From NCBI GenBank assembly GCA_021613535.1, contig CP075497.1, forward strand, positions 9,362,001-9,426,000: a stretch of DNA of 64,000 bases, written 5' to 3'. The DNA is from Adineta vaga (taxonomy: Eukaryota > Animalia > Rotifera). The notes under the pieces are model-generated. The model did not search any database and was not told the DNA's origin. It saw only the letters and a program-made list of their open reading frames with translations. The position numbers were made by a program, and so were the translations under genes. Positions 1 through 64,000 of this stretch are shown piece after piece (position 1 is the stretch's first letter; each line of letters opens with the position of its first letter).

Positions 1-530
1 TCACGATAAGATGAACCGGCTTTATTTTCTTTAATTCAATTAATTTTCTTGTTAAGATCTTTAAGGATAGATGTATTTGAAATAAAAATTGCCTTATGTC
101 GAACTAATAGAATGAAATTAGTTTATGAGGGTATGCAGCGTGAGCGTGAAAAGTAGAAACTATCGGTATCTACTCTCAAAGATTTTCTTTTCTGATTGAA
201 CTTTTGTTGAAAATCACATGCAAAAATATCCTTTCTTAAAACGAACTCTTTTCTAAAACTCAAAAAATTACTGATGAAAAATATGTATCTTGAGTGTATA
301 CTGACACTCATAATCATACACGGCAGACGAAACTCCATCTCAACACATACATTAACGCCATCTTTCTGCATTAACTAACTATTCGCTTTAGTTGAAATCG
401 TCAGGTTTCATTCTCTTTTTCGAATAACAAAAATACAATACTATCAATAAAGCGAGTTTCTTTTCATAACAAACGAAATATATTCAATAGCTTGTATTCT
501 CAACAAACTTTTGTGGAATTTAAAGCGAAT

Positions 531-3500
531 ATGTACACATTTTCAACATTGCCGATTGAACTCGTCTATCGAATTTTGGATCATCTGTCTGATTTTACAC
601 TATTCTGTTCGATGCAAAATGTTTGCCAACGTTTTAATCAAATTCTGAACATTTATCATCGATATCAAGTAAGTTTGCCAAGTGCTTTACCTATTCTATC
701 ATCTGTTCAAGCACACATGAGCCTCGCAATATCTAACTTATTCAGTTTACTCAAAGAAAAAACAAATTTCACAATTCCGAAGCGATTTCCACGAGGCAAC
801 CCCACACAATATTGACTCATGCTATTAAAACAACCCTTCCTCTCAACTGTTCTTTTCTATCTATGCACATCGAATATATATCTCATCAAACGTGCACTCA
901 TGTGCCGCACAAGAATGAAACCGCAGCATTAAAACACCTTTCCCCTTTCAAACAAATGTCTCTATTGCAACTCTCAAACAATTCAACAACTATCTTTGAA
1001 ACCCACCCAATAAAATAAAGTGAACTGTTTTATATTGTGCCCCAACTCCATACGATCTTTCGCAAACCAAATCTAAAAATAACAATCCCAAACCGTTCGA
1101 AATAAACAAGTAACACTACCTTCAGTACATTACTTACTCTACTCATCCGACGATTTCAAAATTCACTCAGTAATAATCAGACAAGCACCGATTTATCTTT
1201 TCACTACATGAACCCAGATCGAACATTTTCAAACACCACCGCCACACCTCTTGTATAATGCTATATCAAATTGAAAAATCTTACTCTAAAGTTCCAATTG
1301 CTTTACCCACATTCTCGAAAGGAATATTCTATACATAGACACTCAGCACACTAAATCTCGAGAACAATCGAGTCGGCCATCAAGGAGCGCAACATATTGG
1401 TGATGCCTTGCGAATAAACACGGTAATACTCATTCACTCTTGTCCTAATTAAGACACCCGTGCTCTCTCTCGTCTATAGACACTCACCACACTAAATCTC
1501 AGGTACAATCAACTCGGCCATCAAGGAGCACAACATATTGGTGATGCCTTGCGAATAAACACGGTAATACTCATTCACTCTTGTCCTAATTGAGACACCC
1601 GTGCTCTCTCTCGTCTATAGACACTCACCACACTAAATCTGGAGTTCAATGAAATCGGCCATCAAGGAGCACAACATATTGGTGATTCCTTGCGAATAAA
1701 CACGGTAATATTCATTCACTCTTGTCCTAATTGACACATCCATACTCTCTTCTCATCTATAGACACTCACCACACTAAATCTCCGATACAATACAATCGG
1801 CCATCAAGGAGCACAACATATTGGTGATGCCTTGCGAATAAACACGGTAATACTCATTCGCTCCTGTCCTAATTGACACATCCATACTCTCTTCTCATCT
1901 ATAGACACTCACCGCACTAGATCTCGGGGACAATCAAATCGGCCATCAACGAGCACAACATATTGGTGATTCCTTGCGAATAAACACAGTAATATTCATT
2001 CGCTCTTGTCCTAATTCACACATCCATACTCTCTCTCCTTTATAGACACTCACCGAACTAAATCTCGGGTACAATCAAATCGGCCATCAAGGAGCACAAC
2101 ATATTGGTGATGCCTTGCGAATAAACACGGTAATACTCATTCACTCTTGTCCTAATTGAGACACCCGTGCTCTCTCTCGTCTATAGACACTCACCACACT
2201 AAATCTCGAGTTCAATGAAATCGGCCATCAAGGAGCACAACATATTGGTGATTCCTTGCGAATAAACACGGTAATACTCATTCGCTCTTGTCCTAATTGA
2301 CACACCCGTGCTCTCTCTCGTCTATAGACACTCACCACACTAAATCTCCAGCACAATCAAATCGGCCATCAAGGAGCACAACATATTGGTGATGCCTTGC
2401 GAATAAACACGGTAATATTCATTCGCTCTTGTCCTAATTGACAAATCCATACTCTCTTCTCATCTATAGACACTCACCGCACTAGATCTCGGGGACAATG
2501 AAATCGGCCATAAAGGAGCACAACATATTGGTGATGCCTTGCGAATAAACACGGTAATACTCATTCAGTCTTGTCCTAATTGACAAATCCATACTCTCTT
2601 CTCATCTATAGACACTCACCGCACTAGATCTCGAGGTCAATGTAATGGGCCATAAAGGAGCACAACATATTGGTGATGCCTTGCGAATAAACACGGTAAT
2701 ACTCATTCGCTCTTGTCCTATTTAACACAACCGTGTTCTCTCTCGTCTATAGACACTCACCGCACTAAATCTCCGGCGCAATCGAATCGGCGATCGAGGA
2801 GCACAACATATTGGTGATTCCTTGCGAATAAACACGGTAATACTCATGCGCTTTTGTCCTAATTGACACATCCATACTCTCTTCTCATCTATAGACACTC
2901 ACCGCACTAGATCTCGGGTACAATGAAATCGGCCATCAAGGAGCGCAACATATTGGTGATGCCTTGCGAATAAACACGGTAATACTCATTCACTCTTGTC
3001 CTAATTAAGACACCCGTGCTCTCTCTCGTCTATAGACACTCACCACACTAAATCTCCAGCGCAATCAAATCGGCGATCAAGGTGCACAACATATTGGTGA
3101 TTCCTTGCGAATAAACACGGTAATACTCACTCACTCTTGTCCTAATTAAGACACCCGTGCTCTCTCTCGTCTATAGACACTCACCACACTAAATCTCCAG
3201 CGCAATCAAATCGGCGATCAAGGTGCACAACATATTGGTGATGTCTTGCGAATAAACACAGTAATACTCATTCACTCTTGTCCTAATTCACACATCGATA
3301 TTCTCTCGTATATAGACACTCACCGAACTAAATCTCGGGTACAATCAAATCGGCCATCAAGGAGCACAACATATTGGTGATACCTTGCGAATAAACACCG
3401 TGATACTCATTCACTCTTGTCCTAATTGACACACCCGTGCTCTCTCTCCTCTATAGACACTCACCACACTAAATATCGGGGACAATCAAATCGGTGATCA

Positions 3501-4252
3501 AGGAGCACAACATATTGGTGATACCTTGCGAATAAACACGGTAATACTCATTCACTCTTGTCCTAATTGAGACACCCTTGTTCTCTCTCGTCTATAGACA
3601 CTCACCGAACTAAATCTCGAGTTCAATCGAATCGGCCATCAAGGAGCACAACATATTGGTGATGCCTTGCGAATAAACACGGTAATACTCATTCACTCTT
3701 GTCCTAATTGACACATCCATACTATCTCTCGTATATAGACACTCACCGAACTAAATCTCGGGGACAATGAAATCGGCCATAAAGGAGCACAACATATTGG
3801 TGATGCCTTGCGAATAAACACGGTAATACTCATTCACTCTTGTCCTAATTCACACATCGATATTCTCTCGTCTATAGACACTCACCACACTAAATCTCCA
3901 GCGCAATCAAATCGGCGATCAAGGAGCACAACATATTGGTGATGCCTTGCGAATAAACACAGTAATACTCATTCACTCTTGTCCTAATTAAGACACCCGT
4001 GCTCTCTCTCGTCTATAGACACTCACCACACTAAATCTCAGGTACAATCAACTCGGCCATCAAGGAGCACAACATATTGGTGATTCCTTGCGAATAAACA
4101 CAGTAATACTCATTCACTCTTGTCCTAATTGAGACACCCGTGCTCTCTCTCCTCTATAGACACTCACCACACTAAAGCTCGAGCTCAATCAAATCGGCGA
4201 CGAAGAAGGAGAGAATCTCCGAAATGCTTTTGGAAATAGGTTGATGTTGTAG
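531..4252 (+). CDS. F-box + 28-aa (RI/NLRC3-like) leucine-rich-repeat protein, 22 coding exons, ~636 aa if all exons are included
   Basis: Exon 1 (531-668) encodes the F-box MYTFSTLPIELVYRILDHLSDFTLFCSMQNVCQRFNQILNIYHRYQ and ends at a phase-0 GTAAGT donor. Twenty 84-nt phase-0 exons start at 1339, 1480, 1621, 1763, 1905, 2046, 2187, 2328, 2470, 2612, 2753, 2895, 3036, 3177, 3316, 3457, 3598, 3739, 3878 and 4019, consensus TLTxLxLxxNxIGxxGAQHIGDxLRINT. Terminal exon 4160-4252 reads TLTTLKLELNQIGDEEGENLRNAFGNRLML-TAG. No stop codon in any exon. Confidence 0.9.
1339..4200 (+). repeat. Tandem array of ~139-142 bp units (84 bp LRR exon + 55-58 bp intron), 20 full units plus one partial
   Basis: Recurring TATAG|ACACTCACC...CGAATAAACACG|GTAATACTCATTC is directly visible with a period of ~141 bp. 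Confidence 0.97.
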
Positions 4253-7200
4253 TTTGGACTCGAGTGACATTGTTTTTTAGTGCTCTTTTTTGGAGAATTC
4301 CTTCAGAGGAAACCGTTGTGGTGAGAAATGAATACACAGTGTGCTTCGAAGTCGTATTTATCGTACAATAACGTGTTTTGTTTTAAGCTCTTGATTTGCG
4401 ACCGTGAGAGATGTGTTTATGATCTAAGTTGTTGGTTTGTGTATGTCCGAGATAGCGAAATCCCATGTTTGAAATGCGCTTTAATTTGTCAATTGATGTT
4501 TGATGGGTATCATGTGATCTTTTGTGAAACTGTCTACTCTTAATATAATGTCTTCTGAAAATTTTCAACAGTGGAAAGGTTGTGAAGAAGAAGGACGACC
4601 GTCGATGCGTCTTATGAGTCTTTTAATGGGTCCGCTGCACTTATACCCATGGGTGATCTATTAGGAACGACTGGGAAATTATTTCTTAAACATTCTCTTG
4701 TGCATGAAAACGTAGCAAAATATTCTTCCGAACTTTATTTTGAATATTTCTCATAATAGAGAGGTTAGTTTAAAGTCCGAGTGTCTCACAAATCGTTACT
4801 ATATTTGTAACGCTATAGAGTTGGGTTTGAGGTCAAGAGAAAGTAGATGACGAGTTTGACAACTTTATTTAGCTGCTTCTTTGATTTGACGTTTGATGTT
4901 TAATAATAGAAAGATGTTTTGTATTCGTACATCTTTCAAGATAAAAAGAAAGTTTTAGAGAAAAGAGTGTATCTCAGTCTCAACTAACTAATGTGTAGAG
5001 ACACAATTTAGGATATAAATCGCATCTGGATGCAACTTCCGATATATTCGAGCTTGAATGAAAGACGGCGAAATGCATTTGTAAACACGAAGAGTGTTTC
5101 ATGTTTACATAGTGACCCGTACTTATAGTCCCTTCCTATTCATTATCATTCTGAGAATTACAAGAATATGATTAACTCGCGAGTGGTAAAGTGGTTCGGT
5201 CTTGAGTTTACACATATTTCTTTTTGAATATATTCATCGTCGGTGTCAATGAAACCGACTATACTAGATCTATCGAAGTTTTTCATGCTGTGCATTCAAA
5301 TAATTACACATGATAATGAACATTTAGTTGTTGAATGTACATCCATAATAGTTTCTTTATCTAATATGACGATTTTGTTTATTTGAGAAATCAATGTGAA
5401 CTGCCTTTCTAAATTCATCGATTGTGATGGACATTCTTCTAAAATATACCACCGACGCATGTATCATGACATTTGTTTCATTGAACCAATGGCATATTGA
5501 TCACTGACTTTTTGACTATGAATATATTGATGAAGTATATAATTGTCATATTTACACTGAATGGAAATTTTCTTTCATATAATCTTGATATTTTAACAAA
5601 GATAGGATTATATCTGACATGAATTAACAAATAATATCTAACATTAGTCGAAAAGAGATAACAAAATTAATGATAAACTTTGCTTGGTTTGATTTAATCA
5701 ATTTGGATTGCAATGCTCTAAATATATTTGTAAAAAATATCGAATTCGTATAATAGTTACCTATAACCTTTGAACAATTTCACAGCATCCAAACAATGAG
5801 AATTCAAACGAGTGTTGCATCATAACCAAGATAAAAATGAAGACATTATCAAACGTCATTCAAAGACGAGCTTGTAAATTTTAAAATAATCGATTGTAAA
5901 CGGATATTATCCGTTGTCATAATTAGGTAAATAACTATTGAATCCATACAAAAAATTCAATAAACTCTTTTTCTTTATTTTTTAATACTTGATGTTTCCA
6001 GATAAAAGCTTTCTCTTCTATCAGAAAACATATACATTTTGACCAAAGTTATAGAGTATATGATTGTTCGTTGTTTTTTCAATGTTTAAAATTCTAATGA
6101 AAACAAATAATAATGTTGATGTCTTGCGTAGAAGAAGTTTTTCTTTTCTACTCTCATGGCAAAAGAGATAAAAAAAACTTCCATATTTAGACTTACGAAA
6201 TGAGAACAAAATTAAAAATGAACATTCCGTAAATCTCATCTATATTTCTACTCATTTTGTTTCTTATTTATAGACAAGCAGTAATTTATTAGAGCAACTC
6301 TATTTTCATTTAATTATCATAAGTGTTCTAATCTTTTTTGATCATTGTCTTTGAAGGTAATATTTGTTTAAAGCATCATGTGATATATCCTTCTCATTAT
6401 CGTCTTTCGATAGATCCCTATTATTTTATTCTTCTATAGAATAATGTTGTCTATTCATTTGTGTAAATCTAGGTTTACAATAGAAGACCTTCTGGAATAT
6501 TCGACTGTTTTTTTTCGAAACCTATTTAATTCTCATTTGATCGTATCTTACGTTCATATTACGAGAAACTATGTTTTATTTCAGATTCTCTCAACATTAA
6601 AAATCTATTGTGGAACACTTTCATATTATTTTCCTTCGACACAATTTGAGATCAATTGCCTCTATACTTACCGAAATATACACAATACATTATGACTTTC
6701 TCATATCCCACTTACCATTTCTCTGCAATATAGATCGGTCTAAATATAAAAGAAGAAAATATTTAGTTTTCTATATAAAATATAACTCACATTTCGTTAG
6801 ACTTCGATCTGAATCTAAATGACAATAGAAAATATTTAATCTAAAATTCAAAATATCACTCAACTTTAATCAGATATGGCTATGAACCTGAATGATAACA
6901 CAATACTTAGTTTTTCATTTTAAATATAATAACATAAACATTCTCGCTAAAAGCTATGACCTTCTCAATATCTGCTGCTCTCAGGGACTGATATTTAGTT
7001 TCGAAAGCTGTCCGAATAGAAAGAGGCATTGAACAAGTCGTATTGAATATATCTCTTGATAGCTTCTGAAAGACTTGAAATCTGTGGATGAAATTCGATA
7101 TAGATTCCGATAACATTCTAAGAATCTGAGTACTGCTTAAACCAAAAACAAAAGTTGGGTGTAGCAATTAAAAGAATTTTTTTTCGCAAACTTCAATCGC

Positions 7201-8039
7201 AAAATGTTTTTGGTAAAAAATCACCATTTGGGTCACTTATCATCTTTCATAAGTTTCATGCGGGACCCATGCTTTGAAGTTAAGCTTTCGAGTATTATAG
7301 AATCCTCAGCCCGTCCCTGTCTGCTAGTCTCATTATATAAAGATATCTTCTATGCTCAAGGGTATGCAAATACCCCTACATACTATCAATTGATGACTGC
7401 GTGGTATCTCTACATAATCGAATAGAGAAACCGCTGAAAAAGATCATTTTATTTGTAAAGAATATTTTTGAAAGATTGAGCTCGATGAAATGATAAACTA
7501 TTGAATAGTTCTTTAGTTCATTTCATCAGAGTTCATGGACTTGAGCTGATCAACTCCTACCCTCTATTGTTGACATAACATATCAGTTAGTTTGAGCTAT
7601 ATTAGAGTCGTTCTCTGTTAACTTGTAACTGGCCTGAACATGCTTTTGTTACATGTAAGTAATAAGAGAAAAACCTCCCTCAGATTTGGATGACTGAAAA
7701 ATTGCTTGGAATAATCATATACTGATAGTGGGCTCTAACCATCGCCGATGCAAAACATTAAGTTGTTCAGTTCATACCTAAGATCGTTATTGACAACTTG
7801 AAATGACCAAAGCATTTCCGTTTTTTGTTATGGCAAAACTCAAAAGAGAAAAGAAAGTTGTTAAATTGTTGTTGACTTGCATGAACAAACGAACGTATAT
7901 ACATTTTTTGAGTTTATGACTATCTTCTTCAGTTGAGGAAACTTACGATACTCCAACATTCACTGGGACAGCTATATCAGGTTGCGGATTTTAGATAAGA
8001 AACTTTACATTTAGTAAAGTCGAAGGAAAAAATCTCTAT

Positions 8040-8470
8040 GATTCAATATTATCAGACCGAACCCTTTCAAACTGAGTATTTTTGGGCAGAAACCTTTTGT
8101 TTCAAAATAAATAAAACAGAACTTTTTAGGGTTTGGGATTTAATAGGCAGAACCATTTCGGTTTCTTACAAGCCTATTCATAAGCTTACATGGCTTCGGA
8201 TTGGTACACAGAACTTTTTAAAGTTCTGCAGTTGTACTAACCAACCAAATGGATTCAGTTTCGTCTCACGAAGGAGTTTTCAAGGTTCAGTAGAAAAATA
8301 ACTAAACCTTTCGTAGTTTAATGGATGACTGACAGAACTCTTCATAGTTCAGAATTGTTGCCCAGAACCTTTCTTGGTTTCTCATATGTCATACAGAACT
8401 TTTTCTGGTTCTGGAGATGTTGCAGAATCCAAAAAGGTTTTGGAACACTCCTTTTCTTCTTTCAGAGGAT
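8040..8470. repeat. Degenerate array of AGAAC(C/T)TTT / GGTT(T/C) motifs, possibly the subterminal repeats of a non-autonomous DNA transposon
   Basis: Many recurring cagaac(c/t)tt and ggtt(t/c)c words. No clear TIR or TSD identified. Confidence 0.3.
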
Positions 8471-11375
8471 AGATAGAAACAATTAATATCATTATATTTA
8501 TCAAATTTACGTATTTTTAATGTTCGACTAGTACCGATCGGATTCGAGTATCCGATTGGTCAACCTGGGTTAGAGTCTAAATAAATCTCGATTTCTGGGC
8601 ATACTTTTTGACAAATCTCAAAATAGTTTCGGGAGTGGTTGTCATTAAAATTGATTTATTTTTTTATTCGTTCAACCAGATGCGCTAAAATTTGGATCTC
8701 GAGGTTTTCAATGATGCTGAACAAAATCAAAACATAAAATCAAGAAAAGAAATTTTGACGAGTGTTTCTTCTCTTTAAAAGAGTTTTTTAAAGAATATAG
8801 ATGCGTTAATCATCATTATAGTTCTTTCAGAGAGGGGTCAGCGAATCCTACGGATGAGCGTTACTGGTTACATATCCATAAAATCTATATTTATAATTTC
8901 GTTCATCTTAATAATTTGTATGGTGAACGCGAGACGAGTTCGAATCCTGTATGAAGAGAATTTTTTTCGTTCTTTTCTGTATTTTACCATTGATAATTGT
9001 TAATTTCTTTTTTGCTTATGGTCAGAGGTATCCTCTCGAGATCTCCACGAGAACGACGTAACTTTTCATACTGATTCTGTGTATGCAAATTATTTTTACA
9101 GAAAACATCTCCTTCAATACCACTTCGGAGTGATATGATAAATGTTTAGGCAATGGAACACAAATGACAATATCATCACGTTCATTACCATATATATTGA
9201 CACTTCATCAACTAATTGTAATAACTAGGGATCCAATGTATGAACAATATTAATAAGTACTTGGGAATAGTACAAATCATCTTAATAGGATTAAGATATG
9301 GAAAAAACAAATGAAAATGATTTGTTCAACTGATGAACTTAATGCTTATTATTGTCAACGTGATGATATCGAAAGATCTAAATCATGTCAACAAAAAGTT
9401 GTAAAAATAGTTGCTCGAGAAAATAACGAAGATGATAGAACAATTTGTAAAACATACGTTTCACAATGGGAACAAGAACATGCTGTCGATAATCAGAAAC
9501 TATTCAAAGCTTTTGATCAAATTTCATTTCATTTTTTCTCTTTCTTTAATAAATAATTATTATTGCACACTAGATTATATACTTAACTTTTTTTATTCTA
9601 TTCGAATTCAATTCAATGAAAAATGAACAATCTAATGAATTATCAAATTTTTCTAACGTTTTTATTGCAATGAAATTCAAGAATAAGATCACTTGTCCAA
9701 ATATAAGCAAACAAAATTTTCAGAGACTTCGTATGTACATTTGTTCTTTAAGGATCACTAATCGATTTCTTCTTCAGGAAAAAAATATATTTTTTGTATC
9801 TATGAATCTCAAAAGATAGTTTTTCTGCTGATAATCATTCGTTCCATTCATAAACATTGGTATCACTATTCATTTGATAAGAGAATCATTTTCTCCATCG
9901 GTTGGTTCACTTGTTTGTTAATTCTGTCCAGATTATTCGTCGATACAGAGGAAGAAAAATCCAGCACTAAAAGAAAACAATCAGAGAAATGTATCACTGA
10001 CTATTCAATACCTATCTCATTTCTTACGTATATTTTCATCTGATAGAAAGAACGAAAAGAAAATCAACCGTATAAATAGTATAAATAGAGTGGCATTAGT
10101 GAACTAAGATAGTCCATGTACCAGAGGGAATAATACTTATCGATATTCGATCGTATGTATACATATATATGTTCCCTCTTGTTTTAGGTGTTCAATAACA
10201 ATGACCCTGTCCCTCCTTATATCCCGGATATAAGTAACCTTCCAAACTCCCTATGATCGTCTTCCCTCCCTTGGCATCCCGACTGGAAACTGTATGTTAT
10301 TGTTTTTGAGCTCAATTTTACAAATATTTTTTTTCATTTTCGTTTCTATTTAGGCATCATCCTCAGGTCGAAACGGTTCACTTACCGCCGTAAAGATGCC
10401 GTTTTGATCGGCCTGGATTATCATCGATGCAGATTACGGTGATACCACCACCACATAAGTGAGTTGCATACACGATTCATATAGTACGTACACCTCGATT
10501 TATTATTCTCTCTTTTTATTTTTTCTTCATGTGATATATGTATTCACTGATATCATACTCCCTTTCTTCTCTTCATAGACTAATCCTCGTATTCCTTTCT
10601 TTTGTTTACGTCACTTTTGTAATAGCCAGTTTTCTATTAATTCGAATTGGAACGTATATCATTTATTCAGTCAGTGAAGAAATAAATAATCGAAAGAGAA
10701 AAAAAGAAAACATGCCATATCAAAGGATAAAGAATGTCAGATAGAATAGAAAGAAAAGAAAAATTATCAGGTAGTCGATCATCACTACTGAAAGAATTGT
10801 TCTCTATTCTTTTATCTATCCATAAAAATGGCTCAATCGATAAATTTTATTGTGTAAAACAGAAGATTAGTTTTGAAATGTGTGAAAAGTTGTATCAGTC
10901 ATTATACAATTTGATTGACGTGAGTACTAAACGAAACGATGATTGACGAAAATAGGTAGAGTTTGGATATAACATCGGTAGTGACTTCTACTAGTGATTT
11001 TGATGTTTACTCCTCATTTTGAAGATAATATTTTTTTTCTGTTTTAGAATCCCAACAACGATCCTTTTATCGAACAACTCAACAACAACTCACCGCCATC
11101 CTCGGTCACCTACAACCACCACCCGAACAATAAAAGTCTTTTTTTGTCTTTTTCTTGATATAAAATAAAGTTTGTATAAAAATAATTATTTCTTATTTTA
11201 ATCTTTCGAAAGATACGCTTGGATAAAGAGATTTCAATTAGTTCAAGATCATTTTCACCTTCTTTCTTTGAGAAAATGAATATTTCACAAGGGGAAGATT
11301 TCTTAGGATGTGATTTGATTATAGCATAGAAAATTAATTTTTATCAAACAATATTACGAAAAATACAATGAACTA

Positions 11376-15494
<4,119 letters not shown>

Positions 15495-15681
15495 CTACAA
15501 AAAAATGAAGTTTACAATGCTTTCATTATTCACAAATATATTTTTAGTATTGAATATATTTTATCTGACATCTACACACACACGCACACACAGATAATCT
15601 ATATATGAATAACTACTCTATACAACAGAATATCATTATCACCGGCAATCTGATCTGTTTGCAAAGAAATATATTAGAATT

Positions 15682-17209
15682 TTAATGTCGAAAATCGCGT
15701 TTATGTTGAGGATTTTGTCGATAACATGATTTGCCAAATGGACATTCAGGCTTATCGACATCATTATCATCATTATTATCAGTATCATTCGATTGTTTTG
15801 AATCATCATGATCGCTATCACCTGGATGTGATTGTTCAGCACGATGTGTAGGATTCTTTCGATAACATGACGCACCAAATTGACAAGCTGGACGACGTTT
15901 ACCTCCTGATTTGACTAAATATGAATTGAAATCAATAATGAATTAAATGTATATTTTCAAATACTTTTTTTTGGCGGTGGTGGTGTTTTCCGTTGTTGTT
16001 ACAGAATCAAAGCCATCGCCACTATCACTATCGAAACTTTTTGTCGAAGGTATTTTACTTAATACTTTGCCTAAAACTTTTGATTCACTAGGTGATCGGG
16101 CATCTAATAGAGAATAATACAAATAAAACAATAGATATGATCGATAGATAGAAGAATTTTACCTGATAGATTGGAAGATTCATTTAGATCATCATTGCTT
16201 TCACCTTCAAAACTTACTGGAAAAAAACAAAACAAACAATCATATATCATTTATCTTTGCCTGAAAAACATCTGTTACTAACGGTGTCGTTTAGCACTAG
16301 TCGGAGCAGTATAAGATGAATTTCGTGAATAAGAAGATTTTGGTGTTGCTGTCGTCGGTTTTGCTACCGGTGATGGTGTTGGTGCTATCATCCATTTCGG
16401 TAATTTACGTGCTTTACTACTGTTACTATCTGATTCATGTTCAAATTCATCCTAGAAAAATTTCATGTGTTTGGAGAAAATATAGTTTTAAATCAAACAT
16501 ACTTGACTTTCAACAGATGGACGTGATGAAGACATTCCTCGTTTAATTTTAATTGTAGGACTAGATGATGTAGTCGGTGTGTTTGGCTTTGGTTTTGGTT
16601 CTACATCTAAGGAAATTTTCTTTTCCAGAGAAACACGTCGACATGGTGTTCGTGTTGTTGGTTGAGTATTAAGATCATCATCAAAATCAAAAACAGATGT
16701 ATCTTGATTGCTTGTCGATCGACGATAACCATGTATTGGTGACCAATCATCTGGTGATTTTGCATCAATAGGAGATGATTTAATATCTTCTTTTTTCCAT
16801 TCATATAATGAATCTGAATCTGAATCATTATTATTGTTGAAATCAATTGAAAAACTAACACGAAAGTAAAAGTTCGATGGAAGTAAACCAATTTGATCGC
16901 CATCTTTTAATTCTCGTTCAATATCTTTAGGTAATTGAGTTGTTTTACCGTTCGATGAACGATAAAAAACTGGATTAGTATGTGTTGGTTTAATCCAAAG
17001 TGTATTATCATCTTTTAGTAATAATTCAGCATGATGACGTGAAATTTTCTTCTCATTACACTAAAATAAAACTCGATAGAACTGATTTGAAAAGTAACCT
17101 TTGAACATACGCCTAATGATGAACCACGTCCAACAATAACTTTTTCATTTTTTTTCACAGTAATACGATTTCCTTCATTATTTGGAATAAGTTCTACTTT
17201 ACCGACCAT
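15682..17209 (-). CDS. APLF: Aprataxin and PNKP-like factor (N-terminal FHA, two C-terminal PBZ zinc fingers)
   Basis: PNKP-type FHA (VIVGRGSSLGC..KKISRHHAEL..HTNP..LKDGDQIGLLP). Last exon RPACQFGASCYRKNPTHRAEQSHPGDSD...KPECPFGKSCYRQNPQHKRDFRH-TAA contains two PBZ motifs. Confidence 0.9.
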
Positions 17210-17472
17210 TCTCGATTATATACAGTAATTCAAAGTAAAAGAAACGTTATTTCAAATGTATGGTGTAAGACAATGAAGATATTCAAATTGACAGAAAACA
17301 AAACTATAGGTTCCTTGTTTCAACGAATCAAATGTTCTGATAGAGGGAGTAGGTGTTCAAACTCTAATTCTTAGATATATTAATGAATAAAAAAACTAAA
17401 GTTGATTTTCTTGATCATAAATTTATTTGATATATATTTATATCACATACAATAAAAATTATCACATTATTT

Positions 17473-19752
17473 TTAAATCGCTATAAATATCTTCTTATAA
17501 TACATGATACCAGCTATGATTATCCACCATAAAACACCATATGCATGTATTGCCAATAATTCCTTATGGGTTTCATTAACTTTAAATTGTACTGGAAAAC
17601 TTCGTGAACAAATATCATGACCAACGTAGAGTACAATAGAATTCATGCCTAACCAAAGCCATGGTTCACCTGTAAACAATTGATAAACATCCACAAGTAA
17701 ATAAAGTATAGTTAAGATAATAAATGCAAGGCTAGCTAAGACAAAGATGAAACTTAATGACCAAAGATTCTTATTAATTGGTATCCAACTATTCGATTGA
17801 CCTCCTTCCGATAAAAGTAAACCAAAGAATCCACAAATTAAACCAGATCCAATCCATAATGCGCAAGTACGAATGACACGTGTAGAATAGGCAAAACAAT
17901 GACCAGCATGAGCACCCAAATAACAAAGAAATATTCCAGATAAAATTCCCAGAAGACCTATCAATATTGAAATAAATCACCTATTGATAATCTTCATTAC
18001 TCACCTTCTGGATCATATGGTAATTGAGTTTGATATATATCTCTACATGTTGGATAATCATATATATGAGAACTTCCTAAAATTGTTCGATCAAGATATC
18101 CAGCAATACCTGCAATTAAATAGATGATCTCAAAGGGTTTTCTTTTGAATCAAATAAAAAATAAACGAAAATATACCTCCAGTACAATTTTGATACATTG
18201 CATGCCTATGTTTTCCACCAGGACCTGTATAACCTCTTGGACAATTGCTTAATTTCGGAATGTATGTAATACAAATCCATGCCAAAATAATCATTATAAC
18301 AGAGATCCATTCTGGCCAGAATTGAAATATTGTATTTCTCAATTCATGACTGATTGGTTGATGAACATCATCTCCTGAAAATATAAAGTAAAATAGATCT
18401 TTTCTGTAATTTTCAAAATTTATAATTACCAATTGGCCATGTTGATGAATGAGAACGCTCTTCCGTTTCACCAAAAATAAGTACAATTATTGCAGTAAAA
18501 AAATAACATAATGCTAAACGTTGTAAAACACCTAAAATTCGAAGATCTTTTGGTTTACCATATCCACCTTGTAGAATCAAACCTATACTTCTCAATCTGT
18601 ATATTTCATTTATTAAAATAATGTTCTATTTCATACCCAATAGAAATAATATTACCGTTCGTCGACATATTTTAAGAAAAATACTCAATTTAGAGACTTT
18701 CTTTTTTAATAGTGACCGTTGTGAAAGAACAATAGAAACACCCATCATCCAAACAAACCAAGGAAATACTAAATCAGCTAGAGTTAAACCATTCCAAACT
18801 AGAAAAATGATTTCTTCGAAAACCGACAATTTTGTCAAAAAAAATCTTCTTACCAGAATGATCAAAAAACCAATAACCACCTCCTATGAAATTTGCATAA
18901 ACAATATGAAGTAGAGAAGGATATAAATGAAATATTCTTACCACCATAGTTTACAAAAATCATTACCATTAATGAAAATCCTCGAAATGTATCCAGTGAT
19001 CGAAGACGTCGTGGTAAAACTTTAGTAATTTTAATTGAATTATCTGATAAACGTGTGGCTCCAACTAATGGCATTTCAGTTGTAGTATTAACTACCGTAT
19101 GTACATCGCTATTAGAAGTTTCTTCTGCTATAGTCGATAGTTCTCGTCGATTCACAACTGGACTTGTTTGCGGTGTAATATTTGTTTCATTAATAATGAT
19201 TCGTTGGTAACGCATATTGGTTAGCATTCGACCTATGTATTGGTTTTTATAAATATATTGAAATAATTGAATGAAAAACACTAATAACATTAGAAGTATG
19301 ATCAACACAATGATTGGTGTCCAATAATAACTGGAGTCTTGTGTTTGAATTACTGTACATGAAGTAAGATGTGGTTGCATTTGTATAACTTCAAATAAAT
19401 ATGTTCCATGTTCAGAAAATCGATAGGATTCGATATGACATTGAATTGTTTTATTTTGAATGCCTGAGTAAAGTTGAAAATCATATGGAAATCTTGAACT
19501 TATTGTCAACGTTTGATTAGAATTTATCGGAAGAGGATCACCTAAACGATCAAAATCACATTGTTCACATACTACAACATTGTACATAAATGAAATCGGA
19601 TCTGTATGGTTTTTATTGCTAAGGATTAAAGTTACTTGATCCATTCCTAATGAATCTGACAGACTGGTTTTGATTATTTGTGTTTGACCATAGCGTAGAA
19701 ATGGTTGAATAGTGATGAAAACTATCCATATATAATACAATAGTTTCTTCAT
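17473..19752 (-). CDS. HGSNAT: Heparan-alpha-glucosaminide N-acetyltransferase
   Basis: RLRSLDTFRG, WNGLTLADLVFPWF, RILGVLQRLA, CPRGYTGPGG, IPINKNLWSLSF, LGMNSIVLYVGH. Confidence 0.95.
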
Positions 19753-20242
19753 CAGTATGTCGATGCTTAATTATCTAAAAAAAAAGATGTTCAGAATATC
19801 TTTGTTACTGTTATTGGATTCTTTTTTCATTGGTTTTGTGAAAGAAAAGAAGCAGGTGTGCCCACTTATTCCGAAGAAGATAAAAATATAATGTGCAACT
19901 AACTGAGGTTCTTATCAATAGTCTTGTAAGAAAACTAACGTATACTTTAATGATCGTTTTATCTGACCTTGTTATCTCATATAAAAACAGGTCGCAGTCC
20001 ATGATAAAAATAATCAATTAGTGATTGTTTACTAGAACACAACTTTTCTCTTCGTAAAATTATTTATTCTATTGCAGATTGCGAAGATAAAAAAGAGTAT
20101 TATGTGTTTACAAATTGAGATTCAATAAAATAAATAATATTGTTTTCACTTAACGATCGATCAGATGTAGACGATGATTGTTCGGATAATAACGAGGTAA
20201 GAATTGGAAGAACGGAGAGATCAACTGTACTGTTATCAATAT

Positions 20243-20717
20243 TCATTGATAAGTACAAGAGAAGACAATTGAACAATAGATTTCATATTCACACCTTCTG
20301 AAATAGGCTGTGGCAATACTTGTCATCACACCGCTCATAATTGAATTCCATGGCTCTTCTCTTATTCTTACATAAACAAAACTACAAACAGTGAAAGAAA
20401 ATGTGAATACCCAGATACTAAATGATGCTAAATAGATAATCAAACAATATAACACTCTTTCCATTGCATTTTTACTACCAATCAATCGTCCATATTGACC
20501 TTACAGAGAAGTATTTTCCTTCATTATTCAAGATTTCTGTCAAATTCTGACACTCGACATATGACAATATCCGTTATTTGCATGGAAAATAGTTCCACCA
20601 TTTGTTCCTAGTACAAATGCACGCCCACAAGCATCTATAACACGTCAAGGACTAAATAATGAAATCGTTCGAATTATGCTATTCTCAATGATCTTCTCAC
20701 CAAAATTCTCGACCCAT
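20243..20717 (-). pseudogene. Tim17-family mitochondrial translocase subunit, probably a pseudogene
   Basis: Spliced reading MGREFCP*RVIDACGRAFVLGTNGGTIFH...ASFSIW...VRIREEPWNSIMSG matches Tim17 (REPCPWRIVDDCGGAF; KEDPWNSITSG). An in-frame TGA at 20645-20647 replaces the conserved Trp. Confidence 0.75.
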
Positions 20718-20893
20718 TGAATTCTTTTCTATAGGTAATTTATCTAAAAACAGAATCAATCGAATATAAATGCTCAAAGATTGCTATTGCATATGTACGT
20801 GTCTGTGTATATTTATATATATTAATTTCAAAGACAAAAGAAAATGTTTAAAAAAAACAATAAAATTTAAAAAAAAAAAGAAAGAGATGATGA

Positions 20894-22848
20894 CTAAGAG
20901 CTTGATTTAGGAAAATATTTGAGTAGTAATGTTTGTCGTCGTCGTTCGACAATATGTCGTTGGTTTTCAATATCCTATAGAATATCAAATCATGATTAAT
21001 GAACTGAAGAAATATATCGATATTATTTACTCCTCGATTATGCGTTGTTGAACGTTCAATTTGATAAGATAAATTTTCAATTTCAACTTCCAATTGAGCT
21101 TGAATATTTTCAAACTAAAACAAGAGATAAATCAACTGATTTTGTTCATATATGAACTTACGAGATTTCGATCAACTGTATCTTCTTGATAATAAGCATA
21201 GGGATAAGTGTACATGAGAGTATATCGAGCCTGTAAAATTACAAGTAATCAAGTAGAAATTCATATCTATATGAACAACTTACTTTTGCTAATGATTCAG
21301 CTGCCTTTTCTAAATATTGCCAATCGATATAAGTTCCATTTTGTGCATTGATATTCTGTTCAACTTTTTCAATTAATTTCGCTCTTGTTTGTTCTTCTAG
21401 TTTCAAACTTCGTTGATGATTATCCCACTAGAGAAATCGAGAAAATTTCAATTAAAAAACAGCTCTTTTATTGTCCATACTCGTTCAAAATAATGTAAAT
21501 ATTTTTTTAAAGCTTCCCGTGCTCGACTTTGTTTTGTTTCCAATTGTGATTGAGGTTGTCCACGATACTTTGAACATTCATAATAATTATTCTCATGGAT
21601 TTTCCAATCTAATAAAATCAATTATCGATCTTTCTTTTTTGTTAATCTTATCCTTACCTCCAAGACACATCCAACAAAAATGGTGATTACATGAAAAACA
21701 TGACTAAAGACAATCTCTTTTATGTATAATCTATCAATTAAATCAATATTCACTTACCATATGATTACAACCTCCATTCTTTTCAATACACACTTTACAT
21801 TTCGGACAATCTTTCGTATTTGCAGATATGTAATTAGCTGTTTCAGAATCCTAAATAAACAAAGAACGAACTTTCAATTTTGTTTTTACTTAGAAAATTT
21901 GTCAATACGAACATCTCGACATTTATTTAACCAATTCCTCATTATATCACAACTGGCAGGTGCATGATAACTCAATGAACATTGAAAACTAAAGAGAATG
22001 ATTTCAACGACATGAAGTTTTTCTTTGAAAAACAAAAACGTACCAAAATTTTAGATGACATAATTCACATTCAACTCTGCCTGGTATAGGTTTATTAATG
22101 GCTTCGAATACACGCTCACATGAACCAGAACATAGTGTCATTTGTGGATTTTTCTAAAACATCAAGTTTATAGAAGAAAAAAGGGTTTTCCTTTGAAAAT
22201 TTACTTGAATCATTGATTTAATCGTTAGTTTTTTATACAATTCTTTTGAATTATCTGACGAGAGGTGTTCGAGAACAAAACTAAAAATATAAATTTTATT
22301 TTTACAAATATCAATGCATTGAATTTGATTTACTTTTGTGGAATTCGAACATCGCATTTCATGCATTCCATATCTAGAATTATAAATCAACGAAAGTTGT
22401 ATTGAATTTTCAACAATATACATAGACAAAACATCTTTACTTAAACAATGATGAGATTGAAATTTCGTGTCAATATATTGAGTCCAACAATCATGACAAA
22501 AAGCATGATTACATATCAAAGATTGAAAATGTGTTTGATTTTTAAAACATATTGAACATATTGCTGGAGTTGATGATGTATGAATATATGAATTGGAAAA
22601 AATTGTTGGTTCAAAACGTGTTTGAACATCTTTTAATGTGCTTACAGTATATTCAAACTGTTCAGGATCATTGCTATTAACATTCGTCGTATAATTATTA
22701 TTATTATCATCTTGAAATGGATCTATATCATCATAATACGTATCATAACAATCATCATCTAATTCGAAATGGATATTTATTGATAGATGAGAAAACAAAA
22801 ACATTTGAACTTACCGATTGCATCACTATCATATTCGTTTCCACTCAT
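20894..22848 (-). CDS. ARIH2: Ariadne-family RBR E3 ubiquitin ligase (ARIH2-like)
   Basis: Acidic N-terminus; RING1 [18 protein letters not shown]; IBR; RING2 [29 protein letters not shown]; Ariadne tail [21 protein letters not shown]...[17 protein letters not shown]. Confidence 0.9.
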
Positions 22849-23360
22849 ATTTTTAAAGATAAAACAATGAAAATATTATTTCATTGAATAAGTTACGAGC
22901 GTTGGAAAAAAACAGAAATACAGTAAGTACTAGTGGAGTGAAGATGTACGGAAAAGAGCAAGATCGAATGAGAATAAACAAAAAATATTTCTTCTTCATG
23001 TAGGAACCAAAGATATTCAATTCGATAGATGGCGTTCATAATCGGTCATTAGAGATTAACGAAATCATCTCGGATCTTTATAGTATTATACTATTAAAAT
23101 GCATATAGACTTGTTGTTGCCACAAAAGAGAAGACTTTTCGAAATATGATTTACTATATCATCTAAATTGTATTCTAATATATGAATCACATTTGTTATG
23201 TTTTGTACAATTCAATAAAACTTTTCTCACAAACAAAGAAAAAAAATATACTAAATAAATAAATAAATAAATAAAACAATTGTTGGCTCATTTAGATTTT
23301 CTTCAAATATTCAAATAGACTCTAGAAGAAAAGAAGAGATGAATAGAAATGAATGAATGA

Positions 23361-26192
23361 TTAAGTTCTTAGAATTACCGCTACACTTGTATTTGATGCA
23401 ATTTCATCTCGATCATCATCAGGAACAGGTGAAACTGATTGTTCAAGTGCATGAGCTTGATCAATAGCTGCTTTTGTTTGACTAAGTCGAAGCATTTTCT
23501 TAGGTGTCGATGTTAAATCATTGGATGCTGGTGGTGGTAACATACGTTTTTCTCTAAATATCAATTTCATTAATTACTATATTTAATCTTTGAATAGAAA
23601 AAGAATTTACCGTGGATTGATTTTTGTTTGCTGATTGATTGATATTGGTGGTGGTGGTGGTGGTAATGGTGGTCGAATGGAAGATTGTGTTGCAAGTGGA
23701 TGATTGATACCAGTTCGACGTACAGCTGTTGTTCGTGATGGTTGAGAAATGGTAGTTCCTTGTTCAAGACGTTTGATTTTGGCATCCTAAAGATTCATGG
23801 AAGGATAAAAATCATATATGGAAAGAAATCTATCGAACCTTTTCACCCATAGATGAACGTAATGATGTTAATAAATTTTGATTTTTTGAAAGACGTTCTT
23901 CGAGTAAAGCCTTGGTAAATAATACAAAATATGATTTTGATTTGTTGTAAAGTTTAAACATACAAGTTTTGTTTTTAATTCTTCAATTTCTTTTTCTTTT
24001 TCACCAATTTCGATATTTGTTGCTTCAACAATAACATCTTTTTGTTTGATTTGTTCTGTATGTTCATCCTTTGAAAGAGATATTTGTCAATTTAAATATA
24101 AGAGAAATATTCATCCGTACTGTTTCTTGTAATAAAGCATGATTTTGTGCTCGTAATTCTTCATTTTCTCTTGTTAATTGTGTTATTTCTTCTTCACTAA
24201 ATTCCTAAAATAATCTATTCCAAACATCTGAATGATTCATTCAATTCAAACTCAACTATTTTTCCTAATAATTCCTTGTGTTTCAAAGTTAATTCATCAA
24301 AAAGTTTCTTTTTTTCATTGATTTCATCGATTTTTTCTTCTAATCGATTATCATATTCCATCTAAATAAGTAAAAATAGAAAGAACTGAAATTTGCCATT
24401 TCATAAAATTCCTTACTGATTGTTTGGTATAATTACTAATTTGTTTTTGATATTGTTCACGTGTTTCAATCAATTGTTTTTCCAAATTACGATTGATTTC
24501 TTCAATTTGAATTTGTAATGATTGATTTTTTTCTTTAAATTCTTCAATTTGTTTCTTAGTATTTGTCTTTGAATTAAAAAAAAAACAAATATTTTCAAAA
24601 CTTTAAAATCGATTCAAATCTTACTAATTGATCGATTAATTCATTATTCTTCAGTTGCAATTGTTCATTTTCTTGTTCACGAACAATTATTTCAGCTTGT
24701 CGTGCTTGAACTTCAGTTTCATGATATTCCGTATGTTCTTCTGTTTTTTGTTTCATTTCATCGAGTCGATTTTGTAATGTTTTATTCAATTCTTGAACAT
24801 TAAAGATTTCAACTTTACTATCATCCTAAAAATTTTATAAAAAGGTAAAAACGATTTGAAACGAAAAATCAATACAAACAATTTTTAAGACTAATGTATC
24901 AATTCGTTTTTGTAAATTATCAATTTGTTGATCTTTCAATGTAAGTTTTGCATCATTTTCAATTGTTAATGTTTCCATTATTTGTTGATATTTATTCTAA
25001 ATAATAATCAATAAGAATAAATGAAGAAAAACAGAAATGACTTTTATTACAATTTGTTCAGTTAATTCCAGACATTTCGATTGTGCATTGATGTTTGTCA
25101 CTTGTAATTGATGGATTTCATTTTCAAATAGTGACTATCAAACAACAAAGAATTCGATTCGTTACATTTGAAAATGAGAAATTTCTACAATTTTTGAAGT
25201 TAATTCAAGAATCTGAGCTGTTGTTTGTGTATTTTCTTGTGTTCGTTCATGAATTTGTTTATTTAGTTCATGACGAGCTTGTTCATGAAGTTGTTCAACT
25301 AATTTCAATTGTGATTGTACTAGGTATGAAGAGATAAAGAATTCATGACAACGAAAGATTTTATTTTCTATACAATTTTGTAATTTAGTTTCAATTGTTG
25401 AATCAACACGATCAGCAAGTATTTTGACATTTCGTTCTTGATGATCGTACATTCGTTCAAGATCAACACGAACAAATTCACCTAAATGTTTTGTTTAAAA
25501 GATAAGAACACGCTTGAAGTAACATATAACAAAAGAGTTGGTTAATTTATCATTTCATTAAGCACTTATTCATTTAAATCATACATCTTTAATGCAACAT
25601 AAAAGTTCCATTTCCGTTCGATGAACTCGTTTTAATTACATTTTTGCTATGTCATTATTTCTAATACTTACATTGTGAAACATTTTTTTCCAATTTAAGA
25701 ACATTCTTTTTCAATATATGATGAAGTTCTTCCAGTTTGTGTACTCTATATTTATTATTAAGTAAAATCATTGCAATGAAACAAAACAAATTATCAAACT
25801 AAATACATACTTTTTTTCTAAGAATAATTCATTTTGTTTCATAGAATTAATAGTCATTGTTTGTTGTTCGATTTGTACCTAAAATATTGAATAAAGCAAA
25901 TGTTTATTTCAATTCATATGACATACAATTGAATCATTCAATGTTTGTGATTGTCGTTGATTAATCAATTGAAGTTTTTGTAATTCTTCATTCTAGAAAA
26001 AAGTTCTTCTTTCGAAATTCAATTCAAATCAATGATTCTAACTGACTTTTTCATTCATAGCAGAGTCATACATTTGACGCCAACGTTTGGACCACTTAAT
26101 TCTTCATGCAATCGATTTGTTGCAGATGAAGACATTGCAAGAAGTGTCGGTGTTGATGCACCAGACATTCGATCGATGGGCGATGAAGACAT
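23361..26192 (-). CDS. Long coiled-coil protein with an unstructured Pro/basic tail; candidate SYCP1 homologue; apparent 1-bp frameshift near 26100
   Basis: Multi-exon, E/K/Q/L-rich heptad-like sequence. The N-terminal ~110 aa align without gaps to the remembered conserved SYCP1 N-terminal coiled-coil motif (see findings). Confidence 0.6.
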
Positions 26193-26538
26193 TTTTGTTA
26201 TTAATGAATTTTCGAAATTTCGTGGAAAAAACACGAGTAGTATTTCCCCGCCGATGATTTCTTATCCTCCTTGTCGAAATAAACTGTGTTGATTCTTCGA
26301 TTCAATCAAAAAAAAAATAATTCAAATTTGTTTTCAAATTAAAAACTATATTTTCTAATAAAAATTATCAATTCAATCTAGATGTCGCTCAATATTTTGT
26401 AGGATGAGTCATCCTTCTGTTGCTCGGTCAAGGAAAAACTATTTTTTTTTCTCGCTTTCTCTCTCTTGAGTATTATGCAGATATATACGCTCAACTACTC
26501 AGATACATTTAGTTGTTTCTTTTGATATTAATTTAACA

Positions 26539-27046
26539 ATGAACTCGACTTTAGTTAGTACAAATAATGGTAGTCCAGCTGCTGGTGGTGATTATCAATC
26601 ATCATGTGAGCCAACATCGATTCATTCTGCATTAATCGATGAAATTCATGATATTCCAATGGGAGAAATCAGCCGTCCATTATTATCAACTCTTGATGAA
26701 GATAAAGTGCAATCATTAATACAAACAATTCAAGTAAAATTATCGAAATATATGGATTTTCTAACATAATAAACAATGATTTTAGACGATGGATTCAGAA
26801 CGAATACCACCAATTGATGTTCTATGGTATAAAGCACCAAACTCAGGAAATAATTACTTTTTTGCTATGGGTGGTTGCCATCGTTGGGAGTATGTTTATA
26901 AATGAAAGAATTATTTTTTTCTAAATAAGATCTTTTTTAGAGCTCATAAACGATTGAATTCACCGACGATTCGAGCAAAACTTATACAAACGACGTTAAA
27001 TGATTTGAAAGTTTATTTTGGTTCATCGTTATCGAATTTACAATAA
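26539..27046 (+). CDS. SRXN1: Sulfiredoxin
   Basis: Three exons: SIHSALIDEIHDIPMGEISRPL..LDEDKVQSL, IPPIDVLW...NYFFAMGGCHRWEA (catalytic GCHR), AKLIQTTLNDLKVYFGSS. Confidence 0.93.
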
Positions 27047-27446
27047 TTTATTTTGTTGTTTTCTTTGAGTTTTTTTTTAATCTGCAACAAACAAAATTTA
27101 TACAATACATCTAAACTCTTTGCGAATAATTATTTAAAAAATAATATTGATTTCTTTGTTGTTCATTGTAGATCTATGTTTATTCTGATAGTTCTATTCG
27201 TCGAGACAAGGTAAATTTTTTATCCGTATGTGACAATTTCATAATTAAATTTTCAGGCAAATTTGTTCTCGATTTTGGATATTAAACGAGAACACAATCT
27301 CTTGAGAATGACAGAATTGATAGTACTTAGAAGAAAATTGAAGTGTATCCTCATTTCAAGGTCTTACGTATCGAAAATTTTCAGTTAGACGTAAATATAT
27401 CAAAATTGTTGAATTTAATGTGATTTATTTTTAGATAGAATCCAAC

Positions 27447-28804
27447 ATGTCAACAACAACAACAATTGAACCAAAAAAAGAATCCTTAGGCATCTCTGCT
27501 GCTCTGATTCTCAGTCTTGTTGGATTGACAGTAAGTAAATAATTAAGCTAATATGGCTTCTATGTTCTTTTCTTCCAGCTGCTGCTTATCATCGCTGTAT
27601 TAATTAAACGAGAAATTCGTCGAGGAGATGTGAAATCTAAACGTGACGGACACTTTTGGCATTGCAATTTTTTCAAAAAAGTATATCTATCAGATCATAC
27701 ACTTGAATTTGTCTTATTTCGTTACTTAACTTTTCTCATTAGTATAATGATGCAAGATTACCTAAAGATGGAAAAGTTCCAGCTAAAGTTCGTCCTCAAT
27801 GGCTTCTAGTTGGACATCATGAATTACCTGATCGTTATTATACAAAAGATGGTAAAATCAAACTTTTATTTGTCTTTTAGTACAAATCATACATCTTCTA
27901 ATTTTAGAATGTCCACAATACATTGCTCGAATGTTTCTTGTTGATCTCTATACTGTGTTTCGTAAGTTAGATCAAATAACATATCTATAATTCATTAATT
28001 TATATTTAGAATATACATGTCGAGAAACATTCTCGGAACTTGATCCTAGTGCATCATTAGACGCTTATCTAATTAATAATTATCCATCATTAAATGAAAC
28101 AGTTCACCTATTTCGTAAACTTAAAAGTCGTGCAGAAGTTGATTTAGTTGTATGTTGATTCTATTGCCAGGCATCTATCTGTTTCTATAAATCTTTCATT
28201 TTATTTCAGCCATTTACACTCGATGATACAAAAGAAGGTGTTCGAATGTTTAATCATTTATTACAAAAACTTTCAGAATTTGTTAATAATCCATATCTTC
28301 GTCAACGTGAAATTGATCTTTTATTGTTTACGCAAACTAATGAACAACCAATGAAAATGAGTTCAAAATATATTCCACTACTTCCAAAAGATTTATGTCA
28401 TATCCCATTACGACCCATTGATGCTAATTCATTAGGAAATATGAATAAACGATCACGATCCAAAGGTCGATTTCCTTTTCATTTACCATCATTTTTAAAT
28501 AAACGAAGATTTTTTTCAACAAAATCAAACTCAACACCATTACAATCATCAAAAACTCGAACAGGTAATCTTTTCTTCTTTTTATCTTTGTCAAAAAAAT
28601 TTTGTTATTCATGTAGAACTTTATGCCAATAATGAAATATCAATCGATGAAAATGAACAGAGTAGTGCATCCACTGAAAATCCTTCAACGAAACATAGTC
28701 GACAACGAATTAAACGACAAGGTGCAACTGATGTTATACCTTTAGTAGAATTTCATGATGCACTTTCTCATTCTACAACATTTGGTTCAGACACAGAACA
28801 ATAA
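27447..28804 (+). CDS. C1orf43/NICE-3-like single-pass membrane protein
   Basis: N-terminal TM followed by IKREIRRGDVKSKR (cf. VKRQIMRFAMKSRR) and YIARMFLVD (cf. YLYRMKALD). Spliced ORF runs to TAA at 28802-28804. Confidence 0.65.
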
Positions 28805-28962
28805 TCATAAGAAGAATTGTCTTTTCATTTATTTTTCTATGTATATGCAAATAATGAACAAATGTTTTACATATATATATATATATGTGTTGTGTCTTCG
28901 GTTTTCTTTGCCTTTTTTATATGAGTGGAATAAATGATGGTCATCATAGATAGAAAATTGTT

Positions 28963-30858
28963 TTAAAGAAATTCTAGTTGATATTCAACGCCATTGATAT
29001 TAGGAATGGTTGTACCATTTTTTAGAAAGAATTGGCGTTTTAAATAAGCATAGATTAAATCAGAAAGTAGAAATGTCTAGAAATAGACGAAAGGAAAGAA
29101 GATATGTTTAATCTTTTGAAATGCTTTTCACAACATACCTGTGAAACATTAAATACCAATGTCATGGCAAAATAGAAGTTTGCATTTGCACTACCTGTAT
29201 AAATCCACAAATACCATGTAATTGGTGCCATTAGTATTGCCACGAGCATCATACAAATGATAACAAGGCCATTACGTAAATCTAGAGGAAAACTATTAAT
29301 CCAGTGATTTGTTTTTCGTATCTTACTTACAACGAAAAACAAAACTCCATATCGGTAGATAATTAATATAAAATGCGATATCACCATAGGCAGGATATGA
29401 TTTAAATATACAAAATACAGCACATAATAACCAAAACAAAAATGCTGGATCATTTCTAAATGAAATTCGATACTATTCTTTGCTGTTGTTGATAGTAAAG
29501 ATGGAATACCTCAGCCGTAAAGTAAAAGGAAATAAATATAATATTAAAACATGCATTTGGAATGTCCAAACAAATAATGAACGAAAATGATCAAACATTT
29601 CCGTAAAAAAGTACCAAAATATACCAATATTTGGTGTATAATCTGGTACATAAAAGCTAAATAGATCAATGCATCTACCAGAATATAATATAGTCTCTAT
29701 TACTTACATAAAATTATAGATTGCATCAAGGAATGACCATGATTGATGATTAATAGAAAAATTTACAAATAAGATACCAAGACTCATACAAACAAATAAA
29801 ATAAATACAAAAATCGTTCGAACGATCGATCGTTGTTTCTACAATATAGTAAATAACAAGACTTGTATAAAGACGTTGAGAAATCAATATTTACATTAGT
29901 ATTCAATGAAAATTGAAGTAAACCTGGTACAATTAAAACAATTGGATACATTGAAATTGAACTAACCAAACATAATGTTAAAATAAACGGGATCAATTGA
30001 TCTAAATTTCTCGAAATAATCATATAAAATCATTTTTTAAATCAAAAACATCATCATACATGTCATAAAGAAATAATAAGTCATTGTTAATAATAAATTA
30101 TGAAAGACTAAACTTGATTTTGCTACACATGTACCAATAGATAATGGATTTACCATTGCACTAATTGATAATCGACAATGAAAACTTACAAAAAGAATTT
30201 TTCTTTTCTTACCAAAGTAGAACTGTATACGAACTTTTCCGTAGAATTTCTCGTGAAAGCAATAAGATTTTACTATCTTTTTTATATGTTGATTGTTCTT
30301 TTGTCTGTTGAACATACTATTTCAAAGCAATTCTAATATATATTTCATCAAATATTTGACTTACATATCCATTTAGAATATGACACGCTACTTTATATGT
30401 GATAAAAGCACTAAGAAGATCAGCTAGCTAAGAAATAAAAAAATAAATAAAAGTTGATGAATATAGATATTCATAGCTTACAATGAATAAACTTTCTACG
30501 TATTTGTTAGCGAAGATATGTAATTTTGAATAGAAGAAAAGTGAAAGTGGCGTCTGAAGAAATAGAAAGAATAATGATAATTCTTATGATTTTAACATAC
30601 TTCATGTACAATTGATCCAAAATATGGTGAAACATTAAGTTTACGTAAATAGATTCCTTCGACGACTAAAATAATATCAAATTCAACTATGAAATATATC
30701 AAAAAAGAAATCTTCTCACCTCGTTTCCAAGAATTTAATGGTGTAACAAATTCTCCACTTTGTTCAAAATAATTTCGTATTTTCGATTGAACAAATACAA
30801 GAAATATTCGTAGACCAAAACCTATCCCAACACAGATTGATTCAATTCGATCCAACAT
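28963..30858 (-). CDS. PIGU: GPI transamidase subunit PIG-U
   Basis: EFVTPLNSWKRVVEG..SPY.GS.VHETPL, VPDYTPNIGIFWYFFTEMFDHFRS, APITWYLWIYTGSANANFYFA. Confidence 0.93.
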
Positions 30859-31086
30859 CTTCAAAAAAGAAAATAATCTCGTATCATTGTTTTTCGTTCT
30901 TTCTTTTATCTAAATCTATATCTATATATTATCCAAAATAAATTCAAACAATCAAAAACAAAATAAATCCATAACAATCTCACAAAACATTTTGACTAGA
31001 ATAAATCCGATATGATATGATTATCTATAAACGAAATAGACGAATGAAATAGAGAAAATAAATCGATTCTGTAATTATTATTCACA

Positions 31087-33870
31087 TTAAAGAACAGGAT
31101 CAGGAGAATGATCGTAACTTGATGGCGATGATATGACTGTTAAGGTTGTATTTAATTCATCAGCAATTGCATTTGAATATGTTCCTGAAGGTAATGGTGT
31201 TTTAATAATAACAGTTTCATGATCACTTCCTTCATTTGTAATTAATATTTTCTTATTTTTCATTTCTTCATTGATTAAATGATGTCGTTTAGCATTACGT
31301 CGATTCCGAATACCATTCTCTTTATCCATCATATCTTCTAGGGTTCCATGATCGAAGACGACTGATATCGGTGCAATTGATATATCACGTACAGCACGAA
31401 ATTCTCCGCAATTATTTAAATGTTCATTTTCTAAACGAAAATAATTCCAAATAAAACGTCGAAAAATTTCAATTAAACCAAAAATAAATCCAATAACATC
31501 AGCATATTCAGCTGAACGCGTACGAAAATGCATAAAAACATTAATAATCCAAATATATCGAAAAAAAATATTTTCAACTATTGCCATATAATAATAAAAT
31601 TTCGATGGATAAACAATTTGATCACGAAGAAATTTATTTTCTCCAGCATTTAAATCGAAAAATCCCCAATCCATTTTCAAATCCCAGATTAATTTATATG
31701 TTGAACCAATAAATGATGTACCAATCCAAACGTATAGAAATGGATTATAAGTTGGATCATCAAGAAAATGTATTGCCGTTGTTCGACGTAATGAATTCGT
31801 ACAAATAACAAGAAATCCACTTGCATATTTTCCTGCATTGATTAAATGTGGAAATTTTTGTTTCGTATCATGATATCGTCTTAAACATTGAGCAAAACGA
31901 AACCATGATGGTAAAATCATTAAAATTGTTTGTAAAGCAACTTGTGGCCAACTTTGACAAAGTAAACCACGAGTAGATGAATGAGAATAAGTTGACCACC
32001 ATCCAACATCATATATGTAAAAACAAAAGAAATATTCCATATCGAAAAAGATCAATTCTAATGAAGTTAATTGATCACCCAACCAAAAATCTGCAAAACT
32101 CACATGATAAAATGGAGCACAAAGGACTCGACCTAAAGTTTTTAAGAACCAAAAACGTGCTTGATGATAAAGAGTATGTGTTGGATTGAATAAGAAAATC
32201 AGAATTAAGATAACAAAACCTACTGGATGAATAAATGGATAAAAGTCATAATAGGATGAGAGAATAAATCCAGTAAAACTTAAAAACCATAGAACAAATA
32301 AGAATGTTCCCATTTCAAGAAATTCTTGATAAGTTAGATGATTTCGTGGATCAATTTCAAATATAAGAATATGATTAACACCTGATGATGACCAACCATA
32401 GACATTAATACCAAGTAGAACAATATGAAGTACAATAAGAAATGTTGAACGATATAAAAATAATGCTTGTCGCCAAGCTAATGGTTTTGTCGATTGACTA
32501 TCATGAAGATTTGCACCGAGAGCAATCACAGTTGGTAATAATAAACAAAGCATTCCTTGAGATATGAATATATATTCAATATTATTTTTGTTTTTCAAAG
32601 AAAAAAAAATCGTACCAACAAAAACTCCAACACGAAATGTAACTGCAGGTGATTGTTTTTCTTCTAATGGCGGGACACGTAATCGTTTCATTGCACGAGC
32701 ATGATTACCATTTTCTAATGTATCTGTATATAATGTTTCAACATCATTGATTAATTGATCAACAAGTTTTGATGTATGAAATGGTGCTGATTCAATATGT
32801 AACTTTCTAAAAGATTGAAGCGTAATTGCAAGTATGAAAAACAAATGAACTTCTTACCTCCATTCTTCTCCACGTGTAGTTTGAAATAATTTATCATGTT
32901 TTTTTAATATTTTACGAAAACCTGTCGAATTTAATGTTTGATAATTTTGTAATAAAACAAGCATTAAATAAAATTCACTGAATGCTAATTTTAAATCATT
33001 TCTTTTTCGATGTTGTACACCTTGATTTTGTTTTTCATGTGTTCGTTCAAGTGAACGTTTAGGCAAGACACTTGTTAATGGTACTGTAATATCATGTTCT
33101 TCAGTGTGAATAGAACGACGTTTGACTGTTGTCGATGTTCTAACACCATCGGTGGAAGTAGTAGCAGGAGCATTAGTCGCATCCCCAGGCTTTTGATTAG
33201 TATCAGACGGAAGAATCGAACGATGTGATGCATGTCGATGGATTTGTTCTTCAAGAACAGCTTCGTTTTTTAATGTCTCCCATCGTCGTAATGCTCTGAA
33301 AAAGAATAATATTATATATTTTCTAGGATCTTTATTATTTACTGAAGGTTAACCATCCGTATGTGTTCAATGATGTAATAATCATCAGAAAAATCAATAA
33401 ACAAGAATATATACTTCTATAGATATATATTGATGACTGGGAATGAGATATTCATATACAAATAAGGTTTATGCATCATGTAATATAACCCAAAAAGGAA
33501 GTATTTCTTCTTCTCTGACATTTTTCAAATACTTCGGAAATAAGTCTTATCATTTCGTGCATGAAAATCAAACTTACTCAGCAAGTTTTTCTGCAAAGAA
33601 CGTATTGATTTTCGTTGCTTCTTTTTCACAATACTATTGAATAGAAATAAATTTCAAATAAGAAAAAATTGAATTGAAATATCTTACTTGAAAGAAATGT
33701 TCATCGATACGTAGAAAAAATTGTTCACGTAAAATATTATCACTATCATCAACAAATGGCTGTGCTTTGGAAACAGCTTGTGCAAGTAATTCTTTCATTT
33801 CATCATAACGAATATACTGAGAAGTCCATTCAGGTGTAACATGAGCTGATAAATGTTCGGCAAATTTCAT
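31087..33870 (-). CDS. XPR1: SPX-EXS phosphate exporter XPR1/SYG1
   Basis: [97 protein letters not shown]. Confidence 0.96.
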
Positions 33871-35356
33871 AATTTTAAAAGATTAACATATAAAAACTAG
33901 GAAAATAAAATTATGATGTAGAATCTTCTTTGTATATTCAAGATATATATATATATGTGTGTGTATGGCGTATATGATCAAACAATCGATAGAAATAAGA
34001 AATGGAATATGAGAAGAAGAAGAGAAATGTCGATAATGACGAAGAAAAAGACATTTGCTTGCACGTGCATTTGATAACCTTAATGTTTACCATTCTTTCC
34101 AAATGTTCTCTCTCGTTCATGATATGTTTTTTTTCTTCTTTCGTTATTTTTTTCATCAATAAATGTATGATACGGCTATCGGACATGTTATGCTCAATAT
34201 ACTGGTGACCATGATAATTACTAATGGAGAGATGCATTCAAGCAGAAAGATTTAATCGACAAAAGAGAGAAAAAAAAGATAAATCATTGTAATATACGTA
34301 CTTCTCGAATGATAAAGAATCGATTTTGCTTTTCGAAAACGAATCTTTATCTAAAAAATAAACAATTTTATCAATGTGTTTCATCAAAAAGGAATAGTCC
34401 AAAGCATTGACAATATATTTTCTAATAATCATCTATGTTCGTTTCGAATTCACTCAATTCTATCTCGTCATTCTTTACATTTCACTTATTTAAAAAACAT
34501 CATATAACAGAACAATTATGGAAATGATAATCGTCTCAATAGGATAATCATTCATTTTAATTATATTTTCATTAGAGTAACTCATACTTTTTGATAAATC
34601 ACATTAACTTGTCAAAATCGGATGTAGACAGAAACCGAAGAAATGTCTCGCCATTAGGTAGAAACAAAACTTACATCAACATCTGCACATTTCCTTAATA
34701 AATTTCTATTTTAACAATTAATTATAACTTCATCATCAATACATTCAATAGAAAGTGATCATCATTATAAAAGGTATATTTTCATAATACAAACGTTTTC
34801 TATGTACTGAAATGAAATTTATTTTTTCTTCATATGTGATTCTCATATTTCTCAAAGATAATTTTCTACCATTAAATAGAATTTCAAAAGAAATTTTATT
34901 ATTTGTTCATTTTATTTCATTCCATTTAAATTAAATAATATAATATCATCCAGATGATATTCGATTGGTTAATAATCATCCATTAGAAAATGTCATTGCA
35001 TCCTTCTTCTTCTTCGTACATAAATGTTTATTGATTGTTTTTTCCTTCCATTTTATGTTTTTAGTCATTCGTCTATACGTTGTTGAGACGGCATTAGACA
35101 AACACAAAAGACAACAAAGTCAAATCTTATTTCTTGATATCAACTAGTTCATTTAATATATTCTTTCTCATCAATAAAATTATTTATTCATAAAAGGTTC
35201 GTACGAGATTGAAACACGAGTTTCATAAATCTTACACAACTATTTGGAAAATACCAAAAAAAATCATGACTCATTCATTTTTATATCGAAAACTTTCTTT
35301 ATTGCACATACAAATACAAAAATGTTCTCTGTTATTTCTATTCATATAGATCACGA

Positions 35357-39169
<3,813 letters not shown>

Positions 39170-39989
39170 GACAAAACTCTTCATTTATTCTTGCTACGAA
39201 AAAACACGTCGAAAAATTACATTTTGATCTAAAAATTTTTTTCATGAAAAATTGAATAAACAAAGAAATTTTCTTAATACTAGTGACTTCTTTTCCATAA
39301 ACGATCAAATCGAAAAATGAAAACAAAAACAAACATTTCCTCTCGTCTTTTTTTTAGATAGAAATCAAATTTTTCGACGTGTATTTTCTTTTCAATGATA
39401 CTATTTCTTTACTTTTTTCTCCCTGACTTTTCTTACCATTCAATCATACATTACAGATGATACTTTATTTTCTCCTTTAAACACTCTTCTTCGCTACCGT
39501 CCATATACATATGTTCGTTTACAATAACATATTTCTAACCTCTTATAATCAGCTCAAATGTAAATGTTGTATGCGTTCGTGTGTCATCTGGAAATGTGCT
39601 ATTTTTTCTTTCGTTTATTTTCTTCAGTGGTTTGTACCATTTTACTTTTGTTTTTATTTTTGTTCGAATTTAACTTATGTGAAATCTAGAGTGTGTGGGT
39701 TTGGGTTTATTATTTATACAACATGCATATATTTTAATTCTTATAAAAACCTAGAAATTACAGTAAAAATTACTTCTTTCTCTCTTGTTTCGTTCCGTTA
39801 ATTGTTATGAGAGACACATAACTCAAATTTACTCAACACAGAATGATATTCGAATCTATAAATAATCAAGAATAAAAAGTACTGAGTATCTCCATGCAAG
39901 ATCTACTATTTATTGAAGAAACATAAGCATTTCTGATGCTCCAAGATATCATCTAAGGATTGACATTCGGAGAGATTAGGGATGCAACA

Positions 39990-42230
39990 ATTACGGTTAT
40001 GTTAGCTTTAACAGCTCAACGTATGGCAAAGAAAAACTGTTTAGTTAAAAATTTAACAGTTGTAGAAGCACTTGGCAGTGTTTCAACTATATGTTCAGAT
40101 AAAACGGGAACATTAACACAAAATCGTATGACTGTTGCACATCTTTGGCTTGAGGGAGCCATTGCTAGTGTAAATTTATCGAATTCACATGACGCAGAAT
40201 TAGCCTTTGAAAATCCATTAGTAGATCCAAAAATGGGAGAAGAAAAAAAAACACTTAAAACTGATCGACCTGGATATCAAGCACTTCTAAGATGTTCTAT
40301 GTTATGTGCAAAAGCTGTGTTTAAAGTAAATTTTCATATTGAAAATAATTGTTCATTTCGATAAATATTTATTATTATTTTAGCCCGATGAAGAAAATAT
40401 GAGTAAACCACCATTACAACGTAAAGTTCAAGGTGATGCTAGTGAAAGAGATGATGGTGATGAAAGACATTTAATTGTGGTATGATATTACTTACAAGGA
40501 CTTTTTATTGAAATTATTATTACATGTTTTCTTTTGTTATTCTAAGATGAAAGGTGCACCTGAACGAATACGATGTCAAAAGATATTTATTAATAATAAT
40601 GAATATGATTTGGATAATGAATGGAAACAGAAATTTAACGAGGCTTATATGGAATTAGGTGGTTTAGGTGAACGTGTTCTTGGCTTCTGTGATATGAGAT
40701 TACCATTGGGCAATTTTCCACGTGGTTTCAGTTTCGATCCAGATAATGTTAATTTTCCATTGAGAGGCTTACGTTTTCTTGGCTTTATTACAATGATTGA
40801 TCCACCACGACCTGGTGTTGCTGATGTAGTTGCTAAATGACGTACAGCTGGTAATAGATATGAAAAGAAGTTGAAAAGACATTCTATCTCTTCACTAAAA
40901 TATAGGTATTAAAGTTATTATGGTTACTGGTGATCATCCAATTACTGCTAAAGCAATTGCTCGAGGTACGTATGACGTACGATAATAAATTGTTATTATC
41001 ACTGATTTCTGATTGTCTAGCTGTTGGTATAATCACATCCGATACCAGTATGATTTTTTATTAGAATTATCTTCGATGCGTTTCTTTTTTGGAAAATTCT
41101 TTTCGTTTAATAGCATATATCTGGTACTGAATTAGCTGAATTATCAGCTCAAGAATTAGATGAAGTATTAACACTTCATCCAGAAATTGTCTTTGCTCGA
41201 ACATCTCCTCAACAAAAACTCACTATTGTCGGTATAACAGGCGATGGTGTAAATGATTCACCTGCTTTGAAAAAGCTGATATTGGTATCTCTATGGGTAA
41301 GTGGGTAATTATCTATCAAATATTTCTTATGTATTACATTTTCAAAATAGGTATTACTGGTTCTGATGTCAGCAAACAAGTCGCTGATACGATCTTACTC
41401 GATGATAATTTCGCTACTATTGTTACTGGTATTGAAGAAGGTCGACTTATATTTGATAATTTAAAAAAAGTTATTGCTTATACATTCACAAAAAACTTAG
41501 TCAAATTACTACTATTTCTTGTCTATGTTGTTGCGGATGTACCACTTGCTCTAAGTACAATTACTATTCTTTGTATTGATTTAGGTACTGATATTGTACC
41601 AAGTATTGCTTTTGCATATGAAGGAGTTGAAGCTGATATCTTAGTAAATATAAATTTGAGTGAAATTTCTTGTTTTTATTGTTACTTGATTGATAGAAAC
41701 GACCACCACGAAAGAAAACAGATAAGATGGTCACGAGTCAAATGGTTACATTATGTTATGAACAAATTGCAATGATCGAAGCTAGTGGTGCTTTTTTTGC
41801 TTATCTTGTTGTAATGGCTGAAAACGGCTTTTGGCCATCGAGACTTCTTGGTCTACGTAAAGCATGGGAATCATCCTCTATTAATGATCTTCGAGATAGT
41901 TATGGACAAGAATGGACATATAAACAAAGGTTAAATTTGAAATTTATTCTTTCTCATTTTGTGAAACTGAAGTTTATTTTGTCTTGTTTAGGCATAGTCT
42001 TGATTTAGCTGCTCAAACAGCTTATTTCGTTGGTGTTGTTATTTTACAATTTGCTAATTTATATGGTAACAAAACAACACGTCGATCTGTTTTTCAACAA
42101 GGATTATTTAGTAACCGATTTCTTTGGTGGTTACCAGCAATACCATTTTCTGCTATTTATTTGCATTTAATGAAGAAAGGAAATTTTTCATTCGAAAATA
42201 TCCTCATCGATATCCAGCTCGTCAACTTAC
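39990..42230 (+). pseudogene. Na+/K+-ATPase alpha (P2C ATPase) fragment, copy A
   Basis: [86 protein letters not shown]. The N-terminal part is missing, there is an in-frame TGA at 40838-40840, and there are several internal deletions and frameshifts. Confidence 0.92.
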
Positions 42231-42455
42231 TTATTAAATTTATGTGTCATGTAATCATTGTGTCGAACATATTCTTTGTTTCTTTTAATGAATTTTTTCT
42301 CATCTCCTGAAATAAAATCATTTATATTCGTTTGTTTCTCGTCGATGATCATGATCAAATAGCAGCGAGATGTCGACCGTTTTGTTACTTTATAAAACTA
42401 ATTCATGTTTATTTATTTTTACAAAGAGAAAAAAATAAGAGAACAGAAAAATTAT

Positions 42456-42628
42456 CATTTTTTGATCTTTTGAAAAAGAGCAAAGCCAGCAGCACCAATT
42501 ACCACACCGACACCGACAGGAAGGGCCGCTTCGATGATAAAATTCGATTGTGGTGTAGGAGATATTCCACGTGATGAGTTTCCTGGTGTTGGTATAGGTG
42601 TTGCTGTTTCATCGATAGCTAACCAATC
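42456..42628 (-). pseudogene. Orphan terminal exon of a tail-anchored membrane protein (second copy at ~46626-46804)
   Basis: TTTTAG|DWLAIDETATPIPTPGNSSRGISPTPQSNFIIEAALPVGVGVVIGAAGFALFQKIKK-TGA: an acceptor, a C-terminal hydrophobic helix and a basic tail. Parent gene not identified. Confidence 0.55.
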
Positions 42629-42687
42629 CTAAAATACAGAAACAAATTATAAAAGCACATTCAAATATTATTTCATCAGTAATTTGT

Positions 42688-42875
42688 AAGGCGTATACAG
42701 ATCGCTGATATCTAATTGAAAATGTTACCTTCACACTTCGAACATTTTCTTGTGGTTTAATACGACACATGCTATCTAATTAAATGATCATTTTGTAGAA
42801 CACAAGGGCAACAGTATATATATATATAGAAAAGAGAGAGGGCGACCGTATACGCCTTTAGTAGCGGACGGTTAA
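42688..42875. mobile_element. Short inverted-repeat element, possibly a piggyBac-type MITE with a truncated left end
   Basis: AAGGCGTATACAGATCGC (42688-42705) is an imperfect inverted repeat of GCGACCGTATACGCCTT (42842-42858). The right end terminates in GGACGG-TTAA. Confidence 0.4.
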
Positions 42876-43339
42876 CCGATCTTTTTCTCTGTTCGTTTTC
42901 GTCTGAAAGTTATGTCGGTCAACACATGAAAAGGAGCAAAATTCTGTCGATATCTTAATCAAATGTAATGAAGAACATGTCATTTTCATATTTCAAGCGT
43001 ATGTCAGATGAATAAATCAATCGACATTATGTCGACTGTTAAATATCTTGAGGGTGTGGTTGTGGGTTTATTATTTATACAACATGCATATATTTTAATT
43101 CTTATAAAAACCTAGAAATTACAGTAAAAATTACTTCTTTCTCTCTTGTTTCGTTTTGTTAATTGTTATGAGAGACAGATAACTCAAATTTACTCAACAC
43201 AGAATGATATTCGAATCTATAAATAATCAAGAATAAAAAGTACTGAGTATCTCCATGCAAGATCTACTATTTATTGAAGAAACATAAGCATTTCTGATGC
43301 TCCAAGATATCATCGAAGGATTGACATTCGGAGAGATTA

Positions 43340-46300
43340 GGGATGCAACAATACCAATACACCAATACTGTATTGGCATTGTGACTGCCGTTGCAGTTAC
43401 TTTTGGAATTATTTTTCTAAGAATTCTACTTGCTATTGGTACAGGTGTTTTACGTGCAATTGTTTTTGTCATTGGTATTATCGTTTTAAATGTTCCTGAA
43501 GGTCTTCTTGCATCAATTACGGTTGTTAGCTTTAACAGCTCAACGTATGGCAAAGAAAAATGTTTAGTTAAAAATGTAACGGCTGTAGAAGCACTTGGCA
43601 GTGTTTCAACCATAGGCGGCGGAGCGTGTAGGCTGAAAAGGCTTGAGCCTCGCCTGAAATTGAATCCTATAGGCTCAGCTTCACCTGAATTATAGTTTTA
43701 AAACTCAATATATTTTTAAATATTTATCTCAGAAAAAGTATGTTGATATAGCAATTGATACGATGTTTAGTTTTTTATCTAATAAGTTAAAGAAGAATAA
43801 AAAGCGGAGATCGTAAAGAAGTATAGTATCAATATTATCATGATTTTCAGTGACATCTTTTATTTTATTTAGTGAATGTGGTGTATGTGATGGACCAATC
43901 ATCTTATCATGCGTTCAGATGGAATGAAATGTGGATATGTTTTTGTTATGAGTGTCACGTTCATGTTAAGATTATTCGAACGGTTCGAAACAAGCGTTGT
44001 CTGAACTTTATGCAGTAATATCTAAAAGTAATATATGTATCAATATATAACGTTTTTATCTTTACTATTACAAATATTTCAATGAGCCTCACCTCATTTT
44101 GAAACGTTCCGCCACCCCTGGTTTCAACTATATGTTCAGATAAAACGGGTACATTAACACAAAATCGTATGACTGTTGCACATCTTTGGCTTGAGGGAGC
44201 CATTGCTAGTGTAAATTTATCGAATTCACATGACGCAGAACTAGCCTTTGAAAATCCATTAGTAGATCCAAAAATGGGAGAAGAAAAAAAAACACTTAAA
44301 ACTGATCGACCCGGATATCAAGCACCTCTAAGATGTTCTATGTTATGTGCAAAAGCTGTTTTTAAAGTAAATTTTCATATTGAAAATAATTGTTCATTTC
44401 GATAAATATTTATTATTATTTTAGCCCGATGAAGAAAATATGAGTCAAACACCATTACAACGTAAAGTTCAGGACGATGCTAATGAAAGAGATGATGGTG
44501 ATGAAAGACATTTAATTGTGGTATGATATTACTTACAAGGACTTTTTATTGAAATTATTATTACATGTTTTCTTTTGTTATTCTAAGATGAAAGGTGCAC
44601 CTGAACGAATACTTGAACGATGTCAAAAGATATTTATTAATAATAATGAATATGATTTGGATAATGAATGGAAACAGAAATTTAACGATGCCTATATGGA
44701 ATTAGGTGGTTTAGGTGAACGTGTTCTTGGCTTCTATGATATGAGATTACCATTGGGCAATTTTCCACGTGGTTTCAGTTTCGATCCAGATAATGTTAAT
44801 TTTCCATTGAGAGGCTTACGTTTTCTTGGCTTTATTACATTGATTGATCCACCACGACCTGGTGTTGCTGATGTAGTTGCTAAATGACGTACAGCTGGTA
44901 ATAGATATGAAAAGAAGTTGAAAAAAAGACATTCTATCTCTTCACTAAAATATAGGTATTAAAGTTATTATGGTTACTGGTGATCATCCAATTACTGCTA
45001 AAGCAATTGCTCGTGGTAAGTAATACGCAATGACAAATTTTAATATTACTATTTTCTGATTGCCTAGGTGTTGGCATAATTACATCGGATACCGGTATGT
45101 TCAGTATTCGAATTTTCTTTGAAAAATTTCTTTTGTTTAATAGCACAAGACTTAGCCAAACGTTTGAATATATCTTGTGAAGATGTTGATCCAAAAGATG
45201 TACGAGCTATTGTTGTATCTGGTTCTGAATTAGCTGAACTATCAGCTCAAGAGTTAGATGAAGTATTAACACTTCATCCAGAAATTGTCTTTGCTCGAAC
45301 ATCCCCTCAACAAAAACTAATTATTGTTGAAGGTTTGCAATCAATGATAAAACTTTGTTTTTTCTCTTTAAAACATCCTTTTCATAGGTTGTCAAAGACA
45401 AGGATGGATTGTCGGTGTAACAGGTGATGGTGTCAATGATTCACCTGCTTTGAAAAAAGCGGATATTGGTATCTCTATGGGTTAGTTATTGATTACTTAT
45501 CGAAAAGTGTTGTAATTTTTGTTTCGAATTAGGTATTACGGGTTCTGATGTAAGCAAACAAGTAGCTGATATGATTCTACTTGATGATAATTTTGCTACT
45601 ATTGTTACTGGTATTGAAGAAGGTCGACTTATATTTGATAATTTAAAAAAAGTTATTGCTTATACATTCACAAAAAACTTAGTCGAATTATTACCATTTC
45701 TTGTTTATGTTGTCGCTGATGTACCACTTGCTCTAAGTACAATTACTATTCTTTGTATTGATTTAGGTACTGATATTGTACCAAGTATTGCTTATGCATA
45801 TGAAGGAGTTGAAGCTGATATCTTAGTAAATATAAATTTGAGTGAAATTTCTTGCTTTTATTGTTACTTGATTGATAGAAACGACCACCACGAAAGAAAA
45901 CAGATAAGATGGTCACGAGTCAAATGGTTACCTTATGCTATGAACAAATTGCAATGATCGAAGCTAGTGGTGCTTTTTTTGCTTATCTTGTTGTAATGGC
46001 TGAAAATGGTTTTTGGCCATCGAGACTTCTTGGTCTACGTAAAGCATGGGAATCATCCTCTATTAATGATCTTCGAGATAGTTATGGACAAGAATGGACA
46101 TATGAACAAAGGTTAAATTCAACATTTTTCTTTACTTTCTAAAATTTTGTCTTTGTTCAGACATAATCTTGATTTAGCTGCTCAAACAGCTTATTTCGTT
46201 GGTGTTGTTATTTTACAATTTGCTAATTTATATGGTAACAAAACAACACGTCGATCTGTTTTTCAACAAGGATTATTTAGTAACCGATTTCTTTGGTGGT

Positions 46301-46400
46301 TACCAGCAATACAATTTTCTTCTATTTATTTGCATTTAATGAAGAAAGGAAATTTTTCATTCGAAAATATCCTCATCGATATCCAGCTTGTCAGCTTACT
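43340..46400 (+). pseudogene. Na+/K+-ATPase alpha fragment, copy B
   Basis: [56 protein letters not shown]. Shares the TGA (44885-44887) and deletions with copy A, and is interrupted by a MITE. Confidence 0.92.
43611..44120. mobile_element. Non-autonomous hAT-type DNA transposon (MITE), 510 bp
   Basis: 8-bp TSD GTTTCAAC at 43603-43610 and 44121-44128. Imperfect TIRs: CATAGGCGGCGGAGCGT on the left, reverse complement CAGGGGTGGCGGAACGT on the right. The empty site is preserved in copy A (~40080-40087). Confidence 0.9.
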
Positions 46401-47354
46401 TATTAAATTTATGTGTCATGTAATCATTGTGTCGAACATATTCTTTGTTTCTTTTAATGAATTTGTTCTCATCTCCTGAAATAAAATCATTTATATTCGT
46501 TTGTTTCTCGTCAACGATCATGATCAAATAGCAGCGAGATGTCGACCGTTTTGTTACTTTATAAAACTAATTCATGTTTATTTATTTTTACAAAGAGAAA
46601 AAAATAAGAGAACAGAAAAATTATCATTTTTTGATCTTTTGAAAAAGAGCAAAGCCAGCAGCACCAATTACCACACCGACACCGACACCGACAAGAAGAG
46701 CCGCTTCGATGATAAAATTCGATTGTGGTGTAGGATATATTCCACGTGATGAGTTTCCTGGTGTTGGTATAGGTGTTGCTGTTTCATCGATTGCTAACCA
46801 ATCCTAAAATACAGAAACAAATTATATATTCAACAAGGAGAGAACTAAATTCGCTAGCTAAGATATGCTTCATTAGGAGAACTAGAGGTCGTGCGTATAC
46901 GTCGCAGTTATCTTAGAAAAGATCTTAAGTAGAATGGTGAATGATCAGACGAATCATTTTCATTACGTACAGTAACCGTGCGAGAGATCTCTCGCTGGCC
47001 TTCTGATGATGATGATGAGACCGTTCGTGATTCTGATGACATTTTTTTAGAGGATATGACTTAGATGGCTGCTTTTATAGAGAGATTGTTTCATTGTATG
47101 TTTTTTGTTCTCTGTACTATCGAGACGGGTATTGTTCATGAAGACAAACTGATATGGATTCATTGTTAGAGTAGACAGAGGAAAATATACAGCGGTATCC
47201 GACGTACCAACAAGCTTTGTTACGAAATAAAGGGAGAGTGAATACGTCAGATTGTGCTCTGTACATCGTGGACGAAATAAATAGTTTCAGGTATTTAGAG
47301 TACTTTCTTTGTTTAATAGAACAAAGATTATACGAACATGTTACCAAGATAAAT

Positions 47355-47690
47355 GGTCCAGGAAAACTTGACCGATATGTTCGACCACCATTGGATTATT
47401 CAATTCTTGATGATATTGGTATGTAAACGAGACGATAAGATTTTCTTCTGGTTTAAAGAAAGATTTGTATTTAGGTCATGGTGTTCGTTTATTATCTCAA
47501 GAAAAGAAATCTTGGCATATGATTTATAGTAATAGTCTTCGACAACAACTACAATCATCAACATTACCATCATTGAAAAACAAAAATGCTAGTTTATCAA
47601 AAGCAACAGGTGTTAATTCATCTAGAATTTATGCTACATGTTCACCTCTTCAACCAGCTCCACCAGTTGTTATTCCACCAACGTTTGTAC
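47355..47690 (+). pseudogene. Abl-interactor (Abi) internal fragment
   Basis: RYVRPPLDYSILDDIG|HGVR across an intron matches the Abi motif Y.RKPIDY..LDDIGHGVK. No N-terminus or SH3 domain found nearby. Confidence 0.7.
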
Positions 47691-47749
47691 TAGTCAACAT
47701 GATCCATATAGAAATTGACAAGAAAATGCATACAATCAGATGTTATTGA

Positions 47750-49300
47750 TATTGGTGATGAACAATGAAAATGTGTATGCTACACGTCATAAGGGAATTG
47801 AAAATACGAACAATATGGATCGATATACTGGACTAATGATGGAAAATCGTGGATCAATCCTCGTTACTTAATTATTTATCATAATAGAGAAAATACTCTA
47901 GTCAAAAGGCAATTTTGCTGCTCATGCTTATATTTCTCACATGATTGACAAGATTATGATCGTATCTATCGATGGTAACAGTTCGTTTCTGATTGATTCA
48001 ATGTAATTGATTTTTTATTTGTAGTTGGTATAAACTGACAAACAAAGATGGTAAAACCGATAAAGAAGGAGGAGAACTCAATGTTTCTTGTAATTCTTTT
48101 TGAAAAATGATACAATTGGAAGTGCATTAGGTTTAGCCATGAAGAAAAAGTGTCTCTTGTACAAAGATATTGAAGATTCCTTAGGTAAGAATGAAAAATG
48201 TCACACTTCGATATCTAGAAGAAAATAAATCTCATGAGAACGAATTTTTTTTCTCAAGATTTCTTGAGACGTATGTTTATATGTATGTATGTGTGGGCGG
48301 ACTTCATGATATTTCTTTTTATTGAGAAAGTTTTCGAGATTTTTCGACCTAGTGATTATTCTTTTTTTTTATTGATATATAAGCACGAAAAAACATCTTT
48401 TTTACAGATACACCGTGTAACATGAAGTAGATTTGGAGTGATCTTTGGCACAGGCACACCAAATTCATCACATTGTTCGATTACATTTGATGATGATACT
48501 TCATTCATACTCGATTCAGCATCAATATATGGTGGCAAAGAATCATCTTCTTCATCACCTCCGATTCGTTCACAAATACAACAGTAACAGCGTGAAGTTT
48601 ATGTTGATGATGATTTACTACCATGAAGTGATTCGACTCGTAGAAAATCGAAAGAACCTTCATCCTCGACAACATTATTAACAATTGTTATACCAAAAAC
48701 GCTAATCAATTCTCCATTGTTACGAAGTATAGATTATAAGTGAAGTTTTGCCGTTACAAGTGATGATACAGAAATAGCATTTGATGCATTTAATGATTAT
48801 AAACACTAAATAATGTCACAAAAGATCATGACAACTCAGCACACGATTCTTTATTTGGTTTATCAACAATAAAAGAAACTATTGCTGCAGATGAATTTAC
48901 TCTTGGTTTCGATCCTTCACAAACACACATTAATAAAGAAATGGATGAAATTGATTTCGATAATTGTTTTAATAAATACAAATAAATGAATTAAATAAAA
49001 GTTATCGGAAAAACTTTCGAAAATATCATTTCCATCAACACATGTTCATCTAAAAGTTCGTCAAGAACTTGATTATCTCGATCGTAAAGTAAGGTAGTTT
49101 TCATTTATTTATGAATAGAATGAGAATATTTTTGTGATTGATAGGAAATTCTTCGTGTAATTGCTTATCAATCAGATTTATTGACAAAAAATGTGGTACA
49201 CGATTGAAAGATTTTGAAAATTATACGGATAGTTTACTTGTTAAAATTCTGGAATAGTGTTCAGCAATATTTCATGGAGGAATATCTTCATCAACATTAA
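47750..49300 (+). pseudogene. Rab11 family-interacting protein (C2 + FIP-RBD), decayed
   Basis: C2 end WYKLTNKDGKTDKEGGELNV, then GSALGLAMKKK, and the RBD EILRVIAYQSDLLTK/GTRLKDFENYTDSLLVKILE*CSAIF (cf. RELEDYIDNLLVRVMEETP). Stops and frameshifts throughout. Confidence 0.72.
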
Positions 49301-50112
49301 CATATTGATACTCATTACATTCACATGCTTTCACTCATTTTCATCTTTTTTCATCTACTTGCTGCTAGAGTCAACAACGCGCTTCTTTATGCTTTGTTTC
49401 TCCGGCATAGTGTCTTTCTTGATGTTAAATGAAGATCATCAACTTTCTATCTCATTCCAGAACGGACCTATCAAATACAACAATAAATGAATATTAATAA
49501 GTGCGCATGAGCATCTGTCCAGTTGTTCATAATCAGGAGCAGTTGCATGGTTCTATTGCAAAAATTAATGTTCGTTCTATGTTTACATCGTTTTTTTCTA
49601 TTATAACCTGTAAAAAAGAATCTGCTGTTCTACTTTAACGAGCCAGTGATTTCTTTTTCCTTTCTAAAATAAAATGATCCCTTTTTCTGTATATAATTTC
49701 TACTATTATTTATTCGATATCTCGCTATTATAGTTACTTTTCTTTTCTTTTCTTTTCATATGAAAATTTCTACTCCAGTTCTCTCCTTTTCCGTTTATTG
49801 AATAGTTATCATTTAAGCTTCTCTTTTCTTTAGCTTCTTTTTATATACAAATCGGAGATGTCCATCGCAATCGAACATCACCCGTTGCCGCGATGCACAT
49901 CTTGAGACAAATAGATGTTCATGTTTTTCTTGAATTTTTTTGAATGACGTTAGACGAACAGTAAGATTTTTGTAACTTAAGAAATATTTCAAATTAACAC
50001 CTCGATTGATCATCAATGGCATTAACTTATTTCTATTTTATTTAAACAATCTGCTTGAGCGTGAGGTATGGAAGGGGAACGATTTAAACTTCAAAATGAG
50101 TATCATCAACGA

Positions 50113-50392
50113 CGTGTGGGTTCACTTCTTATACTACATACATTTATTCTAATTCTTATAAAAGCTTAGAAATTGCAGTCCAAATGACTTCTTTTTCTCA
50201 CGTTTCATTTCGCTGATTGTTATGAGAGACAAATAAATTAAAATTTACTCAACAAAGAATGAAATTCAAATCTATAAATAAACAAGAATAAAAAGTATTG
50301 AGTATTTCGATGCAAGATCCATTATTTATTGAAGAAAAATAAGCATTTCTTATACTCGAAGAAATCATCTAAGGATTGACATTCGGAAAGAT
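50113..50392. repeat. Third, more diverged copy of the ~290 bp repeat that opens both segmental duplicates
   Basis: Shared colinear blocks AATTCTTATAAAA.C.TAGAAATT, TTGTTATGAGAGAC, AATTTACTCAAC, CAAGAATAAAAAGTA.TGAGTAT and AAGGATTGACATTCGGA. It begins at GTGTGGG. Confidence 0.88.
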
Positions 50393-51248
50393 ACTTTTTA
50401 ATTAGAGATATTCGTAATTCATATTGATATGCACTAGTTTCGACTACTCACCCTCTCTTATCTTGATTTAAACGATATTCAATACAAATGATAGATAAAT
50501 TATTCTAAAACGAAGTGAAAAATCCATTCTTTTATCACAATATTAGTCATAATGATAGACATGTTGCAAAAATATATTGTATTTATTCATTTGATCATTT
50601 TCTAATGTTTCATTGTTGTATTGGAAACGTCAGAAAAAGAACTATTAACAAAATACCGGAATCGAAGAGCGAACGAAACTATGCATTATTCTGAAATAAT
50701 AAATGGAAAAAACCGACCTTCTCAGTGTCTGTCTGATTTATTGCTAAGCTATTGCGAAATTCGAATTGTTCTGTATATAATATGTATTACAGTGTTGTTG
50801 ATAGAGGCCGCTACACCACAGAAAAAGGAAAAAACTTTTCTATATTCATGATTCATTGCAAAAGTATACCTTTTCTTTTTTCTGTAAATTTTAGCTTTCT
50901 GCTGTAAACTATAAAGTACTTCACTGTGTAGACATAAACACGTACATTTATATTTTGTTTTTCATCAGTTTGTTGTCGACGCAGAGAGACCGAGTATCTT
51001 AAGTTTATAATCATGAATAGATAGTAAATATTATAAAAACTCCCTGTAAACCATTCATTTTCTTCGGTAGTAATTTGAAACGATGATGAAATAACTCTTT
51101 CGTCAGATTCCTTCATGTTGGAATAAAATTCGTTTCTTTCAATTCTTGTTTTTTTCCGAGAAATTTCCTCGTTTACTCATTGTCAATATATAGAAAGAGT
51201 TACATGTTTACTTCTAATTTTTTTAATCTAGAAGAAAAAACAACAAGA

Positions 51249-54520
<3,272 letters not shown>

Positions 54521-55619
54521 GTTAATCGGGAAAGAATATTTATTATGTTCTTATTCATAATCGTTGTGATAACTTTTTTGTATTTGTTTTGATAATTAGA
54601 ATAACTCGAGTTTTTATTTGTGCAAAAAGATTTTTTATACACAATAGTTTTCTACAAAATAAAAAAGGTGCTTAATTCAGAATGAAATTTGTTATTGCTC
54701 TTCACATTTATCTCTTGAATCTGAAACTTGATGTACTATCTGAACGCAATGAACTTTTTAGACGTATGTTTACTCTTATCGTTATATATACTTTTTCGGA
54801 AGAACATTGCACGCTTTTTATTCTTGTTTCGTTGTATGTCATAATATGATTTAATCCTTAATCGATGAACGAAACAATAGCAGTTACCTATATCGTGATT
54901 ACTTCATTAGATTTAAGCATATTCATATGAATGAATTATAGAATGTGTGCGATTTTACTATCTTTTCAATGAATATTCTCCAGATTCATCAATTTAGTGT
55001 TTCAATTCTTTCTGTTAAACTAAAACTTGTGAGTATTGTTATTGACATCTAGTATTTTAGTTAGTGACTATATCAATAGAGCTTCAAATCAATATTGACT
55101 TGGTCATCTTTTGGGAAATCAAGATTATCTATATATAAATATATGTATATATGAATGAAAAGAAGAAGTCGATGATTTAGCGCCATCTAACGTTGTATTC
55201 TACATGAGTAGATACGGAGGTCTTTAATCATCGAATATGTTGTATTCGTTCAATGAACGTTAGAGAAGAACATATATTGATCGAGTCGAGTTGTTCTGTA
55301 TGATGATCAATTCTCTTCTCTTCCTATATCGATGTACATCGATCTTTTTTCATGTTCGAAATAACTCATCGTCGATAGTCAGTCATCTTACCTTCATATT
55401 CACTTTTTTCGTTCACGTTAACTGAACAAATAAGCTCTCGTCGATGTCTATGTCTACCTTACTTTTTCTCCTCCTTTCTCTTCTCTCTATTGCCTTGTTG
55501 CTATCGTTGAATTAGTCGTCAAATTGTAATATTTGTATGTGAATACATAGACAAGACAGTCTCATTTATCTTGTTTAGATCTCATTTTCGACTCGTCGTG
55601 TATATTACATTATCCGACG

Positions 55620-59215
<3,596 letters not shown>

Positions 59216-59597
59216 ATCCACCGAATAAAACCAAAGTTTCTCCTTCTTCTCAATCTCTCTTTTTTGATCTCATTTACTTTTTTAGTTTGTAATTTTACGC
59301 GAATAATAATATCGTTCTGTTTACCTATTTATATTGATGCTTTGTTGTTTGCTTGCTTGTTTTTTTCTTTTCTTTTCTCCTCTCTTCTTTATCACCTAGT
59401 ATTAGTGTTTCGTCTTTTCAGAAACAAAAAAAACACACACACACGCTCGCATTAACTTTCGCTTTTGTCTCTCAAAATAACGCGCAAATGTGCTGATAAA
59501 AGTTTATTTGTTTTATTTCGATTTCTGTATATTTTTTCCTTCTTCCGTTTGAAATCAAAATAAAGAAATTCTAAATTAATTTATCTTCAGATGTTTT

Positions 59598-59822
59598 CTA
59601 GACTTGAGAAGATGATAAACGATCGAGTAAACGTAATTTTGTAAGAATTGATCGACTTAGATCAGTATTTAAATGTCCGAGATTTTCTTCAATTGTTTGA
59701 ATATTAATTTTCTTATCATTGATTTCATATTTCAATGTTTTCATGAGATTGAAAAGAAAAAAACTACCAAATACCGAAGTCAAGGTTAATATTGATATGG
59801 TGAAATCTATCGTAGATGGCAT
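59598..59822 (-). CDS. Putative 74-aa single-TM microprotein with a short coiled coil
   Basis: ATG-initiated intact ORF with a hydrophobic N-terminal segment followed by a heptad-like region. It sits head-to-head with GST, 93 bp apart. No family recognised. Confidence 0.4.
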   Translation of the reverse strand: MPSTIDFTISILTLTSVFGSFFLFNLMKTLKYEINDKKINIQTIEENLGHLNTDLSRSILTKLRLLDRLSSSQV

Positions 59823-59915
59823 TGTAAAGGATGAGAAAACAATTCTATCGCGCTCTTTTGTAGTTATGTTTGATAAATCATTGTAAACGAAGATATCATT
59901 GGGTTTCTCTTTCAG

Positions 59916-60758
59916 ATGCCATTAGCATTTTACTACGATTTGATGTCTCAGCCCTGTCGGGCTTTGTATATCTTTCTTAAGATGACTGATATTCCATTTG
60001 AATCGAAAGAAATTGCTTTAAGAAAGTTGGAACATCAATCCGATGAATTTAGTGAAATCAATCCATTCAAAAAAGTACCTGTCATCGGTGATTCAGGTTT
60101 TCTTCTTACAGAAAGGTAAATATTCTAAGAAAACGAATAATATTGATGTTGATTTTTCAGTGTGGCAATCTTCATGTATCTTTGTGATAAATATGAAAAA
60201 CTTGATTGGTATCCAAAGGATTTGAGAGCGCGAGCACATGTTAATGAATATGCAAATTGGCAACATTCAAACTTACGTGCAAATGGTTCAATGCTCTTTC
60301 GAACTAAAGTATTATTCAATTAATTGATTTTTCCGTATATTAAATACAATATCTTTGTAGATAATCACACCACGTTTGACAAATAAAGCCACCCAATGAA
60401 CATGAATTAGAAAAATGGCATCAGCGTTGGGAAGAATCCATTTCCGATTTGGAAAATGTTTGGTTAACTCGATCATCATATTTAGGTGGTGATCATTTAA
60501 CCTTTGCTGATTTACTTGGTAAATCACATTAATCAAACATGAGATGTTCGACAATATAATTAACGTTTATATTTAGGGATTTGTGAATTGATGCAACCGA
60601 TTGCTGCAGGGTATAATTTGAATCAAGAAAAATTTCCTCGTGTTCACGATTGGATGCAACGAGTGAGAAACGAAACACAACCTTATTTTGATGAAGCACA
60701 TGCAATTCCTATGCGTATAAAAGCAGCAATAACAAAAGAGCAGAAATCAAAACTTTAA
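59916..60758 (+). CDS. Glutathione S-transferase theta class, ending in SKL; apparent +1 frameshift at ~60385
   Basis: YYDLMSQPCRALYIF, INPFKKVP, LTESVAI, WYPKDLRARA.VNEY.NWQH.NLR, GDHLTFADL..ICELMQP. Exon 3 needs one A removed from AATAAAGCC to stay open. Confidence 0.88.
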
Positions 60759-61910
60759 TTTAGATAATATCTGTTCTGTTTTGATTTTGATTGATATTTC
60801 TTGTGATGATTTTATAATTTATGATTAACAAAACAATGGATAGAAATATACGGATTTTTATTGATATGAAAAAAAGGAATCCTAAATCATTAAGATTGAC
60901 AAGTTTAAATTTCTTCTTTCGTGTGAAGAATTGAAGCAAATGGTTATATTCTCTAATTAAATCTTTCCAAACATTCTTCTATTGTCCGATTTGCTTTTGT
61001 ATTCGTTAGTTGTGAAGCTTTCTTTTTTTGACACATCTCTTTTTCTCGCGCGTTCGTCTTGTTTATGCGATAGAACGACGAGCAATGGCCATAATTGCAA
61101 TTTGATTTCTTCAATAGTTGTGTTTAGTAAGCATATATACACATTACGGTATGCAAATGGGATGCTATATGAGTGTGTTTATAGGACGAATATTAGAAAG
61201 AAATATGTATATTTGTTGTTACTAAACGTCTGTTTTTCTGAAAGCATATGGGAAGTGAAAGTATTCAGCGTTTTTTTCTCAATGGAAAAAAAAAGAAATC
61301 TTGATAAAAATAAAATGATCAATGATTGATGAATGGTTATTAACATTTGAAAAGATAGAATATTCTACTCATTTGCATAATTTGAATAATAGTCTCATAG
61401 GAAGACACTAAGAGCATTTTTGTCATCGTTCGTTCCCTTTTAACGGAAGCGATTGGGAACGAATAGGAATTATTTGAAGATCTAACCAATAAGAAATCGA
61501 TCCGTTCTGTAGATCGAGATGAAGAGAGAGAGAAAAAAAGATCGATATTCATTAAGAGAATGAGGAAAAAAAAGGTAAAAGAGAACGACGAGAGAGAGAG
61601 AGAGCGAACAAATCAAATTATCTATTGAAAAGCGATTCACACATACATATACATAGAAGCACACATCACACACATCGTCAACAGAGACGCGACAACAAGA
61701 AACACTTGATTAATTGTTCGAACGGAAATACAATCATAAAAATATATACATTTCTTTCTCTTTCTTCTCTCTCATTATTCAAATATTAAAAACTAATAAC
61801 ATATCGTTTGAAAAAAATAAAGAGACAATCTTTGGAGTTTTTTATTTCGTGGTAAGTTAATATTATAGGTTGAAAATGAAATCTATCAATTTATTTTCTA
61901 TGATTTTAGT

Positions 61911-63928
61911 ATGTTATTACCATCATCTTCGATTGAAAATTCATTATTATCAGATGAGATAATGTTATCAGCTGCCAGTACATCGAATCAACATCAACCT
62001 AATTTTTGGTTTTCTGGTAGTCCATTACCATCCTTCTTTTCCTCATCAGCGACAACAAATGGGGGAGGAGGAGGAGGAGGGATAGATAAAACTTCATATA
62101 TTCAACAACCAGCAACAAATAAAGTTCTTTTTGATTCCAGTGCATGTAGTTCAAGTTCAGGAAGTTCACCACCTCTCTCGAATGATTTTCTTCTTACACG
62201 TTCAAATCCATCAACAGCAACGACAACATTAAATCTAACTCAATTTAATTATATTCAACAGAATCATCATCATCATCCATCAGTTCTAACACCACCATCG
62301 AATAATTTTCTTCCACGAGATGATTGGTCACAAATACCTATGCCACAAACAACACTTCAAACACCTCCGCATGGCATCCACAACATACAACAAAAGGTAA
62401 AATTTTTCGAAGTCATTTATGCCATCCTATTGTATAGAGAAGAGCTTGCTCAATACTTCATTCATAGGTATATATATATATATACATACATAATATATCC
62501 ATTCATTCATCTATTCATTCCCTTTCTTAATGGTTATTCAATGATTGGAAGGATGATTTATAATATTTGTTGCCGTCGCATTACATCTGCACATTTTTCT
62601 ACATTCTCTCGCTCGTTTTTTATGTAACAGAGAACAGCATTTGACAATAGATTTCCGGTTCGTTTTCTTTTTCCCTTTTGCCTATATTATTCTAGGATAT
62701 AAAGAAACAAGCGAATGCGATCGTTATTTTTTTATATCAAGTACTATTCTAGTTTGATCTCTCAGGCAACATTTGTATGAATATGATCGCATCATTTCAG
62801 TCGATCGATCAACACCAGACGTTGCATGATTGAGAGCCAATTTGTCACACAACTAAAAATTTGTCTGTTGTTTTTTAATCGTTTTTTAACCGCATCAACA
62901 CACTTAATGGCACCAGCAGTAGGAAAAAAAATTACACGTGCTATATCTTCAATTTCCATTCATAAGGCAAAGGGGCGTGACGAGAAGATTCATCGTTTTG
63001 TTCAGTTGATCCGGATTTTCTTCGAAAAAGATTGATATAAATCGAGTTTTTTCCCTTGTAAAACGAAGAATCTATCAAGATATCGATGTGTAATGAAACG
63101 AATCATCTTATGAGAAAAAACAACGGATGACGGTAGCAATAAACTATATGAATGATATAAGGATAGGCAGAGAAAGCCGCTTCCGTCGATAATGTCATTC
63201 GTTGTCAATGAAGCATTCTCTTTAATTTTCATTGATTTTACAAAAAAAAATGTTGTACATATACATCATTAAGAAAGAAATATCGGACATCATTGTCATT
63301 TTGAACACGAATAATCTATCATTGAAGAAAAAGAAAATTGAAATGAAGATTTCTTTTCTATAATGATGATCATCTAATTGATAATTATATACATATGATG
63401 ATCGATCGAAAAGTGATTTTGCCGGTATGTTCGTGAAATTGTCATCATAGATCGTGAGATCAATTCAAAAGCGCATTCATTTGAAAAGAAAATAAGAGAA
63501 GATCACAATAAACAATGGCATCATCAAGGAGCACGTCAATCGTTTTAATCATTTGTTTTGACTTTGAGTTCGGAGTTCTTTTCCTTCTCTCAAGTGTGTT
63601 TACAATACATATGCACACGAAAGGTTATTAATAAGCCGTTACTTCTGATTGCTTTCTTTGATAAACAAATCAAGTCTCATGAAGAAAAAAAAAGGAAGAA
63701 CATATCTTTTTAGGTGTGCCTATGGATAATGCTCAAGTTACACATTATTCAAGTATAATCAATGGAAATGAATCAACAAAAGATATGAAACGAAAAAGTA
63801 GTCGACCAACATTTACTGGACATCAAATTTTTGCATTAGAAAAAATGTTTGAAAATACGAAATATTTAGCGGGCACCGAAAGATCACGACTTGCTTGTCA
63901 ATTATCAATGAGTGAAGCACAAGTGAAG
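61911..63928 (+). CDS. NKX6: NK6-class homeobox gene, 3' end outside the window
   Basis: [47 protein letters not shown]|gt matches the Nkx6/HGTX homeodomain. The S/G/H-rich exon 1 ends in phase 0 while the homeobox exon starts in phase 1, so an intervening exon is unresolved. Confidence 0.88.
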
Positions 63929-64000
63929 GTAAGAAAACTCGTGATTTCTTCTCTTGTATATTAAGTATGATAATTTGCTGTTTGTTTTTCTTATTCACTT

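What the first reader, a model, noticed from the sequence alone, without database searches (positions are those of the whole stretch)
531..4252. F-box receptor built from 21 one-exon-one-LRR cassettes with a hypervariable concave face: candidate diversifying immune/substrate-recognition system
Seen: each of the 20 internal LRRs is one 84-nt phase-0 exon, and a 21st LRR begins the terminal exon. The helix part (GAQHIGDxLRINT) and the introns are almost identical between units. Positions 4, 6, 8, 9 and 11 of TLTxLxLxxNx vary, often by multi-nucleotide, charge-changing swaps. Positions 8-9/11 read EN/R, RY/Q, EF/E, RY/T, GD/Q, GY/Q, EF/E, QH/Q, GD/E, EV/V, RR/R, GY/E, QR/Q, QR/Q, GY/Q, GD/Q, EF/R, GD/E, QR/Q, RY/Q, EL/Q. 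Synonymous differences are few and no unit carries a stop. Established: these x positions form the ligand-binding concave beta face of LRR solenoids, F-boxes recruit substrates to Skp1-Cul1, and exon-level LRR shuffling is known in brown algal ROCO/LRR genes, with lamprey VLRs as a functional analogue. Inference: this is an SCF adaptor whose binding surface is diversified by exon duplication, conversion and possibly combinatorial skipping, i.e. a receptor-to-proteasome defence module. It is invisible in the ORF track.
Basis: partly seen in the sequence, partly recalled or inferred. Interest (0 to 1): 0.88.

Follow-up and report, generated by a model that had tools for sequence, protein, structure and literature searches.

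The report
Rotifer F-box gene with LRR-exon cassettes
This is a real, spliced gene of the asexual rotifer Adineta vaga that joins a ubiquitin-ligase docking motif (F-box) to 21 leucine-rich repeats, one per small exon, whose predicted binding residues change much faster than silent DNA. It is one of at least 45 close copies spread around the genome on a 10-kb transposon-like unit, and its targets are unknown.

Summary
Window 531-668 is an F-box exon. It is followed by a 670-nt intron, 20 phase-0 84-nt exons that each encode one 28-residue RI-type LRR, and a terminal exon (4160-4252).

Variation sits at codon positions 1-2 of repeat positions 4, 6, 8, 9 and 11, where diversity is 0.45. Third positions show 0.02-0.05 and introns 0.11. 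Within-array dN/dS is about 10 at those codons and 0.11 in the framework.

RNA-type contigs show the exon 1 to exon 2 junction of this very gene and removal of a 57-nt intron.

The locus is not unique. The genome (Adineta vaga) holds at least 29 such arrays of 2-23 units, about 47 close F-box exons and at least 140 related ones. The close copies lie in a ~10.2-kb dispersed unit with sharp ends. The same exon architecture occurs in A. ricciae, A. steineri and Rotaria.

An SCF substrate receptor under germline diversifying selection is well supported. A defence role, Skp1 binding and exon skipping are untested.

This scan has already reported paralogous copies of this family elsewhere in the same genome, and my results agree with those reports.

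The parts
1..8868 (+). Part of a ~10.2-kb dispersed, transposon-like unit that carries the gene. The whole unit is G000:C6:9360675-9370868, so it begins about 1,326 nt before the window.
   Evidence: Homology to more than 25 other loci runs from about 1.86 kb upstream of the ATG to window 8868, where it stops sharply.
525..526 (+). AG acceptor 5 nt upstream of the ATG. This is a possible spliced-leader or cis-splice acceptor.
   Evidence: Contigs of three RNA-type runs all begin at 527. The AG is conserved in the paralogues. Its use as a trans-splice site is inference.
531..668 (+). Exon 1: start codon and F-box (46 codons, ends in phase 0)
   Evidence: Pfam PF12937 scores 25.5 bits (cut-off 24.3) and PF00646 scores 24.9 bits (cut-off 20.5). 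dN/dS among paralogues is 0.22-0.28.
669..1338 (+). Intron 1, 670 nt, GT..AG, only 10% G
   Evidence: An RNA contig joins the last 15 nt of exon 1 to 1339-1414 with no mismatch. The length is conserved in 29 paralogues.
1339..1422 (+). LRR exon 1 (EN/R)
   Evidence: Unique in the genome; the next best match is 94% identical.
1480..1563 (+). LRR exon 2 (RY/Q)
   Evidence: A joint 1421->1479 that skips 57 nt with GT..AG ends is seen in two runs.
1621..1704 (+). LRR exon 3 (EF/E)
1763..1846 (+). LRR exon 4 (RY/T)
1905..1988 (+). LRR exon 5 (GD/Q)
2046..2129 (+). LRR exon 6 (GY/Q)
2187..2270 (+). LRR exon 7 (EF/E)
2328..2411 (+). LRR exon 8 (QH/Q)
2470..2553 (+). LRR exon 9 (GD/E)
2612..2695 (+). 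LRR exon 10 (EV/V)
2753..2836 (+). LRR exon 11 (RR/R)
   Evidence: Pfam LRR_6 scores 25.6 bits, above its cut-off.
2895..2978 (+). LRR exon 12 (GY/E)
3036..3119 (+). LRR exon 13 (QR/Q)
3177..3260 (+). LRR exon 14 (QR/Q)
3316..3399 (+). LRR exon 15 (GY/Q)
3457..3540 (+). LRR exon 16 (GD/Q)
3598..3681 (+). LRR exon 17 (EF/R)
3739..3822 (+). LRR exon 18 (GD/E)
3878..3961 (+). LRR exon 19 (QR/Q)
4019..4102 (+). LRR exon 20 (RY/Q)
4160..4252 (+). Terminal exon: 21st LRR strand (EL/Q), C-terminal cap and stop codon
   Evidence: The C-terminal cap is conserved in most paralogues.
4253..8834 (.). Non-coding-looking 3' part of the dispersed unit, 90-97% identical between copies
   Evidence: No ORF longer than 87 aa and no Pfam match in ten ORFs. 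No Rfam match.
8835..8868 (+). 3' terminal motif of the unit. Homology between copies stops at 8868.
   Evidence: The motif has 38 matches in the genome and 0 for the reversed control. Some of these lie at sites without the gene.

Best explanation
The locus encodes a 636-residue protein of Adineta vaga: 46 residues of F-box, 20 x 28 residues of LRR and a 30-residue C-terminal exon. The protein has an N-terminal F-box followed directly by 21 ribonuclease-inhibitor-type leucine-rich repeats, each on its own 84-nt phase-0 exon.

Shown here:
- The gene is intact, transcribed and spliced.
- The F-box is under purifying selection.
- Residues in the beta-strand and the loop after it (repeat positions 4, 6, 8, 9, 11) are under strong diversifying selection.
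- Arrays change length and content mostly by tandem duplication of exon-intron units inside each gene.
- The gene is one germline member of a family of at least 45 close and at least 140 related copies. The close copies were dispersed, mainly towards chromosome ends, on a ~10-kb unit with sharp ends.

Inferred: the protein acts as a substrate receptor of an SCF (Skp1-Cul1-F-box) ubiquitin ligase. Its LRR surface would bind fast-changing protein targets and mark them for ubiquitination. The family would then be an inherited, birth-and-death repertoire of degradation receptors, of the kind proposed for nematode and plant F-box expansions. It would not be a somatically diversifying system. The targets could be pathogen, mobile-element, foreign or self proteins, and they are unknown.
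For: Gene model and domains.

Transcription and splicing:
- In three RNA-type runs exon depth far exceeds intron depth.
- One contig joins the end of exon 1 to 1339-1414 with 0 mismatches. Exon 2 is unique in the genome, the next match being 94% identical.
- A GT..AG joint 1421->1479 is seen.

Selection:
- In this array pN is 0.37 and pS 0.05 at codons 4, 6, 8, 9 and 11 (dN/dS 9.7). The framework gives 0.11.
- Diversity at codon positions 1-2 of those codons is 0.45, against 0.02 at their third positions, 0.05 at framework third positions and 0.11 in introns.
- Across 342 exons of 29 genes the ratio is 1.9 at those codons and 0.32 in the framework.
- In the table, pN at these codons exceeds pS of the other codons in all 21 arrays with at least 8 units. 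In 18 of them it also exceeds pS at the same codons.
- F-box exon dN/dS is 0.22-0.28.

Structure:
- AlphaFold models of database homologues place the strand at repeat positions 2-7 and the helix at 12-24 or 13-26.
- The nearest solved sequences and folds are RNase inhibitor, NLRX1, NLRP1, NOD2 and LRRC34.

Family:
- At least 29 arrays of 2-23 units, all with the F-box exon.
- At least 140 F-box exon matches.
- Same architecture in A. ricciae, A. steineri and Rotaria magnacalcarata.
- At least 8 Skp1-domain matches in the genome.
- A 2010 Sanger-era GenBank protein of a paralogue, ADD91459.1, shows the same cassette order as the assembly.
Against: - No experiment or tool here shows Skp1 binding, ubiquitination or any target.
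- The very clean pattern of this array (dN/dS near 10) is at the high end. In several paralogues pS at the same five codons is also high, and the family-wide ratio is about 2.
- The synonymous estimate for five codons rests on only about 3 sites. The intron and framework comparisons carry the argument.
- Pairwise counts are not independent, and recombination among units rules out clean tree-based tests.
- Five paralogues have truncated terminal exons and one has frameshifted pseudo-exons, so part of the family is decaying.
- RNA evidence comes from assembled contigs only. It covers the first three exons of this gene, not the whole array.
Confidence: 0.7

Rival explanations
1. The F-box-LRR gene serves the mobile unit that carries it, not the host. 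It would be an element-encoded adaptor that hijacks the host SCF ligase to destroy host factors, for example silencing or restriction proteins. Alternatively it would be part of a selfish toxin-antidote-like system. The hypervariable face would then reflect an arms race with host proteins.
For: - The close copies all lie inside a ~10-kb unit with sharp, conserved 5' and 3' ends. No other coding capacity was detected in it.
- The termini also occur on short elements without the gene.
- F-box genes as selfish or incompatibility factors are reported in Caenorhabditis (PMC11573670, PMC12680543, titles and abstracts).
- Viral F-box proteins that hijack SCF are known; this point rests on my own knowledge.
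Against: - The gene architecture is shared by A. ricciae, A. steineri and Rotaria.
- More diverged A. vaga members share only the gene-proximal flanks. The gene family therefore looks older than the present unit, as expected for a captured host gene.
- No transposase, Rep/helicase or reverse transcriptase is linked to the unit.
- No target is known.
Confidence: 0.1
2. The family is a product of neutral birth-and-death ('genomic drift') of a repeat-rich gene spread by a transposon-like unit. The variable positions would simply be the unconstrained ones, with no particular recognition function.
For: - Several copies are truncated or carry pseudo-exons.
- Unit number ranges from 2 to 23.
- Drift has been proposed for plant F-box genes (PMC3030570).
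Against: - Nonsynonymous diversity at the five codons is about 4 times the intron diversity and 9-20 times the third-position diversity in this array. That exceeds a neutral rate rather than merely reaching it.
- Third positions of the same codons are nearly invariant.
- The F-box and the framework are under purifying selection.
- The gene is expressed.
Confidence: 0.1
3. Diversity is generated within an animal, by combinatorial skipping of the frame-neutral 84-nt exons or by somatic rearrangement, as a functional analogue of lamprey VLRs.
For: All internal exons are 84 nt and phase 0, so any subset can be skipped without a frameshift. The introns share nearly identical 5' halves.
Against: - The germline gene is already complete and open.
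- The RNA junctions seen are the ordinary consecutive ones.
- No flanking donor cassettes exist outside the array.
- The diversity between copies is inherited in the assembly, and a 2010 clone agrees with it.
- Contigs cannot exclude skipping, so it remains untested.
Confidence: 0.04
4. The array is an assembly artefact or a dead pseudogene.
For: Tandem 141-bp repeats are hard to assemble. The public annotation of a paralogue is truncated at the F-box exon (P0003).
Against: - No two units are identical; the nearest neighbours are 91-98% identical.
- All 20 exons keep an open frame and splice sites.
- Gene-specific spliced RNA exists.
- An independent 2010 sequence of a paralogue has the same cassette order.
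- 28 other arrays show the same design.
Confidence: 0.02

Closest known systems
FBXL-type SCF substrate receptors (Skp2, FBXL proteins, plant TIR1/COI1)
   Same: An N-terminal F-box followed by a leucine-rich-repeat solenoid that would present substrates to Skp1-Cul1.
   Different: The repeats here are 28-residue ribonuclease-inhibitor/NLR-type (Pfam LRR_6), not the ~26-residue cysteine-containing type of FBXL proteins. There is no linker or cap between F-box and LRR. The family is lineage-specific, multi-copy and hypervariable, and has no orthology to any named FBXL.
Expanded F-box families of Caenorhabditis and plants under positive selection (ubiquitin-ligase adapters; see PMC8665587, PMC3030570)
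   Same: A large lineage-specific F-box expansion with a conserved F-box and positive selection in the substrate-binding part. Proposed as innate recognition of foreign proteins.
   Different: Those families use FTH/FBA, Kelch or plant-type domains and ordinary gene structures. Here the binding domain is a cassette array of one-repeat exons, and the copies ride on a transposon-like unit.
Ectocarpus ROCO and NB-ARC-TPR candidate receptors with exon shuffling (PMC3341825; PMC11378527)
   Same: Each LRR is one short phase-0 exon (72 nt there, 84 nt here). Repeated exon duplication and shuffling occur, with positive selection on concave-face residues. Both are proposed as immune receptors.
   Different: The output domain differs (ROC-COR GTPase there, F-box here). 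The LRR class differs (24-residue plant-like there, 28-residue RI-type here). The organisms are a brown alga and an animal.
RI/NLR-type LRR domains (RNase inhibitor, NOD2, NLRP1, NLRX1, LRRC34)
   Same: These are the closest solved sequences and folds. The alpha/beta repeat has the strand at positions 2-7 and the helix at about 12-26.
   Different: No NACHT or other NLR module is present. The repeats are far more uniform than in those proteins.
Lamprey variable lymphocyte receptors
   Same: LRR modules with hypervariable concave faces, drawn from cassettes.
   Different: VLR genes are assembled somatically from flanking cassettes. Here complete genes are inherited and nothing indicates somatic change.
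Host-gene amplification by mobile elements in A. vaga (Penelope pLTR-mediated copying of intron-containing genes, PMC3846280)
   Same: An intron-containing member of an LRR multigene family dispersed with flanking element sequence. That paper notes that LRR and other repeat families exceed TE copy numbers and may serve defence.
   Different: No pLTR-type terminal repeats or hammerhead ribozymes were found in this unit. Its class is undetermined.

Membership tests
F-box proteins (SCF substrate receptors) | F-box motif of about 40-50 residues recognised by the family profile | tested here: met
   PF12937 scores 25.5 bits against a cut-off of 24.3, and PF00646 scores 24.9 against 20.5, on window 531-668. 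dN/dS is 0.22-0.28 among 29 paralogues.
F-box proteins (SCF substrate receptors) | Binding to Skp1 and assembly into an SCF ligase | not testable with these tools
   Only context is available: at least 8 Skp1-domain matches in the genome.
F-box proteins (SCF substrate receptors) | A separate protein-interaction domain C-terminal to the F-box | tested here: met
   21 LRRs follow directly. The exon 1 to LRR exon junction is seen in RNA contigs and in annotated proteins of A. ricciae and A. steineri.
FBXL subfamily (Skp2-like, cysteine-containing LRR) | LRRs of the ~26-residue cysteine-containing class | tested here: not met
   The repeats are exactly 28 residues and match LRR_6. The nearest solved relatives are RNase inhibitor, NLR and LRRC34, not Skp2 or FBXL.
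RI-type (RNI-like) LRR proteins | 28-29-residue repeats matching the RI-type profile and forming a strand-helix solenoid | tested here: met
   LRR_6 matches all four internal and terminal LRR exons tested; only one single repeat is above the cut-off, as expected for single repeats. A database homologue hits RI-like chains at E 1e-37 to 1e-27. The model of a homologue matches NLRX1, NLRP1 and RI with TM about 0.67. A paralogue's LRR part folds as six strand-helix units. The window's own spliced protein was not folded.
Exon-shuffled LRR candidate receptors (Ectocarpus ROCO type) | One LRR per symmetric phase-0 exon of constant length, with duplicated or shuffled units | tested here: met
   20 exons of 84 nt. 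200 of 309 units are nearest to a unit of their own array. Unit numbers range from 2 to 23.
Exon-shuffled LRR candidate receptors (Ectocarpus ROCO type) | ROC-COR GTPase output domain | tested here: not met
   The only other domain is the F-box. No other ORF or Pfam match lies in the unit.
Lamprey VLR-like somatic assembly | An incomplete germline gene completed somatically from flanking cassettes | tested here: not met
   The germline gene is complete, open and canonically spliced. The RNA contig equals the germline sequence.
Helitron-like transposon (for the 10-kb unit) | 5'-TC and 3'-CTRR ends, a 3' subterminal hairpin, no TIR, no TSD, and a Rep/helicase partner sharing the termini | tested here: inconclusive
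   - The ends are sharp, the unit starts with T-TC and ends in CTTG-T (CTGG-T in this copy).
- No TIR was found, and no TSD in three copies whose two flanks I compared by eye.
- The 3' end has no significant hairpin (z -0.99).
- None of 24 Helitron_like_N loci is convincingly linked to the termini.
Penelope pLTR-mediated mobilisation | Flanking pseudo-LTRs, which in Penelope-like elements carry hammerhead ribozymes (own knowledge) | tested here: not met
   No Rfam match at E <= 1 in window 1-12000 or in six paralogous loci. The 3' terminal motif is absent from the 5' regions in either orientation.

The most novel reading that the evidence does not exclude
A transposon-like element has turned a ubiquitin-ligase adaptor into mobile, self-amplifying cargo. 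The F-box-LRR genes would then be either a host repertoire of degradation receptors whose expansion depends on a mobile unit, or the element's own weapon that directs host SCF ligases against host silencing or restriction factors. In the second case the hypervariable LRR face would record that arms race in an ancient asexual animal.
Probability: 0.1. Interest if true: 0.85.

Novelty: new variant of a known kind. Interest (0 to 1): 0.55.

Why it matters
Bdelloid rotifers have been asexual for a very long time, yet they face fungal pathogens and mobile elements. How they keep up without sex is an open question.

This family combines three things in one animal system:
- A conserved F-box next to a binding face that changes several times faster than neutral DNA.
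- A one-repeat-per-exon design that lets arrays grow and shrink without frameshifts.
- Dispersal on a transposon-like unit.

Each of these is known separately elsewhere: F-box expansions in nematodes and plants, exon-shuffled LRR receptors in brown algae, and gene amplification by mobile elements.

I found no paper in the searchable library that describes the family. One member was deposited in 2010 only as a 'leucine rich repeat containing protein', and the current public annotation of a paralogue is truncated. If the targets prove to be pathogen or mobile-element proteins, this would be a new class of animal intracellular recognition that feeds directly into the proteasome.

Tried and rejected
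- **Spliced protein not built.** Exons were searched one by one by reference. Database homologues (P0151, P0152, P0157) stood in for the whole protein.
- **Coding capacity of the unit.** Ten ORFs downstream of the gene gave no meaningful Pfam match.
- **Penelope pLTR idea.** Rfam found nothing, including hammerheads, in window 1-12000 or six paralogous loci.
- **Terminal repeats.** The 3' motif is not found in the 5' regions in either orientation. I saw no target-site duplication when comparing the two flanks of three copies.
- **Helitron idea.** The 3' end has no significant hairpin. Rep-like loci are not convincingly next to the termini. The class is left open.
- **N-terminal extension.** The public model P0003 puts 182 extra residues before the F-box. 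Those residues match none of the 29 loci, so it is a locus-specific or artefactual fusion.
- **Fetching more flanks.** I could not read the unit's 5' end at this locus, the short elements on C3, or any empty site.
- **Literature.** Searches for bdelloid or Adineta with F-box found nothing relevant.
Full report
**1. What is in the sequence**

Tandem Repeats Finder reports a 141-bp unit, 20.3 copies, at 1335-4198. Parsing shows 20 exons of exactly 84 nt, starting at 1339, 1480... 4019. Each is open in frame 0 and flanked by AG and GT. The introns between them are 55-58 nt. A terminal exon at 4160-4252 begins with a 21st LRR strand and ends in a stop.

Window 531-668 starts with ATG, encodes 46 residues and ends at a GTAAGT donor. 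It matches Pfam F-box-like and F-box above their curated cut-offs. The LRR exons match LRR_6.

Added up from the exon lengths, the product would be 636 residues. Exons were searched by reference one at a time, and database homologues were used where a whole protein was needed.

**2. Is the pattern more than chance?**

In the 20 internal exons, amino-acid variation is confined to positions 3(1x), 4, 6, 7(1x), 8, 9, 11, 12, 14, 15, 16(1x) and 23. Only 10 of 98,280 sets of five positions hold as much entropy as 4, 6, 8, 9 and 11.

The changes are almost all at codon positions 1 and 2. For example, position 9 has seven amino acids, all encoded NNC, and position 11 has five, all NNA.

Nucleotide diversity in this array:

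| Site class | Diversity |
|---|---|
| Positions 1-2 of the five codons | 0.45 |
| Third positions of the five codons | 0.02 |
| Framework third positions | 0.05 |
| Introns, overall | 0.11 |
| Introns, 3' half | 0.16 |

Proportions are pN 0.31 against pS 0.04 at the a-priori xxLxLxx positions 3, 4, 6, 8 and 9. The framework gives 0.11.

Conversion tracts cannot homogenise a third position while sparing the two before it. Gene conversion alone therefore does not explain this, and selection for amino-acid change does.

Only the first 27 nt of the introns are nearly identical. The 3' halves form 3-4 types linked to the following exon.

**3. Expression**

Four runs of the same organism were laid on window 200-1780. 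Three of the runs behave as RNA, with exon depth in the hundreds to thousands and intron depth of 4-30.

- One contig carries the last 15 nt of exon 1 followed by 1339-1414 without a mismatch.
- A GT..AG joint 1421->1479 appears in two runs.
- Loose ends after 668, 1422, 1563 and 1704 all continue with the start of an LRR exon.

Exon 2 is unique in the genome, the next best match being 94% identical. The junction contig therefore belongs to this gene.

Contigs in all three runs start at 527, right after an AG that is conserved in the paralogues. This fits a spliced-leader acceptor, but that is inference.

**4. Organism and family**

The assembly has 100.8 Mb in 6 contigs. A database protein with this F-box is annotated as Adineta vaga on a 15,224,634-bp contig, the length of C4.

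I fetched 28 further arrays. All have an F-box exon 87-100% identical at protein level, an intron 1 of mostly 660-690 nt (508-1,089 overall), and 2-23 intact 84-nt exons.

A protein search of the genome with the F-box exon gives at least 140 matches. About 47 are at 85% identity or more. These are lower bounds.

Each array has its own small set of cassette types, repeated in blocks. 200 of 309 units are most similar to a unit of their own array. Arrays therefore grow mainly by tandem duplication in place.

Family-wide results:
- Positions 8, 9 and 11 carry 2.9, 3.1 and 2.2 bits of entropy, while most framework positions carry under 0.5.
- dN/dS is 1.9 at the five codons and 0.32 in the framework.
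- In the table, pN at these codons exceeds pS of the remaining codons in all 21 arrays with at least 8 units.
- The present array is the cleanest case. Some paralogues also show high pS at the five codons.
- The F-box exon has dN/dS 0.22-0.28.
- Five paralogues have shortened terminal exons and one has frameshifted pseudo-exons.

**5. Age of the design**

Annotated proteins of A. ricciae and A. steineri join the same F-box directly to RI-type LRRs at the same ...HRYQ|T junction. Their loci, and one from Rotaria magnacalcarata, show three shared features:
- An F-box exon.
- A long first intron of 545-753 nt.
- 84-nt LRR exons at 132-142-nt spacing.

The cassette design is therefore older than the split of the two bdelloid families and is not a by-product of recent duplication.

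**6. Structure class**

A database homologue hits RI-like proteins, LRRC34, RNase inhibitor, NOD2 and NLRPs at E 1e-37 to 1e-12.

AlphaFold models of A. ricciae P0151 and of the LRR part of the A. vaga paralogue P0157 give regular strand-helix units. The strand covers repeat positions 2-7. The helix covers positions 12-24 in the P0157 model and 13-26 in the P0151 model.

The P0151 model matches NLRX1, NLRP1, RNase inhibitor and NOD2 LRRs with TM about 0.67.

From the established LRR rule, the x residues of LxxLxLxxN face the concave side. On that rule:
- Positions 4 and 6 lie on the concave sheet.
- Positions 8, 9 and 11 lie in the loop that follows, a region that carries many contacts in RI complexes (own knowledge).
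- Positions 14-15 start the helix.

The repeats are not of the cysteine-containing FBXL class.

**7. Context: a transposon-like unit**

Homology between the close copies does not stop at the gene.
- Upstream, it runs from about 1.86 kb before the ATG to a shared 5' end that starts with a short palindrome.
- Downstream, it runs to window 8868. There nine copies examined end at the same base and continue into unrelated DNA.
- At this locus the unit is C6:9360675-9370868, about 10.2 kb.

The 34-nt 3' motif has 38 matches in the genome and none for the reversed control. Both termini also flank short elements without the gene, at C3:1344046-1345487 and C3:4635989-4639820.

I found no terminal inverted or direct repeats, no target-site duplication in three copies, no coding capacity besides the F-box gene, no Rfam ribozyme, no significant 3' hairpin and no linked Rep gene. 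The unit looks mobile, but its class is open.

More diverged family members share only gene-proximal flanks. Together with section 5, this favours capture and amplification of a host gene.

**8. What is known**

- A. vaga papers mention expanded LRR and other repeat families as possible defence genes. They also mention one LRR family member next to a Penelope pLTR (PMC3846280).
- A 2010 paper lists a 'leucine rich repeat protein' beside a Hebe element (PMC2861651). I take GenBank protein ADD91459.1 to be that protein, which is my inference. Its sequence is the paralogue L033 with the same cassette order as the assembly.
- No paper in the searchable library links bdelloids with this F-box family.
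- The one-LRR-per-exon design with positive selection is described for Ectocarpus ROCO genes (PMC3341825).
- F-box expansions under positive selection are described for Caenorhabditis and plants.

**9. Verdict**

The gene is real, expressed and under diversifying selection on its predicted binding face. It is best read as one member of an inherited, fast-turning-over repertoire of SCF substrate receptors spread by a transposon-like unit.

The defence role, Skp1 binding and exon skipping remain untested, and nothing indicates somatic diversification.

Other agents of this scan have reported paralogous copies in the same genome with the same reading. I reached my reading before seeing those notes.

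Noticed in passing
window 1-8868 (unit C6:9360675-9370868); also G000 C3:1344046-1345487 and C3:4635989-4639820: The gene lies in a ~10.2-kb dispersed unit with sharp conserved ends. Short elements of 1.4 and 3.8 kb on C3 carry both termini without the gene, as non-autonomous relatives of one mobile family would. The class of the unit is undetermined.
   Followed up: partly
window 669-1338: Intron 1 is about 670 nt in a genome whose other introns here are about 57 nt. Its length is conserved in most paralogues, and it is also long in A. ricciae (734 nt), A. steineri (753 nt) and Rotaria (545 nt). The sense strand has only 9-14% G. This suggests a function such as regulation, but none was tested.
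   Followed up: partly
window 525-530: RNA-type contigs of three runs all start at 527, just after a conserved AG and 4 nt before the ATG. This fits a spliced-leader trans-splice acceptor.
   Followed up: partly
window 668 (loose end in run X17): One contig joins an F-box exon (at least 95% like this one) at its donor to 105 nt that are not an LRR exon. This could be a family member or isoform with a different second exon.
   Followed up: no
P0003 (UJR34376.1, A. vaga, contig C4): The public annotation of a paralogue ends at the F-box exon, is marked partial, and fuses it to 182 unrelated upstream residues. The LRR exons are not annotated, so the family is largely hidden in the public gene set.
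   Followed up: partly
P0001 (ENA metagenome contig of 19,950 nt): A 1,246-residue predicted protein made of about 20 tandem copies of an F-box-like segment was the top hit of the F-box search (E 8e-25). It is unexplained.
   Followed up: no
L025, L026, L028, L033, L045 terminal exons; L027 4671-5097: Five paralogues have terminal exons cut to 10-16 residues. One array holds frameshifted LRR pseudo-exons. Part of the family is decaying or encodes shorter C-termini.
   Followed up: partly
G000: The distal 3' part of the unit (window 5500-6700) is 96-97% identical between copies. Intron 1 and the gene-proximal flanks are only 90-95% identical and the arrays 87-93%. The gene body has diverged faster than the rest of the unit.
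   Followed up: no
G000 chromosome ends: There are 24 Helitron_like_N matches, clustered near contig ends (for example C2:32-327 kb). At least 8 Skp1-domain matches exist, five of them divergent.
   Followed up: no
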